Assembly: GCA_030674455.1 (NCBI GenBank)
Contig: JAUSGQ010000007.1
Span: 83,947 to 147,946, forward strand
Direction of reading: 5' to 3'
Source of the DNA: a bacterium
GTDB lineage: Bacteria > Patescibacteriota > Minisyncoccia > Phycocordibacterales > UBA2100
Length of the DNA: 64,000 nucleotides
In this document: in pieces, positions 1-64,000 of the stretch
How positions within the stretch are numbered: the first letter of the stretch is position 1
Layout: every line of letters starts with the position of its first letter
Notes under the pieces: model-generated
What the model saw: the letters and a program-made list of their open reading frames with translations, nothing else
What the model was told of the DNA's origin: nothing
The model's database searches: none
Program-made: the position numbers and the translations under genes

Positions 1-864
1 GGAAATTCTTTGCGCCGCATCGTGCTTTCATCTCTGCCGGGAGCCGCTGTCACGCATGTAAAGATACCGGGCGTAGCGCACGAATTCTCTACTATTGAAG
101 GCGTCAAGGAAGACGTCGTTACAATATTGCTTAATATACGAAAGATACGCCTCAAGCTCGTTACCGACGAGCCTCAAACGATTACGCTTCACGTCAAAGG
201 ACCAAAGGCTGTGACAGCTGCAGACTTGAAGCTCCCAGGCCAAGTTGAAGTTCTGAATCCCGAGAGCCATATCGCAGACATCAGCGGAAAAGTGACATTG
301 GAAGTTGAACTTCGCGCGGAACGCGGCCTCGGCTACATTCCGAAGGAAGTGCATCAGAAAGAGCGCGTTGATGTGGGTACTATCGCATTAGACGCTATTT
401 TCTCTCCGATTCGCCGCGTGAATTACGAAGTCGAGAACATGCGCGTGGGCGACAGAACGGATTTCAACCGTTTGCGAATCCTCATTGAGACGGATGGAAC
501 CATCGCCCCGAGAGAGGCGCTTGAGCGCTCAATAGAGACAATGATCCACCAACTTAAGGCCGTCGTCGGCTTCAGAGAAGAGGATGTCGCTGAGCGCGAT
601 GTCATGGCCTCTGCCGGTATACGGGAATCAAGGCGCGATGAGAAAGCGGCGCCTGACGCAGAAGTCCTCAAGACTCGCATCACCGAATTGAACATGCCGC
701 AGCGAGTAACGGATGCCTTAGATAACGCTTCGATACGGACAGTCGGCGGACTCGTGCGCAAGCGCGAAGACGACCTGCTTTCTATTGAAGGGCTCGGCCA
801 AAAGGGCCTGCAAGACATCAAGCGCGCGCTTTCTAACCTCGGCCTAACACTTCGCTCCCAATAA
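1..864 (+). CDS. rpoA: DNA-directed RNA polymerase alpha subunit, 5-prime truncated at window edge (starts near residue 40 of the E. coli alignment)
   Basis: The translation aligns with RpoA N-terminal, dimerisation and C-terminal domains (LRRIVLSSLPGAAVTHVKIPGV..., alpha-CTD LNMPQRVTDALDNASIRTVGGLV...GLGQKGLQDIK). The reading frame is open from nt 1. Confidence 0.9.
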   Translation, partial: GNSLRRIVLSSLPGAAVTHVKIPGVAHEFSTIEGVKEDVVTILLNIRKIRLKLVTDEPQTITLHVKGPKAVTAADLKLPGQVEVLNPESHIADISGKVTLEVELRAERGLGYIPKEVHQKERVDVGTIALDAIFSPIRRVNYEVENMRVGDRTDFNRLRILIETDGTIAPREALERSIETMIHQLKAVVGFREEDVAERDVMASAGIRESRRDEKAAPDAEVLKTRITELNMPQRVTDALDNASIRTVGGLVRKREDDLLSIEGLGQKGLQDIKRALSNLGLTLRSQ

Positions 865-974
865 GTATGTCCCAATTTACAAATGATACGAATACTACGA
901 ATGGCCACGAATATACGCGGATTAACATTTGTAGTTATTTGTAGATTGGAATTGATTCGTAGATTGGTAACCAT

Positions 975-1343
975 ATGAAGCATCACAACAAAAAGAGAAC
1001 GCTCGGACGAAAGACAGGACAACGGACAGCGCTATTGCGCAGCTTGGCCAGGTCTCTCATTCTTGCCGGAGGAATAACGACAACCATTGCCCGTGCAAAA
1101 GAATTGCGTCCTTTTGTTGAGAAATTGATTTCTGCAAGCAAAGCAAACACGACTGCTTCTCGCCGGACCGTTTCGGCGCGCCTGGGCGGCAGTCCTGACG
1201 CAGTCTTAGAGCTTCACCAAAAAATAGCGCCCGGCTTTAAGGCACGAGTCGGTGGATATACGCGAATTGTCCGGTTAGGGCGCGTTGGGAAGAGGGCGAT
1301 TGAATCCGCACGCATTGAATTAGTGACTGCAGACGGCAAATAA
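975..1343 (+). CDS. rplQ: 50S ribosomal protein L17
   Basis: MKHHNKKRTLGRKTGQRTALLRSLARSL...GYTRIVRLGRV is a typical L17 sequence. The gene sits directly after rpoA as in the conserved alpha operon. Confidence 0.9.
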   Translation: MKHHNKKRTLGRKTGQRTALLRSLARSLILAGGITTTIARAKELRPFVEKLISASKANTTASRRTVSARLGGSPDAVLELHQKIAPGFKARVGGYTRIVRLGRVGKRAIESARIELVTADGK

Positions 1344-1348
1344 TTTTT

Positions 1349-1705
1349 ATGGCTAAACAATCCGAATATACTATTGATGCGGCCGGCAAGAGCATGGGGC
1401 GCGTTGCCTCGCTTGCAGCGAAGACGCTTATGGGAAAGACCGAAGCGCAATACACGCCGCACATTCGCTCCGACGTTAAAGTAACCATCGTGAACGCATC
1501 CAAGCTGATTAATACTGATAAGAAGCAGCTTGGAAAGAAATACACTTCGTACTCCGGCTACCCTGGCGGATTGAAGACTGAAGCGCTCGGCAAGCTCCAG
1601 ATTCGCAAGGGCCATGGCGAGCCGCTTCGTCGCGCGATCGAGAGAATGCTCCCTCGCAACACTATGCGCGTTGCCAGAATGAAGAACCTCACAATCGTTG
1701 TATAA
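1349..1705 (+). CDS. rplM: 50S ribosomal protein L13
   Basis: The L13 pattern (SGYPGGLK, RAIERMLPRN) is present. It is followed by rpsI as in the conserved L13-S9 operon. Confidence 0.9.
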   Translation: MAKQSEYTIDAAGKSMGRVASLAAKTLMGKTEAQYTPHIRSDVKVTIVNASKLINTDKKQLGKKYTSYSGYPGGLKTEALGKLQIRKGHGEPLRRAIERMLPRNTMRVARMKNLTIVV

Positions 1706-1830
1706 TGCAATTTATAATTCTCAATTTTGCAATTTATAATCAATATGCAATGAGCTAATTATCAAACATGGAACATTGAAAATTCAATGAAAATTGGAAA
1801 TTAATAATTGAAAATTCATTTACTATCACT

Positions 1831-2226
1831 ATGTCAACCAAAGAAAGATACGTAGAAGCAGTTGGACGAAGAAAGACCGCGAGCGCACGAGTTCGGCTTG
1901 TTCCCGCAAAGACTTCATCAATGACAGTAAACGGAAAGACTGCCGCGGAATATTTCCCGCTCGAAGCGCTCGTAAAGACCGCTTTTGAATCGTTAACCTC
2001 AACCAATTCGACGTACGCAGTTTCGGTGCACGTATCCGGCGGAGGCCACAAAGGGCAGGCAACAGCAGTGCGGCACGCGATTTCCCGCGCACTCACGGAA
2101 ATCACACCCGAATTCCGCAAAGACCTTAAGCACAGAGGATTTTTGAAACGCGACCCGAGAGCGAAAGAGCGAAAGAAATTCGGTCTCAAGAAAGCGAGAA
2201 GGGCTCCTCAATGGAGTAAGCGCTAA
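1831..2226 (+). CDS. rpsI: 30S ribosomal protein S9
   Basis: YVEAVGRRKTASARVRL...GGGHKGQATAVRHAISRAL...KRDPRAKERKKFGLKKARRAPQWSKR is a canonical S9. Confidence 0.9.
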   Translation: MSTKERYVEAVGRRKTASARVRLVPAKTSSMTVNGKTAAEYFPLEALVKTAFESLTSTNSTYAVSVHVSGGGHKGQATAVRHAISRALTEITPEFRKDLKHRGFLKRDPRAKERKKFGLKKARRAPQWSKR

Positions 2227-2239
2227 CAAACCAATTGGT

Positions 2240-2497
2240 ATGCATCCAATACGTGTCGGTATAATCAACGCGATCCTGCCCGGCCTCGGCTATTTATTAC
2301 TTGGGCGACGTCTGCTATTCGGTTGGCTTATCTTCGCCGGGACTATACTGTTGATCATTGCCAGTTTTGTAGAACCTGCGGCAAATGATCTACTTCTTAG
2401 TACGACTTTTGAAGGAAGAATTCTTGAGGCTTTCTTCATGGGTGTGTGGGCAATAGCCTTTGGAGTTGATGCGTATAACGAAGCGCGAGTAAAATGA
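2240..2497 (+). CDS. small hypothetical membrane protein (85 aa, 2 predicted TM helices)
   Basis: The ORF has a hydrophobic helical composition. No recognisable family. Confidence 0.35.
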   Translation: MHPIRVGIINAILPGLGYLLLGRRLLFGWLIFAGTILLIIASFVEPAANDLLLSTTFEGRILEAFFMGVWAIAFGVDAYNEARVK

Positions 2498-2569
2498 ACT
2501 CCTGCTTAGCCCTAGGCCATAGACTCTCGGTCTAGAAGTCGAAAGGTTTTTTTGTTATACTCACGCTCC

Positions 2570-3148
2570 ATGACAGAGGAGCGTAAAAAAAATGAGGCTC
2601 CTGAAACGGAGTCTCATGATGAAGTCGATTTTGAACCCGAAGAAGAGTTCGGAACTTTTGGTGCTGCAAAAGCAAAACTCGCCAAATTAAGGGCGGAGCT
2701 TGAGAAGTGCAAAGAAGAAAAGCAGGAATATCTTGTCGGCTGGCAGAGATGCAAAGCCGATTCAATCAATGCGAAAAAAGATGCAATTAATATGGCGGAG
2801 CGGGCGGGAAATCGCGCGCGAGATTCGCTCATCGAAGATATCATTCCGGCGCTTGATAGCTTTGATATGGCGATATCGAGCGGCACATGGGCAACCATGG
2901 ACGAGAATTGGCGCAGGGGAATGGAAAATGTCCGTTCGCAATTGCTTTCGGCTATTTACAATCAGGGGGTTGAAGACTTCGCTGAAATTGGAGACGAATT
3001 TGACCCGGCCATGCATGAAGCGGTGCAAGAAGTTGAAGAGAATGGCGGAAAACCCGGAACTATCGCAAACGTAATTCGCCGCGGGTATCGGAGAGAAAAT
3101 CAGATAATTCGAGCAGCCCAGGTTTCAGTTGTAGTTCACAAAAAATAG
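2570..3148 (+). CDS. grpE: nucleotide exchange factor GrpE
   Basis: It has the GrpE coiled-coil plus C-terminal beta domain (IEDIIPALDSFDMA, FDPAMHEAVQ). The start is set at the internal ATG (MTEERKK). It sits upstream of dnaK. Confidence 0.85.
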   Translation: MTEERKKNEAPETESHDEVDFEPEEEFGTFGAAKAKLAKLRAELEKCKEEKQEYLVGWQRCKADSINAKKDAINMAERAGNRARDSLIEDIIPALDSFDMAISSGTWATMDENWRRGMENVRSQLLSAIYNQGVEDFAEIGDEFDPAMHEAVQEVEENGGKPGTIANVIRRGYRRENQIIRAAQVSVVVHKK

Positions 3149-3160
3149 AGTACGATTAGA

Positions 3161-3189
3161 TTGACAAAAGCTTTCTAACTATTTATATA
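3161..3189 (+). promoter_or_regulatory. sigma70-like promoter upstream of dnaK (TTGACA-17-TATATA)
   Basis: A TTGACA hexamer at 3161-3166, a 17-nt spacer and TATATA at 3184-3189 are seen directly. No CIRCE inverted repeat was found nearby. Confidence 0.45.
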
Positions 3190-3332
3190 TAATGTTGATA
3201 AAATCCAAATCTCAAAATCCAAATCTCAAACAAATTACAATGATTAAATTCCAAACAATTCCGGTTTGTTTAATTAGTTTATTTACTGGAGCTTGTTTGT
3301 AATTTGGAGCTTGGAGCTTAATATATAAATAC

Positions 3333-5249
3333 ATGGGAAAAATAATTGGCATCGACTTAGGAACTACAAACTCGGCAGTTGCCGTTGTTCGCGGCGGTGA
3401 GCCGGAAATCGTCGAGAACGCGGAAGGGGCGCGAACCACTCCATCCGTAGTCGCAATCTCTAAAACAGGGGAGCGCCTCGTGGGACTACTGGCGAGAAGG
3501 CAAGCTGTTACGAATCCAAAAAACACGATATTCCAAATAAAGCGCTTTATCGGCCACTCGTTTGACGAGCCCGCCGTCGACAAAGACAGAAAGGCCGTAC
3601 CGTTTGAGATACGAAAATCTACCAGCGGCGGCATTGAGGTGCACATGGGCGCCGCTCCGGGCGGGTCGGACGAGCCAAAGTGGTACCGTCCTGAAGAAAT
3701 TTCAGCGATGATTTTGCAGAAATTAAAACAGGATGCGGAAGCAAAGCTGGGAGAGACAATAACCGAAGCTGTTATAACGGTACCCGCATACTTTAACGAT
3801 GCACAGCGCCAGGCAACGCGAGATGCCGGAAAAATCGCCGGTCTTGATGTAAAAAGAATAATCAATGAGCCGACTGCGGCCGCGCTTGCATATGGTTTTA
3901 ATAAAAAGAAAAACGAGAAGATCGTCGTATTCGATTTTGGCGGAGGAACGTTTGACATATCGGTTCTCGAAGTCGGCGATGACGTGATAGAGGTGCGTTC
4001 AACCGATGGTGACAGCCACCTAGGAGGAAAAGACATCGACCAAAAGATAATGGCGTGGATTGCCGATGAGTTTAAGAAAGAGTCGGGGATTGATGTGCGT
4101 AATGATGCCCTAGCCCGCCAGCGCCTTGATGAGGCAGCGGAAAAGGCAAAAATAGAGCTCTCAACCGCTCTCGAAACCGAGATTAACATTCCATTCATCA
4201 CCTCTGATGCGTCCGGTCCGCGGCACTTGCTTGTTAAGATGACGCGGGCAAAGCTGGAAGATATTGCCCGCGAATTCATCGAGAAAGCGATGACCATTAC
4301 CAAGCGGGCGATGGACGCATCACCTTTTAAAAACGGCGACCTGAACGAAGTCATCCTGGTCGGCGGACAAACGCGCATGCCTGCCCTCCAAAAAGCCGTT
4401 GAGGATTTCTTTAAGAAGAAGCCCAACATGACGGTGAATCCGGACGAGGTAGTCGCAATCGGAGCCGCCATACAAGGAGGCATTCTTCAGGGCGATGTAA
4501 AAGATGTTTTGCTTCTTGATGTAATCCCTCTGTCTATGGGAATTGAAACGATGGGAGGAGTGGCGACAAAAATCATTGAACGAAATACGACGATACCAAC
4601 ATCGCGCTCGCAAGTATTTTCGACTGCATCCGACAACCAGCCGTCTGTTGAAATACACATCGTGCAGGGCGAGAGGCCGATGGCAGCTGACAACAAATCG
4701 CTCGGAAGATTCAACCTCGACGGTATTCCACCGGCGCCGCGCGGCATGCCTCAAGTTGAGGTAAAATTCGACATAGACGCGAACGGCATCTTGAGCGTTA
4801 CCGCAAAAGACAAAACGACCGGAAAGGAACAGTCAATCAGAATTGAAGCGCGTTCCGGCCTCACGGATGCCGAAGTTGAAAAGATGCGCAAAGATGCTGA
4901 CACTAATGCCGAGGCCGACAAACAAAAACGGGAACTTGTTGAAGCCCAAAATGCAGCAGACCAGCTCCAATATTCCGCAGAAAAAGCTCTCAAAGAGCAC
5001 GGAGAGAAGGTGAGCGAGGATATACGCAAGAATGTAGAGGTGAGAATTGACGCTCTTAAGACTGCGCGCGCAGGCACCGATGCCGCAGCGATAAAAACGG
5101 CGTCTGAGGCGCTTTCATCAGCGATGAGCGCGATTGGCCCCGCCGTCGCCAAGGCTAAGGCGGACGAGGAAGCGCAGTCGAAGACTCCGCCTGCGCAAGA
5201 GCCGCCAAATGGTGACGAGCAAAAACCGCCGGATAGTGAAACAAAGTGA
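3333..5249 (+). CDS. dnaK: chaperone DnaK (Hsp70)
   Basis: [32 protein letters not shown] and the full length (638 aa) are unambiguous Hsp70. Confidence 0.95.
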
Positions 5250-5311
5250 GCGAGCAGTCTTAAGGTTCTAGGTTCTAATAATTGACGCCTAGGCTGTTGA
5301 TGTTAGAGTTA

Positions 5312-5905
5312 TTAAAGCCCGAAGATTTTCTTGAAAGAATTCTCGTGGGTAATGCGCTCTGCAACCGCAATTTCAATATTATTTGTAATGTTGAAATAAT
5401 CAGCGATGACCTCAAGTTCTTCTTCGCACGGATAGGGACATATAAATACTGACTTTTGATACCTTTCAAACCCAAGCCGCTTTAACGTGGCCGCGAATGC
5501 GTCGCGCGCTGATTTCATCTGATTTGGTATATCGAAGAACACGAGATGCCACCTGCTATCCCAGACAGCCAGTTTGGCCGGCCTGAGATCATATATCGCA
5601 TTACGTGCAACGACCTTGGCACCAGCCTTTGTAAGCTCAATCTCAGCCCGTTCATTCCCATATCTACGGATTCTTATATATTTCTTGTCAATAATATATT
5701 TTGAAATATATCTAAGCTGGCGCTCCGAAGCCTGCTGAAGTTTCTCGAAATCACGAAGTGCGCGGTAGGCACTCAATGAGTTTCGGGCAGGGTGTCGCGA
5801 AATTGCTATTGCTGCATTGCCAATGGTACTCAATACCTTATAGAGAAGTTGACTCTTGCGACTTGACGAGATTTTCATAGAAAGCCTGTCAAGAAAGTAT
5901 AACAT
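5312..5905 (-). CDS. PaaX-family-like transcriptional regulator (N-terminal wHTH plus PaaX_C-like domain)
   Basis: The C-terminal motif WDSRWHLVFFDIPNQMKSARDAFAATLKRLGFERYQKSVFICPYP matches the PaaX C-domain (Cas2/VapD-like fold) signature W.G.W.lv.fDiPe...R..lr..L..lGfg.lq.SVwv.P. The N-terminus is HTH-like. Confidence 0.55.
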   Translation of the reverse strand: MLYFLDRLSMKISSSRKSQLLYKVLSTIGNAAIAISRHPARNSLSAYRALRDFEKLQQASERQLRYISKYIIDKKYIRIRRYGNERAEIELTKAGAKVVARNAIYDLRPAKLAVWDSRWHLVFFDIPNQMKSARDAFAATLKRLGFERYQKSVFICPYPCEEELEVIADYFNITNNIEIAVAERITHENSFKKIFGL

Positions 5906-5968
5906 CCTACGCCTAGGCGTGTGCAGATAGATTCTTGCGATTAGTTCTTCGGGTTATACTTCACTGTA

Positions 5969-6490
5969 ATGAAGCTGGTCAGGCCTTCTGCAAAATACGA
6001 GAAGAGTTTTAAACAAGCGGTGCAAGAGTTTAAGGACGCAAAGTTTGATTCGCATTATCATGATGCTTTTGCAAATTTGCAAAATATAGGATTTGATGAA
6101 TTTGTAAAAAATGAGGTCGAGAAATCTAAAGGCAAGCATCTGCAGAAAGGGTACGTTCCGGAAACTGTGTTTTGGCTAGTCGAGGGCAATGAATATATAG
6201 GGCGCATATCAGTGCGGCACGAGTTGAATGATAATTTACTGCGCATTGGCGGACACATTGGTTATGAGATACGTCCCTCGCGCCGAGGCCAGGGATATGG
6301 AACCGCTATTCTCGCCAAAGTGCTAACAAAGGTAAGGAGACTGGGAATAAAGCGCGTGCTTCTTACATGCGACGCGACAAATATAATTTCACGAAGGATT
6401 ATTGAGCGCGCAGGTGGTGTCTTGGAAAATGAAGTTTCAAATGCAAGCGGTCCCAACAAGTTAAGATTTTGGATCGATATTACGCGATAG
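5969..6490 (+). CDS. GNAT family N-acetyltransferase
   Basis: The acetyl-CoA binding motif RRGQGYGTAIL and the surrounding GNAT core (VRRLGIKRVLLTCDATN) are present. Size is 173 aa. Confidence 0.7.
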   Translation: MKLVRPSAKYEKSFKQAVQEFKDAKFDSHYHDAFANLQNIGFDEFVKNEVEKSKGKHLQKGYVPETVFWLVEGNEYIGRISVRHELNDNLLRIGGHIGYEIRPSRRGQGYGTAILAKVLTKVRRLGIKRVLLTCDATNIISRRIIERAGGVLENEVSNASGPNKLRFWIDITR

Positions 6491-6525
6491 CTTTTCTTTT
6501 GAAGACATTCAACTATAATGGATGG

Positions 6526-7599
6526 ATGAAAAACTATTACGATATTCTCGGTATATCTAAGACGGCGACGGATGATGAGATAAAATCTGCATTTCGAAAG
6601 CTTGCACATAAGTATCACCCCGACAAGAAAGGAGGCGACGAAAAGAAATTCAAAGAAGCGAGCGAGGCGTACGCAGTACTATCCGACAAGAAAAAGCGCG
6701 CTCAGTACGATACGTACGGAAGTGCGTTTGCGGGAGGCCAGGAAGGGCCGCGAGGCGGTTTCGGCGGCTTTGATTTCTCCAATTTCGCGCGCGGAAGCGC
6801 AAACTTTGACCAAGAATTCGACCTCGGCGATATTTTCGGCGAGTTCTTTGGCGCGGGCGCCCGAGGCGGGTCCGCGCGAAGAGGGCGTGATATTTCAGTT
6901 GATATTGAGCTTCCGTTCCGCGAAGCGATTTTTGGTACAGAGCGGCGGATGCTCATCGCTAAAATGGCGGTCTGCGGGGTCTGTGATGGCACAGGAGCCA
7001 AAAAAGGCACAAAGCGCACCACATGCTCATCTTGCAACGGCAAGGGCAGCATTCGCGAAGCGCGCAATACATTCTTCGGCAATTTCACCACAGAGCGCGT
7101 TTGCCCGCGCTGTTTGGGGAGGGGCGAAGTTCCCGAGCATGAGTGCGAAGTCTGCAAAGGCCAGGGAGTTGCAAAACGGGAAGAAGAAATACATGTCGTT
7201 ATTCCTGCTGGTATATCCGATGGAGAAATGATACGCATGCCCGGCCGCGGCGAAGCAGTGGCGGGAGGCACTGCTGGCGATTTGTACGTCAAACTTCATA
7301 TTAAAGAAGACAAAGCATTTGCCCGAGACGGACACAATCTTATGACCGTACTTCATTTGAAACTTACGGATGCTCTGCTTGGCGGTGAATTCAAAGTTGA
7401 AACACTCGACGGCCCGACAACCGTGCGCGTTCCTCAAGGCGTCGCGCATGGCGAACTTATACGCGTAAGAGAACGAGGAGTGCCATACGGCAGAGGTTCG
7501 CGGGGTGACCTGTTTGTTCGCGTTGATATACAATTGCCTAAGAAACTCTCGCGCGCGGCGAGCGAGCTTATTGCACAGCTTCGTAAAGAGGGACTGTAA
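6526..7599 (+). CDS. dnaJ: chaperone DnaJ
   Basis: It has a J domain (YYDILGISKTATDDEIKSAFRKLAHKYHPDK), a G/F-rich region, and four CxxCxGxG zinc-finger repeats. The start is set at the ATG 6 nt downstream of a TATAAT (6514-6519). Confidence 0.9.
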   Translation: MKNYYDILGISKTATDDEIKSAFRKLAHKYHPDKKGGDEKKFKEASEAYAVLSDKKKRAQYDTYGSAFAGGQEGPRGGFGGFDFSNFARGSANFDQEFDLGDIFGEFFGAGARGGSARRGRDISVDIELPFREAIFGTERRMLIAKMAVCGVCDGTGAKKGTKRTTCSSCNGKGSIREARNTFFGNFTTERVCPRCLGRGEVPEHECEVCKGQGVAKREEEIHVVIPAGISDGEMIRMPGRGEAVAGGTAGDLYVKLHIKEDKAFARDGHNLMTVLHLKLTDALLGGEFKVETLDGPTTVRVPQGVAHGELIRVRERGVPYGRGSRGDLFVRVDIQLPKKLSRAASELIAQLRKEGL

Positions 7600-7665
7600 G
7601 GGCAGGTTTAAGGTTTTAGGTGTCAGGTTATAGGAAATCTTTAAAACCAAACAAGAAATCTTTTC

Positions 7666-8157
7666 ATGGAAATATCCTCAATTAGCAATTTCTTTGCTTA
7701 CGTTCCGACGGACTGGATAATCATAGTCGCTCTCGCGGTCATTGCTTCATTTGATGCTATTCGTTCCGGCATGGGAAGGCAGGTCGCTCTCGCACTATCG
7801 CTGCCGGTCGCACTTTTATTTTCCACATCACTTCAAAGCGCTAAATTCCTCTCCGGCATTTTGCCGCAAATTGGAACTCCCATTTTAAAAGCGGCTTTTT
7901 TCGGGGTCCTTTTTGTGGTCGCATATTTTCTCATCCGCCGCATGACCGAATCGTATGGAAGCGGAAGCGGCGCAGTAATACAAGCTGTCGTAGCAGGCGT
8001 AGCAACGACTGCAATTATAGTCATCATCTGGTTGCAAGTGCCGGAGCTTCAAGCTATTTGGAACTTTGGCCCGCAGGTACAGGCTGTTTTTGCTGAAGCG
8101 TATCGTTTCTGGTGGCTGCTCGGCTCCTACGTTGCTCTCGCGTTTGTGAGGGGCTAA
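7666..8157 (+). CDS. hypothetical integral membrane protein (possibly CvpA-like, 4 TM)
   Basis: The sequence is hydrophobic with four helices. Length and topology are reminiscent of the CvpA family, but no diagnostic motif. Confidence 0.4.
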   Translation: MEISSISNFFAYVPTDWIIIVALAVIASFDAIRSGMGRQVALALSLPVALLFSTSLQSAKFLSGILPQIGTPILKAAFFGVLFVVAYFLIRRMTESYGSGSGAVIQAVVAGVATTAIIVIIWLQVPELQAIWNFGPQVQAVFAEAYRFWWLLGSYVALAFVRG

Positions 8158-8205
8158 AGCGCAAAAACGCTCGCCCGACCAATCGCTAATGCGATTGGTT
8201 TAGGG

Positions 8206-9681
8206 CTAATTCTTGCCAATCAAAGTTTCCGCTCCTCCGCTTATCGTTGTAACGGAACCGGAAAAGAACGGTTTGATGCTATCCGTATCTGTCGTGCCAT
8301 CTTCGGTAAGAAACACTGAATTTCCGGAGACATCTGTGTTGCCTCCCGGCAATGTATAAATTCCATAGCCATAGTTTTGTCCAACGAGATATATGTATGT
8401 AGCATCGTCTATATCAAACTGAATTGTGCGATTCGAGCCGGTAATACCGATGTCGCCCTGAATATACGCGTCTACGGAATTTCCTTTCCGAATGAGAACT
8501 CCCTCGGGAAACGATGCAGTGTAATCCCTGCCATCCGCCTCCGTTTGATATGACTGTTCGTCAACGACTACTTTGACATTCGATATGTCAGAGTTGCTCG
8601 CAGTGCCGCTCTGCCGCCACGTCAGGGAATATAGCCTCAAATCTTCCGTAGAACCCGCGGTAATGCGAATACCGGAAAATCTAACGGCCGTGTCGTTGAC
8701 ATAGCGAGTCATCGCGTTGTTCGGGTCATATTGCGAAAGAACCGCCGAAGCAGTGCCGATTTGAAGCGAAGAGTTTATGCTTTGAGAAGCGCCGCGTATG
8801 GGCAATTGCCCCTCAACGGGAACCGACGCGTCAATCGTCCTCACTTGAAGAATGGCCACTTCTCCAGAATGTTCCGAAAGGTCCCACGCCATATTTCCGT
8901 CGACAGAGAGCGCCAGAGGTTCCCCGACGCGAACTTCGAGCGGTTTTTTGAATTTAAACACTGCCGTGTGGTCAGAACGGATATACGCGTAACTTAATTC
9001 GTTATCATCTCCATCGACAAGAGACAAGTAATCAAACACCTTGTCACTCGACGGTCCTGTTCTTTGAACAGTTATGCTGTTCACTGTTAAATCCGCGCCC
9101 CTGGCGCTAATCTCGAAACTGGTGAATGGTACGTAGTACGCCTGCTGAGGCGCGATTGTGGAAACCGGCTGTTCTGCGGAGGAGACCACAAGAGCGGCAG
9201 ATTCTGTACTTACAGACGAAGAAGACAAGGCCTGCGCAGAGATTGCCGAAGCAACTTGCGTCATCGGCAGGTTAGTCTGACTAACCGCAGGTGCAACACA
9301 AAGCGCATTCAGCTTCGCGCGAGTTCTAATGCCTACAATGCCGGTACCTTTAAACAAACCTGCCGGAGTCAAGATTTCTGAGGCGAATTTCTCCTGAAAT
9401 TTGATTACCGACGTTTTCGTACGCGGACCGAAGACATTTGATTCATTGCCGGGAGAACCCGCGCTAGTTTCTGCAATCCGAGTTTCCGGGCTGGAATTCA
9501 AAAATCTTTGCAATGCCAGAACATCAACGCCAGTAGAACCAACTTTCAAATTTCTCTCCCAAGCGAAAGGGCATGCCGAAGAAGTATCGGCAAAAGCTGT
9601 TGAGGCAAAAAGAAGGAGAAAGACCGGCAAAATGAGCAACCAACGACCGCGACCGACCCGAGCAAGGGCATTAACATACAT
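8206..9681 (-). CDS. secreted protein with peptidoglycan-binding (PG_binding_1) domain
   Basis: A signal/TM segment (WLLILPVFLLLFASTAFA) and a PG_binding_1-like segment (GSTGVDVLALQRFLN...FGPRTKTSVIKFQEKF) are present. The start is set at an internal ATG (MYVNALARV) because the annotated 5-prime 68 codons overlap the next gene region. Confidence 0.6.
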   Translation of the reverse strand: MYVNALARVGRGRWLLILPVFLLLFASTAFADTSSACPFAWERNLKVGSTGVDVLALQRFLNSSPETRIAETSAGSPGNESNVFGPRTKTSVIKFQEKFASEILTPAGLFKGTGIVGIRTRAKLNALCVAPAVSQTNLPMTQVASAISAQALSSSSVSTESAALVVSSAEQPVSTIAPQQAYYVPFTSFEISARGADLTVNSITVQRTGPSSDKVFDYLSLVDGDDNELSYAYIRSDHTAVFKFKKPLEVRVGEPLALSVDGNMAWDLSEHSGEVAILQVRTIDASVPVEGQLPIRGASQSINSSLQIGTASAVLSQYDPNNAMTRYVNDTAVRFSGIRITAGSTEDLRLYSLTWRQSGTASNSDISNVKVVVDEQSYQTEADGRDYTASFPEGVLIRKGNSVDAYIQGDIGITGSNRTIQFDIDDATYIYLVGQNYGYGIYTLPGGNTDVSGNSVFLTEDGTTDTDSIKPFFSGSVTTISGGAETLIGKN

Positions 9682-9780
9682 ACGATTAGTATAATATGCA
9701 TCAAGCATGGCAAGGGTATGTAACGTGATTTCTGTGCATATCCTGTGGTATATTGACTGTGCACAATAGTGCCGTAATTT

Positions 9781-11106
9781 ATGAGATTTAAGGAGGCCAA
9801 AGGAGCCATAAAGAGATCTAGGTCTATAGAGGATATTAGGCAGGCACGCGAAACAATCAAGGGTCTTGACGATGAACATTATCATCTTCCTTTTGAATTC
9901 CCGGTTGCGAGCGAGTTATTAGACGCCTATCTTGCGCGAAAATCATTGCCGTATAATAAACAGCCAAATGCAAGGATTTATCTTTCTGCGGACGGAAAGG
10001 TTAATTACGACGCGTACACGCTTGGAGAAGTACATGACCCAACTTACGTTTTCGGCATTGCCGATGAGAGCAGGCACGCAGAAGTCAATGGGTTACAGAC
10101 ACCTCAATTTAGCGACGTCGTGGCAAGTGCCCCGATTGAGCAACCATCAATTACAAACATAATTCATGTCAAGAATACCGGATTAGTGGTTTTTAAGGCA
10201 TTTCTTAAAAAGTCGCTTAGCACAATGGCAAGAAGCAAGATTCCCCGGGCCAATGCCTTGTATGACGAGAAAAGGGCCGTCAGCGAGAGTGCACAGCTTG
10301 CACTGTTGGGAGATATTTTTAAGAATAGCGCCGATGTTTATGTTCCGCGAGTACTCGGCCACAGTCGTTCCGTAATCGCGATGGAGTATATCCAGGGAGA
10401 GGACATCTCAGAATTGACTTTCAAAAGATTCCTAAATAAACACGATTTTCTTGCAATTGCTGATGTACTTGCAACGATACACATTGAATTTGCTAGAAAT
10501 GCCGAGAAAATCAAGGGTAAATTCAATATTCCTGAAAGTCACACCGCGAATAGCGTCGTAAGTTTCGAAAAGAGAACGAGTCAGTTTCATCACGAGCATC
10601 GGGATAACGGCTTGAAACAAGAGTTATTTGATAGATTTACATCGTTAATTGAACGCGGGCGTCAAGTCATTGCTGATAATCACGAGGCATACCATGATTA
10701 TCGGGATTTGATTTACGGTGACTTTAAGGATGAAAATCTGATTAAAATGCCAGATGGCAGAATAGCACTGATTGACCCGACTATTTGTGCTGGCAGAAAT
10801 AGTATGGACATAGCAAAATTTGCGCGAAGTATTCTTTTCAAGGACCCAACGACTTACACTAAACACTTCCATGATTTCTTGAGAAGGTATCAGGAGCAGA
10901 CCGATACTGTCGTTAATGAGAGAGAGGTCGCAAATATGCTGGGTATTGACATGCTCAACATCATGCGAAGCTATTTTCTGATACCCGAAAAGCAGGTACT
11001 GGTATTTCCACCTACGGTTCGTAATGTCCGACAACATGCAAAATATTACCTTGATTTTATTGACAATGTGTTTGCAAGCAATCTACAGCTCGAGCTTGCG
11101 CATTAA
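9781..11106 (+). CDS. protein-kinase-like fold phosphotransferase (APH/RIO/Kdo-kinase-like)
   Basis: A hinge-like VIAMEYIQGEDI, the catalytic loop LIYGDFKDENLI (HGDxxxxN-like, with D and N conserved) and the metal-binding RIALIDPT (DFG-equivalent) are present. The first ~180 aa have no recognisable family. The gene is AT-rich relative to its neighbours. Confidence 0.5.
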   Translation: MRFKEAKGAIKRSRSIEDIRQARETIKGLDDEHYHLPFEFPVASELLDAYLARKSLPYNKQPNARIYLSADGKVNYDAYTLGEVHDPTYVFGIADESRHAEVNGLQTPQFSDVVASAPIEQPSITNIIHVKNTGLVVFKAFLKKSLSTMARSKIPRANALYDEKRAVSESAQLALLGDIFKNSADVYVPRVLGHSRSVIAMEYIQGEDISELTFKRFLNKHDFLAIADVLATIHIEFARNAEKIKGKFNIPESHTANSVVSFEKRTSQFHHEHRDNGLKQELFDRFTSLIERGRQVIADNHEAYHDYRDLIYGDFKDENLIKMPDGRIALIDPTICAGRNSMDIAKFARSILFKDPTTYTKHFHDFLRRYQEQTDTVVNEREVANMLGIDMLNIMRSYFLIPEKQVLVFPPTVRNVRQHAKYYLDFIDNVFASNLQLELAH

Positions 11107-11114
11107 TCATACAT

Positions 11115-12545
11115 ATGAAATTGGGGACGTATAAGCTTTCCAATAAAGACTTCTTGCGAAGCTATGGCCCTGAGGATATAGAGAATCTCGATACGTCAAG
11201 CAGATACGATTGTGATGTGCTAGTTTGGAATAACAGATATGATTTTTGCTCGGAAATGCTAGTGAGTTTCCCACGTCTAAAATTATTCATAAATTGGGGA
11301 ACTGATGACGCTAACTTGCCTGATTTAGACATGTTGGCGAAGAGGGTTATGGTCAAGAAAGTTGATTTTTACGCACAACAAAGCCTGTGTGAATATGTTC
11401 TTATGTTGATGGTTGCGTTTGAGCACGCTCAAGAGAAAATCTTTCATGATGATGCAGACAATTTCACTATGCAGATTTATGGCAAAAAGATAGGAATTAT
11501 CGGCTTAGGCAAGATCGGTTTTAACGTGGCAAGCTTTCTTCACAAATCCTTCAATTGCATTATCTATTACAACACTACTAAAGATTACCGTATCCCAGAT
11601 TACCAATACGCGTCTAAGGATGACTTGATAAGAGTCTGCGATTACGTAATTATTGTGGCGAAGTCAAGAACGTGTTCTGTTGACCCAAAAGTCATGGAAC
11701 ACGCAAACCCAGATCTTGTTATTCTTAACATCTCGCGGGACAGCATATTGCCCTTCAAGATAATATGTCCATATCTGCAGAGTGGAAAAATTAGAGGGTT
11801 CATAGGCGATGTTACAAAACTAAACCCAGGCGATGGAGTTGCCAAGAATATCCTTATCTCTCCTCGAATTGGCTATCAAACAAAAGAGGCCGTAGAGTTA
11901 AAGCAAAACATCTTATTGTTCTATTTGAAACAATATATGTTTTGTGAGGCCAATAAGAAATCGTATGTTCATATTGCCCGGCATGGTAAGACAGAATGGA
12001 ACTCTTTAAGAATCTACCAAGGCACATATGATTCGCCGCTAACGCACAATGGCAAAGAGGATGCTGAGAAAATTGCTGAATCTCTTGCAGATAAAAAAAT
12101 CGTTCACGTCTTTACAAGTCCTCTCGGTAGGGCTAAAAGAACCGCGGAAATAATTGTCGATAAACTTAATGTACCAATATCAACAATCCCTTCTTTTATT
12201 GAGATGAATTTTGGCATCTTTCAACAAAAACCTCAAGAGCAAATCAAGGAATTGTTTGATGATTTCTTCACAAATCGAAATAATAATGCGCACTACAAGT
12301 TGTTTGTGCCATATCCATCTGGTGAAAGTTATTTTGACGTATATCAACGAATTCTATTTGACATTATGAGGATATTGGTTACGTATGATAATTTTGCAAT
12401 CGTCGGGCACGAAAGTGTTAACAGGATGATAAGGGGAATAATAACCGGCAAGAATCTAACAGAAATGGTTAACGCTAGACAAAAGAATAATGAACTCATT
12501 GCAATAGAATTATCGGAAAATATTGAAAGTGTGATTGTCGTTTGA
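11115..12545 (+). CDS. fusion protein: D-isomer 2-hydroxyacid dehydrogenase-like NAD-binding domain (catalytic Glu/His apparently substituted) plus histidine phosphatase (phosphoglycerate-mutase-like) domain
   Basis: The N-terminal half has a Rossmann GKKIGIIGLGKIGFNVA and an ILNISRDSIL...GKIRGFIGDV core, but the expected EP/PH catalytic residues read NP/PR. The C-terminal half has the RHG motif (HIARHGKTEWN), SPLGRAKRTAEII and a second His (VGHESVNRMIRG) typical of His_Phos_1. Confidence 0.6.
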   Translation: MKLGTYKLSNKDFLRSYGPEDIENLDTSSRYDCDVLVWNNRYDFCSEMLVSFPRLKLFINWGTDDANLPDLDMLAKRVMVKKVDFYAQQSLCEYVLMLMVAFEHAQEKIFHDDADNFTMQIYGKKIGIIGLGKIGFNVASFLHKSFNCIIYYNTTKDYRIPDYQYASKDDLIRVCDYVIIVAKSRTCSVDPKVMEHANPDLVILNISRDSILPFKIICPYLQSGKIRGFIGDVTKLNPGDGVAKNILISPRIGYQTKEAVELKQNILLFYLKQYMFCEANKKSYVHIARHGKTEWNSLRIYQGTYDSPLTHNGKEDAEKIAESLADKKIVHVFTSPLGRAKRTAEIIVDKLNVPISTIPSFIEMNFGIFQQKPQEQIKELFDDFFTNRNNNAHYKLFVPYPSGESYFDVYQRILFDIMRILVTYDNFAIVGHESVNRMIRGIITGKNLTEMVNARQKNNELIAIELSENIESVIVV

Positions 12546-12576
12546 ACATCTGTTGCTATACCAATGTGCGCGATAA

Positions 12577-13191
12577 ATGATTTCGTCCATGGCATCAATA
12601 ATAACTGAACGAGGAAGAGCAATTCACGGCTGGTTTTTACGCCACAAGGAGCGGATTGGGATTATCGCTATAGGACATACGGCAAAACAGATTGAGGAGT
12701 TTTTCTTAGACTGGCTTTTATACGGATTTGTCGTGTTCAAGAGCGCCGAAATTTGGGGTCCTTATTACGGCGCCTTGGTTGCTTTCGCTGTGATGTCGCC
12801 ATTCTCGGCTTTGCTTTGCTATCTCTACATTCGTTTTTACGACTGGGCAAAAAAAGATTGGCTCGGCTTGGAAACTATCGAGGAGTTTAGGCAATCCGAA
12901 GCAACAGCTGGCCCAATAATGCGATGGGTAATTAAGTTCACTAAACTTGGCGACTTTCCGATGTTCGTTGTGTTATCAATATATGGAGACCCGTTTGTAG
13001 TTACTTTGTATTTCCGGCGCGGAGCGCACTTGTACAACGGCCTTTCAAAACGGGACTGGTCTATTTTTTGGGCAAGCGTAGTGTTCTCCAACGCGTACTG
13101 GACGCTCCAGTGGGGAATTATTGTCGCGCTTTTGCATCCGCTTTGGCAGTATGTATTGCAACCGATTCTCCATTTTGTGGGATTTTTCTAA
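12577..13191 (+). CDS. hypothetical membrane protein (204 aa, ~4 TM)
   Basis: The ORF is hydrophobic. It is co-oriented with, and 31 nt after, the previous gene. No recognisable family. Confidence 0.4.
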   Translation: MISSMASIITERGRAIHGWFLRHKERIGIIAIGHTAKQIEEFFLDWLLYGFVVFKSAEIWGPYYGALVAFAVMSPFSALLCYLYIRFYDWAKKDWLGLETIEEFRQSEATAGPIMRWVIKFTKLGDFPMFVVLSIYGDPFVVTLYFRRGAHLYNGLSKRDWSIFWASVVFSNAYWTLQWGIIVALLHPLWQYVLQPILHFVGFF

Positions 13192-13245
13192 TTCGCGTAA
13201 GTAAGGTTGACAACGTGGTGGAAAACGTCGTATCTCAACTGACGA

Positions 13246-13291
13246 GAAGATTGACTTAAAATATCCGGTCGGATATTTTAAGTCAATCTTC
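13246..13291. promoter_or_regulatory. perfect 22-2-22 palindrome (operator-like) containing an embedded promoter TTGACT-17-TATTTT
   Basis: GAAGATTGACTTAAAATATCCG-GT-CGGATATTTTAAGTCAATCTTC is seen directly. TTGACT lies at 13251-13256, the spacer is 17 nt, and TATTTT lies at 13274-13279, ~45 nt upstream of the MazF-like start. Confidence 0.55.
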
Positions 13292-13325
13292 TAAATTCCA
13301 CTTGAGTTCCCATGCTGGTGCTACA

Positions 13326-13727
13326 ATGGCGCGAATGGGGAAGGAGTTTGACAACTGGAACGAGCGGAAGAAAAAGCTACATAACAGTGAGCGACAGTTA
13401 TTATTTCACGAGCGCGAAATCTGGTGGTGTTCGCTCGGCATCAATATCGGGTTTGAACAAGACGGGACGAATGAACTCTTCGAGCGGCCGGTGTTAATCG
13501 TGAAGAAATTCAATCGGGATGTACTGTGGGCGTTGCCACTCACGCGCTCCGATAAGAAAAACCGATATTATATTCCTATCAGTGTTGGCGGCGCGAATTC
13601 TGCTGTCATACTCTCTCAATTGCGGCTCATCAGTAGCAAGCGTCTCCAAAGGCATATGCACAAGTTGCCACAGGGGCAGTTCAAAGAGATATTGCGTCTC
13701 GTGCAACAGTTTTTCCCGAGCAGGTAA
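13326..13727 (+). CDS. MazF/PemK-family toxin-like endoribonuclease (solitary, no adjacent antitoxin ORF)
   Basis: It aligns motif for motif with MazF/EndoA: [30 protein letters not shown] versus [33 protein letters not shown] versus [26 protein letters not shown] versus ERDSVILLEQIRTIDKQRL. The annotated ORF begins with TTG at 13302. The first ATG is at 13326. Confidence 0.65.
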   Translation: [133 protein letters not shown]

Positions 13728-13732
13728 AATCG

Positions 13733-13761
13733 AAACCCGCCTTGCGGCGGGCTTCTCGGTT
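13733..13761 (+). terminator. putative Rho-independent terminator after the MazF-like gene
   Basis: A GC stem CCCGCC-TTGC-GGCGGG is followed by CTTCTCGGTT, 6 nt after the stop codon. Confidence 0.5.
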
Positions 13762-13815
13762 GGCCTAGTGGCCATTTGTGCTTGCATAATAACAAACCGA
13801 GGAATCCAGTCAAGG

Positions 13816-13845
13816 TTGACAACTGGGTAGAAAACGTCGTATTAT
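13816..13845 (+). promoter_or_regulatory. sigma70-like promoter TTGACA-18-TATTAT upstream of the secreted-protein gene cluster
   Basis: Seen directly. It lies within the second copy of the ~31-bp direct repeat AAGGTTGACAAC..GAAAACGTCGTAT. Confidence 0.5.
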
Positions 13846-13941
13846 ACGGCTACTTCAGCTTCAAATAGTCGTTGGAGGATGCTCTTTTTGTTAGTGAGTG
13901 TTCTTTGACAGGTATCTCAATCGCAATTTTCAGGAGAACTC

Positions 13942-14928
13942 ATGATTTCCCTCAAAGGATTTACCCGTGGCTTCATCGCCACGGTTCTGCTCGCGCTGGC
14001 CGGAGTGAGCGTTGCACAAGCCGGAATCTTTCGGGCACTTTTCAGCGGCTCCCAGGATTCCTTTACCCTGTCGGCCGTACTGCCTGCGTACTGCGGTGGC
14101 AAACGTGTGTATGTCGTCGGTATCACCCGGTCAGGGGAAGCCGCTACGTACGTTGCGTTCACTTCGGTGAACGCACCGGTCGTGTTCGATTTGAACGCGG
14201 CCATTCAGGGACTTGCGGAAATCCCTGAATACACGGCAGCTCGCGCGAGCGACGGGAGTATACCCATCCTCGCGTCTTTCAACGTCACCCCCTACCCCGG
14301 AGGGGAAATCTGGGTCGGCTGCGGAACGTCCACGGTAGACGTTCTCGCAAACTCGAGGTACGGCCGGATTTTGGTTGTGAGCATCTCCTGGTGGCCATCG
14401 CAAAGGTCACCAAACGTTGGGGACACTAGCCAGGGCCCGCAACAAATTCCCAACGATGCGGTGTATGTTGGCGACTGGGGTTGGCAAAGGGCAGTCATAA
14501 ACGGCCTCGTGCCATTCCTAGCCTCAGGAGTGGAACTGACCGGTTATACCACCCGTGCAATTCGATTCGCCTTCTACATTTCCGCCAGCAACACCTCGTG
14601 TATGAAAATGATATATGAGGATGACGGAAGCGCGGTTGGTTTCCCCAATACCAGTGGTGGGGAATGCTTCACCAACAGAATTTCCTGGGCAACAGGTACT
14701 GACGATGGTTATATTGCCTTTTCTCCGGATTTCCAGGGTGGTGTGTGCGCTCATTACACCTGGAACGAGAGCCGATTGACACTCGTCGGACAGAGAATTG
14801 TATGTCCACCTGACTTTCTCCAGATGCACTCTCCAGATACCCTGCCGGCCAGCAGGGTATGTTTTTTATTCACACAAATTGTTGCGCACAATTTGCGTTG
14901 CAAAAGAGATGATATACTTTTTATGTAA
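13942..14928 (+). CDS. hypothetical secreted protein (signal peptide, Cys-containing), GC-rich
   Basis: The N-terminal signal peptide is MISLKGFTRGFIATVLLALAGVSVAQA. An SD AGGAG lies 8 nt upstream. There is a marked GC increase versus the preceding island. No family recognised. Confidence 0.5.
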   Translation: MISLKGFTRGFIATVLLALAGVSVAQAGIFRALFSGSQDSFTLSAVLPAYCGGKRVYVVGITRSGEAATYVAFTSVNAPVVFDLNAAIQGLAEIPEYTAARASDGSIPILASFNVTPYPGGEIWVGCGTSTVDVLANSRYGRILVVSISWWPSQRSPNVGDTSQGPQQIPNDAVYVGDWGWQRAVINGLVPFLASGVELTGYTTRAIRFAFYISASNTSCMKMIYEDDGSAVGFPNTSGGECFTNRISWATGTDDGYIAFSPDFQGGVCAHYTWNESRLTLVGQRIVCPPDFLQMHSPDTLPASRVCFLFTQIVAHNLRCKRDDILFM

Positions 14929-15392
14929 TGAAACTTTCCAAATCTCTGGCCATAGTGTCCGTGGTTGTTCTTGTAAGTCCGGTCGGATTTGTCCATGCCA
15001 AGGTTTACTGCCCGGGTGAGACGGCAATTCTAAATTACAGCATCTCTAATGTAGTAACAGGCGGAAGCTGTGATAGCCAAATTACCCCTCCATTCCTTTC
15101 TCCTTATCCATCACTTCCTAGTGGAGGAATAACAGTCAGTCAGGGAACTGCGCAGGGTTCGGTTTCGTACACTGTTTCGGAAGGCGGAACGTTTTCATTC
15201 AGTTGCACGAACCCGGGCGCAAGCCCAACAACTGGCAGTACTGTACTTGAAGTCAATGCAAACCAAGAGAGATGTTGCGGTAATTGGGACCTATCGAGTA
15301 AATCATCGTGGAATGGAACCACTTGCGTGGACCCTTTTTCTGTCGTGCCGCAAGCTCCGGCTTGGATTGGCGGTTCTTGCAGGAGAATTTGA
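14928..15392 (+). CDS. hypothetical secreted Cys-rich protein
   Basis: It has the signal peptide MKLSKSLAIVSVVVLVSPVGFVHA and multiple Cys residues. The start overlaps the previous stop (ATGA-type coupling). Confidence 0.5.
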   Translation: MKLSKSLAIVSVVVLVSPVGFVHAKVYCPGETAILNYSISNVVTGGSCDSQITPPFLSPYPSLPSGGITVSQGTAQGSVSYTVSEGGTFSFSCTNPGASPTTGSTVLEVNANQERCCGNWDLSSKSSWNGTTCVDPFSVVPQAPAWIGGSCRRI

Positions 15393-15484
15393 ACGGCTGT
15401 TTTCAATAAATAACAGGAAAAACATACGCACAGTAAGCGCCGATAACGCAGTGCTGGCTCTGTAGTTTGCGGTATAATGGCCAT

Positions 15485-15817
15485 ATGCGATTGCGCGCTT
15501 TCTTGATTTTCTTGATTGTAGTCGGGGCCGTGGTTTCTTCGGGACTAGCATGGAAGCGGTTTTATGTTGATAGGAATTACTACATCTACGCGCAAGTGCC
15601 GTGCGACCCTCTTGTAAATTCCTGCTTTATCGGTGAGGGAACGGGCGCGTCTCAGTATTACAAAAAAATACAAAAACTTGCTTACTTGGTTCCGGCCTGC
15701 AATGGATGGAACGAGGCGTGTCCGCCATTGAAATGCGAGCCGAATGAACCGCAATGCAAAGAGACTTATTGCACTCCAGAGGAAGACACGCCTTGTACAT
15801 CTGGCATATTCCAATAA
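15485..15817 (+). CDS. small membrane-anchored Cys-rich protein
   Basis: It has an N-terminal TM/signal anchor (MRLRAFLIFLIVVGAVVSSGLA) and a Cys-rich C-terminus. The ATG lies 6 nt downstream of a TATAAT box (15473-15478). Confidence 0.4.
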   Translation: MRLRAFLIFLIVVGAVVSSGLAWKRFYVDRNYYIYAQVPCDPLVNSCFIGEGTGASQYYKKIQKLAYLVPACNGWNEACPPLKCEPNEPQCKETYCTPEEDTPCTSGIFQ

Positions 15818-15827
15818 TAAAGATTAT

Positions 15828-16613
15828 ATGTCGCCTCACAGAGTTGATGAAGCCGGAAAGATATATACGCCGCTTCAAATTGCCTTAAGCGAGATAGAGG
15901 AGCGCAGGCGAAATCCGGTTCTTGCGGAGAAAATAAAGAAGTTCTTCGGGGATTTTCCTCCTCCGAAAGAATTCGGCGATATGCCGCGCGTGGTTCTGGT
16001 TCGTTACATTATGAGTCCCACATTTGAATACTCTTATTTCCTTGACATGTGTAAAGGACTTCGTTTCAAGCCCTTATTTCTGGAGTTCGCGAGCGATAAA
16101 TTTGTCGCTAAAAATCCGTCGAAATATTCCTTATGTAATATGTCTTTTTTCACCCAAAATATTTCTGGAGAGAAGAAAGTGAAATCCAGAATGAAGCTCG
16201 TTAATTTCAATAAGGATGAGGGGAAGCTACTTTGTGATATTGTCGCGAAAAATGGTGAGAAATTGGTTGACTTGCACCATCGAATATTAAAAGAGTCTGG
16301 AGGCCATGTTCCAGGAAGTCTTGTTGATTTCTCGGAATGGTTCCGCAAAAGCACGACACTATCCAAGGAATATTATTATCTTTATTACTTGGCATTGTTC
16401 CTTGTCAACGGAATTTTGTTCGAGAATTTCCTTCTGAATAAAACGGAGTCTGCTTTTACAAAAGGTAAAGTTATACCGGCCTTTGACAAACTCGTTGAAA
16501 TGTTCGGGGTTCGGCCGCTCATTGTTCACTTGGCACCGCGCGAGACCGACGAGGACCCGTTTTGGGAATATTATGATAAGCGCATCAAGCCAATGGTAGA
16601 GAAAAGCAAATAA
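15828..16613 (+). CDS. hypothetical protein (262 aa)
   Basis: It is an intact ORF, AT-richer than its neighbours, ending 2 nt before the histidine kinase gene. No recognisable domains. Confidence 0.4.
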   Translation: MSPHRVDEAGKIYTPLQIALSEIEERRRNPVLAEKIKKFFGDFPPPKEFGDMPRVVLVRYIMSPTFEYSYFLDMCKGLRFKPLFLEFASDKFVAKNPSKYSLCNMSFFTQNISGEKKVKSRMKLVNFNKDEGKLLCDIVAKNGEKLVDLHHRILKESGGHVPGSLVDFSEWFRKSTTLSKEYYYLYYLALFLVNGILFENFLLNKTESAFTKGKVIPAFDKLVEMFGVRPLIVHLAPRETDEDPFWEYYDKRIKPMVEKSK

Positions 16614-16615
16614 AT

Positions 16616-18265
16616 ATGGATTACAATCTTCTAGAGAACCTTCAATTTTGCGGACAAATAGTAGCGGACAGCTCCGCGCTGTTGTATTACACCCACATAC
16701 CGTCCGCTGTTATAGCCATTTTTATTGGAGCGTACGTACTTTATAAAACAAGGGCATTGTCTGGGGTTCTTCTGTTTGGAATATCTCTTGTTTTTTCTTT
16801 GTGGGTTACGTTGAATCTCTTTATATGGCTGGAATTTGACAACAACGCAGTGATGATAACGCTGTGGTCGGTACTTGGGCTTCTATCGGTCTTGCTATGT
16901 TTTCTTACACACTGGTTTACGCACGAGTTTATGGCTGAAAAGCCGCTTCCGCTTTGGGTACTTGCCATGTGGGCAATTCTTATAGCTCCAGTGGCAATTT
17001 TTACACCGACATCTTTTAATCTTTCCGGAGTTGATATACAACAATGTGTTTCTGTAGAAGGACACAATTTCCTGAATTATTATTATCTGGTGGGAGTGTT
17101 GACAATGATTTTTGCGTCCATCTCGGCATTTTACGCAAGAAATATCTCACCAAGTAAAAAAATTGCACCGGCAAAGTGGTTAATCTTTGCAGGCGTTCAA
17201 TTATTTTTATTGTCTTTTCTTACAACAGGTTTCGTGGCGAGTTATCTAGTTGACTCGGGGCTTATTCCGGATTTCGGACTGGAACAATATGGCGTAGCGA
17301 CCATGGCTGTGTTCATGGGCTTTCTCGCGTATGCCACTGTTCGTTATCACGCATTCAATCTTAAGCTTCTCGCTGCGCAGGCGCTTGTTTTGTCTCTTGT
17401 GGCGCTTATCGCATCGGAGTTTCTGTTTGTCACCAGCGCAATAAATCAAATTCTTGTTGGACTAACCTTGGGACTTGCCGTAATTTTCGGTTTCTTTTTG
17501 GTGCGTAGCGTAAAAGCAGAGGTGCTACAGCGCGAGCTTATCCAAAAACAGGAGGAGGAATTGGAAGCGGTTAACAAACAGCAAGAGGGGCTTCTGCACT
17601 TCATCAGCCATGAAATTAAGGGGTACTTGTCCAAGAACGAGGCGGGTTTTGCCGCGATTGCCGAGGGCGATTACGGAACCGTCTCTGTATCTCTGAAAGA
17701 AATGGCCGCTTCCGCGCTCCAAGATACGCGCCGCGGCGTTGAAACTGTCATGGATATTTTGGACGCTTCCAATCTGAAGAAGGGAACTGTTGCCTATGAT
17801 AAAAAGAGTTTCGATTTTCCTAAAGCAATTCAAGAAGTTGTTAATTCCCTAAAACCGATGGCGCAGGAAAAAGGGATTTCATTGGAATATACCGACAGCA
17901 CCGGCGGTTCGGCGAAGATTAACGGGGACGAAAACAAGCTATGCCATCATGTAATCCGAAATTTGATAGATAATTCTATTCGCTACACGCCTTCAGGAAG
18001 CGTGAAAGTAAGCGTGGACAAAGGCGGTTCCGTACTTCGAATGACAGTAGCGGACACTGGTGTCGGTATCTCGCCGGAAGACATGAAGAAACTCTTTACC
18101 GAAGGCGGACGCGGTGCCGACTCGATAAAAGTAAATGTACATTCAACCGGCTACGGATTGTTCATCGCAAAAACGATAGTCGAAGCGCACGGCGGCAAAA
18201 TCAGGGCGGAGTCGGAAGGAAAGGGCAAGGGTTCGAGATTTATTGTTGAGTTGCCTGCGGTTTAG
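16616..18265 (+). CDS. membrane sensor histidine kinase (multi-TM N-terminus, HisKA plus HATPase_c)
   Basis: It has ~8 predicted TM helices, the H-box LHFISHEIKGYL, the N-box NLIDNSIRYT, G1 VADTGVGIS and G2 GYGLFIAKTIVEAHGG. No response regulator gene is adjacent. Confidence 0.8.
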   Translation: MDYNLLENLQFCGQIVADSSALLYYTHIPSAVIAIFIGAYVLYKTRALSGVLLFGISLVFSLWVTLNLFIWLEFDNNAVMITLWSVLGLLSVLLCFLTHWFTHEFMAEKPLPLWVLAMWAILIAPVAIFTPTSFNLSGVDIQQCVSVEGHNFLNYYYLVGVLTMIFASISAFYARNISPSKKIAPAKWLIFAGVQLFLLSFLTTGFVASYLVDSGLIPDFGLEQYGVATMAVFMGFLAYATVRYHAFNLKLLAAQALVLSLVALIASEFLFVTSAINQILVGLTLGLAVIFGFFLVRSVKAEVLQRELIQKQEEELEAVNKQQEGLLHFISHEIKGYLSKNEAGFAAIAEGDYGTVSVSLKEMAASALQDTRRGVETVMDILDASNLKKGTVAYDKKSFDFPKAIQEVVNSLKPMAQEKGISLEYTDSTGGSAKINGDENKLCHHVIRNLIDNSIRYTPSGSVKVSVDKGGSVLRMTVADTGVGISPEDMKKLFTEGGRGADSIKVNVHSTGYGLFIAKTIVEAHGGKIRAESEGKGKGSRFIVELPAV

Positions 18266-18432
18266 GAAGACACGTTATTTTGATGATGCGAAACAATTAT
18301 TTCAAGGTTGCCGCCGGCGCGGGATTTGTCTTGGCGATAATGCTGTTCGTCGCGGCCGGCGGCGCGGAGCGGTTGCGCGAAACGGTCAAGTGGGTATCAA
18401 AGGAAGCTCAATCAAATGTGAATAATGGGATA

Positions 18433-19219
18433 GGATAATGGGGTCAGCCACCATTTATGATATCATGCGCGCATGCCAAGGATGCAATAATGGATAATGG
18501 GGTCAGCCACCATTTATGATATAATAACCGCATGCCAAGAATAGAACGAACTGACATTGGTGATTATGTGTATCACGTAATCAATAGAGCAAACGCTCGA
18601 GTACAGATATTTGACAGCGACAAAGATTACGAGCTTTTTGAGAATATCCTTGAGGAAGCGGTGGAGAAATTCGACATGAGACTCTTGGCTTATTGCATCA
18701 TGCCAAATCACTGGCACTTAGTTCTGTATCCAAGAAATGACGGAGACCTTTCTCTCTTTATGGGCTGGCTTACTAACACGCACACAAGAAGATGGCATAC
18801 CGGAAAGGGAACCATAGGACAAGGCCATCTTTATCAGGGCAGATACAAGTCATTCTTATGCCAAGATGATAGTCATTTTCTTTCCCTCGTGCGCTACGTG
18901 GAACGTAACGCGAAAAGAGCAAATCTAGTTAAAAAAGCGGAAAACTGGAAATGGTCTAGCGCATGGCGAAAAGAATATGGAACAACTAAACAAAAGAAGA
19001 TTCTCTCACCATGGCCGGTTCCTGCACCGAGAAACTATCTGCAATGGCTAAATCAAGCACAAACAGAAGATGAAGAAGAGGCAATAAGGAGGTCTGTTAC
19101 AAAGGGTAACCCATATGGTGGGAGTGGCTGGACAGATAACGTAGTAAAAAGATTCGGCCTTGAGCAAACACTAAGGAAAGTAGGCAGGCCGAACACAAAC
19201 AATGGTGGCTGACCCCATT
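18433..19219 (+). mobile_element. IS200/IS605-family (tnpA-only) element or REPtron-like unit with a tandem-duplicated left end
   Basis: The 31-bp GGATAATGGGGTCAGCCACCATTTATGATAT occurs twice in tandem (18433-18463 and 18493-18523) before the transposase gene. Its inverse complement (AATGGTGGCTGACCCCATT) lies at 19201-19219, overlapping the gene stop. Confidence 0.5.
18532..19212 (+). CDS. IS200-like / REP-associated Y1 (HUH) tyrosine transposase
   Basis: It has the HUH motif CIMPNHWHLVLYP and a conserved Tyr region (RYVERNAKRANLV). It is 226 aa long and flanked by inverted copies of a hairpin-forming repeat. Confidence 0.75.
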   Translation: MPRIERTDIGDYVYHVINRANARVQIFDSDKDYELFENILEEAVEKFDMRLLAYCIMPNHWHLVLYPRNDGDLSLFMGWLTNTHTRRWHTGKGTIGQGHLYQGRYKSFLCQDDSHFLSLVRYVERNAKRANLVKKAENWKWSSAWRKEYGTTKQKKILSPWPVPAPRNYLQWLNQAQTEDEEEAIRRSVTKGNPYGGSGWTDNVVKRFGLEQTLRKVGRPNTNNGG

Positions 19220-19425
19220 TCTGCCATTTCCAGTGTAGTAAAATCAACCGATATGTTGACAGGTGCAGATATTAAGAAATTAAAAGTTGTCTTTACTTCA
19301 AAACCTAACTATATTCCAATCAGAAAACAACTAGCGCGCCACGAGCATTGGATAAAACAGATTGCTAGGAAGGTTGGTGTCGTGCTAGCTGAATGAATCC
19401 ATACATCATATAATTTCAATTTGTT

Positions 19426-19457
19426 CTACAGGACAATTCCATGGAATTGTCCTGTAG
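19426..19457. repeat. 32-bp perfect palindrome CTACAGGACAATTCCATGGAATTGTCCTGTAG
   Basis: Seen directly, 47 nt upstream of the ArsR-like gene. Confidence 0.8.
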
Positions 19458-19503
19458 AATGAGTTATGTCGATAACGATTAACAATTATAAATCGAGGTT
19501 TCT

Positions 19504-19788
19504 ATGAAAATCAACGCAAAAACCAACATGAAACGATGGACGGTGGTATTTCGTACTTTGTCCAATATAAATCGGCTGAAAATCATAGCTATGCTTTCCG
19601 ACGGCCGTAAGATGAATGTCGGTGATATCGCAGAAGACTTGAGGATTTCCTTCAAGGGTACATCGAATCATCTGGCTATGCTCAAAAATCTAGATGTTTT
19701 AGAAGCACAAGGTGCTTCCGGGCACGTGTTCTATTTTATAAATCCCAACATGCCTAAAGATTTCAAGATGGTAGTGGGTGTAATGTAA
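19504..19788 (+). CDS. ArsR/SmtB-family HTH transcriptional regulator
   Basis: LSNINRLKIIAMLSDGRKMNVGDIAEDLRISFKGTSNHLAMLKNLDVLEA matches the ArsR wHTH signature. Size is 94 aa. Confidence 0.6.
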   Translation: MKINAKTNMKRWTVVFRTLSNINRLKIIAMLSDGRKMNVGDIAEDLRISFKGTSNHLAMLKNLDVLEAQGASGHVFYFINPNMPKDFKMVVGVM

Positions 19789-19808
19789 ATCCTAGCCTCG
19801 GTTAGTTG

Positions 19809-19840
19809 TAATGGAACAATTCCATGGAATTGTTCCATTA
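19809..19840. repeat. 32-bp perfect palindrome TAATGGAACAATTCCATGGAATTGTTCCATTA
   Basis: Seen directly, 21 nt after the ArsR-like stop. It shares the core CAATTCCATGGAATTG with the upstream palindrome. Confidence 0.8.
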
Positions 19841-20019
19841 GCTGAAGCAAAAAACTCGGTAGAATATATATCGTTGCAAAAGATATCCATTAAGAAAGAT
19901 TCCTACCTCGGTTCTTGGACGGAATGAGAGATACTTCAAGTTGGGAACTGGATTCATGATTTACTAGAACTTGTGTAATAAGTGGTGCTAGATGCGGTTT
20001 TTCTGTTATTATAAGCCGT

Positions 20020-20955
20020 ATGCAACGGCTTCTAACCGGTGTTCAGCCATCCGGCACAACCCACCTTGGCAACTATTTTGGCGCGCTCCGGCCTTTCGTT
20101 TCCATGTATAAGGAATACGAGAGCATGCTGATGCTCGCCGATTACCACGCACTCACCACGCTCAAAGACCACGCCGAACTGCGCGAAAATGTAATGAATG
20201 CCGTCAGAGATTACATTGCTATCGGAGTGGACCCGAAACAAGCAACAATTTTCCAGCAATCCTCCGTTCCCGCTCACACGGAACTAGCATGGATTCTTGA
20301 GTGCCAAGTTACAGTTCCATTTCTGATGCAAGCGCACGCTTATAAAGACAAAGTTGCCAAAGGACTCGAGGCGAACGCCGGCCTGTTTTGCTATCCGATG
20401 CTCATGGCAGCCGATATTCTTATGTACGATACTGATGTGGTTCCGGTTGGTATTGACCAGAAACAGCACGTGGAATACGCGCGAGAGGCTGCCGCGAAAT
20501 TTAATACCGCGTACGGCGAGACTTTTAAGGAGCCGAAGGAAATGGTTTTGCGCGACTCGGCGACAGTTCCCGGCACTGACGGCAAGAAAATGAGCAAGAG
20601 TTATGGAAACACAATACCGCTTTTTGGCACAAAAGATGAAATTCACAAAGCGGTGATGGCGATCGTTACAGACTCAAAAGGTGAGAGCCCGGAGAATGTG
20701 TACGCGATACACCGCCTTGTAAAAGACGAGTCAGAAATCGCAACTCTATATAAATCTAATAAAGGAAAATACAAAGTTGTTAAAGACGCGCTTGCGGACG
20801 ATATTGATGCAATGGTCGCGCCAATGCGTGAAAAGCGCGAGTCTATAAGCGATGCCGATGTCATAAAAATACTCAAAGACGGTGCAGAAAGGGCGCGCGA
20901 GCAGGCCGAAGCGAAAATGGAAATTGTCCGGCAGAAAGTCGGAGTAACAATATGA
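20020..20955 (+). CDS. trpS: tryptophan--tRNA ligase
   Basis: It is a class I enzyme with an N-terminal TGVQPSGTTHLGNY (HIGH-like) and KMSKS (KMSKSYGNTIPLF). The ~311 aa size is typical of TrpRS. Confidence 0.9.
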   Translation: MQRLLTGVQPSGTTHLGNYFGALRPFVSMYKEYESMLMLADYHALTTLKDHAELRENVMNAVRDYIAIGVDPKQATIFQQSSVPAHTELAWILECQVTVPFLMQAHAYKDKVAKGLEANAGLFCYPMLMAADILMYDTDVVPVGIDQKQHVEYAREAAAKFNTAYGETFKEPKEMVLRDSATVPGTDGKKMSKSYGNTIPLFGTKDEIHKAVMAIVTDSKGESPENVYAIHRLVKDESEIATLYKSNKGKYKVVKDALADDIDAMVAPMREKRESISDADVIKILKDGAERAREQAEAKMEIVRQKVGVTI

Positions 20956-21066
20956 GGTGCCAATCTACAAATGGATTCCAATCTACAAATAACTACGAAT
21001 TAGAAATTCTAACATTTGTAGCCATTCGTAGTATTCGGATGATTCGTAGATTGGTACATCAATAAT

Positions 21067-22467
21067 ATGAAAAACCGAGTGATGATAAAGGAACTAAGAA
21101 CTTTCATTGGGACGTCAGTAACCATTTGCGGATGGGTTTCGGTGCGGCGCAATCAGGGCAAGCTCGTATTCTTCGATTTTCGCGATGCAAGCGGGACTGT
21201 CCAGGGAGTCGTTTTACCGGCATCTCCTGCAATGGAAGCGGCAAAGACGATTCGTACGGAATATGTTGTCGCAGTTACCGGAGAAGTCGTGAAGCGCGGC
21301 GAGAAAAATGTTCAGCAAGGAAAGGAAAATGGCGACCTTGAACTGCGCGTAGAAAACATTGTCATTCTTAACTCATCCGAAACTCCTCCATTTGACGTTA
21401 CCGCAGACACTTCTGGGATAAGCGAAGAAGCTCGCCTGGAATACCGTTACATTGACCTGCGGAGCGAGAGAATGCAGAAGAACATACGAATGAGAAGCGA
21501 ATTCGTCCGCCGGGTACGGGAGTTTCTTTTTAGCAAGTCGTTCGCCGAAATTGAGACTCCGCTTCTTACGGAATCCACGCCCGAAGGCTCGCGGGATTTC
21601 GTCGTTCCGTCAAGGTTACACCCCGGCAGTTTTTATGCGCTGCCACAATCGCCTCAGCAGTACAAACAACTTCTTATGGTCGGCGGGTTCGAGAGATACT
21701 TCCAGATAGCGCGCGCCGTTCGCGACGAAGACCTTCGAGCAGACCGCGGATTTGAACATTCGCAGGTTGATATCGAGATGTCTTTTGTGGAACAGAGCGA
21801 CGTCATGGATATTATCGAAGAAATGATGATTGAGACATGCGAAGGTATGGGATTCAAGATAAAGGAAAAACCGTTTCCTCGATTTACATACGCGGAAGCA
21901 ATGGCGAAGTTTGGCTCCGACAAGTTTGACCTTCGCAGCGATGAAGACAAAGCCAACGGGGTACTAGCATATGCATGGGTATACAAATTCCCGTTCTTCG
22001 AAAAAACCGACGAAGGCAAATGGACATTCACGCACAACCCGTTCTCAAAAGCAGCCGATGAACATTCGGAATTGCTTTTACAGAAGAAAGATATTGCTGA
22101 AATCCTGACGCTCCAATACGACCTCGTCTGTAATGGATACGAGACCGGCGGCGGTAGCATTCGCGAACATCGCCCCGAGTATCTCAAGAAAGTATATGAG
22201 GTCATGGGCTTCAACGATGAGGAAATCGAGGAGCGCATCGGGCACATGCTTCGGGCGTTTACCTTTGGCGCTCCTCCGCACGGAGGCATCGCGCTTGGCG
22301 TCGAGAGAATACTGATGACCCTTACAGGCGAGCAGTACTTGCGAGAAGTTCAGGCATTTCCGATGACGCGCAGGGGGCAAACAGCCGTCATGAAGGCGCC
22401 GAAGCCGCTCACATCCGAACAGCTCCGGGAACTTGGCCTAAGTGTCGCCAAGAAAACAAAGGAATAA
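21067..22467 (+). CDS. aspS: aspartate--tRNA ligase (compact archaeal/eukaryal-type)
   Basis: An OB-fold anticodon-binding N-terminus is present. Class II motifs are FRDEDLRADRGFEHSQVD, the QSPQQYKQLLMVGG flip loop and GGGSIREHR motif 3. Size is 466 aa. Confidence 0.9.
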   Translation: MKNRVMIKELRTFIGTSVTICGWVSVRRNQGKLVFFDFRDASGTVQGVVLPASPAMEAAKTIRTEYVVAVTGEVVKRGEKNVQQGKENGDLELRVENIVILNSSETPPFDVTADTSGISEEARLEYRYIDLRSERMQKNIRMRSEFVRRVREFLFSKSFAEIETPLLTESTPEGSRDFVVPSRLHPGSFYALPQSPQQYKQLLMVGGFERYFQIARAVRDEDLRADRGFEHSQVDIEMSFVEQSDVMDIIEEMMIETCEGMGFKIKEKPFPRFTYAEAMAKFGSDKFDLRSDEDKANGVLAYAWVYKFPFFEKTDEGKWTFTHNPFSKAADEHSELLLQKKDIAEILTLQYDLVCNGYETGGGSIREHRPEYLKKVYEVMGFNDEEIEERIGHMLRAFTFGAPPHGGIALGVERILMTLTGEQYLREVQAFPMTRRGQTAVMKAPKPLTSEQLRELGLSVAKKTKE

Positions 22468-22605
22468 ACATGCCCGGTAGGACAATTTCGAATTGCCTTG
22501 AATGAATATTCACCAACATATGGCAGGAAAGATTGCTGAAACACTTAAAGGCATATTCGCAGTTGAATATACGGCCGTAATTATTCGAAATTGTACTAAC
22601 CGGGT

Positions 22606-23346
22606 ATGACCGCGTTCACCGTTTCAACTGAAAAGTTCAGCGGTCCGCTTGAGGCTCTGTTTAATCTTATCGAGGAGCGGCGAATGTCGGTCTCCGACGT
22701 TTCTCTTGCAGAAGTGACGGATGCATACCTTTCATACGTTGAGAAGCTGCCTGAACTTCCGCTGGCGGAAACGTCTCAATTTATCCTTGTCGCCTCTACG
22801 CTGCTGCTCATCAAATCACGCCAGCTTCTGCCGATGCTTCAGTTGTCCGATGACGAGCGCGAAAGCGTCGAAGAGCTTGAACGGCGGCTGGCGCGCTACG
22901 CAATCATTCGCAAATCGGCTAAGCTGCTTCGCCGCTCCTGGGGTACATCGCCGCTTATACTCCCGAAACGAGCGCCCATGGCAGAACCGATATTTTCTCC
23001 CGGGAAGATTTCTCTCGATGCAATCCTTGAGGCAGTCACGCGAATGATAAGCGTGCTTCCGAATGTCATGAAATCCGCACAGGCACTCGTCGCGCCAGTT
23101 TTAGCGCTCGAAGATGTTATCGTCCGCCTCGAGAAACGATTGGTCGGAGCCGTGCGCGCAAAATTCAGCGAGCTTACAAAGTCGGCAGAGAAGCATGAGG
23201 TAATTGTTTATTTTCTCGCCATGCTGGAACTCGTGCGCTCCGGCTCCATTAGCGCAACGCAAGAGCGCATTTTCAGCGATATCACGCTAGAGACGGAATC
23301 GCTTGTAGCGCCCAAATATGGGGATGGGGCAGGGAGTAGGTTATAG
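22606..23346 (+). CDS. scpA: segregation and condensation protein A
   Basis: FSGPLEALFNLIEERRMSVSDVSLAEVTDAYLSYV is a typical ScpA N-terminus. scpB follows. Confidence 0.8.
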   Translation: MTAFTVSTEKFSGPLEALFNLIEERRMSVSDVSLAEVTDAYLSYVEKLPELPLAETSQFILVASTLLLIKSRQLLPMLQLSDDERESVEELERRLARYAIIRKSAKLLRRSWGTSPLILPKRAPMAEPIFSPGKISLDAILEAVTRMISVLPNVMKSAQALVAPVLALEDVIVRLEKRLVGAVRAKFSELTKSAEKHEVIVYFLAMLELVRSGSISATQERIFSDITLETESLVAPKYGDGAGSRL

Positions 23347-23375
23347 GTTTCAGGTTTCAGGTTTCAGGAACAATT

Positions 23376-23954
23376 ATGATCGAAGAATATCAAACTGACA
23401 CAGTAGAAAAAATCGAGCAATTGGCGGCGAGGGCTGAAGCTTTTTTATTTGCAGAGGGCGAGCCCATGGCAATCGGCAGATTAAAGAAGCTCCTATCATG
23501 CACGGATGAAGAACTTGAGGGAGCGCTTCAGTCGCTCTCAAATAGACGGGAAGGGAGCGGTATGACGCTGATACGGACAACAAAAGAAGCGGCCCTTGCA
23601 GTTTCACCTTCATGCGCTCCAGCCATACGCGCCGAAATCGAAAAAGATCTTGAACGGGAAATAGGGGATGCAGGGCTTGAGGTTCTTGCGATACTTTTAT
23701 ATCGAGGGCCTTCAACAAGGTCGCAAATCGATTATATCCGGGGAGTGAATACGAGTACCACTCTGCGCACGCTTTTGGCGCGCGGACTCACAATGCGCAC
23801 TGAAAATCCGAATGACTCGCGCGAGTATCTGTATCATCCGACTGCTGAACTGTTGGCGCATTTGGGAGCATCAGACATTACAAAGCTACCCGATTATGAA
23901 AAGATAATCGAGGAATTGAAAGCTTTTGAAGAATCTAAAGAAAAGACTTTGTGA
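23376..23954 (+). CDS. scpB: segregation and condensation protein B
   Basis: It has a tandem winged-helix ScpB pattern (AEAFLFAEGEPMAIGRLKKLL; LEVLAILLYRGPSTRSQIDYIRGVN). Confidence 0.8.
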   Translation: MIEEYQTDTVEKIEQLAARAEAFLFAEGEPMAIGRLKKLLSCTDEELEGALQSLSNRREGSGMTLIRTTKEAALAVSPSCAPAIRAEIEKDLEREIGDAGLEVLAILLYRGPSTRSQIDYIRGVNTSTTLRTLLARGLTMRTENPNDSREYLYHPTAELLAHLGASDITKLPDYEKIIEELKAFEESKEKTL

Positions 23955-24942
23955 TTATATGAACATTGATATTTCGAAAATAGTCGGAGAAAAGAGGCAC
24001 GGATTGATTCCCATTGTGGCCATGCTTCTTCTATTCCTCGTTGCGGTCGCCGTAATCATGGAAAGTGAGTACCACCCTCCCATGGAAGGAAAATCGCAAG
24101 TCGCATCCGCATCCGATACGCGCGATGAGTTTGCCGAACTGGACATCAAAGCCGTAGCCGCGATAGTCGTTGACCTTAAAAACGGCAAGGTTCTTTATGA
24201 AAAAAATCAAAACGTCCAGTTGCCGCTCGCGTCGCTCGCAAAAATTGCGCTTGCGCTTGCCGTGGACGATGTTTTGCCGGCCGACACGGTAATAACTATT
24301 TCGCGCGATACCGCTCCTAAGGGAAGCGCAGAACGGCTTGCGAAAGGAGATGCGTGGCGTGTAAAAGATGTTATTGATTTCACGCTCGTTTCTTCTTCAA
24401 ATGAGGGCGCTGAAATTCTTGCAAATGCATCAAACCGCGCGATTCCGGCAAAATATCCGTATGCTCCGGAAGACTTTGCGGCAATATGGCGCATGAACGA
24501 GTTTGCAAAGCAGCTCGGTCTTAAACAAACATTCTTCCTCAATGCGAGCGGTCTCGACATAAGCCCGACTCTTTCGGGGGCGTACGGTTCCGCGCGAGAT
24601 GTTGCGACGCTGTTCGGGTATGCGGCTTCTGAACGCCTGCCTGTATTCGCAAGCACTGCGGAGGATGGAGTCATCCTCACATCAGCAAACGGCCGGAGTA
24701 CCGCGCGAGCATTCAACACCAACGAAGCTTTGGGAGACATACCGGGACTCATGATGGGAAAGACCGGAATTACCGACCTTGCCGGCGGCAACCTTGCAGT
24801 AGTCTTTGACGCTGGCCTGACCCATCCGGTAGTCGCAGTAGTACTGGGCTCCACCCGCGAAGGTCGCTTTTCGGATATACGACAGATTGTGACAGAGGTA
24901 AGAAATGTCCTTTCGGAACAAAACTTAACCTCAGCAAATTAG
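23926..24942 (+). CDS. D-alanyl-D-alanine carboxypeptidase (serine-type, PBP5/S11-like)
   Basis: It has an N-terminal TM anchor, the SxxK motif (ASLAKIALA), the SxN motif (SSNEGAE) and KTG (KTGITD). The start may alternatively be the ATG at 23959. Confidence 0.7.
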   Translation: MKNLKKRLCDYMNIDISKIVGEKRHGLIPIVAMLLLFLVAVAVIMESEYHPPMEGKSQVASASDTRDEFAELDIKAVAAIVVDLKNGKVLYEKNQNVQLPLASLAKIALALAVDDVLPADTVITISRDTAPKGSAERLAKGDAWRVKDVIDFTLVSSSNEGAEILANASNRAIPAKYPYAPEDFAAIWRMNEFAKQLGLKQTFFLNASGLDISPTLSGAYGSARDVATLFGYAASERLPVFASTAEDGVILTSANGRSTARAFNTNEALGDIPGLMMGKTGITDLAGGNLAVVFDAGLTHPVVAVVLGSTREGRFSDIRQIVTEVRNVLSEQNLTSAN

Positions 24943-24969
24943 GCATCCGGCACTCTGGACAAGGCACGG

Positions 24970-27900
24970 ATGTATGCCACTATTCGATTATTACCATGCC
25001 TAAAAGCGAGCCTCCTTTTCATGCTTAGAAAATTCACCTTCGGAGGCATTGGCTTAGCTCTTCTCATAACTCCTTTATTTGCTAGTGCTGATACGACAAG
25101 CGATGCGACTGAATTATCGCGCTGGGAGGCGGTAGTAACTTGTCTAAAAATCAAAGTTGACAACCATGATTACGTTAATGCACTTTCTTGTTTAGGAGCT
25201 GGAACAGCCGCGAACACATTATTTTCTCCGTCTGTGAGTTCTCTCAAAGCTGGCGCGCTTGCCGCCGTAGCAACGACATTCACACAGTCGTCCGGCTCAA
25301 ACAGCGCCGAGCCGGCAACAGATGCGGAAAAGGAGGCGGAGATGCTTACCGATCTCCTTAGCTCCAAAATTGCGCCGGAACCGGTAACGAGGTCAAAAGT
25401 CGGCGCGTTCGCTTCAGAATCTGAGAAAGTAAAACAGCAGGTACAAGTCGCGAAGCATCGCGGACAGCTTATGAAACAGTTGGCTGAAGATAACCCCGAG
25501 GCCTTTCTTCGCAATGTTATGCCGGAGTCTCAGCGCTCCAAATTCTCAACCGAGGTTAAGAACGAAATTGAGCAAAAAGTGGCACTAACGGGGAAAGTGG
25601 AGGTCGTACACCTTGATGATTTCACAAACCATGAAAACTCAAAGTTTAATTATTTTCTTCAATCGGGAGGTTCCAGAATCTCGCTTAAGGTCGCAGGGAA
25701 CACGCCAGCAATGTTATCCGGCTCTTCAGTGCGCGCGAATGGATATAAACTCGGTCAAACTCTTGTTGTGGCTGCAAATTCAAATTCAGATGGGGATTCA
25801 GGCGGAGGAGGAGGTTTGACGGTACTTTCGCGGCCAGCTCTTGAATCTGCCAGAACGCAAAGAACTCTGGTAATTCTTGTAACTAGTCCTGGGCAGGCAA
25901 GTACGCCGACAAAAGAAGAAATGAGAAACCTTATATTCTCCGGAAATATTAATAGATATTACGAGGAGCAATCATACGGAAACGTACGATTTGAAGGAGA
26001 CGTGACTGATTGGATATCAGTGCCTGCTTCTTCATATCCTGTGTATGGGCCTATCGAACTCGACCAGTCGGATATAAGTAGCTATATTTCACGAAATCAC
26101 ATAGACTTGTCGCTCTATGATCGAGTCATGACCGTTGTAAACGGCTGGGCCGGTGGTTATGCATGGGCCGGCAAGGTGGACAGGTTAATCAACGGTGTAA
26201 CCTATCGCCTTTCCATAGGTTCGACGGGCTGGTCGGTTTCAGGATGGGCAGTAGAGAACATGTCCGGCTTTGAAAATGTATTCTCGCACGAAATGGGGCA
26301 CGAGCTTGGAGTCATGCATGCTAATTCACGGGAATGTAGCGGTCCATCTCTGGATAGAGATTGTCGTCACAATGAATATGGCAATGCCTTCGACATTATG
26401 GGATATGGAAATAATGCGGAGCATTTCAATGCATATTACAAAGATTCTCTAGGATGGCTTGATAATTCCTCGAAGGTTTCCATTACTCAAAGCGGAAGAT
26501 ATTCACTCTCGCCAATCGAGGCGCGGACAGGCGTGCGAGCTGGCATTATCACCAACCCTGCTACTCCTTCCGCGCTACCCTTGTATCTCGAATTTAGGCA
26601 ACCGATGGGATATGACAGTATATTGCCGCCCAACTCGGCAGGCCTGCAGTTAAATCAAGTTGTTACAAGAGGTCCATATGATTGGCTTCCATTTCCATGG
26701 CTCATTAACGCGAATTACGCGACCGATCCTCCATGTAATCCAGGTTTCCCATGTTTTTCACAGCCGTCGCTTATGCAGGGTAGCAATTTCTCATGGGCTG
26801 GTCGTGGCATCAGCATAGGTTCACTCGTTACAACACCAACATTGGCAACTTTTGATGTCGGGCTTACACAGCCATTGTGCGAACGAAACGGTTTATATGA
26901 TAGTAATAACAATCCATACTGGCAACAGCGTGTGGCTGCCGGCTCAAGCGCAACACTGCAAATTAATTTGACGAACGGCAACACTATCGCATGCGGTCCG
27001 AGTACAGTAGAATTTTCGACCTCTGTGACGAATTCGAGCGGATGGTCTATCTCGCAATATCCGAACGAGAGTAACGAAAGAGTTGTTATTGCGCCCGGCG
27101 AGACTGAGCGTGTGTATGTATCCCTTTCTCTGCCAGAAGATGCAGCACCGGGCAATAGAACTGTACGTATCACGGTGTCTGATTTGACCAACGGTCGTTC
27201 ATACAATATTGAGAGGACAATTACGGTCACGGCGAGACCAACGATAACCGAAATCTTTCCTTCAAGCGGAAGAGCGGCGACTGCCGTGACATTAAAAGGT
27301 ACGGGGTTCAATGAGTACCCAGGAAACACTATAAATATCAATGGAGGAAATCTCTCTGCCACTATTAGAAATGTTATTGCTAGAGCCGGAACTCTAACCT
27401 TCACCTTTCCTACAACCTTTGAGAGTTACGGCGGAGGAAGCGAGCCGCGACCTTCACAAGTTCCACCGCCATTGGGTCAGTACTCAATTGCTGTTTCTCG
27501 AAATGATGACGGCGGAACCGCAAGCGCAACGTTCACAGTAACGTCGGGTAATTCAGCTTTTCCCACCATCACATCAATTAATCCTTCGAGTACAACAGGA
27601 AGACCAACAAACTTTACGATTATTGGGACAAACTTCCAGTCTGGGTCAATGATTTACTACACCTATGCTGGCACTGGCAGTATTCCTTCTGGCACTTTTA
27701 CGCCGACGTTCAACCCCTCTAGACCTGATAGATTGACGTTCACTACGGCATCATTGCCTAAAGGAATCTACACTTTTTATGTTAAGAATCCTGACGGTCA
27801 AATTTCAGACACCGAGAATGTGACGGTTTTCTGTTACGACTTCAGAAGTATTCCATTGCAGGAGGGAAGTCAGGGAGCTGATGTTATTGCTCTCAAGCAG

Positions 27901-30711
27901 GCATTGCGTCTGGCTTTGAATAATTCATACGGCGAATCCGGTCGAGAGCCTCAGGATTATTATGGCACTGAAACTGTCGCTAACGTTAAGACATTCCAAT
28001 CAATACATCGTATTGAGCAGACTGGCATTGTTGAAGTTCAAACCTCAGCAAAATTGAACGATATCTTTGGATGCCAGCAGACAACCCCCACCTCTGACCC
28101 CATTATCTCTTCATTCACCCCCGAGTCGGTTGTGGCCGGAGCAACAACAAACATAGTAGTTAAAGGCCGCAACTTCCAGTTGGGAGCGGTTCTTGTCTAC
28201 ACTCTCGGTTCTGATACAGGCGAGTTGCCAACGACTTTTACGCCTGCGCCGATTCCGGGGCAAGAACAAAAATTGACCACCGGACGATATACCATTGACG
28301 CAGTAGGAAGTTATACCTTCCACGTCAAAAATCCCGACGGAAGAAGAAGCGAGGAAAAGATATTTGTTGTTACTCCGCGTGGGCAAGGAACTCAAACAAA
28401 CACTACTGCCGATAGTCCGCTGGCGTCCGCTCCCCAAATCCAATTTACCGTGAATGGTTCTGCGTATAGCGGTTCTAGATACGATGTATCTTTTGGAAGC
28501 ACAGTAAATATCGGGTGGAAGGTCACCAATCCATCCGGCGCAATATGTTCCGCCGCAGGAAACGGCATTGGAGATAATTTAGGTTCCGGCTCTATGCAAG
28601 CCAGCAATTCGTGGACAAACTGGACAACGCCGCCTCTTTACACCAGCACCACATACGGCATCAAATGCACCAACTCTCGAGGAACTACATACAAATACGT
28701 GTATGTGACGGTTGCGCCGCAGACAAACACATCGGGGGGCCCCGGTATCAGCATCACTGTTGACCCTGTTGACGCCAATACTAGCAACACATCTTACAGT
28801 GAAAGTTCTCCGCGAGTCAGCGTTGGGTTTGGAAAGAAGGTCAATATCGGTTGGGGCGTCACCAACGCCGGGGGCAGTACTTCGGGCATTACATGCTACG
28901 CAGCCGGAACAGGGCTAGGCGGAAGAAATGGTTATGAGAGCACTCCTTTAAGCGGCCTATGGACTACGCCGGCACTCTATACCGACACTACCTATGGAAT
29001 ACAATGCAAGAACTCGGCAGGCGCAATCACAAACAGATACATCTCTATTGATGTCGGCGAGCAGGCGAACACCGCCACTGCAATCACCCCGCCCGCCATC
29101 ACCATTAACGGTGATAGTAGTAACAATCAGCAACTTACATATTCCCCAGAAGTTGCATTTGGCGGCACTGCCAATATCAACTGGAGCGTTTCTCCGACGA
29201 GCGGCACCACTTGCTCCGCCGCAGGCAACGGCGTCTGGGGCAACACCGGTTCCGGTTCCGCAGAGTTAAGCGGCTCGTTCGCTACGCCGCCCCTCTACAC
29301 CAAAACCACGTACGGCATCAGATGCACTAACTCCGCCGGTACTACGTACAAGTACATAACCATCGGCATTCAAGAACAACAAAACACCACCACCACCGCC
29401 AGCACTCCCGCGCCAACTATCACCATTACGCCGCCTAGCGCGTCAATCGACTTTGGCGATAGCGCCACCTTCGGCTGGGATGTGACGCCACAAACTGCCG
29501 ATACCAAGTGCTATGCCGCGGGAACTGGTCTGGGCGGGGCAGAGGGATACCAAGAGATAGGCCTAACCGGAAGAAATTGGGTTACGCCGGCGCTCTACAC
29601 TTACACTACGTATGGAATAAAGTGTACAAACCCGGGCGGCACGACATACAAGTACGTGAACGTTTCTGTCGCCCCACAGCAGAGTACGACTTGCACCGAA
29701 GTCCCACAAACTCCGCTACCATGCGCCGACTATGCCGGTTCGTACGGAGTTCCTGCAGGATACACAGTCGGCAACGGCTCGTGGACAAAGAACAGCTGCA
29801 CCGGCAATCCAACCTACACTGGCGGGTGTTCGGCTCCCGCTCCAACCACACAGTCCTGCACCGAAGTTCCACAAACCCCACTGCCATGCGCCGACTACGC
29901 CGGCTCATACGGAGTCCCATCCGGATACACAGTCGGCAACGGTTCATGGACGAAAAATAGCTGCACAGGCAATCCAACTTATACCGGCGGCTGTTCTGCG
30001 CCAGCTCCAACGCAATCTTGCACCGAGGTCGCTCAAACTCCTCTACCGTGCGCCGACTACGCCGGCTCATACGGAGTCCCATCCGGATACACAGTCGGCA
30101 ACGGTTCATGGACGAAAAATAGCTGCACAGGCAATCCCACATACACGGGTGGTTGCTCCGCTCCCTCTGTCCCGACAGTCCGGCTCTCACAAAATTCGAG
30201 CAGTGGTACATCGGTCACTGTCACCTGGAGTTCCGACAATGCCGATTCATGCCGCCTTCAATACAATCTAAACGGAGGAGCCTGGACTGATTGGACATCG
30301 GGCGGTTCAAGCGGTTCAGTGAGCGGAGATTTGACTTCAGGAACGTGGAAAGCCAGAGCCATATGCACCGGCCCGGGCGGTACGACGACGAGTAGCACGA
30401 TAACCCACACTGTGGCAATCAGTTCTTCGCCCTTGAGCCAGACGGCGAGCGCCGCTGGCGCATTTCCAGAAGGAGAGGATGCGTTTATCTACACATGGAA
30501 CAATGACCTTCAGCTTAACTCGCGGTACGCGGCAGACATCAAGGCATTGCAGACTGCACTCGCGAAAGAAGGGGTGTACATCGGAGAAGTAACTGGAGGA
30601 TTCCACATGCAAACGTATTACGGGGTTAAAAGATTCCAAGAGAAGTACGGAATTGACTCCACCGGCTTTGTCGGCCCGCAAACGAGGGCAAGACTCAACG
30701 AGCTGTACTGA
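24970..30711 (+). CDS. giant secreted multidomain protein: metzincin-type zinc metallopeptidase domain, Ig-like/repeat domains, two peptidoglycan-binding domains
   Basis: A signal peptide is present (start possibly at MLRKFTFGGIGLALLITPLFASA, 25021). HEMGHELGVMH equals the HExxHxxGxxH metzincin motif. There are 4-5 ~95-aa repeats ending ...YGIKCTNSxGTTYKYVxV, and 3 tandem ~55-aa Cys repeats (CTEVPQTPLPCADYAGSYGVP...). PG_binding_1-like segments are present internally and at the C-terminus (YAADIKALQTALAKEGVY...GVKRFQEKYGIDSTGFVGPQTRARL). Confidence 0.7.
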   Translation: MYATIRLLPCLKASLLFMLRKFTFGGIGLALLITPLFASADTTSDATELSRWEAVVTCLKIKVDNHDYVNALSCLGAGTAANTLFSPSVSSLKAGALAAVATTFTQSSGSNSAEPATDAEKEAEMLTDLLSSKIAPEPVTRSKVGAFASESEKVKQQVQVAKHRGQLMKQLAEDNPEAFLRNVMPESQRSKFSTEVKNEIEQKVALTGKVEVVHLDDFTNHENSKFNYFLQSGGSRISLKVAGNTPAMLSGSSVRANGYKLGQTLVVAANSNSDGDSGGGGGLTVLSRPALESARTQRTLVILVTSPGQASTPTKEEMRNLIFSGNINRYYEEQSYGNVRFEGDVTDWISVPASSYPVYGPIELDQSDISSYISRNHIDLSLYDRVMTVVNGWAGGYAWAGKVDRLINGVTYRLSIGSTGWSVSGWAVENMSGFENVFSHEMGHELGVMHANSRECSGPSLDRDCRHNEYGNAFDIMGYGNNAEHFNAYYKDSLGWLDNSSKVSITQSGRYSLSPIEARTGVRAGIITNPATPSALPLYLEFRQPMGYDSILPPNSAGLQLNQVVTRGPYDWLPFPWLINANYATDPPCNPGFPCFSQPSLMQGSNFSWAGRGISIGSLVTTPTLATFDVGLTQPLCERNGLYDSNNNPYWQQRVAAGSSATLQINLTNGNTIACGPSTVEFSTSVTNSSGWSISQYPNESNERVVIAPGETERVYVSLSLPEDAAPGNRTVRITVSDLTNGRSYNIERTITVTARPTITEIFPSSGRAATAVTLKGTGFNEYPGNTININGGNLSATIRNVIARAGTLTFTFPTTFESYGGGSEPRPSQVPPPLGQYSIAVSRNDDGGTASATFTVTSGNSAFPTITSINPSSTTGRPTNFTIIGTNFQSGSMIYYTYAGTGSIPSGTFTPTFNPSRPDRLTFTTASLPKGIYTFYVKNPDGQISDTENVTVFCYDFRSIPLQEGSQGADVIALKQALRLALNNSYGESGREPQDYYGTETVANVKTFQSIHRIEQTGIVEVQTSAKLNDIFGCQQTTPTSDPIISSFTPESVVAGATTNIVVKGRNFQLGAVLVYTLGSDTGELPTTFTPAPIPGQEQKLTTGRYTIDAVGSYTFHVKNPDGRRSEEKIFVVTPRGQGTQTNTTADSPLASAPQIQFTVNGSAYSGSRYDVSFGSTVNIGWKVTNPSGAICSAAGNGIGDNLGSGSMQASNSWTNWTTPPLYTSTTYGIKCTNSRGTTYKYVYVTVAPQTNTSGGPGISITVDPVDANTSNTSYSESSPRVSVGFGKKVNIGWGVTNAGGSTSGITCYAAGTGLGGRNGYESTPLSGLWTTPALYTDTTYGIQCKNSAGAITNRYISIDVGEQANTATAITPPAITINGDSSNNQQLTYSPEVAFGGTANINWSVSPTSGTTCSAAGNGVWGNTGSGSAELSGSFATPPLYTKTTYGIRCTNSAGTTYKYITIGIQEQQNTTTTASTPAPTITITPPSASIDFGDSATFGWDVTPQTADTKCYAAGTGLGGAEGYQEIGLTGRNWVTPALYTYTTYGIKCTNPGGTTYKYVNVSVAPQQSTTCTEVPQTPLPCADYAGSYGVPAGYTVGNGSWTKNSCTGNPTYTGGCSAPAPTTQSCTEVPQTPLPCADYAGSYGVPSGYTVGNGSWTKNSCTGNPTYTGGCSAPAPTQSCTEVAQTPLPCADYAGSYGVPSGYTVGNGSWTKNSCTGNPTYTGGCSAPSVPTVRLSQNSSSGTSVTVTWSSDNADSCRLQYNLNGGAWTDWTSGGSSGSVSGDLTSGTWKARAICTGPGGTTTSSTITHTVAISSSPLSQTASAAGAFPEGEDAFIYTWNNDLQLNSRYAADIKALQTALAKEGVYIGEVTGGFHMQTYYGVKRFQEKYGIDSTGFVGPQTRARLNELY
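29692..30180 (+). repeat. three tandem in-frame coding repeats (165/162/162 nt), copies 2 and 3 near-identical at DNA level
   Basis: An ~86-nt stretch (29889-29974 versus 30051-30136) is identical between copies 2 and 3. Copy 1 starts at 29692. Confidence 0.8.
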
Positions 30712-30753
30712 CCTCTATTCAAGGTTCCACCTTGAATAGAGGTTTCAAGTTTT
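30712..30753 (+). terminator. Rho-independent terminator after the giant gene
   Basis: A 13-bp perfect stem CCTCTATTCAAGG / CCTTGAATAGAGG with loop TTCCA, then TTTCAAGTTTT, begins the nucleotide after the stop codon. Confidence 0.6.
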
Positions 30754-30876
30754 GACAATCGAAGCCCCCGAGGAAACACCTTCCATGGTCAAGGAGTTAC
30801 CTCGAAGACAAATTAGACATCCGATGTCTAATTTGCTTGGTTTGGCGGGAAAGAATGGAGGACGTACAATAGGGCA

Positions 30877-31938
30877 ATGATATCCGACCTCGCGCGGGTG
30901 CTTATTCCGGCTGGAGCGTCGTTTGCAATTGGGATTCTATTAACGCCGCTGTTGACCCACTATTTATACAAATACAAAGCCTGGAAAAAACAACCGGGGA
31001 AAACCGCCATCGATGGCACGCAGGCATCGGAGTTCTACAGGCTTCACGAGAAGAACGAAGTGCGCGCTCCGCGCATGGGCGGCATCGTCGTGTGGGGAAG
31101 CGTAGTGCTTACAATACTGGGAATTGCAATTGTTTCTAAATTCGTAGCGGGCGCGGAAATTCTCAACCTGGACTTTTTGAGCCGAAGTCAGACATGGATA
31201 CCGCTCGCGGCGCTCATCATCGGTTCGCTTGCCGGCCTCATAGACGACTTAATGGTCATTAGACCAAGCAAGGATGGTATGCCGCTTCGCCTGCGGCTCC
31301 TCATCGTCATCTTTCTTTCTTCGTATGCCGGCTGGTGGTTTTGGCACAAGCTCGACGTAACAACGGTCAACATCCCGTTCGGAACACCGCTTGAGCTCGG
31401 GTGGTTAATCGTCCCTCTCTTCGTCACCATCGCTCTTGCAGTATACGCATCGGGCGTTATAGACGGCATAGATGGCCTATCCGGCGGAGTATTTGCTTCG
31501 ATTTTTGCGTCGTACTCGATCATTGCATTCGCACAGAATCAAATCGACCTCGCTGCCTTTTGCGCCGCCATAGTCGGAGGCCTTCTTGCGTTCTTGTGGT
31601 TCAACATACCGCCTGCGAGATTTTATATGTCGGATACCGGTACGATGGGGCTCACGCTCGCGCTCGCAGTTATCGCGTTCATGACGGACAGCCTGGGCGA
31701 AGGAGTAGGCATTGCGGTATTGCCAATTATCGGAGGATTGCTCGTCGTTACAGTGGCATCGAATATCGTGCAAGTGGCATACAAAAGAATCTTGGGGAGA
31801 AAATTACTGCGCATCGCCCCGCTCCACCATCACTTTGAGGCGATAGGGTGGCCGGGATATAAGGTCGTCATGCGCTACTGGGTGCTTTCAATCGTGTTAG
31901 CTTTCGCGGGTGTTATCGTCGCGCTGGTTTCTATCTAG
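30877..31938 (+). CDS. mraY: phospho-N-acetylmuramoyl-pentapeptide transferase
   Basis: It is a multi-TM protein with the conserved MraY motifs (DDLMVI..., the HHHFE motif near the C-terminus, and the GIDGLSGG aspartate-rich loop). Confidence 0.9.
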   Translation: MISDLARVLIPAGASFAIGILLTPLLTHYLYKYKAWKKQPGKTAIDGTQASEFYRLHEKNEVRAPRMGGIVVWGSVVLTILGIAIVSKFVAGAEILNLDFLSRSQTWIPLAALIIGSLAGLIDDLMVIRPSKDGMPLRLRLLIVIFLSSYAGWWFWHKLDVTTVNIPFGTPLELGWLIVPLFVTIALAVYASGVIDGIDGLSGGVFASIFASYSIIAFAQNQIDLAAFCAAIVGGLLAFLWFNIPPARFYMSDTGTMGLTLALAVIAFMTDSLGEGVGIAVLPIIGGLLVVTVASNIVQVAYKRILGRKLLRIAPLHHHFEAIGWPGYKVVMRYWVLSIVLAFAGVIVALVSI

Positions 31939-32059
31939 AAAATGTTATGCGCAAAGCGAATTACAATTTCTTTATTCAGCACCTTCGTTTTTCAATGAAA
32001 CAAAGGTGCTGGGTCTAATATTTACTAACCTCGCTTCGCTCGCTAATTAAATCTAGGAC

Positions 32060-33169
32060 ATGACAAAAAAGGGTGCACATGTCGATAAGCCGTTAGCCAT
32101 TTTGATTTTTGTTCTCTTGGTCGGCGGAAGCATGATATTCGCCTCTGCGGCTCTCGGATATCTTGCTCGCGGGGGCGGGAATGTCTCTTCCGTCGTCTTT
32201 AACCATCTCGTATTGGGTGCGGGCATCGGCGTCATCGCGCTCCTCATAACGAGCAGCATTGATTATCGCGTGTGGAGACGCTATGCGCCGTTCTTTTTTA
32301 TTCTCGCCGTCATCGCGACCGCGCTGGTTTTTGTACCGCAGCTAGGAATAGTTCACGGTGGAGGAAGACGCTGGCTCGAGATCGCGGGAATGTCAATCCA
32401 GCCTTCGGAAGCAATGAAGTTGGGGACCGTATTCATGGCTGCAGCATATTTCTCCGCCATTCGAGCTCACATTCAATCCTATTGGCATACAATCGGCGGC
32501 CTGCTTGGAATCCTTGCTCTTCCCGCGGCACTTTTGATTCTTCAGCCGGACATAGGAACGCTCGGCATTATCGTTGCAAGCGCGCTCGCCGTGTACCTGG
32601 CTGCGGGAGTTCCATGGAAACATATCGCCATTATGGCGTGTATCGTACTTATTGCTTTCGGGGCGTTAATCGCGGTCAAGCCCCACGCGCGGGAGAGGAT
32701 TGTAACGTTCTTTTATCCCTCTCAAAACCAGCAGGCAGAAGGGTATCAGATCAGGCAGTCGCTCATTGCGATCGGCTCCGGTGGGCTCGCGGGGCGCGGA
32801 TTCGGGCAAGGGGTCCAAAAGTTCACCTATTTGCCGGAGCCGATGGGAGATTCCATATTCGCAGTTGCCGCTGAAGAACTTGGCTTTATCGGCAGTGTTT
32901 TCATCATAGCGCTATTTCTCGTGGTGGCTCTAAGGGGATTTGCGCTTGCTTCGCGAGCTCCTGATGTGTTCGGTGGCCTGCTCGGCATCGGCATCTCCAC
33001 ATATCTCGTGAGCGAGGCGTTCATCAACATCTCCTCTATGCTCGGAGTCCTTCCACTCACGGGTATTCCGCTCACATTCATAAGCCAGGGCGGAACTGCT
33101 ATGCTCGTTTCGCTCGCGAGTGCAGGAATACTTCTGAATATATCTAAATATTCCACATCAAACCGCTAG
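32060..33169 (+). CDS. ftsW: SEDS-family peptidoglycan glycosyltransferase FtsW/RodA
   Basis: It has 10-TM SEDS topology with conserved LQPDIGT and GFIGS motifs. The mraY-ftsW-murG gene order is conserved. Confidence 0.85.
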   Translation: MTKKGAHVDKPLAILIFVLLVGGSMIFASAALGYLARGGGNVSSVVFNHLVLGAGIGVIALLITSSIDYRVWRRYAPFFFILAVIATALVFVPQLGIVHGGGRRWLEIAGMSIQPSEAMKLGTVFMAAAYFSAIRAHIQSYWHTIGGLLGILALPAALLILQPDIGTLGIIVASALAVYLAAGVPWKHIAIMACIVLIAFGALIAVKPHARERIVTFFYPSQNQQAEGYQIRQSLIAIGSGGLAGRGFGQGVQKFTYLPEPMGDSIFAVAAEELGFIGSVFIIALFLVVALRGFALASRAPDVFGGLLGIGISTYLVSEAFINISSMLGVLPLTGIPLTFISQGGTAMLVSLASAGILLNISKYSTSNR

Positions 33170-33191
33170 CTGTTTGTGTTAAACTGTTAGG

Positions 33192-34334
33192 ATGCGCATT
33201 GTACTCACAGGCGGCGGTACCGGAGGGCATTTTTATCCGCTTATTGCCGTTGCCGAAGCCATAGAGGACATCTCGAAAGAGCGCGTTTTAATCGAGCCGG
33301 AGCTCTACTATTTCGGGCCTAACGCTTTTGATGCTGAGGCACTGCACGAGCACGACATTACTCATGTTGCCATTCCTGCGGGACGAATGAGAAGGTACGG
33401 AAGCATTCTCAATTTCTTCGATATTTTTAAGACACTGTGGGGAATCATAATCGCTACGATACGGCTTTTTGGCATTTATCCCGACATAGTATTCTCGACA
33501 GGAGGTTTTGCTTCGTGCCCCGCGCTCGTTGCGGCGCGCGTGCTTGCTATACCAGTCGTCATTTACGATGCCGATGCGGTACCCGGCAGGGTCTCTCTCT
33601 GGTCCTCAAAATTCGCGCGATGGATAGCGGTGGCTCATCCCGACGCGGTTTCCGGCTTCCACGAAAGCGTGCGGGATAGAATCGCGCGTACGGGCCACCC
33701 GATACGAAAAGAGATAGAAAAGCCTACTGGCGAGGGCGGTCATGAATTCCTCAAACTGGACACGGCAGTTCCCACGATATTTATTATGGGAGGCTCGCAG
33801 GGTTCAGTCGCAATTAATAATGTCGTATCGAGCGCGCTTCCTGAATTAGTTAAGAAATATAACATTGTTCATCAAGCCGGTCTTGCGAATTTAGATGAAG
33901 TATCAAAGGTATCAAAATTAATCCTGCGAGATTCTTTCTTCGACAAACGCTACAAGGTTTTTGGATTACTGAACACGCTTGCTTTGCGGATGACAGCCGG
34001 AATATCATCGCTCGTAGTGTCTCGTGCCGGAAGCGGTTCAATTTTCGAAATAGCATCGTGGGGAATACCGGCAATTCTTATTCCAATACCAGAGGACGTA
34101 TCGCACGACCAGAAAGAGAATGCTTATTCATACGCGCGCAGCGGAGCTGCCATCGTACTTGAACAGCGCAACGTGACTCCGCACCTCTTTATCGCAGAAA
34201 TTGACCGCGTAATCAGTGATCCGGAAATGCAAAAAAAGATGTCCGCGGCTGCGCTTGAATTTGCACGGCCGGAAAGCGCTCGGAAAATTGCGGCAATAAT
34301 CATCGACACTGCGCTCGAGCACGAGTCCGCATAA
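33192..34334 (+). CDS. murG: undecaprenyldiphospho-muramoylpentapeptide beta-N-acetylglucosaminyltransferase
   Basis: The N-terminal GGGTGGHFYPLIAVAEAI and the GT28 C-terminal domain are present. Confidence 0.85.
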   Translation: MRIVLTGGGTGGHFYPLIAVAEAIEDISKERVLIEPELYYFGPNAFDAEALHEHDITHVAIPAGRMRRYGSILNFFDIFKTLWGIIIATIRLFGIYPDIVFSTGGFASCPALVAARVLAIPVVIYDADAVPGRVSLWSSKFARWIAVAHPDAVSGFHESVRDRIARTGHPIRKEIEKPTGEGGHEFLKLDTAVPTIFIMGGSQGSVAINNVVSSALPELVKKYNIVHQAGLANLDEVSKVSKLILRDSFFDKRYKVFGLLNTLALRMTAGISSLVVSRAGSGSIFEIASWGIPAILIPIPEDVSHDQKENAYSYARSGAAIVLEQRNVTPHLFIAEIDRVISDPEMQKKMSAAALEFARPESARKIAAIIIDTALEHESA

Positions 34335-34347
34335 CTCGAATTTAGGT

Positions 34348-35706
34348 ATGGGTACTTCTAACAAGGTGAGAGTGCGATTTCCTCCGAGTCCGACAGGTTT
34401 CTGCCACGTCGGCACTGCGCGAATGGCAATAATTAATTTCTTATTTGCCAAAAAAAACAACGGAGCGGTAATATTTCGAAGCGAGGATACCGATAAAGAG
34501 CGAAGCACCGCGGAATTCGAAACGGACATCATCGATTCCTTACATTGGCTCGGACTCGAATGGGATGAGTTTTATCGCCAGTCGGAACGCACAGATATAT
34601 ATCGCCAATCGCTCGCATCGCTCATAGCTTCCGACAAGGCGTATGTTTCTGAAGAAGAGAGCAAAAAAGAACCGGGAACAAAGGCGCGCGTTGTTCGTCT
34701 CCGAAATCCGGGGACAAAGGTTACATTTTCCGACCTTATTCGCGGAGACATTACTTTTGACACGGCCGAGCTCGGTGATTTTGTTGTTGCCCGTTCCGAG
34801 ACAGACCCTTTGTACCATTTCGCCGTCGTGGTTGATGACGCCCAACTGAACATCACACATGTCATTCGGGGTGATGACCATATTTCAAACACACCCCGCC
34901 AAATTCTCATTCAAGAAGCGCTGGGTTTCGAGAGGCCGCTGTATGCCCACTATCCGCTCTTACTTGGTACGGACAAGTCGAAATTGTCAAAAAGAACTGG
35001 TGATACGGCAATAAGAGATTATAGAGAAAACGGCTATTTGGCGGATGCATTCCTCAATTACATAGCAATACTTGGCTGGACTCCGAAATCCCAAAGAGAG
35101 CTAATTTCACTTGAAGAAATGATAGACGAATTCGATATTGGTGACTTGCACAAAAGCGGGGCTGTTTTTGATATTGAAAAATTGCGTTGGTTCAACCGCC
35201 AGTATTTGCTCAAAATACCGCACCAAGAATTTGCGGTATCCGCTCTCGGAATAATGGAGGAGGCTTTTTCAAAGCGCGGGCTCAAATGGAATTCCGATAT
35301 TGCCGCCAAACTCGTAGACATGCTGTGGGAACGAATATCCGTATGGAGCGATCTGCGGCAGCTCATAGACGAAGGAGAACTGGACTACTTCTTTTCAGAC
35401 CCTACGTATGACAAAGGCCTCATACCGGGGAAAAAAGGAAACGCGGAATCCGCGGCTGTGCATCTTGGCGCATTGCAGAAACTGATTGCCGACGTTCCAG
35501 AAAGTGAATTCTCAAAAACAGATACGATTAAACAGACCGTGTGGGCCTACGCAGAAAAAGAGGGAACCGGCGCAGTCCTGTGGCCGTTCCGCTATTCTCT
35601 TACAGGAAAGGAGCGTTCGCCCGACCCGTTTTTTGTAGCATCCGTAATCGGAAAGCAATCGGTCGCCAGGCGCGTCTCCACTGCCATTTCCGCGCTTACT
35701 GTATGA
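34348..35706 (+). CDS. gltX: glutamate--tRNA ligase
   Basis: RFPPSPTGFCHVGTARMAIINFLFAKK (HIGH region), EDTDKERST and KLSKR (SKLSKRTGD) are present. Confidence 0.85.
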   Translation: MGTSNKVRVRFPPSPTGFCHVGTARMAIINFLFAKKNNGAVIFRSEDTDKERSTAEFETDIIDSLHWLGLEWDEFYRQSERTDIYRQSLASLIASDKAYVSEEESKKEPGTKARVVRLRNPGTKVTFSDLIRGDITFDTAELGDFVVARSETDPLYHFAVVVDDAQLNITHVIRGDDHISNTPRQILIQEALGFERPLYAHYPLLLGTDKSKLSKRTGDTAIRDYRENGYLADAFLNYIAILGWTPKSQRELISLEEMIDEFDIGDLHKSGAVFDIEKLRWFNRQYLLKIPHQEFAVSALGIMEEAFSKRGLKWNSDIAAKLVDMLWERISVWSDLRQLIDEGELDYFFSDPTYDKGLIPGKKGNAESAAVHLGALQKLIADVPESEFSKTDTIKQTVWAYAEKEGTGAVLWPFRYSLTGKERSPDPFFVASVIGKQSVARRVSTAISALTV

Positions 35707-36980
35707 ACAGTGCTCGCAGGAGGTTATCGGCGCTTATAGCCGCAGTGCTTATTATTCCCGGCCTTCTCTTCGCGCAAACTGCCGACGAATTGCAGCGGCA
35801 GATCGATGAACAGAACGCGCAAATCGCAACGCTGAACAAAGAAATAGCGCAATATCAGACGCAACTTAATGCGACATCGAAAAAAAAACAGACTCTTCAA
35901 AATGAGTTGGACCAGTTGAACATTTCACGCAAGAAGATTACCGCCTCCATCAACGTGACGAAGAAACAGATAAACTCTACGCAGTTACAGATTCAGCAGC
36001 TGGCAAAAGGAATCGTAAGCAAGGAGGCCTCCATCAGCGGGTTTCAGGACTCCATCGCGGAAACATTGCGTAACTTGAGTCAATCTGAAAGCGTGCCGCT
36101 CGCACAATCCCTCTTGTCATCGGATTCTATCAGTGATGCGTGGGATGATTCAGAACAGATCGCGCAACTGCAGGCAGCGGTGCGCGGCGATATTAACCGC
36201 CTTGCGGGAGAGAAGAAAATCCTTTCGCAAACGAAAACAACAGCGGAGCAGAAGCGCGCGCAACTGCAGAAGCAGCAGCAAACTCTAGTGGTACAGCAAG
36301 GCTCGCTTGATGCGACAGTTAAAGCGCAAAAAGAGCTACTCGCCCAAACAAAGTCCCAGGAGTCCACGTATCAAAAGATAATCGCGCAAAAGAGAGCCCA
36401 GGAAGCGGCGTTCGAGCAAGCTCTCGGCGACCTCAAGGCAAAATTGCAGTACACCGTCAATCCTAATGAAATACTAAGGGCAGGGAAGGGAATCCTTGCG
36501 TGGCCCCTTGATTCGGTGAGAATTACCCAGCAATTTGGCGACACCGATTTTGCGAGGGCAGGCGGGTACAATGGAAAAGGCCATAATGGTATGGACTTGG
36601 CAGCACAGACAGGAACACCCGTAAAAGCAGCTCTCTCCGGGCGCGTAGTGGATACTGGCAACACGGACTTGGTCAGAGGCTGCTATTCCTTCGGAAAATG
36701 GGTTCTCATCCGGCATGACAACGGACTCGATACTATGTATGCGCACTTCTCGCAGATCAGCGTTTCCCCTGGTCAGCAAGTCGCCACTGGCCAACTCATA
36801 GGCTACAGCGGACAATCCGGCTACGCCACCGGCCCGCATTTACACTTTGGCGTCTACGTATCATCGGCTACGCAAATAATGAAGCTAGGCGACGCAACAA
36901 ATAAAAAGTCGCCATGCTCGACCGCTACCATGCCAATCGCCCCGCTGTCCGGTTATCTTAATCCCGCAAATTATCTTTGA
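35703..36980 (+). CDS. M23-family (LytM) metallopeptidase with N-terminal coiled-coil (EnvC-like architecture)
   Basis: It has a signal anchor, a long coiled-coil (LQRQIDEQNAQIATLNKEIAQYQTQL...), then the M23 motifs GHNGMDLAAQTGTPV and GPHLHFGV. The start overlaps the gltX stop. Confidence 0.7.
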   Translation: MNSARRRLSALIAAVLIIPGLLFAQTADELQRQIDEQNAQIATLNKEIAQYQTQLNATSKKKQTLQNELDQLNISRKKITASINVTKKQINSTQLQIQQLAKGIVSKEASISGFQDSIAETLRNLSQSESVPLAQSLLSSDSISDAWDDSEQIAQLQAAVRGDINRLAGEKKILSQTKTTAEQKRAQLQKQQQTLVVQQGSLDATVKAQKELLAQTKSQESTYQKIIAQKRAQEAAFEQALGDLKAKLQYTVNPNEILRAGKGILAWPLDSVRITQQFGDTDFARAGGYNGKGHNGMDLAAQTGTPVKAALSGRVVDTGNTDLVRGCYSFGKWVLIRHDNGLDTMYAHFSQISVSPGQQVATGQLIGYSGQSGYATGPHLHFGVYVSSATQIMKLGDATNKKSPCSTATMPIAPLSGYLNPANYL

Positions 36981-37023
36981 TGATTGCTCCTCTCATAACC
37001 CGTACTTACTTAACGCGGTCGCA

Positions 37024-37731
37024 TTAGTTATGTACAGGATTAGGTATTTGGTTTTTCCATTCCACGTTGTTGATTGCCTTCACTTCGATAGCGGAAGCTT
37101 TTCGTATTTTTCTTAAAGAGCTCTTTGGCGCTACATTAAAATGACGGCTGTCGTCGAGCGCGTCCACAAGCCAGAACAACTCTTCCTCCTCCGTAACCCA
37201 TTTAGCGGGTGAATATCGGCTTAAGTCAAACGCATCTGAATACCGACGCAGAGACTTGGTTCCGTCATCCATGATGTACTCATGGAAATACGACATCGCG
37301 AGTTCCCGAACGCTTCTATAAACCGGGTCGCGATACCTCAATATTGGGTGATTGGTTTTGCTTATTGCGCCCCACAAACTATCCTCCTTGAACAAGGCGA
37401 CAACATGGTCTTCGTCGCGGTCAATCGTACCAAGGTCAAGCAAAAGCGGTTTTTGGCCGTGATAGGCAAGCGCCGTACACGCGAAAAGCGACCCTTCGAA
37501 GCAATGCGCGGTCTGTTCGCGAATAACGCGCCGCGGCGACATATACGTTTCTTTTCCAATTTCGAAATTTATCGGAAGCGTATCTAAATAGTCTTGGATT
37601 TTCCCGGGAGAAGTTAGTTTGGCAAAAATCGAGCGCTCGAAAGGGGAGAGTATGGCTCTTAATTTGTCCCCATATTTCATGGCTCTATCATACCTGTGGA
37701 TAGGTTGATTGACAGGTGAACCTTGGTTCAC
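37024..37731 (-). CDS. hypothetical protein, possible NAT/transglutaminase-like Cys-His-Asp fold
   Basis: TAHCFEGSLFACTALAYHG resembles the catalytic Cys region of arylamine N-acetyltransferase/transglutaminase-like folds, and DEDHVVALF supplies a His. This is weak. The true start may be the internal ATG (MKYGDKL). Confidence 0.35.
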   Translation of the reverse strand: MNQGSPVNQPIHRYDRAMKYGDKLRAILSPFERSIFAKLTSPGKIQDYLDTLPINFEIGKETYMSPRRVIREQTAHCFEGSLFACTALAYHGQKPLLLDLGTIDRDEDHVVALFKEDSLWGAISKTNHPILRYRDPVYRSVRELAMSYFHEYIMDDGTKSLRRYSDAFDLSRYSPAKWVTEEEELFWLVDALDDSRHFNVAPKSSLRKIRKASAIEVKAINNVEWKNQIPNPVHN

Positions 37732-37738
37732 TTATACT
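37709..37738 (+). promoter_or_regulatory. lexA promoter with Cheo-type LexA box (GAAC-N4-GTTC) in the spacer
   Basis: TTGACA lies at 37709-37714, GTGAACCTTGGTTCAC at 37716-37731 and TATACT at 37733-37738. The lexA ATG is at 37745, so the transcript is probably leaderless. Confidence 0.6.
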
Positions 37739-37744
37739 TACAGC

Positions 37745-38323
37745 ATGTACGAAAGGTATAAGAAGGCGATTATTTCATTCTACGATTTACATGGTCGCTT
37801 GCCTGGATATCGGGAAATGATGGAGCTGACGGGATTCAAATCGAAGAACGCGGTTTTTAAATTAATACAAAAATTAATTGAGGATGGCATCGTGACAAAA
37901 GACAAATTGGGAAAACTGATTCCGCGCAACATAAAAGGAGGCGTACGCCTGCTCGGGCTCGTAGAAGCCGGTTTTCCAAGCCCGGCCGAGGAAGAACTCC
38001 TTGATGTCATGAATTTTGACGAATTCCTGACCCCCAACAAAGAGTCCAGTTATATTCTTAAAGTAAAAGGGGATTCAATGATAGATGCAGGGATTCATCC
38101 GGGCGACATGGTGATAGTCGAGCGGCGCGCCACGTATAAACCCGGCCAGATAGTTATCGCGAATATCGATAACGAACATACGATGAAATATTTAAGAAAG
38201 ACCGCCGGAGGAAAAGGCGGGGAGTTTTTTCTGGAACCGGCTAATAAAAAATATAAACCAATATACCCGCGCGAGTCGTTCCGCGTTGAGGCTGTTGTTA
38301 CCGCAGTGGTAAGGAAGTATTAA
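37745..38323 (+). CDS. lexA: LexA repressor (S24 peptidase)
   Basis: The N-terminal wHTH is MYERYKKAIISFYDLHGRLPGYREMMEL. The Ser nucleophile lies in VKGDSMIDAGI and a Lys in the C-terminal domain. The annotated ORF starts with TTG at 37709. The ATG at 37745 is preferred. Confidence 0.85.
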   Translation: MYERYKKAIISFYDLHGRLPGYREMMELTGFKSKNAVFKLIQKLIEDGIVTKDKLGKLIPRNIKGGVRLLGLVEAGFPSPAEEELLDVMNFDEFLTPNKESSYILKVKGDSMIDAGIHPGDMVIVERRATYKPGQIVIANIDNEHTMKYLRKTAGGKGGEFFLEPANKKYKPIYPRESFRVEAVVTAVVRKY

Positions 38324-38447
38324 AACCATACTTAATTTCCAATTCACAATTTGCAATTTGCATTGAATTTCCAATTTTCAATGTTTAAAACTTAATTCAT
38401 TGTAAATTGATTGAAAATTGCAAAATTAGAAATTGTAAATTCATTTT

Positions 38448-39719
38448 ATGATGTTTGAGCGGGCAATTCTTCATATCGACGGCGATTCTTTTTTTGCTTC
38501 CTGCGAAGTCGCGAAAAATCCGAGTTTAAAAGGGAAGCCGGTCATAACCGGGCGCGAGCGCGGCATTGTTTCCGCCATGACGTATGAGGCAAAAGCGAAA
38601 GGCATAAAACGAGGAATGATCCTCTCCGAAGTGCGCCGAATATGTCCAGACGCCATAATTCTGCCTTCCGATTACGAAACGTACAGCATCTTCTCCAAGC
38701 GCATGTATGCCATCGTACGGCGATATACGGACATTGTAGAGGAATACAGCATAGATGAGTGCTTCGCAGGGATTGAAGGGCCAAATGGCAGGGAAGTAGC
38801 AACCTCGATAAAACAGACCCTGGAGAGGGAACTCGGAATGACTTTTTCCATTGGTCTTTCCGCTACAAAAGTGCTGGCTAAAATCGGTTCCAAATGGAAG
38901 AAGCCCGACGGCCTTACCGTGATTGCGCTTAAAGACGCGCCTCTGTACCTCGACAAAACGCCCGTGGAAAAGATATGGGGTATCGGACCCGCCACTTCGC
39001 TTTTATTAAATTCCCGCGGGGTACGGACAGCTCTTGAATTTTCCCTGAAGAATGACGCGTGGGTCAGGGGCTTGCTCGCAAAACCGTATGTGGAAATTTG
39101 GAAAGAACTGAACGGGGAAGTCGTGAATGAGCTGGATGTGGATGGCAGGCAAACCTACAAATCCATAGCAAAGACAAAGACATTTACTCCGCCATCCCAC
39201 GATCCCGCGTTCGTATACTCTCAGCTCTCCAAAAATGTCGAGAACGCCTGCATCAAACTCCGCCGATGGCATCTTGAGGCGCGCGAGGCCCACATATTCT
39301 TGAAGACGCAAAGTTTCGCATATCACGACGCTAAAATCTCTCTGCCGCACCCCACCTCCGCGCCGCAGGAAATTCTTTCTGCCATATCAAAAAGTTTCCC
39401 CCGGATTTTCCAAAGGGGAGTACGGTATCGGGCAACCGGCATTTCACTCATGAATTTAATCGACAGCCAATTGCCAAAGCAATTGAATCTGTTCAACGAA
39501 TATTCAAGCGGGGATGACATTAAAGCGGTCTACGAGAGCATGGACGCGCTTAGTAGCCGATACGGCAAGCATGCAGTTTTCTTATGTTCTAGCTTCAGCG
39601 CGATGAACCATAAGAACCCACAAGACGGCTACGGCGCTACCTCGGAGCGCACAACTAATATTTTTAAAGGGGAATCAGGCCGTAAACGCCTTGGCATACC
39701 GATGCTCGGGGAAGTATGA
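38448..39719 (+). CDS. dinB: Y-family DNA polymerase (DinB/UmuC-like)
   Basis: ILHIDGDSFFASCE, SIDECF and the little-finger domain are present. It is downstream of lexA (SOS cassette). Confidence 0.8.
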   Translation: MMFERAILHIDGDSFFASCEVAKNPSLKGKPVITGRERGIVSAMTYEAKAKGIKRGMILSEVRRICPDAIILPSDYETYSIFSKRMYAIVRRYTDIVEEYSIDECFAGIEGPNGREVATSIKQTLERELGMTFSIGLSATKVLAKIGSKWKKPDGLTVIALKDAPLYLDKTPVEKIWGIGPATSLLLNSRGVRTALEFSLKNDAWVRGLLAKPYVEIWKELNGEVVNELDVDGRQTYKSIAKTKTFTPPSHDPAFVYSQLSKNVENACIKLRRWHLEAREAHIFLKTQSFAYHDAKISLPHPTSAPQEILSAISKSFPRIFQRGVRYRATGISLMNLIDSQLPKQLNLFNEYSSGDDIKAVYESMDALSSRYGKHAVFLCSSFSAMNHKNPQDGYGATSERTTNIFKGESGRKRLGIPMLGEV

Positions 39720-39743
39720 GAAAGTTAGTGGTAAAAGCGCACA

Positions 39744-40364
39744 TCACAAAAGAGGGTTGGAATACGCTTTTCTCGCCTTAAGCAGAGTAAATAATGTATC
39801 CATAGTTACAATTCTTGTTGTTTTGGGCAAAGGTTTGAGTTTAGTGATAGCATAACGATCAATGTCATCCTGCCTTAAACTTTCATTTGCCGTGACGAGA
39901 AATAATTCAATGGGAAAATTGCGATATTTGCCCATTTTGATATTTATGTTCGACTTCAGATACCTCATTGTATCGGTATAGAAAACGTCAATACCAAAAT
40001 TCCCATCAGGCGAATAAACATAAAAATCAACGCGATTCTTTGAAGATTCAAAGAACTTTTCCGTGTGGACAAAAACTTCCCCGAACCTATCGCGCAACAC
40101 TTTCTCTAATGCAAGTTCAGTCTTGCGCCCTCTGTCCTTTACGCGGCTCGCAATCTCGCTTCTAAAGGAACCTTTGCCAAAATGAACATCAGAATATCCC
40201 AGCTGTTTGCGTAATCGTGCGAGACCGCCAAATCTTTTTTGAATATTCCGAGAAGAGGGAAGATATTCAAGTTGATCAATTTCCAAAGCGCGCGGAAGTC
40301 GTCCGTGTTCATTTTTGAAGCGTTCGAATCCCTCTTTGATCTTATCAACAGTCCAGATTTTCAT
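39744..40364 (-). CDS. hypothetical protein with N-terminal homing-endonuclease-associated (HNH-repeat-like) module, possible nuclease
   Basis: WTVDKIKEGFERFKNEHGRLPRALEIDQLEYLPSSRNIQKRFGGLARLRKQLG fits the W..e.I......f....GR.P...e......PS...i...FGsw..A repeat seen in homing endonucleases. The C-terminal half has no clear motif. It lies 15 nt downstream of the recombinase gene. Confidence 0.4.
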   Translation of the reverse strand: MKIWTVDKIKEGFERFKNEHGRLPRALEIDQLEYLPSSRNIQKRFGGLARLRKQLGYSDVHFGKGSFRSEIASRVKDRGRKTELALEKVLRDRFGEVFVHTEKFFESSKNRVDFYVYSPDGNFGIDVFYTDTMRYLKSNINIKMGKYRNFPIELFLVTANESLRQDDIDRYAITKLKPLPKTTRIVTMDTLFTLLKARKAYSNPLL

Positions 40365-40378
40365 AAAAATGTTATTTA

Positions 40379-41335
40379 TTATTTAAGTGGATGGAATCTT
40401 TTATGCGTAGCTTCTGCATACTTATCCGATGCATGAACATATCTGGTGGTCGTTTCAAGCGACTCATGTCCAAGAAGAATCTGTATTGCGGCAGGATTCG
40501 CGCCTTGCTCGGCAAGATAGGTTGCAAAACCATGTCGTAAAGAGTGAGCGCTGGTAGGCACGTTAATATTCAAAAGTTCTCGATACTGTTTGATTTTCAT
40601 CTGAAGATAGTTAGGAGAAATGTGTTTATTCTTGTCCGATGCATTCTTTCCCCGATTCGGAATAAAGAGAAAGGGGGAGTCATCTGCACGTTTCTTTAAG
40701 TAGTTGTCTATGTGTTTTTTTGCACGTTCCGTAAGGTACACAAATCTCTGTTTCTTTCCTTTGCCCTGAATGAATATCTTACCCGTTCTGTCGATCTGGG
40801 TTCTTTTAATACTAATGAGTTCCGAAATACGCATGCCTGACGCAAATAAGGTTTCCAGAGCTGCGCGATTGCGCAGCGCAATCATGGAGTCCTTTTCAAA
40901 TTTCATCGGGGATTCTATTAATTTTTGTAGTTCAGCCAATTCAGATATTTGAGGATGCTTCTTTTCCATGCGCAGCAATTTAATAGATTCGGGCGCAATT
41001 GGTGTCTCTGTGTCCATATCAATCAAATAGGACAAATAGCGCCTTAGAGAGGTCAGGGTGCGGTTAATGGAGCCGCTTTTGAGCTCTTTCTCTGCGGCAA
41101 AACCATTAGCTGTTTTACGGTCTTGAGAATTTAAATACGCTTTAAATTGCTCTATGGTCCGTTTCGTAATATTCAAAAAAGGAAGGCCGTCCATATCTTG
41201 AGAGAGGAAGCGCTCAAAAGTCTCTAAATCTCTCTCATAGTTATACAAAGTTTCCTTTGAATAGTTATTCGCTTGAATGTGTAATAGAAAGTCTTCTCGA
41301 AAGGGAAGCCTTGATTTATCCGATTTTGTCGCCAT
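40379..41335 (-). CDS. tyrosine site-specific recombinase (XerC/XerD family)
   Basis: It has an N-terminal SAM-like domain, and the catalytic region HSLRHGFATYLAEQGANPAAIQILLGHESLETTTRYVH carries the R...HxxR...Y signature. Confidence 0.8.
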   Translation of the reverse strand: MATKSDKSRLPFREDFLLHIQANNYSKETLYNYERDLETFERFLSQDMDGLPFLNITKRTIEQFKAYLNSQDRKTANGFAAEKELKSGSINRTLTSLRRYLSYLIDMDTETPIAPESIKLLRMEKKHPQISELAELQKLIESPMKFEKDSMIALRNRAALETLFASGMRISELISIKRTQIDRTGKIFIQGKGKKQRFVYLTERAKKHIDNYLKKRADDSPFLFIPNRGKNASDKNKHISPNYLQMKIKQYRELLNINVPTSAHSLRHGFATYLAEQGANPAAIQILLGHESLETTTRYVHASDKYAEATHKRFHPLK

Positions 41336-41659
41336 ATTTATAATATATATAACTGAGTATAATAACTCTAATACTCAGTTAGTATAGCAGTCTTTGAGAG
41401 CCATGCAAATATTATGCCACATAAGGCCGGTTATGACTCTCGCCAGGGCGATATCTGTAAACTCGACTTTATACGCGCTACGATTCAAATCAGCGATAAA
41501 ATATTATTTAAAAATACTTAAGCAACTGCGCGGAAAAGAAAAATATCTTTAAAGATGAAGAAAGATTGTCGACATCCGCGATGCTCTATATGGAAGGGTA
41601 TGCGCCCGCTTGCCACTCCCCTACTCGCCCTTCGTAGCTTTAGCGAAGTAGGGTTCGTT

Positions 41660-42253
41660 CTACTTTTTCCACGGAATCTCAAACTGTTCAAATTCCGGCA
41701 AAAGCTTTCTTCCGTACAAAAGGCGCGCGATTACTTCGGCGTGCGACAAAGCGCCAGTGAGTGCATTGTGAGGCGATGGTTCTTCGGGGATACCGCAATA
41801 GTTGAGAACTGCGTCGAGGTCAAGCGCCGAGCGGCGGTGCTTTACCGGCGGCTGGAGCCCTCTTTCTATCATGTGCATGTAGCAAAGGGAATGCGTGTCA
41901 ATCGTACGGTACGCAAATTGCCAATCCGTGTGTCCCGCGCGCTCGGCGGCCGCTTTTAAGAAATCGCGGTCAAAAGAAACATTTTGTCCGGCAAGCGTCC
42001 TTTCTTCCAAGCCTTCGCTCCAATGCAAAAAAGCGTGTATTAAATCGCCCTCGCTTTGCTTTTTTTTGTCCGTAATTTGCCCTTTTGTAAAACCATTTAC
42101 CGCGAGCGCCTCGTCCATGATATGCGCGCCGTCCCACACGCGGCATTCCTCGTAAAATCGATTGGTCGGATTTGCGAAATCAAGAGCGCCAACCGATACG
42201 ATGGAATGTTTTTTTGCTTCTACTCCTGAAGCTTCTACATCGACGACGAGCAT
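41660..42253 (-). CDS. DEDDh-family 3-prime-to-5-prime exonuclease (DnaQ/RNase T-like)
   Basis: Exo I is VVDVEASG, Exo II is FDRDFL, and Exo III is HNALTGALSHAEV (H-x4-D). Confidence 0.7.
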   Translation of the reverse strand: MLVVDVEASGVEAKKHSIVSVGALDFANPTNRFYEECRVWDGAHIMDEALAVNGFTKGQITDKKKQSEGDLIHAFLHWSEGLEERTLAGQNVSFDRDFLKAAAERAGHTDWQFAYRTIDTHSLCYMHMIERGLQPPVKHRRSALDLDAVLNYCGIPEEPSPHNALTGALSHAEVIARLLYGRKLLPEFEQFEIPWKK

Positions 42254-42329
42254 AGGACACAGCGTACAGCGATTAGCGGCTAGCGTAAAGGGACAAAAAA
42301 TAATAAATCTGTGATCTATACGCTAAACG

Positions 42330-42707
42330 CTATTCGCTAGTCGCTACCCCGAGTCCTTTGCAATTCTTTGCCGGCAAATACCCCGCCGCGCGAGCTTTTT
42401 CCTCGCTCGCAAACCACACCTGATTTTGAGGCAATATTTTAGAGGCAGAAGCGCACCACGGGAAATAGTACGCGTTCCCCGTGCGAGAGGCCATGATTAG
42501 ACCGCCAATGCTCATTTCTCTTAGATTCGCCTGGGATGGCGCTTGTGTGATAGAAACAGGCGGCATAACGGCTTCCAAAACAGACAAACGGCCAAGTCCG
42601 AACGAGCCTAAGACGACCAAAAACACAATGAGCACGGTTCCCCATCCGTCCACTAAATCTTCCGTCAAATTCTTGATTTTGAGCCACCATTCATGTATAC
42701 TCCCCAT
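42330..42707 (-). CDS. membrane-anchored Ada-like zinc-binding domain protein
   Basis: An N-terminal TM helix is present. The C-terminal YYFPWCASASKILPQNQVWFASEEKARAAGYLPAKNC matches the Ada N-terminal Zn-binding domain pattern (YY....C..PsC....rpeN.vfF.s..eA.aaGfRPC.rC). The start is set at the internal ATG (MGSIHEWW). Confidence 0.5.
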   Translation of the reverse strand: MGSIHEWWLKIKNLTEDLVDGWGTVLIVFLVVLGSFGLGRLSVLEAVMPPVSITQAPSQANLREMSIGGLIMASRTGNAYYFPWCASASKILPQNQVWFASEEKARAAGYLPAKNCKGLGVATSE

Positions 42708-42767
42708 GTTCTTAATTATAGTATATTTCCTGGTACCTAAAACCTGATACCTAGCACCTAATGCATT

Positions 42768-43046
42768 ATGGCCCATACAAAAGCTGGCGGAACAGCGCAT
42801 AACCTAAATGATTCGAATCCTAAGTACCTCGGAGTTAAGCGCTCCGATGGACAAAAGGTTGGTGTGGGCGAAATCATCGTCCGCCAACGCGGTACAAAGA
42901 TTTTGCCCGGCAAGAACATCGGCGTCGGAACCGACCACACTCTTTTTGCAATGGCGACCGGTATTGTCCGTTTTCGTACAAAAAGAAAAACTGATTTTGA
43001 CGGACGCTCCAACACGCGCCGCGTGGTGGACGTTCTAACCGTTTAA
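42768..43046 (+). CDS. rpmA: 50S ribosomal protein L27
   Basis: [31 protein letters not shown]...[26 protein letters not shown] is canonical L27. Confidence 0.9.
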
Positions 43047-43486
43047 GAAGCAAGTATCTCAACAGTTGCTGTGGCTCGGTGAACACCGAGTTTTATCTCT
43101 ATCTTTGCCACCCCTACCCTCTTTATCGGTTCGTCCAACACAACTGCGCCTTCGCCGATATCTTGATTATATTTCTTTGCGATTTCGCTTGCTATTCTTT
43201 TCGCAGAAATACTCTCATATAGGTGTCCCGATTCATTTACCCTGACTTTCAATGCGATTTTATCGGCGGAGAGCTTGCGGGCGAGTTCTTGAAATTGCGC
43301 ATCTTGCACTTGTGCAGTAATTTCAGAAATTCTTTGGCGCTTGTCGTGCTCGGCAATATTCTTCGTTGACGCTTCTTGCGCCAGTCCTCGGGGAATAAGA
43401 AAATTGAGCGCGTACCCGTCTGCCACCTCTTTTGTCTCATCCCGCTTCCCCACCTTCGCCACATCCTTAAGCAGAATGATTCTCAT
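43043..43486 (-). CDS. rplI: 50S ribosomal protein L9
   Basis: [36 protein letters not shown] is the L9 N-domain, and a C-domain is present. It is convergent with rpmA, with a 4-nt overlap. Confidence 0.85.
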
Positions 43487-43530
43487 GGACCCATGGTACA
43501 TGAGATTTCGTGACGCGCAAAAACCTCTTA

Positions 43531-44276
43531 AGGTTAGTCAGACTAACCTTTATTCAAACTCCGCTTGCAACCATTTTCCCCCTTCAATTACGTCTCTAGC
43601 GAAATTCTTGAAAGATCTCGGTGTCGTAAATATCTCTCCTAGCAAATCTTTCTCGATAATCGGCAGCTGTGAAGAGTTTGCATAATGACTAAGACTTGAG
43701 TATTTGTACTCAATCCCCCATTCCCATGCATCTTCAAAATGCTCGGTAGCGCCGCGCAGACCACCCTTCGGATATAACTCAAACACATTTTTCACCATGA
43801 TGTATGCCGATACATACCGTAAATAATTATCGTTCTCTATGGTGCGTCCTCGGTACGAACCCTGAAAGATGCTTCCTTGCTGGTCGTATTTCTCGTTGTG
43901 ATAGTTCGTCATGCTCTGACACAGCTTTTGCATGAAGGCAGAAATCCCGCCTTCACGTATCTCTTTTAGGAGAAGATGAAAGTGATTCGGCATGAGCGTG
44001 TACGCGAGAATTCGCACAAGTGGTTCTCTGTCGGGCCACGTCGCAGGCCTAAAGAATCGCCCATCAAGGTCTGCGCTATACCAGTTCTCATCGAAAAATT
44101 CGTCGTTCATATAATACAGCAGGCGCAAAAAACGCCACTGCTCCGATTCGTCTTCAGTGATGGGCAATCCTCGCGCACCTCGCTTTACCACATGCACATA
44201 CGAGTCAACCCCGAAAGGCTCTACACGCATACCTCATTCTACCCTATAGGTTAGTCTGACTAACCTTTATTCAAAC
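43531..44276 (-). mobile_element. IS200/IS605-family (tnpA-only) element bounded by direct copies of the hairpin repeat GGTTAGTCWGACTAACC-TTTATTCAAAC
   Basis: The 28-bp repeat is present at ~43531-43558 and ~44249-44276, flanking the transposase ORF. The core GGTTAGTC/GACTAACC is an imperfect palindrome. Confidence 0.55.
43550..44230 (-). CDS. IS200-like / REP-associated Y1 (HUH) tyrosine transposase
   Basis: It has the HUH motif LMPNHFHLLLKE and a conserved Tyr region (YLRYVSAYIMVKN). It is 226 aa, the same size as, and related to, the transposase at 18532-19212. Confidence 0.75.
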   Translation of the reverse strand: MRVEPFGVDSYVHVVKRGARGLPITEDESEQWRFLRLLYYMNDEFFDENWYSADLDGRFFRPATWPDREPLVRILAYTLMPNHFHLLLKEIREGGISAFMQKLCQSMTNYHNEKYDQQGSIFQGSYRGRTIENDNYLRYVSAYIMVKNVFELYPKGGLRGATEHFEDAWEWGIEYKYSSLSHYANSSQLPIIEKDLLGEIFTTPRSFKNFARDVIEGGKWLQAEFE

Positions 44277-44318
44277 GAAGTTGTGGATAAAAGAGTCATA
44301 CTGCAAGCCAATGCGTCC

Positions 44319-44335
44319 GGTTAGTCAGACTAACC
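44319..44335. repeat. solo copy of REP-like hairpin GGTTAGTCAGACTAACC
   Basis: Seen directly, 43 nt from the IS end. An identical 19-mer also occurs at 59900-59918. Confidence 0.7.
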
Positions 44336-44344
44336 CCTGGAAGA

Positions 44345-45109
44345 TTAGGCAAGATTGCGCAAGAGCTTGTCCACACTTGCGCGCGTGCTGAAGTAATATT
44401 TTGCCGCGCTTTTTGATGATCTGCCAACCCGGATAGTAATGCCGTCGGTAAGGGCGCGAAAGGCGTCTTCATCGGTGGCGTCGTCGCCGATATATATCGG
44501 CACGGCTTTCGCGAGTGAGCACCTGCTCGCGAGACGGACCGCATCGCCTTTCGTGCGGCTCTCGAGCGAACGTATGTTGAAAATGTATTCGCTCCCTTCG
44601 CTAATATCAAGAAAATTTGTAAATTGTTTTGAGATACTCCTCATCTCCCTGCTAAATCGCGCAACACGCCTGCGCGCGAGTGCGCGAAAATGCACGCTAA
44701 AAGTCAACTTTTTGTCCTCCACAACGACTCCTCGGTAACATCGCGAAAGTTCAGTGAACGCTCTTCGCGCTTCGCTAAGCTTCGCGCACGCCGCGCGCGT
44801 AAGCTTCTCGCGGCCTCGCATCTTTCCCATCCGCCATTCTGCGCCGTGATTGCCGGCGTACCATACGCCTGCCTGATTGACACGAGCGCGCACATCCGCA
44901 AGAGCTCGGCCGGAAATTACGGCAACGCGGCCGCCCGCAGCGCATTTGGCGAGGCAGGCGCGCGTGCGCCTCGACACGCGCGCCATGCGAGGACGAGCAA
45001 CGATAGGCGCAAGAACCCCGTCAAAATCAAGAATGAGCAAGAAACCGTTTTCTTTGACGCGCCTAAGTATACTGCCCATGTGTTTGTCGGCGTTTCTCAT
45101 CCTATTCAA
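44345..45109 (-). CDS. otsB: trehalose-6-phosphate phosphatase (HAD-IIB)
   Basis: HAD motif I is LILDFDGVLAP and motif IV is IGDDATDEDAF. It lies immediately downstream of, and overlapping, otsA. The region is GC-rich. Confidence 0.75.
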   Translation of the reverse strand: MNRMRNADKHMGSILRRVKENGFLLILDFDGVLAPIVARPRMARVSRRTRACLAKCAAGGRVAVISGRALADVRARVNQAGVWYAGNHGAEWRMGKMRGREKLTRAACAKLSEARRAFTELSRCYRGVVVEDKKLTFSVHFRALARRRVARFSREMRSISKQFTNFLDISEGSEYIFNIRSLESRTKGDAVRLASRCSLAKAVPIYIGDDATDEDAFRALTDGITIRVGRSSKSAAKYYFSTRASVDKLLRNLA

Positions 45110-47306
45110 GCTGCGAAAGTGCTTTAATAAGTTCTGCCGACCAGCGGTAAATATTGTATTCGCGGACTGAAGCGCGCATCGTTTTCATGCGGCGGTGCTG
45201 TTCCGTCTTCGGCATCGAGAGCGCCGTGTGAAGCGCGGCGGAAGTTTCTTCCGCGCTATATGGATTGACCACAAGCGCGCCTTTGAGGTCTCGAGACGCC
45301 CCCGCAAACTGGCTAATGACCAGTACTCCTGATTCATCGCGCCTTGCGGCCGCAAATTCTTTGGCGACGAGGTTCATGCCGTCATGCAGAGAGGTGACAA
45401 GGCATACGTCGGCGAGCTGATAGAGGTTGCGAAGCTCCGCGTGGCTATAACTGCGTCGTTCAAGGATAATCGGCTTCCAGTCCTTGGTACCGAATTTCTC
45501 GTTTATCCTCTCGGATTCGGCAACGACCCTTTGGGCGTACTCGCGGAACATACCGACCGATTCGCGCGTGGGAGACCCTATTTGCAGAAGCGTGGTCGTG
45601 CCTCGGTATTCTGCATGGCCGTCCAGAAGAAATTCAAACCCTTTGAAGCGCTCCGGTATGCCTTTGATGTAGTCTAGCCGGTCGACTCCGAGTATAAGGT
45701 TGCCGCGTATCTTTAGTTTAACCAATATGTTTCTATCGGGCGTCTCGCTCGGCTCGGCATTGCCAGGATATGCGATGGATATCGGGAACGGCTTCACGAA
45801 AGTGCGGTGGGCTTCGCGAAAAATAGAGAAGTGCTCGTAGTCTATGCGCGATTCGACTTCGCTCGCGACCGTGTCCATGAAATTGTTGCAGTTTTGCTGA
45901 GTATGAAATCCCATTAGGTCCGCGCCGAGCATTCCCTCAAGTATCTCCTTTCGCCACGGGCAGATGTTGAATTGAGTGGCCGACGGCCAGGGAATATGCC
46001 AGAACATCGCTACCTGCGCGTCGGGACGGCTCTTTTTGATGAGCGCAGGCACGAGAGCCAGATGATAGTCTTGCACGAGTACTATAGGGTGCTCAACATG
46101 GCGTATTTCCTCAAGAAGCGTCTTCGCGAAGAGGCCGTTCACTTTGCGATACGCAAGCCAGTCCTCTTTCCGAAATTGCGGCCGCACATGAGCCATGTGG
46201 CATAGCGGCCAGAGCGCCTCGTTAGAGAAACCGTTGTAGTATCCCTTGGCGTCTTTGGGAGAGACCCAAACGCGCTTCAGCGTATATTTCGGCTCTTCTG
46301 GCGGGACACTAAGCTTCCCATCCGCACCAGCGGTTTCTCTGTCGGCAGCGCCGCTGCCATGGGCAATCCACATGCCTCCGCACGCCTCCATTACCGGTTC
46401 CATCGCTGTGATGACTCCGCCTGCTGGCGTTGTCCACTTGACCTCGCCCCTCACCTTGGTGTTCACATACGGTTCTCCATTGGAAAGAATGAATATCGGC
46501 CTGTCTTTGAGATGCGCTTTTATAAATTCCTTGAGGCGCTCGGCTGTCCATGGCGAATCCAGTTTTTCCAGACGCATCCGTGCTTCTTCGCTCGCCACTC
46601 GCCGCGCTTGGCGCAGACTCGTTGTAACTTTGGAAATTTCACCTGCGAGCGGTTCAAAGAAACTTGAACTCGGTGCCGTGTCGACTTCGGAATCGCCTTT
46701 GCGCACCGCCTTGAGCGACTCGACCATCTTGGAGATAGCTTGGGAAAAAACCCATCGCACCAGGACAAAGATAGCGGCTGAAAAAATCAGTAGAAGGAAT
46801 AGCAGACGAATAATGTTGTCTTTCCAAATGAGGCGAATGTTTTCGTCGATGTATGTAGCGTTCTGCGCGACAGCGAGAGCTCCAACGACTCGCTCGTCTT
46901 CGTGGAGCGGTATCACATGTACATAGTAGGTACCGTCGTTGCGGCGAATGAACTCTCCTCCGGCTTCGTCGCTATCCATCGCCGTTGCTACAAGTTTGCC
47001 ATCTTTCGTAATCGGCATGTCTAAAGACCCCGCGACTAGGACTCCCGAACTGTTAAAAACGCTAATGCCCGCAAGTCGTTCGCTGCTGACAAACCTATCG
47101 ATTATCCTTTGCACAGTGCTCGTCGCACGCGTGTTGTATGACGGCTCAATGCTTTCCGCAAGACTGTCCGCCAATACCTGGCTTCGGGATTGCATGCGCG
47201 AGGTAAGCTCAAGCTTTGCCTGATTGGCTTGGCTCATCGCGAAATACCCCGCAATGAGAATTACAACCAGAACGGCGCTACCCGCGATCTGTAGGACCTG
47301 CTTCAT
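45102..47306 (-). CDS. otsA: alpha,alpha-trehalose-phosphate synthase (GT20) fused to an N-terminal two-TM sensor domain plus HAMP-like linker
   Basis: The GT20 core spans ~250-734 ([44 protein letters not shown]...). The N-terminus has TM1 ([13 protein letters not shown]), an ~150-aa extracytoplasmic segment, TM2 ([23 protein letters not shown]) and a HAMP-like helix pair ([12 protein letters not shown]...[14 protein letters not shown]). Confidence 0.8.
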
Positions 47307-47368
47307 TCGTAAATAATACCCGTTGTATTGATTAAATCCAGAGTGTTAAGAACCAGCCAATGAGCCGG

Positions 47369-50002
47369 CTAGCTTGCAAATCCTCGCGGCGCCAGTTGCC
47401 GTTTACGGCGAAAGAACCATTTTCCTAATTCTATCAAAGCTATGTTCAATACGCCCACCCCGACAACACCCAATAGCCAAGTGCCCGGCAAAGCTACCGT
47501 ATCAAACAATATCTGCAGGAACGGAACATACACGGCGGCTCCCATAAGAACAAAACCGATGAGCACTCCTACGATGAGAAAATGATTAGAGAAAAACGGG
47601 TATCTGAAAATGCTATTGTCCAAGCTCCTTACGGAAAATGCCAAGAATAGTGAGTAGCTTCCAAAACTTGCGAAAATGAATGTCCGCACCACATCTGCAG
47701 GAAAGCCGATCTCAAGCAACAGCCAATACAAACCGAACAGGAATGCGCTCGTTGAGAGTCCAATAAATATAATCAGAAATTTCATCAGCGGGTTAAAGAG
47801 TTCTACCGCATGGTCTCGCCGGCGAACAACAAGACCGCCCCCATCTCTCTCGAATGCGAACGCAATCGCAGGGAAACTGTCTGAAAAGAAATTTACCCAA
47901 AGAATTTGCAGCGCGTTCATAGGCAGGGCAATGCCGGTTACTATCGAACCGCCGATGAGGATCAGCGCGTCGGCCACGCTCGACAAAAGGTATACAAGCA
48001 CCTTGCGTATATTGTTCATTATCTGCCTCCCCTCTTCGACGGCGGCCGCAATCGTTTCAAAATTGTCATCCAATAATACGAGGTCTGCAACATCGCGTGT
48101 TACTGCGGTGCCTGAACCCATGGCTATACCGATATCAGCCCGCTTTATGCTTGGGGCGTCATTTACCCCGTCGCCTGTCATGGCAACTACCTCGCCAGCC
48201 TCTTGGAAAGCCTTAACAATCCTCAATTTATCCAAAGGAGAAACGCGCGAGATTACACTGAGAGCGGGCAATCTCTTTTGCAAATCCTCATCCGACAACA
48301 GGCGCAATTCCGCGGCGTCGAGTACTCCGCCTTCGCCGACGCGGAGCCCTACTTCGCGCGCGATAGCGAGAGCTGTACCGCGATGGTCGCCGCTCATTAC
48401 GACTACCCGTATACCGGCTGATTCAACATCGCGGATTGCCTGCTTTACCGTTACGCGAATGGGGTCGCGCAATGTTATCAAGCCCTCAAAGGATAGGTCT
48501 TCCAGCTCTAAATCTTTTGAAAAATCAAAGTCTTTTGATTCAGCTACGATTTTTGTCGCAACACCGATGACGCGCTCTCCTGATTCCGCCAATGTATCGA
48601 CAGTCGCAAGCACTCTCTCGCGCTCTCCGGCGACGAGTGTTGAGCGATTAATGAATATGTCAGGCGCGCCGACGAACACCAGAATATTCTTGCCGTTCTG
48701 GTGAACGAGCGAAACCGAAAATTTATTCACCGCATTGAACGGAAGAGTACCTATCACAATGGTCTTGTTTTTTACATCGGACGCCAGTATTCCGCGAAGT
48801 GCGGCTGATTGAACCAGCGTAGTCTCCAGAATCCGGCCGGACATTTTCCATTTATTCGGCGGATCTTCCTGATTTTCTATTACAACGCTCGTGTTGATGA
48901 GCGCCATCTCAAGAAGCGCTTCTTCGCTCGTGCCCCCAGCTGGCAATAGTTTGCTTAATTTCATTTTCGCCATTGTCAGAGTTCCGGTTTTATCAGTTAG
49001 GATTACCGACGTACTCCCCAAAGCCTCGGCTGCAACAAGCTTTCTCACCACGCCTTTCCGCCGCGCCATGCGCTGAACTCCTGTCGCGAGAATGACGGTC
49101 ATTGCGACGGGCAGTCCTTCGGGAACGGCTGAAACAGCAATGGCCACGGCCATCAGAAACATATCTATGCGAGAATGTCCGAGATAAATGCCGGCGGCAA
49201 AGATAATTACCGTGAGAACCGCCAAGGAAATACCGGCGCGTATGCTGAACCGCCGTATTGCACCCTGCAAGGGAGTCTCTTCTCTCCGCGCCTCGGCTAC
49301 CAACTCCGCAATCTTGCCGATCTCCGTCGAGAAGTCCGTGCGGCAAACAATCGCCGTTGCGACGCCCTGCGTCACCAATGTTCCTGCAAATACCATGGAT
49401 TTCTGGTCTGCTAGACCCACTTCCAGACCTACCGAATCTGTCGATTTCACGACGGGGAGAGATTCACCCGTAAGTACAGCTTCGTCGATCTGCACATCAT
49501 TCGCGTACACGAGACGTCCATCGGCGGGCACTCTATCGCCTTGCGAGATACGTATCACATCTCCAGGCACGAGGTACTCGGCATCAATTTCGTACTCCCT
49601 TCCGTTTCTCTGTACGCGCGCGCGCTGTTTTAAATACGTTTTTAGTTCGGATATAGCTTTATCGGCCTTATACTCCTGATAAAATCCGAGTGCGCTATTC
49701 ACGAGAACGGCCGCAAAAATAAATATTGCATCGCGAAGATGGTCTATAAAAATGGTCACAAAGCCGGCAAACAACAGCATCAAAATCAAAGGACTCTTGA
49801 ACTGGTTTGCAAGTATATAAAAAATCGAAGTGTCTTCTATTCTTTCAATGATATTCCTGCCGAATATCCTCAACCTCTTCGCAGCCTCCTCTTTAGAAAG
49901 TCCGCTTTGAATGTCCGTTTCCAGTAATCCAACCACCTCGGAATCGGATAATGACCAGAAGGGCTTTTTTTGTATTTCAGTCGCGAGCTTCTGATGCATC
50001 AT
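47369..50002 (-). CDS. cation-transporting P-type ATPase (type II, Ca2+/Mg2+-ATPase-like)
   Basis: It has DKTGTLT (phosphorylation site), TGDGVNDAPSIKRADIGIAMG, a TGES-like loop and 10 TM segments. The N-terminus is typical of PacL/SERCA-type pumps. Confidence 0.9.
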   Translation of the reverse strand: MMHQKLATEIQKKPFWSLSDSEVVGLLETDIQSGLSKEEAAKRLRIFGRNIIERIEDTSIFYILANQFKSPLILMLLFAGFVTIFIDHLRDAIFIFAAVLVNSALGFYQEYKADKAISELKTYLKQRARVQRNGREYEIDAEYLVPGDVIRISQGDRVPADGRLVYANDVQIDEAVLTGESLPVVKSTDSVGLEVGLADQKSMVFAGTLVTQGVATAIVCRTDFSTEIGKIAELVAEARREETPLQGAIRRFSIRAGISLAVLTVIIFAAGIYLGHSRIDMFLMAVAIAVSAVPEGLPVAMTVILATGVQRMARRKGVVRKLVAAEALGSTSVILTDKTGTLTMAKMKLSKLLPAGGTSEEALLEMALINTSVVIENQEDPPNKWKMSGRILETTLVQSAALRGILASDVKNKTIVIGTLPFNAVNKFSVSLVHQNGKNILVFVGAPDIFINRSTLVAGERERVLATVDTLAESGERVIGVATKIVAESKDFDFSKDLELEDLSFEGLITLRDPIRVTVKQAIRDVESAGIRVVVMSGDHRGTALAIAREVGLRVGEGGVLDAAELRLLSDEDLQKRLPALSVISRVSPLDKLRIVKAFQEAGEVVAMTGDGVNDAPSIKRADIGIAMGSGTAVTRDVADLVLLDDNFETIAAAVEEGRQIMNNIRKVLVYLLSSVADALILIGGSIVTGIALPMNALQILWVNFFSDSFPAIAFAFERDGGGLVVRRRDHAVELFNPLMKFLIIFIGLSTSAFLFGLYWLLLEIGFPADVVRTFIFASFGSYSLFLAFSVRSLDNSIFRYPFFSNHFLIVGVLIGFVLMGAAVYVPFLQILFDTVALPGTWLLGVVGVGVLNIALIELGKWFFRRKRQLAPRGFAS

Positions 50003-50562
50003 AGTGCTTTCGCGATTGAACCTATCAGTAATATGCCGAGACCGTTGAACATGAAGGAAAGAGGGATGAACCAGTACATCCTCACTTTAGAGAAACCCAG
50101 AAGACTAATGCCCAGCTCATCAGGCAACGGAGAGGCAATAATTAGCCCTGCAATCACAAACGTAAACCACCTGATAAATCTAAGGTGGAGAAACGCGCTT
50201 ACCTTTCTTCCCGCGCGCCAGTGTCCGGCCAATTCCATCAAATGCTTTGAGAATCTGTCGCGTATAAAGCGAAAGATTATCAGGTCGCCAAATACTGCAC
50301 CCATACCTCCAAAAATAGCCGTCAAAAATATCGAGTTGGCATTGGCAATCTCGCCAAGAGCAACGATTGCCGGAGCAGTCGTAAAAACAGACGTGAAGAA
50401 CATACCGGCGATAAAACTACCGAGCAGTTCCCGCTCTTGCGTGGCTGTCAAGATTTCTATTAATATCTCCGTTTTTACCAGAACAACGGCAACAAAAATG
50501 CTTAACGCAATAACACATAAATCGCGCAGCAAGAAATTCCCCCCCACCCTTTTCTTTTTCAT
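49999..50562 (-). CDS. hypothetical membrane protein (187 aa)
   Basis: It is a hydrophobic multi-TM protein. The start overlaps the ATPase stop by 4 nt. Confidence 0.4.
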   Translation of the reverse strand: MKKKRVGGNFLLRDLCVIALSIFVAVVLVKTEILIEILTATQERELLGSFIAGMFFTSVFTTAPAIVALGEIANANSIFLTAIFGGMGAVFGDLIIFRFIRDRFSKHLMELAGHWRAGRKVSAFLHLRFIRWFTFVIAGLIIASPLPDELGISLLGFSKVRMYWFIPLSFMFNGLGILLIGSIAKAL

Positions 50563-50618
50563 GGATGCAATAACCTTAGCAAAGAAGGAGAATTGTTACA
50601 GGCACGGCTGTGTATTGC

Positions 50619-51839
50619 TCATTGGCCGAGAAGCATTTCGACTGCTTTGTCCATCTGCGGGTCTTTCTCCGCTTTCGCGTCTTCTTCCGTCATTTTTACT
50701 TCCACATCCGGAACAATTCCGGTTGTCGGGATTTGTTTTCCATCCGGTGCAAGCCACCTTGCAATCGTCAACTTAAGCGACGTGTCGGCTGTTATATCTA
50801 TAAGCTCCTGCACGGACCCTTTGCCGAATGTTGGTTCACCGACAAGTTTGGCTTTTCCGTAGTGGCGAAGCGCTTCAGAGAGAATCTCTGAAGCCGAGGC
50901 GGAGCCGCGGTTTACGAGAATAACCATCTTTAATTTATCCGTAAAAATATCGTAGCCGCGAGAACGATGCACGATGTTTTGCGCATTGCCGGCATAATCC
51001 TCGGTAACGATCACCTTCCCTATCGGCAGAAACCAGCTGGCCATATCCACCGCAGACTCAAGGTATCCTCCGGGATTCCCGCGCATATCGATAATGAGGC
51101 GCGAATTACCCGACTGAATGAATTTTCGCAAGCTGCTCCTGAAAAGATCGGAGGAATTTGCGGTAAAGCTCATCACCGATATTACGAACACTCCGTTAGA
51201 TAGCGTCTTTGTCTCAATTGCCGGAACGTTTATCACCCCGCGCGTTACTTTAATTTCTTTTGCCGCAGGCCAGCCGTCGCGAAGAATCGTCAAGACAACC
51301 TCGCTTCCCCCAGGTCCGCGGATTTTCTTGACCGCCGCAGATATATCGATTCCCTTCGTGTCGACGCCGTCAATTTTCAGGACTTTATCCCCGCTTTTGA
51401 TACCAGCTTTTTCCGCAGGTGAACCCTTTAGCGGAGACACAACAGTGAGAATTTGGTCGCGCACGGCGATTTCCATGCCCACGCCCTCGAAACTGCCGCT
51501 CATGTCGTCGGTAAAAAGCTTGGTATCGCTCGGCGGAAGAAAGTACGTATAGGGGTCATTAAGAGATGCGGCCAATCCCGCGACCATGCCCCACACTTTG
51601 TCCAGATTTGCTTCCTCAGTGCTTGTCGCGATAGGCGTACTCGTTGCCACCGATGCCGGTACGAACTTCTCGTCTATGATGTTCCACGCTTTCCAAACAG
51701 GTGAAAAATCCACACCTGCGGGCGGCTCCGCAGATAAGACCGCGGAATTTACTGTCGGAAAATCGCGGATACCGATGGCATATCCGGATGCAGCACCGAG
51801 CGCAACAAAAACGACAGCGCCCACAACGGCATGCCGCAT
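50619..51839 (-). CDS. ctpA: carboxyl-terminal processing protease (S41, PDZ-containing)
   Basis: It has a PDZ domain (GSPAEKAGIKSGDKVLKIDGV), S41 catalytic regions (LVNRGSASASEI, Ser; a Lys downstream), and a signal anchor after the internal start MRHAVVGAVVFVALG. The annotated ORF extends to 51953 with a TTG start. Confidence 0.75.
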   Translation of the reverse strand: MRHAVVGAVVFVALGAASGYAIGIRDFPTVNSAVLSAEPPAGVDFSPVWKAWNIIDEKFVPASVATSTPIATSTEEANLDKVWGMVAGLAASLNDPYTYFLPPSDTKLFTDDMSGSFEGVGMEIAVRDQILTVVSPLKGSPAEKAGIKSGDKVLKIDGVDTKGIDISAAVKKIRGPGGSEVVLTILRDGWPAAKEIKVTRGVINVPAIETKTLSNGVFVISVMSFTANSSDLFRSSLRKFIQSGNSRLIIDMRGNPGGYLESAVDMASWFLPIGKVIVTEDYAGNAQNIVHRSRGYDIFTDKLKMVILVNRGSASASEILSEALRHYGKAKLVGEPTFGKGSVQELIDITADTSLKLTIARWLAPDGKQIPTTGIVPDVEVKMTEEDAKAEKDPQMDKAVEMLLGQ

Positions 51840-51952
51840 GCTTATACCATCCTTTCCCTCATCAATCATCGGCGAATTATCGCATATTAGGATTGGAAGC
51901 CAAAGCTGCATTCGGCTGCTGTCGCGGCTTAGAGATACGGTATAATGTCTCA

Positions 51953-52864
51953 ATGCGCACAGACTATAAGCACAACGGTATTATGTGGATAGACCTTGAA
52001 TCGCCGACAAAAGAGGAAGTGAGCGGGATAGTCGACCAATTCGGTGTGTCAACGATGGTAGCGGAGGAGCTGCTCGTTCCTTCTATGAAGCCGCGGACGG
52101 AATTTTATGATTCTTACGTGTACGTAGTCCTGCACTTCCCTTCCCTGCGACGTTCGCACAGACCGATAGAACAGGAAATTGATTTCATTGTCGGGCGCGA
52201 TTTCATAATTACGACCCATTACGACATCGTTGACCCACTTCACAAATTTTCAAAAGTGTTTGAAGTTAATTCTCTGTTGGACAAGAGCAATATGGGCAAC
52301 CATGCGGGGTTTTTCTTTTTTTATATGCTGAAGAAGCTGTATAAAGGCGTCGAATACGAAGTTGAGCGTGTTCGCCATCATTTAAGTACTATTGAGGGAG
52401 ACATATTCACGGGACACGAGGCAGGTATGGTGGAAGTAATATCAAGGGCGGCACGGGACCTCCTGAATCTGCGACAAATTATTGAGCCTCACCGCGAAGT
52501 TTTGCGTACAATTGAAGCAGAAGGGGCGAGGCTTTTCGGTGAAGATTTCATGCCTTATTTACGCGCCTTATCCAATGATTATTACCGCGTCCACAACCAT
52601 GTCATGCGCAATACTGAATCGCTTCACGAACTTCGTGAGACCAATAATTCACTCCTTTCGACGAAAGAGAACGAAACGATGCGCGTACTTACCATCATGG
52701 CGCTTCTCACTTTCCCGCTGTCGCTTCTCGTGGCGATAATGGAAATCGACAGTGTTTACAACCCCATCAAAGGTCAGCCGTACGATTTTTGGATCGTCGT
52801 AGGTATTGTTCTTTTGCTCGGTTCGTCCATGATCGCATACTTCAAGCACAGAAAGTGGTTCTAA
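51953..52864 (+). CDS. CorA-like (MIT family) divalent cation transporter with non-canonical pore motif
   Basis: The N-terminal CorA cytoplasmic domain pattern is present (MWIDLESPTKEEVSGIVDQFGV...FIVGRDFIITTHYD), with two C-terminal TM helices. The canonical YGMNF after TM1 is replaced by IMEIDS. TATAAT lies 6 nt upstream of the ATG. Confidence 0.6.
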   Translation: MRTDYKHNGIMWIDLESPTKEEVSGIVDQFGVSTMVAEELLVPSMKPRTEFYDSYVYVVLHFPSLRRSHRPIEQEIDFIVGRDFIITTHYDIVDPLHKFSKVFEVNSLLDKSNMGNHAGFFFFYMLKKLYKGVEYEVERVRHHLSTIEGDIFTGHEAGMVEVISRAARDLLNLRQIIEPHREVLRTIEAEGARLFGEDFMPYLRALSNDYYRVHNHVMRNTESLHELRETNNSLLSTKENETMRVLTIMALLTFPLSLLVAIMEIDSVYNPIKGQPYDFWIVVGIVLLLGSSMIAYFKHRKWF

Positions 52865-52872
52865 AATCCTTC

Positions 52873-54378
52873 ATGGGCATTCCATTCATTAAAAAGTTGT
52901 GGAACAGAGTATCGGGAAAGCCCGCTCTCTTTTTCTACAACACCCTCGGTGCCTCAAAGCAGGAATTTACTCTGCCTCCCCCGGCAAGAACCGTTCGTAT
53001 GTACAACTGCGGGCCGACCGTATACGACGTCCAGCATATAGGCAATCTTTCCATGTTCGTTTTTACCGACACGCTGCGGAAAGTACTCGAATACAATAAT
53101 TATTCGGTCAAGCAAGTCATCAACATTACCGACGTGGGCCATCTGACTTCAGACAGTGACGAGGGCGAAGACAAGATGACCAAGGGCATTGAGCGCGAAG
53201 GGCTCGAGATGACGCTTGAGAATATGCTGAGCCTCGGGGAGAGATATACAGGGATATTTCTGCAAGATCTGACTAATCTCGATATCCCTATTGATAAGAT
53301 CAAGTTCCCGCGGGCGAGCGAGTACATCAAAGCACAAGTGGCGATGATAGCGACTCTTATTGAGAAAGAATTCGCGTATCGCACTTCTGACGGAGTCTAT
53401 TTTGATACCTCTCGATACCCGGCCTATGGAGCCCTCGGAGGATTACACTCGGAAGCCCAAATTGAAGGAGCGCGGATAGCCGCAAATAGAAACAAGCGCA
53501 ACCAGGCAGATTTTGCTTTATGGAAGCTCTCCTCCAGAGGAGGATCCGCCTCCGGCGGAAATATATCAGGCTGGGATAGCCCCTGGGGAAAGGGTTTTCC
53601 CGGCTGGCACATCGAGTGCTCGGCAATGGCACGCGCCGAACTCGGGCAACAAATCGACATTCACACCGGCGGTATCGAGCACATCTCAATACATCACAAC
53701 AACGAAATCGCGCAATCAGAATGTGCGACAGGGCGAAAGCCATTTTCAAGGTTCTGGATGCACCGTGCCCATATACAGATAGACTCTAAGAAAATATCAA
53801 AATCGCTTGGTAACGTTTTATATTTATCAGACATAACCGCTCGCGGGTTACATCCCTTGTCTTTCCGCTATTTGCTTTTGGGAGCGCATTACCGCACACC
53901 TCTTAATTTTACGTGGGCAGCCCTTGCCTCCTCAGAAAAAGCATTTCTCCGGTTGCGCATGATCGCCGACAGTTACCCCGCAGGCGGCAACGTGCCTAAG
54001 CAATATAAAAAGCGATTTCATAAACGCGTCAATGATGATGTGGATACCGCCGGCGCTCTCGCCGTAATTTGGGAAATGGTAAAGGATAATTCGTTGTCTC
54101 GCGCGGACGTCCGCGCCGGTATTTTGGATGTAGACAAAGTGCTTGGACTGAATCTTGCGGGCACTGATGAGAAAGCGACTGCCGCGTGTATTAAACTCTT
54201 TGGCAAGAAGGTTGAGATTGAGCAGTTGCCCGAAAATGTGCGGACAATGATAGATGAAAGAAATGTCGCGCGAGAAAAGAAGGAATGGGAACAAGCCGAC
54301 CTATTGCGCAAGAATATTGAGAACATGGGGTATATTCTGGAAGACACGGGGACAGAAACGATAATTTTCAAGAAATAA
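52873..54378 (+). CDS. cysS: cysteine--tRNA ligase
   Basis: CGPTVYDVQHIGN (HIGH), the zinc ligand region GWHIECSAM, KISKS (KMSKS), and the C-terminal anticodon-binding domain with ARKEKEWEQADLLRKNIENMGYILEDTGTET are present. Confidence 0.85.
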   Translation: MGIPFIKKLWNRVSGKPALFFYNTLGASKQEFTLPPPARTVRMYNCGPTVYDVQHIGNLSMFVFTDTLRKVLEYNNYSVKQVINITDVGHLTSDSDEGEDKMTKGIEREGLEMTLENMLSLGERYTGIFLQDLTNLDIPIDKIKFPRASEYIKAQVAMIATLIEKEFAYRTSDGVYFDTSRYPAYGALGGLHSEAQIEGARIAANRNKRNQADFALWKLSSRGGSASGGNISGWDSPWGKGFPGWHIECSAMARAELGQQIDIHTGGIEHISIHHNNEIAQSECATGRKPFSRFWMHRAHIQIDSKKISKSLGNVLYLSDITARGLHPLSFRYLLLGAHYRTPLNFTWAALASSEKAFLRLRMIADSYPAGGNVPKQYKKRFHKRVNDDVDTAGALAVIWEMVKDNSLSRADVRAGILDVDKVLGLNLAGTDEKATAACIKLFGKKVEIEQLPENVRTMIDERNVAREKKEWEQADLLRKNIENMGYILEDTGTETIIFKK

Positions 54379-54436
54379 CGGAGTTTATCAAAACATTCCA
54401 ACATTCTCAAGAATGTTGGAATGTTTTGACGGCATT

Positions 54437-57400
54437 TCACTCCCCTTCCAAAACAAAATTTACAAGTCGGCTGGGTACATAAATCGTGCGTAATATCTTC
54501 TTGCCCTCCACGCGCGAGCCAACTGCCGCGAGCGCCGCATCTTCAACAGTCTTTTTATCCGAATCAGTCGGCACTTGAACTTCTCCGCGTGTTCTGCCGT
54601 TTATCTGAATTGCGATAGTAACATTCTCGTCTCTCAGCAAAGCAGGATCAAACACCGGCCACTTTTCAAGATGAATCGATGATTTATTTCCGGCTTCATG
54701 CCACAACTCTTCTGTTATATGCGGAGCGAACGGTGATAAAAGCTTCAGAAATACTCCAAATTGTTCCTGGCCGATTGCGCCTTCTTTTTCTATCGCATTC
54801 AAAAGTATCATCAAAGAGCTGATAGCCGTATTGAATTTGAGCAGAGCTATATCTTCTCCAATTTTTTTAACAGTCCTGTGCAACACCGGTTCTATGTTCG
54901 CATTTACTGTCAACTGTGGACTGTCAACTGTAGACTGTCCCATCCGCCACACTCGTTCAAGAAATCTGCGGATTCCTACGACGCCGTCCGGATTCCACGG
55001 GTAGCTTGAAACCTCGTTGTAAGGGCCGATGAACGCAAGATACATGCGCACCGTGTCGGCTCCCAAGCGCTCCACTACCAGGTCGGGGTCAATGACATTC
55101 CCGCGCGACTTGCTCATCTTCTGCCCGTCGGGCCCCAGTATCAAACTCCTGTTCATTCGCCGCTTGTATGGTTCCGATTCCCCCACCAGCCCCAAGTCAA
55201 ATAGCGCTTTGTGCCAGAAGCGCGAATAGAGAAGGTGCATGGTCGTATGTTCCGCTCCTCCCGAATAAAGATTTACGGGCATCCAATTCGCTTGCTTCTC
55301 TTTGCTAGCGAATTCCTTCTTGTTGTTGGGGTCTGTGTAGCGCAGGAAATACCATGACGAATCGACGAACGTATCCAGCGTGTCTGTCTCGCGCTCCGCC
55401 TCGCCTGCGCACTTTGGGCACTTTGCGGCAACCCATTTCTTCGCCTTGGCGAGCGGCGACTTCCCGCTCCCTTCGGGTAGATAATCTTTGACCTCGGGCA
55501 GCTCCACGGGCAAGTCCACGTCTCCGACCGGCTGTGAGCCGCACTTTCCGCAATGGATAATCGGTATTGGCACTCCCCAATATCTCTGCCTCGATACTAT
55601 CCAATCGCGAAGCTTGTAAGTGGTTTTCTTAACGCCCAATTCTTCCGTAATGGCTTCCCTTCCTTTCTGCGATGTCAGGCCACTGAACCTGCCGGAATCT
55701 ATCATCAGCCCTTCTCCCATGTAGGGAAGTTCGCCGCCGTTTTTGTCCGCGTTGTTCCGCGTTTGGGCCGATAGGGTTTGTATCGGCACCTGTAGACGGT
55801 CTGCGTTAATCTGCGCCGATATGACTTCCCTTATGGGAAGACCATATCGGGATGCAAACTCAAAGTCGCGCTCGTCGTGCGCCGGCACTGCCATAATCGC
55901 ACCCGTGCCGTAATGGCCGAGTACGTAATCGGCAATATAAACAGGAATCCTTTCCCGTGTCGCGGGATTGATTGCATCCACACCCTCGAGCCTCACTCCT
56001 GTTTTTTCTTTATTCGTCTGGCGGTCCATATCTGATTTCTTTTCAGTTAGGGCGATATATCGCCCTATTTCCTTCTCATTGCGGAGAAGCCGCTGATGCG
56101 CGAGGGCGCGTTTGACCCAAGGATGTTCAGGTGCAAGCACGACGTACGTTGCACCAAAGAGCGTGTCTGGGCGGGTCGTAAAGACAGTAATGCGCGGCAT
56201 AAGCTGTGCTAATACGAGCGGCTCTTGCGCGCCCAGGAAATGCTCCTCATTGGCTTTTCCTTCTGCTATCTGCGCATCAAGAATGTCGGCTAGGTGTGCA
56301 ATGTACGCCCCGCGCTTGCCTTTTTCCGCCGCATCAGAAAGTACGAGTCTTAAACCGGCAAGCGTCTTGAGTTTGTCGTACTTGATATCCCACGAAAAGT
56401 CTTTCCAATACGTTCTCGGTTCCGCATTCGCAAATGCCGAATCTATTGCCGGAGCTACGAGAACCAACCCGCCTACCGGACGATTTATTTTTTGCAGCAA
56501 TTTCATCGCCACAACTGCTCCCAGGCTATGGCCGATGATGACGGTGTTCTCATCTATGTGGCAGTGGTCGAACACGTATTTGACTTGCTCGTATTCCTTC
56601 GGCTCGCTCGTATTTGGAAGTTCAGGTGCTTGGACGGCATACCCCTTGCTCTCGAGCTCTCGCTTGAGCCACGAAAAAAATGCGCCGGTAGGGCTTCCTT
56701 TGTAGCCGTGCAGAAGCAAAAAATTCGGCTGCGGAGCATTTTTATTCTCAAATTCAATCGGAAAACTTATTTCGGCCCCATTGCTGCGCCCTATCCAATT
56801 CCTTTGCGACTCCTTGATTTGCTCCGGCCAATCTAAGCCGGATAGATCGTCTATCAATCTATCCGCGTAATCCGTTATCTTGATATTCCACTGGAGCATC
56901 TTCTTCTGCACCACTTCGCTGTCACAGCGTTCGCATTTACCGTCCGTAACTTGTTCATTGGCAAGAACCGTTTTGTCTTTTGGACACCAATTAACCGCAG
57001 TCTCTTTTTGATACGCCAACCCTTTCTTAAAAAGCTGCAGGAACAACCATTGCGTCCATTTGTAATAATCAGGGTTGCACGTGATTACTTCGCGCGACCA
57101 GTCAAACGATGTCCCCATAGAGGCAATTTGCTTTTTCATATATGCAATATTCCCTTCCGTCCACGTGCGCGGATTGAGCTTGTTCTTTATTGCCGCATTT
57201 TCCGCAGGCAGGCCGAAGGCGTCAAAACCAATCGGATACATCACGTTCTTGCCTTGCATGCGAAGCGCGCGCGCTAAAATATCCGGCACGGCAAATGCGT
57301 ACCAATGCCCGGCGTGAAGATTTCCGGAAGGATACGGGAATTCTACGAGCAGGTAGAAGTTCTCTTTCTTGCCCGCCGTAGCTTTACTGTGTCCGTCCGT

Positions 57401-57523
57401 AGCCTTGAGCGAAGGAGGAGCGGAGGCGGGACCGGGCGCCTTGTCCGGCGTTGTGTAAATCTTGCTTGTCTTCCAATATTTCTGCCACTTGCGCTCAATG
57501 GCCTTATGGTCGTATTTCTTCAT
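54437..57523 (-). CDS. leuS: leucine--tRNA ligase with an inserted alpha/beta-hydrolase (Ser_hydrolase/YdeN-RBBP9-like) domain preceding the CP1 editing domain
   Basis: LeuRS motifs are FPYPSGNLHAGH (HIGH), NWIGRS, TTRPDTLFGATY plus GTGAIMAVPAHDERDFEFA (CP1 editing), and KMSKS. Between NWIGRSNGAEISFPIEF and ITVFTTRPDT lies a ~195-aa insert with LLLHGYKGSP (oxyanion HG), GHSLG (nucleophile elbow), and candidate Asp (LVLSDAAE) and His (AYIAHL) residues. Confidence 0.85.
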   Translation of the reverse strand: MKKYDHKAIERKWQKYWKTSKIYTTPDKAPGPASAPPSLKATDGHSKATAGKKENFYLLVEFPYPSGNLHAGHWYAFAVPDILARALRMQGKNVMYPIGFDAFGLPAENAAIKNKLNPRTWTEGNIAYMKKQIASMGTSFDWSREVITCNPDYYKWTQWLFLQLFKKGLAYQKETAVNWCPKDKTVLANEQVTDGKCERCDSEVVQKKMLQWNIKITDYADRLIDDLSGLDWPEQIKESQRNWIGRSNGAEISFPIEFENKNAPQPNFLLLHGYKGSPTGAFFSWLKRELESKGYAVQAPELPNTSEPKEYEQVKYVFDHCHIDENTVIIGHSLGAVVAMKLLQKINRPVGGLVLVAPAIDSAFANAEPRTYWKDFSWDIKYDKLKTLAGLRLVLSDAAEKGKRGAYIAHLADILDAQIAEGKANEEHFLGAQEPLVLAQLMPRITVFTTRPDTLFGATYVVLAPEHPWVKRALAHQRLLRNEKEIGRYIALTEKKSDMDRQTNKEKTGVRLEGVDAINPATRERIPVYIADYVLGHYGTGAIMAVPAHDERDFEFASRYGLPIREVISAQINADRLQVPIQTLSAQTRNNADKNGGELPYMGEGLMIDSGRFSGLTSQKGREAITEELGVKKTTYKLRDWIVSRQRYWGVPIPIIHCGKCGSQPVGDVDLPVELPEVKDYLPEGSGKSPLAKAKKWVAAKCPKCAGEAERETDTLDTFVDSSWYFLRYTDPNNKKEFASKEKQANWMPVNLYSGGAEHTTMHLLYSRFWHKALFDLGLVGESEPYKRRMNRSLILGPDGQKMSKSRGNVIDPDLVVERLGADTVRMYLAFIGPYNEVSSYPWNPDGVVGIRRFLERVWRMGQSTVDSPQLTVNANIEPVLHRTVKKIGEDIALLKFNTAISSLMILLNAIEKEGAIGQEQFGVFLKLLSPFAPHITEELWHEAGNKSSIHLEKWPVFDPALLRDENVTIAIQINGRTRGEVQVPTDSDKKTVEDAALAAVGSRVEGKKILRTIYVPSRLVNFVLEGE

Positions 57524-57636
57524 ACTCTTTCTGCCTGCCCGTCCGAAGCTTTACTGTGTCCGTCCGTAGCCTTGTGCGAAGGAGGAGCGAAGGCGGGCCA
57601 GTTCTTTTCTATCTTTTTATGGTCGTATTTCTTCAT
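57520..57636 (-). CDS. 38-aa upstream ORF derived from a partial duplication of the leuS 5-prime end, stop overlapping the leuS ATG (ATGA)
   Basis: It translates to MKKYDHKKIEKNWPAFAPPSHKATDGHSKASDGQAERV, compared with leuS MKKYDHKAIERKW...PASAPPSLKATDGHSKATAGK. The DNA segment 57541-57636 is a near-copy of 57370-57523 with an internal deletion. Confidence 0.4.
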   Translation of the reverse strand: MKKYDHKKIEKNWPAFAPPSHKATDGHSKASDGQAERV

Positions 57637-57705
57637 ATATTTACCATATCATAACGCATACATGCCGAAAACCCCGCATAGTATGCGGGGTTTTCGGCTA
57701 TTAAT

Positions 57706-58662
57706 CTATTGAACCCTGGTTTTTGAATACGGAGGATAACGCTGTGGGTCTATGGTGCGCTCAAAGCAAGTCCTGCCCTCGCCGTGCTGCCAATTATCCG
57801 GAAGTTCTTTGCCGTTTATGGCTACCGGCGACATGGGTCGCGCGACAGAACCATTTCCGTAACTGCTCCCTTCTCGCGCAAATGTTGCGCACAAGCGGAA
57901 CGAAAGTGGCCCCGTTACAGCAAATTCATACTGATCCTTTGTCTGCGGGTCCACCGGAATAATTGTGTTGCTGATGGGGTCGGCAACTTCAAGAAGATTG
58001 GCCGGCAGCTTTTCTTTCTGCTGCCAGTAATTCACGACCTGCCACTGAATAGACTGTAAGTCCTGCACGCGAATATTGTCTTGCTTCCCCTCGCGCAGCT
58101 CCTGCGGAGTCCCCAGGATAAAGAATCCTGCGACGATAGTGACTAGAACAAGTGCGCCGACAGCCCAGTTCACCATTTTTGCTTTTGCGGGCTCGCGCTG
58201 CCAGTAGCCGCGAAGGTCGGCAAGGAAATGCAAAAATGCCAATCCAACTACAAGGAATACTGCAAGAACTTTCAGAAGAAAACCGGCGGTAATATCCTCT
58301 CCTTGCAGATATGTGTTTACGAGTACGATGAGGTCAATGACGATTGTGACCCCTGCGAGAAAGAGAGTAACGAACAGCGCCCATCGGCGTATCCAAATGT
58401 CGCGTCTTGAAGGGTCGTTCGCAATATCGCGGCGAATGAGCCGCATGAGTATTAAAAGAACCGGCGTCAGCACGATGAGGGTCGCCGTCTCATAACTGAT
58501 ACTGGGAGAGCCCGAGTAATACAGGTTAGTTACGGGATTCGGAAAGGCATAATTTATATAGTCAAAAAGAAGCGTGATGAATGCGATGATGCCTCCATAG
58601 AGAGCAACCATGCTCCCTATCCACAAGAAGAAATCCTTTGGCGTTACTTTCGGTTTGTCCAT
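57706..58662 (-). CDS. hypothetical integral membrane protein (318 aa)
   Basis: Several TM helices are followed by a hydrophilic C-terminal domain. No family recognised. Confidence 0.45.
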   Translation of the reverse strand: MDKPKVTPKDFFLWIGSMVALYGGIIAFITLLFDYINYAFPNPVTNLYYSGSPSISYETATLIVLTPVLLILMRLIRRDIANDPSRRDIWIRRWALFVTLFLAGVTIVIDLIVLVNTYLQGEDITAGFLLKVLAVFLVVGLAFLHFLADLRGYWQREPAKAKMVNWAVGALVLVTIVAGFFILGTPQELREGKQDNIRVQDLQSIQWQVVNYWQQKEKLPANLLEVADPISNTIIPVDPQTKDQYEFAVTGPLSFRLCATFAREGSSYGNGSVARPMSPVAINGKELPDNWQHGEGRTCFERTIDPQRYPPYSKTRVQ

Positions 58663-58791
58663 CCCGATAAGAATACCACAGTTGTCAGCTTGTCAAAACA
58701 GTCGCCTAGCCGCTGCTAAAAGGCTCGCATTTCTGCTATCCACAAGAAAAATGAGCGCGCGAGTCGAGACTCAAGTGATAGATTACATTCT

Positions 58792-58968
58792 ATGCTCGTA
58801 CACAAATGCGACCGTTGTAAGAAAACGCTTACCGACCGGGAGTTAACCGTTAAAGCGGGCGTAGGATATGATTCCTATGAATTCTGCAAAAAATGCGGTG
58901 CACCGATCGTGCGTATTTTAAAAGGCTACGGACTCGTAAAGAACTTAAAAACAGGCCTTGCACTTTGA
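58792..58968 (+). CDS. small zinc-ribbon protein (58 aa, CxxC...CxxC)
   Basis: MLVHKCDRCKKTLTDRELTVKAGVGYDSYEFCKKCGAPIVRIL... It is below the ORF-track size cutoff. Two CxxC pairs are spaced 22 aa apart. Confidence 0.3.
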   Translation: MLVHKCDRCKKTLTDRELTVKAGVGYDSYEFCKKCGAPIVRILKGYGLVKNLKTGLAL

Positions 58969-59022
58969 GTGCATGGGCGTCGTTCATATTGCAAGAATAC
59001 GTAGCGGGGCTATACTTGGAAC

Positions 59023-59292
59023 ATGATAAAGAAAAAAGTCACGCTTGAGGTTCTTGCGGCGCGAATACAAAAAGGCTTTGCCTCTGTTGAGACAAAAATG
59101 GAGAAGGGATTCTCTGCTGTAGCAGAAGACATTGCCGATATCAAGCGCGACATTGCCACCAAAGAGCAGGTGGTTGCGCTCCACACGCAGGTACAATCAA
59201 TTGAGACAGAGATTCGCGGCATGAGGCACGCAAAGATGCAATCGCGGGTCACCGATCTCGAAGAACATGCATTTGGTAAAAGCCGCGCCTAA
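59023..59292 (+). CDS. small hypothetical coiled-coil protein (89 aa)
   Basis: It is an intact ORF with a charged helical composition. Confidence 0.35.
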   Translation: MIKKKVTLEVLAARIQKGFASVETKMEKGFSAVAEDIADIKRDIATKEQVVALHTQVQSIETEIRGMRHAKMQSRVTDLEEHAFGKSRA

Positions 59293-59324
59293 ATAGATGC
59301 CGCTGTAAGTTCAGGGGCGTCGCG

Positions 59325-60464
59325 CTAGCTATGCTTGAATTCCATTACGTCACCATCTTGGACGACGTATTCCCTGCCTTCCGAGCGTAAAAGGCCTAAT
59401 TCCCTCGCTTTTGCGTATGCCTGCCCTGCGGAGCCTTGGCGAAGCAGGGAGCCCGATTCGAGTAGTTTCCCGCACTCTATAACGTCGGCGCGGATGAATT
59501 TATCCCTGAAGTCGGTATGAATTGCGGCTCCCGCCTCGGGCGCAGTCGAGCCGCGAGTTACGGTCCATGCCCTCGTTTCGTCCTCTCCTGTCGTAAAGAA
59601 AGATATGAGATTCAGCATTCTATAGCCTGCCCTAATAAGTCCGTTCAGTCCGTCATCCGGCACGCCGAGTTCGCGGCGAAAATTGTCGCGTTCATCTTCG
59701 TGCACATCCCGTAGTTCACCTTCGACTCCAGCATCGACGAACACCCACTCGGCTTTGGAGTCTTCAAGAAATCTCTGAAGCGCTTTCCACGCGTCTCCCC
59801 CTTCTGCATCAACGTTCACGACTCCGCTCTTGCGATTGAGAACGTATAGAACGGGCTTAAGCGTGAGGAGATGCAAGCTCTTGGCCGCTTCCCGCTCGAG
59901 GTTAGTCAGACTAACCCCCCGAGCGGGTTTTCCCTGTTTCAATACCGGCACAATTTTTCGCAACACGTCTCTCTCGGCAATCACCTCTTTATCGCCTCCT
60001 TTTGCATCCCGCTCCGCGCGCTCAAGACTTTTCTCCGCCGTCTGCATATCGGCGAGAACCAGTTCGAGGTTTATAACTTCAATGTCGCTCACGGGGTCAA
60101 TTTCTCCCGAGACATGATGAACGTCATCGTCATGAAAAATCCGCACTACTTCCGCTATCGCATCCACCTCGCGAATGTGAGACAAGAATTGATTTCCCAA
60201 GCCTTCGCCCTCCGATGCACCCTTGACGAGCCCCGCTATGTCCACAAATTGCACAGCGGCAGGAATAGTCTTTGCTGAATGAGACATCTCGGTCAATCTT
60301 CCAAGCCGCTCATCGGGAACTTCTACGACGCCCACCGAGGGGTCAATCGTACAAAATGGATAATTCTCGGCCGGTACTCCTTTAAGAGTGAGCGCATTGA
60401 ACAGCGTTGACTTGCCGACATTCGGTAGACCTACAATCCCTATCGTTAGATTTGAACTCGACAT
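59325..60464 (-). CDS. ychF: ribosome-binding ATPase YchF (Obg family)
   Basis: G1 is GIVGLPNVGKSTLFNALT, the G4 region is present, the TGS C-terminal domain includes GDVMEFKHS, and the conserved LTLKP segment is present. Confidence 0.85.
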   Translation of the reverse strand: MSSSNLTIGIVGLPNVGKSTLFNALTLKGVPAENYPFCTIDPSVGVVEVPDERLGRLTEMSHSAKTIPAAVQFVDIAGLVKGASEGEGLGNQFLSHIREVDAIAEVVRIFHDDDVHHVSGEIDPVSDIEVINLELVLADMQTAEKSLERAERDAKGGDKEVIAERDVLRKIVPVLKQGKPARGVSLTNLEREAAKSLHLLTLKPVLYVLNRKSGVVNVDAEGGDAWKALQRFLEDSKAEWVFVDAGVEGELRDVHEDERDNFRRELGVPDDGLNGLIRAGYRMLNLISFFTTGEDETRAWTVTRGSTAPEAGAAIHTDFRDKFIRADVIECGKLLESGSLLRQGSAGQAYAKARELGLLRSEGREYVVQDGDVMEFKHS

Positions 60465-60501
60465 AATTTGTTAAGCGCCTCGAACATTCTGCAGTAAAAA
60501 T

Positions 60502-61977
60502 TTAGGCCATTAACAGGAAAATTGACAAAGGCATTTCAAGAATTGGTTGTTCGATTTTCCAATCTTCTTTTGTGACTAGAATGCCGAAACTATTTTGCTT
60601 TCCTTGTGTTTCTAGAAACGAGCGAACTGAGTCACGATGATGGTTATCTGTTTGATTTTTATAAACAATTTCAATTGGTATCACGCGACTGCCAACTCGC
60701 ACTACAAAATCAATCTCCTGCTTACCGCTTGGCTCACGATAATACGAGACATCAGAAACGCCGGGGAATAATCGAATAACATTATGAGCAAGTGTTTCCG
60801 CAATTCTGCCGCGTTCCTCTCCCTCAAGAGAAGTAACAACTTTTGTTATTCCCTGCATAAGCACGAGGTCAGCCGCGTATAACTTCGCATGAGTAGAACG
60901 TAAACGCACCGGCTTGCCTGTAAAACGCTCAACTTTTCGGATTAACTCTGTTTGTAGGAGAAGAGGCAATGCTTCAGTGAGCGTAACACGAGTCGTCTGA
61001 ATGAGAGCCGCGAGTTTCTCAAGATTCATTTCGTCGCCCGTGCGCGCAAACGCGTAACGTAAAAATTGATGGAAAATCTCCGGCCGTCTGATTTCTTTCA
61101 CTAGACGCAAATCTTCTAATGTTACGCGTTCAACATACTGTTGGTCGATAAATACGGAACGCTCAACGGCCGTACCCATCAGCCACAATTGGGGAAAGCC
61201 ACCTTTCTGAGCATATTCATCTGCATAAAGATTCCATTGCCTTATTGTGCTTGGTTTTATTTCTTCCTGTAAGCGTCGATTCAATCGCATTACTGATGAA
61301 ACTTCGCCAATGTCCAAAACATCTTCTGCTAACTTGCTCAAAAAGACTCTGTGTTCGAGGTAATGATATCGAACGAACTCACGGAAAGTAAACGGTGGCA
61401 GAGAAATATCAACCAGTCTGCCAAGCAAACTTTCTAGAGATTTCCTGAAAATAGTATGGGATGCCGAACCTGAAATAATAAAACGAATCGGATATCGCAA
61501 ATCAACGTAGCGCTTGATGTATAATTCCCAGCGCGGTAAACGTTGAACCTCGTCAAGAAAACAGTAAAGCGTATCGGGCGATGTGCGCAACGCAGTGCCG
61601 GCAACTTGCGCCCACTGCGCGAGCAATGCCTCAAACAAGGTGCCTTGGTCTTTTTGTGGCAACTGCTGAATCAACGGGTCGTCAAGCGAGAAAAATAGGA
61701 TTTTATTGACCGGGATTTTCTTTTCTTCAATCAAACAGCGGATAACCTGATTTATAATGGTTGTTTTGCCGACACGGCGCGGACCGTTAATCAGCAAAGC
61801 GAGTCCGTGAGTCGCCTCCGTATGGCGCATGGCCTGAATAAACGCATCCCGTTTGAAATCGGGAACTCCGGGTATTGAAAACGACTTTGTTTTCCACCAC
61901 GGATTGTACGCAAGCAGGAATTGCCGTAAGTTATGTATACCTAGGGCTTCAAGGTATTTTTGCGGGTTTTTAGACAT
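60502..61977 (-). CDS. AAA+ ATPase of the DUF4143 (AAA_14-like) family
   Basis: Walker A is LLINGPRRVGKTTI and Walker B is LYCFLDEVQ. A C-terminal DUF4143-like region is present. Confidence 0.6.
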   Translation of the reverse strand: MSKNPQKYLEALGIHNLRQFLLAYNPWWKTKSFSIPGVPDFKRDAFIQAMRHTEATHGLALLINGPRRVGKTTIINQVIRCLIEEKKIPVNKILFFSLDDPLIQQLPQKDQGTLFEALLAQWAQVAGTALRTSPDTLYCFLDEVQRLPRWELYIKRYVDLRYPIRFIISGSASHTIFRKSLESLLGRLVDISLPPFTFREFVRYHYLEHRVFLSKLAEDVLDIGEVSSVMRLNRRLQEEIKPSTIRQWNLYADEYAQKGGFPQLWLMGTAVERSVFIDQQYVERVTLEDLRLVKEIRRPEIFHQFLRYAFARTGDEMNLEKLAALIQTTRVTLTEALPLLLQTELIRKVERFTGKPVRLRSTHAKLYAADLVLMQGITKVVTSLEGEERGRIAETLAHNVIRLFPGVSDVSYYREPSGKQEIDFVVRVGSRVIPIEIVYKNQTDNHHRDSVRSFLETQGKQNSFGILVTKEDWKIEQPILEMPLSIFLLMA

Positions 61978-62231
61978 AATTCTTTATATTATAGCTATGT
62001 ATACTATACTATACATAGCTAATTATGCTGTCAAGAGGCGCTTTCGTCCACGATTTTTATCTCCTCGTCGTTAAGGCCGAGTATACCAGAGCCATGCGCT
62101 ACTGGCGACGTAGCGCACAGACAAGTCAGCGCTCAGACTTGTCGGGAGTTGCGGCGGAGGGAGAAATATTTACAGATGATTAGGGTAAGCAGCACGGAAG
62201 TCCGACTTCCATACTTAGACCGATTAGTAGA

Positions 62232-62978
62232 TTAGTAGTCTGAACGTTTGCGGCGCCAGAACCAGATGCCCCCGCCAAGAACCACAAGGATAACGAGCGT
62301 CACAAGCGATGCGATAGCCGGACTGCCGGTACCGAACGTGAGGATGTTCTCAAACGGCGACAACGCCACTGCTGCGGCTTGCGCTGGTACTCCACTGTCT
62401 GTGGATGCGGCTTCCGTGGCCGTTGATTCTGTTACGGTGCCGGCAGTCACTGTCTTTGAAGGCGTACTGGGCTCTGTAACCGTCTGTGTCGGCGCAGGAG
62501 CCGTGCTTGCGGCAGAAATAGTCACTGCTACTGAACCTTGACTACCCGCGACTGCATTTTGATTGTTTGCATCCAGAATAAGCGATTCGGAGGTCGCTGA
62601 AATTGTTGCCGTGCCGTTTTTCTTCGCGCGAAAAGTTGCGGTGCCAAGAACAGTTGCTGAAGTAACGCCGCCCGGATATCCGCCGGTCTTCGCCATTACG
62701 CCGTTTGTATTGTCCTCCGTGTCATACCCAGATTGGGAGAGCGGCATCCACTTCGATGCAAACGAGAAGCCGGTGAGCGTTAACACTGCAGGATCAAACG
62801 AAAGATTCGCTCGCACGGTATATGCTTTCCCAGAGGTTGGATTCACGCCGACGGTCACACTGAACGTATTCCCAGCTACCGTCGCGACGGTCGCTGGCGC
62901 GAGCGTCACCGAGGACGCCATAGCCGCAGCCGGGAGCAAAAGCGCAGAAAGTGTAATCGCAGAAAGTATTTTTTTCAT
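62232..62978 (-). CDS. cell-surface protein with cohesin-like domain and C-terminal TM anchor
   Basis: It has a signal peptide and a beta-sandwich cohesin-like segment (TFSVTVGVNPTSGKAYTVRANLSFDPAVLTLTGFSF...TATFRAKKNGTATISA). A Thr/Ala/Ser-rich linker precedes the C-terminal TM helix plus RRKR. Confidence 0.5.
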   Translation of the reverse strand: MKKILSAITLSALLLPAAAMASSVTLAPATVATVAGNTFSVTVGVNPTSGKAYTVRANLSFDPAVLTLTGFSFASKWMPLSQSGYDTEDNTNGVMAKTGGYPGGVTSATVLGTATFRAKKNGTATISATSESLILDANNQNAVAGSQGSVAVTISAASTAPAPTQTVTEPSTPSKTVTAGTVTESTATEAASTDSGVPAQAAAVALSPFENILTFGTGSPAIASLVTLVILVVLGGGIWFWRRKRSDY

Positions 62979-62987
62979 AGTCTAGGG

Positions 62988-64000
62988 TTATGCAGTCCAG
63001 TGAACCATTAATAAGTTAAAGTCGAACACGTCGACTGTGCCGTTGCCGTCGAAGTCGGCAACGACTGTCGCTCCCTTCTCGCCCCAATGCACCATCAGGG
63101 AATTGAAGTCGAGGACGTCGATATGATTGTCGTTATTGGTGTCATACACCTTCTGTGCTGCGGTGAGCGCTGTGACTGTTGGCGTGACAGTTGGAGTGGT
63201 GTTCGTAGTCCCACCACCTCCTCCTCCGCCACCGCTCGGCGCCGGAGCCGGAGCCGGAGCCGGATTAGCCGCCAACGAACCGAAACTCGTGAAGTGGTAG
63301 GTCACAATCTTGGTATTAGTGCCGTCGCTGATCGAGCATTCGCTATTCGCCGGCGGATTACCTGGGGTTGCATAGGGGCTGGCACACACATTAGTAATCC
63401 GCACCCAGGTATCCGAGCCGGACGGCCGATATCCTACAGCCCCTGTAACGCCCGTCAGCACTAGCGTGACCGGTTTATCGAAGGTTAACGTTCCGTCGGG
63501 TGACCCGACTGAAACGACCGTGCTCCCAACACTATATCCGGCGGGAGCACTCCCGCCGCTTGGCGTACCGGAAACCGGCGGGGTTACCTTGCCATCCCAT
63601 CCGGACGGACCGGTAATTTTAGTCCCGTCGGGGAAGCTCGCGCTCACGCTGCTCAATGCGGAGTTGGTCAATACGATTGGCGTACCAGAAACACCTGAGT
63701 TGAGCGTGACCGCACGCCCGCTCAATCCGGACGATAGGTTCATTACGGTCGTGTCGTTCAAGACAACATTCGTCGCTCCTGCGGGCAAGCTAACCGACCC
63801 CGCGCCAGCAGAGGTGACCGAAACATCTGCGCCGTTGCCAAATACCGTATCACTAGGCACGGCTGTAGTGAAATTCAATTCTGTGTGTTCCCCATTCGCA
63901 AACACGGCCGTTGCACCGGTATCAACAGAGTCAATAAAGAACTTCAGAATTGACCCGGTTCTATTATTGTCTGGGTCAGTAACGAACAGTAGGTCGGGAT
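62988..64000 (-). CDS. surface protein with C-terminal dockerin-like tandem Ca-binding repeats (5-prime end beyond window)
   Basis: The C-terminus (YDTNNDNHIDVLDFNSLMVHWGE and DFDGNGTVDVFDFNLLMVHWTA) matches the dockerin duplicated EF-hand-like repeat (DxNxDGxIDxxD...L). A poly-Gly/Pro-Ala linker precedes it. The ORF is open to the window edge. Confidence 0.6.
   Translation of the reverse strand, partial: PDLLFVTDPDNNRTGSILKFFIDSVDTGATAVFANGEHTELNFTTAVPSDTVFGNGADVSVTSAGAGSVSLPAGATNVVLNDTTVMNLSSGLSGRAVTLNSGVSGTPIVLTNSALSSVSASFPDGTKITGPSGWDGKVTPPVSGTPSGGSAPAGYSVGSTVVSVGSPDGTLTFDKPVTLVLTGVTGAVGYRPSGSDTWVRITNVCASPYATPGNPPANSECSISDGTNTKIVTYHFTSFGSLAANPAPAPAPAPSGGGGGGGGTTNTTPTVTPTVTALTAAQKVYDTNNDNHIDVLDFNSLMVHWGEKGATVVADFDGNGTVDVFDFNLLMVHWTA

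Follow-up and report, generated by a model that had tools for sequence, protein, structure and literature searches.

A predicted serine hydrolase of the YdeN/RBBP9 family, nested beside the editing domain of leucyl-tRNA synthetase in Patescibacteria

The leucyl-tRNA synthetase (LeuRS) described here carries a complete hydrolase of the PF06821 family within its own chain, next to the CP1 editing domain; we predict, with what we would call an even chance of being right, that this is an autonomous enzyme tethered to its host and that the cycle of tRNA proofreading probably does not include it as an obligatory step. On this reading the module would be a working serine hydrolase, attacking a small acyl substrate via an acyl-Ser333 intermediate, with an α-aminoacyl ester or amide bearing a free α-amine as the likely substrate by analogy with RBBP9. 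Nesting in a structurally permissive loop would serve to tether the hydrolase, 1:1, to an abundant and essential protein.

The host gene lies on the minus strand of the window (the whole 64-kb stretch of DNA that was analysed), its principal features being:

54437-57523, minus strand: leuS open reading frame, 1028 aa (stop codon included); a bacterial-type LeuRS hosting the nested hydrolase
56750-57523, minus strand: first half of the catalytic (Rossmann) body, aa 1-258 (PF00133 at aa 48-244; aligned to residues 2-240 of Thermus thermophilus LeuRS, ‘Tt’)
57305-57316, minus strand: HIGH motif (HAGH), aa 70-73
54440-55627, minus strand: second half of the catalytic body, with the anticodon-binding and C-terminal domains, aa 633-1028 (PF08264 at aa 880-992)
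55106-55120, minus strand: KMSKS motif, aa 802-806
57530-57637, minus strand: partial duplicate of the gene's 5′ end, lying shortly before the leuS start codon

Its assignment as a bacterial LeuRS draws on an equivalog-level score against TIGR00396 (leuS_bact; 954 bits, cutoff 548) and on the presence of both HIGH and KMSKS; the protein matches T. thermophilus LeuRS (PDB: 1H3N) with an E-value of 1.9e-211, and the identical NCBI protein entry is titled ‘MAG: leucine--tRNA ligase [bacterium]’. With canonical LeuRS enzymes (T. thermophilus 1H3N/2BYT, E. coli 4AQ7/4ARC) it shares these two motifs, the Thr-rich motif and Asp residues of CP1, and the anticodon-binding and C-terminal domains. It differs from these enzymes in having a disordered, low-complexity insert near its N-terminus and in lacking the leucine-specific domain that both the T. 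thermophilus and the E. coli enzyme carry beside KMSKS (Tt 581-636; query 798/802 corresponding to Tt 580/637), which is likewise missing from 11/11 relatives inspected. The leucine-specific domain is not required of every LeuRS, so the query's membership of the family stands. The duplication at the 5′ end consists of a 68-nt repeat of codons ~32-54 plus a 21-nt copy of the start; together these make up a mini-ORF of 38 codons, with its stop codon overlapping the leuS ATG. The repeat has two local copies only, which led us to reject a dispersed REP-like element, and the window gave no matches to Rfam or in a scan for tRNAs.

The hydrolase itself (56195-56749, minus strand; YdeN/RBBP9-family, PF06821, α/β serine hydrolase module, aa 259-443) sits at the tip of the first CP1 β-hairpin, the first strand of which (aa 246-258) closes the first half of the catalytic body in our full-length AF model (pTM 0.60). 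Alignment to 1H3N defines an insert of ~183 residues between ‘FPIEFEN’ and ‘RITVFTTRPDT’, five residues upstream of TTRPDT and flanked by segments equivalent to the T. thermophilus enzyme on either side (query 2-260 = Tt 2-240; query 444-798 = Tt 242-580); the same hairpin has just 1-8 residues in T. thermophilus and E. coli. A preliminary description, made from this stretch of DNA, had placed ~195 extra residues before TTRPDT, and whilst the insertion is confirmed, its size was overestimated. Pfam detects PF06821 in the insert at 41.3-45.1 bits (gathering score 22; E 1.4e-11), through an HMM alignment that covers profile positions 2-94 of 172 only; the C-terminal half is confirmed by structure comparison and by a phmmer alignment to YdeN residues 8-161. 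Searching the PDB with phmmer returns YdeN (1UXO, 4.7e-11) and RBBP9 (2e-8), whilst an AF2 model of the insert alone (pLDDT 95.9, pTM 0.91) is matched by Foldseek to 1UXO with a TM-score of 0.80. As modelled, the insert folds as an autonomous, minimal ‘lid-less’ α/β hydrolase, superposable on YdeN/RBBP9; the small Ser_hydrolase fold proposed in the preliminary description is therefore one on which Pfam, phmmer, AF2 and Foldseek all agree. The module matches RBBP9 and YdeN (PF06821; PDB: 2QS9, 7OEX, 1UXO) in its size of ~180 aa, with sequence identity of only 20-25%; the known members are free-standing, whereas the LeuRS module is nested in another enzyme. The valacyclovirase BPHL (PDB: 2OCG) is different again, having a cap domain and belonging to another subfamily. 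Neither a second hydrolase nor a second copy of leuS is found within the window.

The residues predicted to carry out catalysis are listed below, with counts taken over 120 LeuRS homologues or, for the wider set, over 227 domain copies from every host type:

56705-56710, minus strand: His272-Gly273, HG oxyanion motif (LLLHGY); H in 120/120, G in 115/120
56519-56533, minus strand: nucleophile elbow G331-H-S333-L-G335; Ser in 119/120 LeuRS homologues and 226/227 copies overall
56324-56335, minus strand: acid region D397-A-A-E400, located by alignment to YdeN and standalone relatives
56237-56245, minus strand: E427-His428-F429, catalytic His within a (G/P/E)-H-F motif; H in 120/120 and F in 116/120, with H in 223/227 copies overall

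In the LLLHGYKGSP oxyanion motif and the GHSLG nucleophile elbow, both picked out in the earlier description, the HG pair and the Ser are conserved across nearly all of the 120 homologues. The His proposed there (H410 of AYIAHL) falls in a variable column, with H in 11/120, and is thereby ruled out; the conserved residue is H428 of NEEHFLG. For the third member of the triad, an Asp within LVLSDAAE had been proposed. Asp397 (LSD) is present in 120/120 homologues; the catalytic Asp of YdeN/RBBP9 (found in a D-D-P-x-(V/L)-P loop; Asp138 of RBBP9) has E400 as its counterpart in the alignment, at a position that is acidic throughout, being D in 83 homologues and E in 37. Standalone copies have D at position 397 in just 11 of 68 cases, the Asp being typical of embedded ones. 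By alignment, the catalytic acid is ambiguous, with invariant Asp397 set against Glu400 at the canonical position. The HG oxyanion motif, G-H-S-x-G elbow, x-H-F motif and an acidic residue at the canonical position are all features in common with RBBP9/YdeN; a Glu in place of Asp, and an additional invariant Asp three residues earlier, are not. Amongst relatives, the insert is on average 40% identical as compared to 70% for the remaining protein; its constrained catalytic residues aside, the module is changing at roughly double the rate of the synthetase. Retention of the catalytic set in ~99% of copies, in a domain otherwise free to vary, is the mark of selection on catalysis. The insert is a complete, apparently active, small serine hydrolase.

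The editing domain that follows the insert comprises:

55628-56194, minus strand: CP1 editing domain proper, aa 444-632 (PF13603 at aa 442-629)
56162-56179, minus strand: Thr-rich motif TTRPDT, aa 449-454
55865-55882, minus strand: AHDERD motif, aa 548-553
55733-55810, minus strand: ‘site B’ loop inside CP1, aa 572-597; disordered, pLDDT <50

By alignment, T449/T450/T454 correspond to Tt T247/T248/T252 and D550/D553 to Tt D344/D347, the conserved Asp of CP1 being the residue by which the amine of the substrate is anchored; the key residues of TTRPDT and AHDERD are invariant or at least 90% conserved in 60 relatives. The host LeuRS retains every synthetic and CP1 editing residue, as had been said of CP1 in the preliminary description. 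Of the 120 closest relatives, 85 carry a nested NUDIX module at site B (Nudix box intact; PF00293 in the ~1125-aa forms), a module that is absent from the query; the query loop does not appear to be a decayed remnant of one, as alignment shows no residual Nudix box, and an apparent tblastn NUDIX match at this point is due to flanking CP1 sequence within the search sequence.

The architecture is inherited over many Patescibacteria (CPR) classes. In a GTDB scan with tight alignment, the module is encoded in at least 286 species genomes; the best 80 of the loci found comprise 62 LeuRS and 18 IleRS, nearly all 80 being labelled Patescibacteria. The survey of hosts is biased through having been seeded with a LeuRS-embedded copy. 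Embedded copies were recovered by exhaustive HMMER search, a word-index protein search giving six standalone proteins only. Three LeuRS sites harbour the module: one ahead of TTRPDT, one beyond the CP1 core, and a third at aa 722-876 of relative P0249. In IleRS of Saccharibacteria it is found ~10 residues before WTTTPWT, at a site homologous to that of LeuRS; the commonest site is shared by both synthetases and lies directly beside the editing pocket; the IleRS copies derive from LeuRS-type copies, with 53-55% identity. Embedded copies are overwhelmingly found in proofreading synthetases (LeuRS, IleRS, ValRS, AlaRS) or in Fmt, which handles aminoacyl-tRNA; ValRS, AlaRS, Fmt, Kae1, Adk, UvrA and SecA are sporadic hosts. 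NUDIX, GNAT or LMW-phosphatase modules often adjoin the hydrolase in the same loops, and in relative P0177 the same site of LeuRS accommodates a Y1 (IS200-like) transposase domain. Relatives that stand alone are known too, as are hydrolase-NUDIX fusions that are themselves free-standing; at the one locus considered (n=1), no synthetase gene stands beside the standalone homologue.

The preliminary description regarded this architecture as undescribed. That much agrees with the full-text literature searched (subscription-only papers not being covered), in which we find no description of a LeuRS with a nested hydrolase, and with a 2026 survey of domain insertions, according to which the LeuRS editing domain is never a host; it is, however, no one-off, being present but unremarked in the databases. 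There, relatives are variously named ‘leucine--tRNA ligase’, ‘class I tRNA ligase family protein’ or ‘alpha/beta fold hydrolase’; we find no curated model for LeuRS plus hydrolase, the query matching only the generic leuS_bact. Among curated models, NCBIfam NF040702 (‘ileS_w_GNAT’) does set a precedent for the nesting of an accessory enzyme in a class Ia synthetase, the host there being IleRS and the guest a GNAT; in Saccharibacteria IleRS, GNAT is found together with a PF06821-type hydrolase.

What might the module do? Hydrolysis of aminoacyl esters is plausible by analogy, because RBBP9, the nearest of its relatives to have been characterised, cleaves α-aminoacyl groups with a requirement for a free α-amine (PMC8866121). 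Such chemistry, and the Leu/Ile adducts formed by RBBP9, would also fit the aminoacyl-A76 ester of a charged tRNA; furthermore RBBP9 activates valacyclovir, a valyl-ester prodrug and the aminoacyl ester of a nucleoside analogue, according to Shenoy 2020 as cited in PMC7730578. The hydrolase might then be a second, cis-acting site of proofreading or clearance, deacylating mischarged aminoacyl-tRNA, or aminoacyl-adenylate and other adenosine aminoacyl esters, that CP1 misses, possibly with help from NUDIX and GNAT; we consider this possible, if on the unlikely side. In its favour are the insertion points, so close to the TTRPDT and WTTTPWT motifs, the enrichment of hosts for editing synthetases and Fmt, persistence of the module, its catalytic set invariant, through many classes of CPR, and the Asp397 specific to embedded copies. 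Against it, the editing residues of CP1 are intact and invariant, leaving no obvious gap in editing to be filled; with three LeuRS sites in use, the module does not keep a constant geometry towards the tRNA 3′ end; and UvrA, SecA and Adk as hosts, like LMW phosphatase and Y1 transposase as co-guests, are unrelated to editing. The free-standing trans-editing factors AlaX, YbaK/ProX and Dtd have folds unrelated to that of the module and, to our knowledge, no α/β hydrolase edits aminoacyl-tRNA. More doubtful still is the fuller proposal that the hydrolase is a cis-acting aminoacyl-ester proofreading module supplementing CP1 in Patescibacteria LeuRS/IleRS (plus ValRS and AlaRS), the co-nested NUDIX and GNAT domains making up a lineage-specific quality-control toolkit.

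Because sites, hosts and co-guests all vary, the balance tips slightly towards an autonomous tethered enzyme and away from a dedicated second editing site. The use of several LeuRS positions, of other host proteins and of loops with a mixed set of guests speaks against a role tied to one geometry at the ‘editing hinge’ and supports a permissive loop housing an enzyme that behaves autonomously; the free-standing relatives, the hydrolase-NUDIX fusions and the one standalone gene considered, which does not adjoin a synthetase gene, support the latter too. Counting against the autonomous reading are the preponderance of editing synthetases or Fmt as hosts, the commonest LeuRS/IleRS site adjoining the editing pocket, and the derivation of IleRS copies from those of LeuRS type; Asp397, invariant in embedded copies and rare in standalone ones, is a further hint that the module has specialised to being embedded.

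Most pathways of amino-acid biosynthesis are missing from Patescibacteria, and an improbable alternative is that the module is a putative aminopeptidase, releasing hydrophobic N-terminal residues from imported peptides beside the synthetases that use them. RBBP9, itself an aminopeptidase, forms trapped acyl adducts with Leu/Ile, Met, Phe, Tyr and Trp (PMC8866121), and aliphatic amino acids are what each of the main hosts (LeuRS, IleRS, ValRS, AlaRS) charges; but Fmt, Kae1, Adk, UvrA and SecA do not match this pattern, tethering gains little where the product is a diffusible amino acid, and an equivalent of Glu108, the α-amine anchor of RBBP9, is not identifiable in the module by sequence alignment. 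It is very improbable that the insert is of hydrolase descent but non-catalytic, with a structural or regulatory function such as a docking surface or a spacer altering CP1 mobility: its fast evolution and the loss of the nucleophile in relative P0104 (GHLFG) would suit such a role, but not the near-universal retention of Ser, His, acid and oxyanion motif. Finally, an artefact or selfish element (whether a chimeric assembly, or an insertion that is mobile or resembles an intein and serves no host function) might be suspected from the Y1 transposase domain of P0177, a Y1_Tnp ORF in the window and the rearrangement at the leuS 5′ end, but is effectively refuted: the same in-frame architecture recurs in hundreds of independent assemblies, which rules out a chimera, GC content across the insert is unremarkable, the catalytic residues are constrained, the host protein has no Pfam match to intein/homing-endonuclease domains, and the boundaries (...EFENKNAP / ...AQLMPRITVF) lack splice residues, whether an N-terminal Cys/Ser or a C-terminal His-Asn with Cys/Ser/Thr after it.

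Aminoacyl-tRNA synthetases are amongst the best-studied of enzymes, and their editing domains are the textbook case of an inserted module, one that, according to the 2026 survey, never takes in further domains. The hydrolase nested in LeuRS is a widespread trait of the Patescibacteria; more broadly, a large bacterial radiation appears, from its sequences, to carry catalytically intact-looking modules of the hydrolase, NUDIX, GNAT and phosphatase kinds, lodged within the LeuRS and IleRS editing domains or alongside them. This radiation includes the cultivable, genetically tractable oral Saccharibacteria, and the nested hydrolase offers a directly testable system. On either reading the inconsistent database names are corrected. 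Should the hydrolase act on aminoacyl esters, it would add a new class to the known proofreading sites, and another route to fidelity in minimal cells; should it be autonomous, as we favour, it would exemplify a strategy of genome streamlining in which small essential enzymes are ‘parked’ inside large essential ones.

The open reading frame that carries the hydrolase insert encodes a bacterial leucyl-tRNA synthetase (LeuRS): it scores 954 bits against TIGR00396 (cutoff 548), matches the Thermus thermophilus enzyme (PDB: 1H3N) with an E-value of 1.9e-211 in phmmer, and is identical to a protein listed at NCBI as 'MAG: leucine--tRNA ligase [bacterium]' on a 154-kb contig.

Features of the leuS gene
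54437-57523, minus strand: leuS open reading frame, 1028 aa, bacterial leucyl-tRNA synthetase
aa 70: HIGH motif (HAGH), present
aa 802: KMSKS motif, present
55733-55810 (aa 572-597): 'site B', a ~30-aa disordered loop inside the CP1 editing domain

Aligned with 1H3N, residues 2-260 of our LeuRS correspond to T. thermophilus 2-240 and residues 444-798 to 242-580, the alignment being clean on either side of the gap; ~183 residues thus replace a single T. thermophilus residue at the tip of a hairpin (AEILFPVEGKE / RIPVFTTRPDT), with the Thr-rich editing motif only five residues from the C-terminal junction of the module. Equivalents of all five T. thermophilus editing residues (T247, T248, T252, D344 and D347) are present as T449, T450, T454, D550 and D553—the first kept in at least 90% of relatives, the remainder invariant—in agreement with the preliminary description, which had the native CP1 domain intact. 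With both CP1 and the synthetic motifs preserved, the hydrolase has not supplanted the native editing site. Compared with a textbook LeuRS, the protein lacks the leucine-specific domain (T. thermophilus 581-636), which is absent here (window 55106-55132, aa ~798-806, ...LILGPDGQKMSKS...) and from every relative inspected, and carries a disordered, low-complexity insert close to its N-terminus.

The latter peptide (aa ~32-54) recurs in P0005 and P0025, which are non-adjacent relatives, and is missing from the closest ones. Its coding segment is repeated ahead of the gene, where the upstream copy gives a mini-ORF of 38 codons (MKKYDHKKIEKNWPAFAPPSHKATDGHSKASDGQAERV*), its stop codon overlapping the leuS ATG; this is either a partial 5' duplication or possibly a leader peptide.

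Sequence elements and genes around leuS
57363-57430, minus-strand gene: 68-nt segment encoding the N-terminal insert, ...ASAPPSLKATDGHSKATAGKK...
57530-57637, just upstream of the leuS start codon: the 68-nt segment repeated at 87% identity, plus an exact 21-nt copy of the beginning of leuS
57664-57698, between a DUF5671 gene and leuS: perfect 17-nt inverted repeat, GCCGAAAACCCCGCATA / TATGCGGGGTTTTCGGC, with a 1-nt loop; a probable terminator for the gene upstream
52789-54378, plus strand: CysRS gene, convergent with leuS across a 58-nt gap
44345-47306, minus strand: GT20 trehalose-6-phosphate synthase (734 aa, ~285-aa N-terminal region without Pfam match) with a trehalose phosphatase gene alongside, both upstream in the window

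Its profile match, fold and catalytic motifs all place the module in PF06821, as the preliminary description had proposed in assigning it to the YdeN/RBBP9-like serine hydrolases. It matches the Pfam profile above the gathering score (E 1.4e-11, the alignment being confined to the profile's N-terminal half), and its top sequence matches among solved structures are Bacillus subtilis YdeN (4.7e-11, 154 residues covered) and human RBBP9 (2e-8). Modelled alone with AlphaFold2, the insert gives a very confident structure, at a pLDDT of 95.9 and a pTM of 0.91; in the full-length model (overall pTM 0.60), block means lie between 84 and 95 across residues 271-440, with 77 for the N-terminal junction block, and the β-α-β order is that of a minimal α/β hydrolase. 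Foldseek again ranks YdeN (TM 0.80) and RBBP9 (TM 0.79) at the top.

Across 120 LeuRS homologues (55-79% overall identity) the ‘HG’ oxyanion motif (H272 in 120/120, G273 in 115/120) and the nucleophile Ser333 (119/120) are retained, bearing out the oxyanion motif and nucleophile elbow originally proposed. The catalytic histidine, by comparison, had been misplaced: H410 of ‘AYIAHL’ lies in a variable column and is ruled out, the conserved residue being His428 within a (G/P/E)-H-F motif (120/120). The acid had been sought in ‘LVLSDAAE’, and here the acidic positions are indeed kept; Asp397 is invariant, and position 400—to which alignment with YdeN and standalone relatives assigns the canonical aspartate—is acidic in every homologue (D 83, E 37) and is Glu in our own protein, so that Asp397 and Glu400 are both candidates for the catalytic acid. 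Among 227 copies of the domain, most of the embedded ones have Asp at position 397 irrespective of host type, versus 11 of 68 standalone proteins. Since this catalytic set stays constant against a fast-changing background (mean identity to relatives of 40% for the insert, 70% for the remainder of the protein), it carries the signature of selection on catalysis; that the module would work as a serine hydrolase via an acyl-Ser333 intermediate is well supported. The sole nucleophile loss among the 120 is seen in P0104, a 977-aa LeuRS relative in which ‘GHLFG’ replaces ‘GHSLG’ while Asp397 and His428 are retained; possibly an inactivated copy.

The nested hydrolase is a lineage-wide trait of these synthetases, not a singleton. 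Of the 120 best homologues—drawn from Kaiserbacteria, Paceibacterota, Minisyncoccota and other Patescibacteria—119 are complete LeuRS proteins whose length (~960-1160 aa) leaves room for the insert, and most already have hydrolase Pfam matches recorded. Searched exhaustively with HMMER, 1.84 billion cluster representatives yielded 1520 proteins related to the insert (E ≤1e-3), and scanning a single genome for each GTDB species located the module in 286 genomes, the nearest being a Candidatus Kaiserbacteria MAG (L002; LeuRS 82-87% identical outside the insert and CP1) and another Patescibacteria MAG. All but one of the best 80 of these 286 are labelled as Patescibacteria lineages or carry just a generic label, as many MAGs do; the named lineages are Kaiser-, Doudna-, Lipton-, Yanofsky-, Uhr-, Kerfeld-, Komeili- and Taylorbacteria, together with Spechtbacterales, Minisyncoccia and Saccharibacteria (including Nanosynbacter). 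The odd one out (L072, CAZKXN010000010.1), labelled ‘uncultured Gammaproteobacteria bacterium’, has a typical Patescibacteria-type LeuRS with nested hydrolase and is probably a mislabelled or mis-binned MAG.

LeuRS accounts for 62 of the best 80 loci, with the module ahead of CP1 in every one, to the extent that the sequence stretch covers it, and IleRS for the other 18, all Saccharibacteria-labelled; host counts that are biased by searches seeded with a LeuRS-embedded copy. In IleRS the module lies ~10 residues ahead of the ‘WTTTPWT’ editing motif, a position homologous to the LeuRS site, and is accompanied by NUDIX, LMW-phosphatase or GNAT domains and at times by a second hydrolase-like copy.

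Other hosts and arrangements of the module (L-numbers, GTDB genome loci; P-numbers, cluster representatives)
L036: IleRS; LMW phosphotyrosine-phosphatase-like domain, NUDIX and Ser_hydrolase around CP1
L049 (Candidatus Nanosynbacter sp.) and L045: IleRS; NUDIX and Ser_hydrolase, with a more divergent second hydrolase-like copy past WTTTPW (in L049 with Tyr in place of His)
L075: IleRS; Ser_hydrolase and GNAT
P0158, P0182, P0248, P0197, P0194, P0183: same subfamily nested in AlaRS (between catalytic and editing parts), ValRS, an Fmt-like Met-tRNA formyltransferase, archaeal-type Kae1, UvrA and a SecA fragment
P0196, P0201, P0164, P0260: free-standing Ser_hydrolase-NUDIX, NUDIX-Ser_hydrolase, tandem double hydrolase and adenylate kinase-hydrolase fusion

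The occurrence of free-standing hydrolase-NUDIX fusions in both orders indicates that this pairing recurs outside the synthetases. Within LeuRS, some cluster representatives have the module together with NUDIX or GNAT at the hairpin tip; in others it sits behind the CP1 core or, in one protein, at aa 722-876. Insertions also concentrate at site B, within CP1. There a NUDIX domain with its Nudix box intact is nested in 85 of the 120 LeuRS relatives nearest to ours (P0005, P0009, P0011, P0025 and P0093 among them), its presence being patchy between close relatives; our LeuRS has just the disordered loop. In P0177, a 998-aa LeuRS representative, the hairpin tip contains a Y1/IS200-like transposase domain (PF01797, 52.8 bits), and the window encodes, as a separate ORF of 226 aa, another protein matching Y1_Tnp (43550-44230, minus strand); this may hint at the route by which in-frame guests are acquired. 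By pairwise identity, a measure of distance rather than phylogeny, the IleRS copies are nearest to LeuRS-embedded ones (53-55%), with any standalone protein much further away; the ValRS, AlaRS, Kae1, UvrA and Fmt copies likewise have LeuRS-embedded nearest neighbours, and the SecA copy is nearest to one standalone protein with LeuRS-embedded copies just behind. On this pattern, one subfamily has moved between hosts.

Among characterised proteins the closest relative is RBBP9, a serine aminopeptidase. It needs an acyl group whose α-amine is free, traps Leu/Ile, Met, Phe, Tyr and Trp as acyl adducts (PMC8866121; crystal structure with Phe, PDB: 7OEX), and reportedly activates valacyclovir, in which a nucleoside analogue is esterified with L-valine (Shenoy et al. 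2020, as cited in PMC7730578). Because RBBP9 handles free-amine α-aminoacyl groups and a valyl ester, an α-aminoacyl ester of adenosine—the chemistry of the aminoacyl-tRNA 3' end—is, by analogy, a plausible substrate class. The leading reading, at about even odds, is that the hydrolase is an autonomous enzyme lodged in a loop that tolerates it and made together with the synthetase. A second proofreading or clearance site acting in cis seems to us rather doubtful: the module adjoins the editing motif, LeuRS and IleRS use the same site, editing synthetases and Fmt are enriched among hosts and Asp397 is typical of embedded copies, but CP1 is itself intact, the module occupies three different positions in LeuRS, the hosts UvrA, SecA and Adk and the co-guest phosphatase and transposase are unrelated to such a function, standalone relatives are abundant, and synthetases, as others have noted, broadly tolerate insertions. 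An aminopeptidase for amino-acid supply is improbable, and a non-catalytic role or an artefact takes up the small remainders.

What is new is the combination of a LeuRS host with a nested PF06821 module. The full-text literature searched, which excludes most subscription journals, holds no description of one, and a 2026 survey of domain insertions counts no host events for the LeuRS editing domain, which it classes as insertion-exclusive, in line with the earlier suggestion of an undescribed architecture. Such proteins are already deposited in sequence databases, where their naming is inconsistent (‘leucyl-tRNA synthetase/predicted esterase YcpF’ in one JGI entry); NCBIfam has no curated model for LeuRS plus hydrolase, though an analogous exception, ‘ileS_w_GNAT’, exists. 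This architecture should genuinely interest biologists working on synthetases or on CPR bacteria.

Follow-up and report, generated by a model that had tools for sequence, protein, structure and literature searches.

Two genes lie side by side at the end of the 64,000-nucleotide stretch of Patescibacteria DNA analysed here (the window), one with dockerin-type repeats at its C-terminus and the other with a cohesin-like domain and a membrane anchor. The question raised by this locus is whether the two products dock with each other and, if so, what such a link would hold on the cell surface. How the ultra-small and mostly uncultivated Patescibacteria (CPR) build up their surface and hold on to hosts is little understood. 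The automatic annotation at NCBI already labels the second protein as containing a cohesin domain, and no description of the pair in Patescibacteria was found in the literature searched. The parts of the locus, with the upstream gene called A and the downstream gene called B, are as follows.

62232 to 62978, minus strand: gene B, a single-cohesin membrane anchor of 248 residues (P0001; NCBI name "cohesin domain-containing protein").
62235 to 62321, minus strand: C-terminal transmembrane (TM) helix and basic tail (WRRKRSDY) of B; helix at residues 220-247 in the AF2 model.
62325 to 62345, minus strand: juxtamembrane motif ILTFGTG of B (residues 212-218), conserved in part of the family.
62349 to 62498, minus strand: disordered Thr/Ser/Pro/Ala-rich spacer of B (residues 161-210); pLDDT <50 at residues 171-211.
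62499 to 62915, minus strand: cohesin-fold β-sandwich of B (residues 22-160), from alignment, AF2 and Foldseek.
62916 to 62978, minus strand: signal peptide of B (residues 1-21, boundary AMA/SS), from reading of the sequence.
62979 to 62987, minus strand: intergenic spacer of 9 nt, CCCTAGACT, from the stop codon of A to the ATG of B, from the sequence.
62988 to 64000, minus strand: 3′ part of gene A, a dockerin-bearing secreted protein (P0043 residues 74-409 within the window).
62991 to 63167, minus strand: dockerin module of A (residues 351-409), two loop-helix repeats, from sequence, alignment, profile and AF2.
63108 to 63143 and 63021 to 63056, minus strand: Ca-loops of the A dockerin, from the Ca-loop pattern.
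63168 to 63269, minus strand: flexible linker of A, Pro/Ala plus Gly8 plus Thr-rich (residues 317-350), from sequence reading and AF2.
63270 to 63848, minus strand: central β-rich region of A (residues ~124-316), ending with the invariant motif TKIVTYHFT[ST]FG.
63864 to 63998, minus strand: C-terminal half of the "PHxFYG" N-terminal β-sandwich of A (~85 residues, P0043 residues 31-118); AF2 pLDDT >90, remainder beyond the window.

Gene A runs off the end of the window, which holds its last 336 residues (62991-63998) and its stop codon (62988-62990, minus strand). The full-length protein is P0043, which has 409 residues and an N-terminal signal peptide. Its C-terminal end reads ANPAPAPAPAPSGGGGGGGGTTNTTPTVTPTVTALTAAQKVY-DTNNDNHIDVLDFNSLMVHW-GEKGATVVA-DFDGNGTVDVFDFNLLMVHW-TA before the stop, which bears out the earlier description of a gene extending beyond the window and ending in two dockerin-type repeats after a Gly/Pro-Ala linker. 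The N-terminal β-sandwich has weak fold matches to transthyretin-like domains, the PapC C-terminal domain, the SusC NTE domain and SlaB. With the whole P0043 model, Foldseek returned nothing at E<1e-3 and only weak transthyretin-like, ZU5 and GAIN matches, and a profile of the central domain matched nothing in the PDB or Pfam. AF2 confidence reaches its minimum in the linker, at residues 331-350, with pLDDT <50 at residues 339-347.

The C-terminal module of A has the two-loop-helix architecture of a dockerin and, like a dockerin, a terminal position after a linker. It consists of a duplicated segment of ~20 residues, DTNNDNHIDVLD-FNSLMVHW and DFDGNGTVDVFD-FNLLMVHW, with ligands at D1/N3/D5/D9/D12. 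Direct reading of the sequence places an Asp at position 12 of both loops, the position at which an EF-hand loop usually has Glu. The loop starts are 30 residues apart, and in the AF2 model each loop is followed by a helix (residues 368-376 and 397-405, pLDDT ~90), with no long helix between the two. A search of all open reading frames (ORFs) of at least 60 codons in the six frames of the 64 kb window with the Ca-loop pattern D.[DN].[DN]..[IVL][DNST]..D gave just two matches, both in gene A, and these are not due to chance. The module is conserved across 53 aligned sequences and almost every one of 76 dockerin ORFs has no more than 0-8 residues between it and the C-terminus, with Gly-rich linkers before it in the sequences read.

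Pfam searches had been proposed as the check on both modules, and on the window proteins themselves they fall short. Window protein A scores 16.8 bits against Dockerin_1 (PF00404) when searched whole and 21.4 bits when the module is taken alone, below the cut-off of 22.9, with EF-hand_1 and EF-hand_6 scoring similarly or higher on the module. Window protein B has no match to the Pfam cohesin model even at E≤10. Taken literally, this check goes against the claim, because the window proteins miss the Pfam cut-offs. Among the homologues, however, matches do occur. The Dockerin_1 cut-off is passed by P0056 (31.5 bits), P0107 (32.9), P0109 (29.6) and P0072 (32.1), and the model matches all 24 aligned modules at E≤0.01, against 16 of the 24 for EF-hand_1; on the cohesin side, 14 of 28 homologues of B match PF00963, with a best E of 2.9e-11. 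When a profile of the dockerin module was compared with the PDB, the three best matches were the dockerin-bearing chains 2y3n_B (E 1e-5), 2jnk and 4fl4, with calmodulins appearing from E ~1e-4. The deeper evidence, beyond HMM scores on the two window proteins, supports the interpretation.

For B, the profile of the cohesin family found no solved cohesin in the PDB by sequence alone, so that comparison of folds was needed; phmmer with both window proteins against PDB sequences likewise gave only noise and calmodulins. AF2 models residues 22-160 as an all-β domain with pLDDT >90, and solved cohesins make up 40 of the 41 top Foldseek matches of this model in the PDB. The best match is 6kgc_A (E 4.6e-9), the highest TM-score is obtained with 2vo8 (0.81, r.m.s.d. 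2.5 Å), and the non-cellulosomal cohesin of A. fulgidus, 2xdh, superposes with a TM-score of 0.74. As modelled, this domain is a cohesin fold. It also carries an invariant stretch specific to the family, W77..SQSGYD..DN.NG..KTGGYPGG104. Together with the sequence, these results uphold the first reading of B as a signal-peptide protein with a cohesin-like β-sandwich and a C-terminal anchor.

The remaining parts of B would suit an exported and tethered protein. In the putative signal peptide, MKKILSAITLSALLLPAAAMA followed by SS, AF2 places a low-pLDDT helix at residues 3-13. At the other end, a simple rule finds a TM helix followed by a basic tail in 62 of 76 B-family ORFs. The family is large, with 559 clusters at 50% identity reaching E≤1e-30; among the 150 clusters listed, nearly all are 220-290 residues long and match almost the entire profile length, and there is one cohesin per protein throughout. 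We considered ILTFGTG as a family-wide sortase signal and rejected it. TIGR01167 scores 14.8 bits against a cut-off of 15.9, the family motif is (I/L)T(F/L)GTG rather than LPXTG, and many members are without it, the strict pattern occurring in 16 of 76 ORFs and looser variants in ~30.

Gene B directly follows gene A, as first noted, but the spacer is 9 nt rather than 10. The coding strand shows no terminator-like site inside the pair or shortly downstream of it, making a single transcript for A and B likely. An Rfam scan of the window gave no matches.

The association of the two genes extends well beyond the window, to ~70 related genomes. The 78 fetched loci and the window (1.16 Mb) contain 76 dockerin modules within ±10 kb of the cohesin genes. 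For ~70 of these, the module ends an ORF on the same strand whose stop lies 2-100 nt ahead of a cohesin gene, in a sample where loci L005-L078 were picked via the GYPGG cohesin motif and related genomes are not independent. Four loci picked instead via the dockerin protein (L079, L081, L082 and L083) all have a cohesin directly downstream. In two loci, L071 and L078, dockerin and cohesin are genuinely fused in that order in a single ORF; an apparent fusion in L047 was rejected as an artefact of masked N bases.

The two modules also change type together. Dockerins with KY/KY adjoin a divergent Cys-type cohesin in three of three cases, this cohesin being related to the B family by hhalign at a probability of 96.9%, whereas all 55 hydrophobic-type dockerins that could be classified adjoin a cohesin of the GYPGG type, a count that is not independent as to cohesin type because L005-L078 were found via the GYPGG motif. 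Loop positions 10-11 of the dockerin switch along with the cohesin type. In L079 and L081, the cargo bodies are 55-58% identical to window protein A, yet plug and socket are both switched, and L014 carries both types of pair. The bodies attached to the dockerin are very diverse (67-1988 residues), including CHB_HEX_C/Fn3_assoc, FN3 and giant repeat proteins, and they are alternative occupants of one upstream slot rather than extra genes. The earlier view of a membrane-anchored cohesin beside its dockerin cargo is strengthened by the ~70 adjacent loci, the two fusions and the co-switching of types.

The most likely reading is that A and B, which are probably co-transcribed, make up a dedicated surface tether of two genes, in which the dockerin is predicted to bind the cohesin. 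Protein A, composed of an N-terminal β-sandwich, a central β-rich region, a Pro/Ala-Gly-Thr linker and a compact C-terminal dockerin, would be exported via its signal peptide. Protein B would also be exported and be kept in the cytoplasmic membrane by its C-terminal helix and RRKR tail, with the disordered Thr/Pro/Ala spacer of ~50 residues holding its single cohesin off the membrane. The predicted Ca2+-dependent binding of the A dockerin to the B cohesin would then fix A on the cell surface, along with whatever the N-terminal domains of A hold. The physical binding, its dependence on Ca2+, the surface location and the biological role of the pair are predictions. Its role is likely to be adhesion or display in an episymbiotic Patescibacterium; the "cell-associated lifestyle" proposed at first would follow from the affiliation with Patescibacteria.

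Two other readings concern what the dockerin of A binds. B could be a general docking hub for many dockerin proteins across the genome with A as one client, as might be expected from a module found on such different bodies and from putative recognition residues (DxxDFNxLMxxW) so highly conserved between lineages that they would permit promiscuous binding. Yet nearly all dockerin modules around the 78 cohesin genes belong to the immediate upstream neighbour, the differing bodies share a single slot instead of adding genes, all four dockerin-selected loci have their own cohesin downstream, and the 64-kb window contains only one dockerin ORF. A hub is unlikely, and in the surroundings examined the pair behaves as a one-to-one operon. 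The module of A could alternatively be an ordinary EF-hand-type Ca-binding or stabilizing module that does not bind B, the genes adjoining as envelope components (S-layer or cell wall). The EF-hand scores on the window protein and the calmodulin matches fit this, as does the UniRef name of one homologue, EF-hand domain protein. It accounts poorly, though, for Asp at position 12 of both loops, for a module that invariably closes the protein behind a Gly-rich linker, for a cohesin-fold gene always next downstream, for the switch of positions 10-11 with cohesin type and for the fusions in L071 and L078; we judge it very improbable.

The first-pass annotation had called the pair the minimal unit of cellulosome-like surface display, and a further reading would place it in a cellulosome-like complex that degrades polysaccharides. 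Cohesins and dockerins are hallmark cellulosome modules and the best structural matches of B are cellulosomal cohesins, but scans of A and of homologues turned up neither a glycoside hydrolase nor a CBM nor any other kind of enzyme domain, B has a single cohesin with no multi-cohesin scaffoldin, the window genes scanned are housekeeping or other surface proteins, and the hosts are small-genome Patescibacteria. Membership in a polysaccharide-degrading complex is accordingly extremely improbable, and the results support a dedicated surface tether instead.

The dedicated tether may itself be part of something larger. For 27 of 43 small adaptor genes, a giant same-strand gene (500-2200 residues) has its end at most 200 nt upstream; this holds for none of the 10 genes of large dockerin proteins (Fisher p 2.7e-4), and the latter have regions homologous to dockerin-less giants. 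The type of C-terminal domain in the giant co-varies with the type of N-domain in the adaptor, with no crossed cases, which suggests that the adaptor N-domain captures the giant C-terminus. In L002 and L003, the giant is a YDG/MBG_2/Big_5 protein with a C-terminal domain of the GWNL..GYW type. We tentatively raise the possibility, which we consider less probable than its opposite, that the pair is the membrane-proximal end of a Patescibacteria-wide display system of giant adhesin-like protein, small dockerin adaptor and TM-anchored cohesin. If true, this three-part arrangement would be a candidate means by which these episymbionts attach to their hosts. The invariant HF[TS] motif before the linker might act as a site of autoproteolysis similar to ZU5/GAIN, which would leave the link non-covalent.

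What is defined here is a large, well-delimited family of single-cohesin membrane anchors encoded directly after their own dockerin partner, in many cases with a giant adhesin-like gene further upstream. The pair is a concrete candidate, open to testing, for how Patescibacteria display surface proteins or attach, and it would carry the cohesin-dockerin principle over to a "split surface protein" made by two dedicated genes, with a TM anchor. Its co-switching plug and socket types could serve as orthogonal binding pairs for protein engineering.

Among known systems, the S-layer of Sulfolobus (SlaA/SlaB, 8qox) is similar in mechanism only, as a C-terminally membrane-anchored stalk holds a large outer protein. 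SlaB is a weak fold match to the A N-terminal domain (rank 5, E 1.3e-2), but the S-layer lacks both cohesin and dockerin modules, and we do not propose homology. The essential dockerin protein of Southlakia, SEML1_0315, was considered as the same system and rejected, since it has no cohesin neighbour (PMC10633639); neither cohesin nor dockerin occurs as a term in the supplements examined. Closer in parts are the modules of A. fulgidus (2xdh) and ANME archaea, which are found in organisms that are not cellulose degraders and for which a role in surface assembly or cell-cell contact was proposed (PMC9012536). A. fulgidus is without a multi-cohesin scaffoldin, whereas some ANME proteins carry up to five cohesins, and these archaeal proteins differ from the present pair in often having cohesin and dockerin on one chain or attached to substrate-binding proteins. 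To our knowledge, neither A. fulgidus nor ANME has been reported to have the strict order of dockerin gene followed by TM-anchored cohesin gene that a whole phylum conserves here.

The toxin complexes of C. perfringens (GH84/GH33; 2ozn/2jnk, 2vo8, 2jh2, 2w1n) provide a non-cellulosomal, Ca-dependent, one-to-one link between two secreted proteins, and they include both the best TM-score match of B (2vo8) and the second-best match of the dockerin profile (2jnk). They join soluble enzymes, however, and are without a membrane anchor. In OlpA/OlpC of C. thermocellum (3ul4, 4dh2; Foldseek ranks 12, 15 and 23), one cell-bound cohesin binds the dockerin of a single secreted protein, but the anchor is an SLH domain and the clients are cellulosomal enzymes encoded elsewhere in the genome rather than by an operon partner. 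Finally, ScaE of R. flavefaciens with the X-dockerins of CttA/ScaB (2zf9, 4iu2, 4iu3) resembles the pair in that an envelope-fixed single cohesin takes up the C-terminal dockerin of a non-enzymatic adhesion protein, and within the sca cluster cttA is the gene immediately before scaE. The ScaE cohesin and its complex are found at Foldseek ranks 30-38 of B with 9-15% identity. ScaE differs in being sortase-linked to the wall via LPXTG and in also taking up a whole cellulosome via ScaB, whereas B relies on a TM helix and basic tail, and the dockerin described here, with its 30 residues between loop starts, is shorter than the X-dockerin of CttA/ScaB.

Genes A and B, which respectively encode a secreted protein ending in a dockerin and a membrane anchor with a single cohesin, most probably form a dedicated dockerin–cohesin surface tether.

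62991..63998, minus strand: last 336 codons of gene A, which runs off the window end
62988-62990, minus strand: stop codon of gene A
62232..62978, minus strand: gene B (248 aa), starting 9 nt past the stop of A

The first-pass annotation had placed dockerin-like and cohesin-like genes side by side, and both are present in close adjacency, although the spacing is 9 nt rather than the 10 nt it gave. A database search recovered full-length A as an identical 409-residue protein (P0043, named 'MAG: hypothetical protein Q7S01_01685 [bacterium]'), of which just the 73 N-terminal residues, signal peptide included, lie outside the window. Its C terminus consists of a Pro/Ala-Gly8-Thr-rich linker followed by two near-identical segments, DTNNDNHIDVLDFNSLMVHW and DFDGNGTVDVFDFNLLMVHW. 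Across the six reading frames of the 64 kb, ORFs of at least 60 codons contain just two matches to the Ca-loop pattern, both in gene A. B contains a signal peptide, a β-rich domain, a Thr/Pro/Ala-rich spacer and a C-terminal hydrophobic helix ending with RRKRSDY; the identical database entry (P0001) already carries the NCBI name 'cohesin domain-containing protein'. The coding strand shows no terminator-like site inside the pair or shortly beyond it. Ahead of the transmembrane helix of B lies a juxtamembrane motif, (I/L)T(F/L)GT(G/D/N) (62325-62345, minus strand), kept in an otherwise low-complexity region among members only 30-40% identical; it is missing in many other B-family members, and its score is slightly under the LPXTG model cut-off.

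HMM searches, proposed earlier as a check on B, gave a divided answer: window protein B has no Pfam Cohesin match even at E ≤ 10, whereas 14 of 28 homologues match PF00963 (best E 2.9e-11) and the predicted fold is that of a cohesin. Solved cohesins were not retrieved by sequence, using either B or a 28-member family profile. In the AlphaFold2 model, built with the family alignment, residues 22-160 form a β-sandwich (pLDDT >90), residues 171-211 a disordered spacer and residues 220-247 the terminal helix. Cohesins fill 40 of the 41 top places when this model is compared with the PDB by Foldseek, with the best E-value for 6kgc_A (4.6e-9) and the best TM-score for 2vo8 (0.81, r.m.s.d. 2.5 Å). 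The matches include 2xdh, a non-cellulosomal cohesin of A. fulgidus, and 2zf9, 4iu2 and 4iu3, the ScaE anchor of R. flavefaciens; identity to the matched structures is only 9-19%. Invariant in the B family are W77, L80, Q82, G84-Y85-D86, D89, G93, K97 and G100-Y-P-G-G104. Judged by strand order, these residues together with Y53/T54 would map to strands 3, 5 and 6 and the 4-5 loop, which in canonical cohesins are part of the dockerin-binding 8-3-6-5 sheet. The family comprises 559 clusters at 50% identity (E ≤ 1e-30), and nearly all of the 150 clusters listed are 220-290 aa long, with matches that are close to full-length.

For the C terminus of A, the alternative to a dockerin is a generic EF-hand. 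The window protein itself does not separate the two, scoring 16.8 bits with Dockerin_1 (cut-off 22.9) and about equally with EF-hand models, but homologues pass the Pfam Dockerin cut-off (29.6-32.9 bits), and Dockerin_1 matches 24/24 diverse modules against 16/24 for EF-hand_1. Both loops of A have ligands at positions 1, 3, 5, 9 and 12, the last being Asp where EF-hands usually have Glu. A profile of the module searched against the PDB ranks three dockerin-bearing chains at the top, 2y3n_B (E 1e-5), 2jnk/2ozn and 4fl4, with 5nrk also high and calmodulins interspersed from about 1e-4. The module is compact, its loop starts being 30 residues apart; AlphaFold2 predicts helices at residues 368-376 and 397-405 of full-length A, after the Ca-loops (pLDDT about 90), and no long helix between the repeat helices. 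Of the 76 dockerin ORFs examined, nearly all carry it as a tandem duplication at the extreme C terminus behind a flexible linker. We therefore favour a dockerin over a generic EF-hand.

Pairing across loci is the strongest part of the case. Scanning of GTDB species genomes yielded 74 loci, nearly all from Patescibacteria (Kaiser-, Jorgensen-, Wolfe-, Nealson-, Yanofsky-, Azam- and Berkelbacteria, Kazan and Paceibacteria), the closest being a Kaiserbacteria MAG (60% identity). In 1.16 Mb of locus sequence, an HMM built from the dockerin module detected 76 modules, about 70 of which end a same-strand ORF stopping 2-100 nt ahead of a cohesin gene; at the few loci without an upstream dockerin, the contig mostly ends at the cohesin gene. 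In each of four loci selected by dockerin instead (L079, L081, L082 and L083), a cohesin-like protein with a transmembrane anchor is encoded immediately downstream, once with a 4-nt overlap. At two loci the modules occupy a single ORF (L071 8558-10543; L078 8876-10690), the dockerin coming first and being joined through ~12-20 linker residues to a cohesin that lacks a signal peptide of its own; such proteins could bind intrachain or polymerise head to tail. An apparent third fusion, at L047, was a masking artefact.

The two modules also change type together. Where loop positions 10-11 are Lys-Tyr in both dockerin repeats, the cohesin that follows is of a divergent, Cys-containing type (3/3 cases; hhalign probability 96.9% to the B family):

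L079 7235-7960: Cys-containing cohesin type, shorter, without the GYPGG stretch, no Pfam match
L081 7207-7698: the same type
L014 13708-14481: the same type

Dockerins hydrophobic at these positions precede a GYPGG-type cohesin, as in B, in 55/55 classified cases, a count to be read with the selection of L005-L078 by the GYPGG motif and with related genomes not being independent samples. L014 carries both pair types 4 kb apart, each dockerin beside its own cohesin type, and at L079 and L081 the cargo bodies share 55-58% identity with that of A, yet plug and socket have both switched. Every Cys-type cohesin has a Lys-Tyr dockerin ahead of it, and the two are a candidate orthogonal specificity pair. 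Surface docking, as first proposed, is supported by the cohesin fold of B, the conserved adjacency, the two fusions and the co-switched types; dockerin–cohesin binding, its Ca2+ dependence and its biological role are inferred.

No enzyme domain was detected in protein A and the homologues scanned, and the upstream slot is variable, its occupants ranging from 67 to 1988 aa with N-domains of the PHxFYG type, 'SEVTGTLSTG' with a CHB_HEX_C-like domain, FN3 and others. The system is therefore not a cellulosome; it probably tethers surface proteins of a structural or adhesive kind. In A, residues 31-118 (the N-terminal PHxFYG domain) form a small β-sandwich whose fold weakly resembles transthyretin-like domains, the PapC C-terminal domain, the SusC NTE domain and SlaB; the central region is β-rich. 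One domain lies directly ahead of the linker:

63270-63650, minus strand: domain ahead of linker and dockerin (P0043 residues ~190-316)
~63264-63299, minus strand: motif TKIVTYHFTSFG, end of this domain

It ends in an invariant HF[TS] (HFT in 33/33 distinct homologues), large dockerin proteins having the variant DLVVWTKHF[TS]KF at the site, and elsewhere it precedes PG_binding_1 or FN3 plus transmembrane modules. Its weak fold matches are ZU5 and GAIN, domains that self-cleave at HFS-like sites, and it may be autoproteolytic, leaving a non-covalent link.

Small dockerin genes often follow a giant adhesin-like gene (500-2500 aa); in a count of same-strand giants of 500-2200 aa, one ends no more than 200 nt upstream for 27/43 small dockerin genes, against 0/10 for large ones (Fisher p 2.7e-4):

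L002/L003 2777-8776: giant gene
L004 3544-9294: giant gene
L079 1-5959: giant gene
Many of L005-L078: giant gene

Precomputed domain hits, where shown, are YDG, MBG_2, Big_5 and Beta_helix. Long stretches of the large dockerin proteins are homologous to these dockerin-less giants (in one example, 66% identical over 349 aa). PHxFYG adaptors accompany giants whose final domain is of the 'GWNL..GYGYW' type, and the other adaptor type accompanies those whose final domain is of the 'TFDNGWKWTFHVTVP...RFYSAQSS' type, with no crossed cases. The small dockerin protein could be an adaptor joining giant to anchor, or the type match could be mere co-inheritance. In the window the slot upstream of A falls beyond base 64000, and in its closest long-contig relatives (L002/L003, 70% identity) such a protein, of 1999 aa, precedes the pair. 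A three-part adhesin system, if real, would add to the interest of the pair.

B is followed downstream by genes for an AAA_14/DUF4143 ATPase, YchF, a DUF5671 membrane protein and LeuRS. The pair in L079 likewise has YchF and LeuRS on its downstream side, and that in L004 has LeuRS, which suggests a vertically inherited chromosomal position.

60502-61977, minus strand: AAA_14/DUF4143 ATPase gene, between the cohesin gene and ychF

This gene may be an insertion, since L079 has folD in its place. LeuRS (54437-57523, minus strand; 1028 aa) contains an α/β-hydrolase segment (Ser_hydrolase, E 1.9e-10; residues ~266-377) between catalytic core and editing domain. A 1913-residue ORF (24970-30711, plus strand) has NPCBM_assoc, terminates with a pair of PG_binding_1 domains (E 6e-21) and lacks a dockerin; this too is a giant surface protein, bound to the wall via a different anchor. 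No Rfam family, tRNA and rRNA included, reached its gathering score in window positions 1-64000.

Many bacteria and archaea are known to have cohesins and dockerins outside cellulosomes; PMC9012536 cites Peer et al. 2009 and work on A. fulgidus. Our literature search found no paper describing an A/B-type pair in Patescibacteria; the essential dockerin protein of Southlakia was considered and set aside, as a cohesin neighbour is absent. By analogy, the nearest functional counterpart is ScaE/CttA of R. flavefaciens, in which the dockerin of the adhesin CttA, whose gene lies immediately upstream, is bound by the single-cohesin anchor ScaE. The A/B pair differs from known systems in its anchor, a transmembrane helix rather than sortase or SLH, in its compact dockerin, in its divergent cohesin subfamily with a GYPGG stretch of its own, and in its dedicated one-to-one operon conserved across the phylum.
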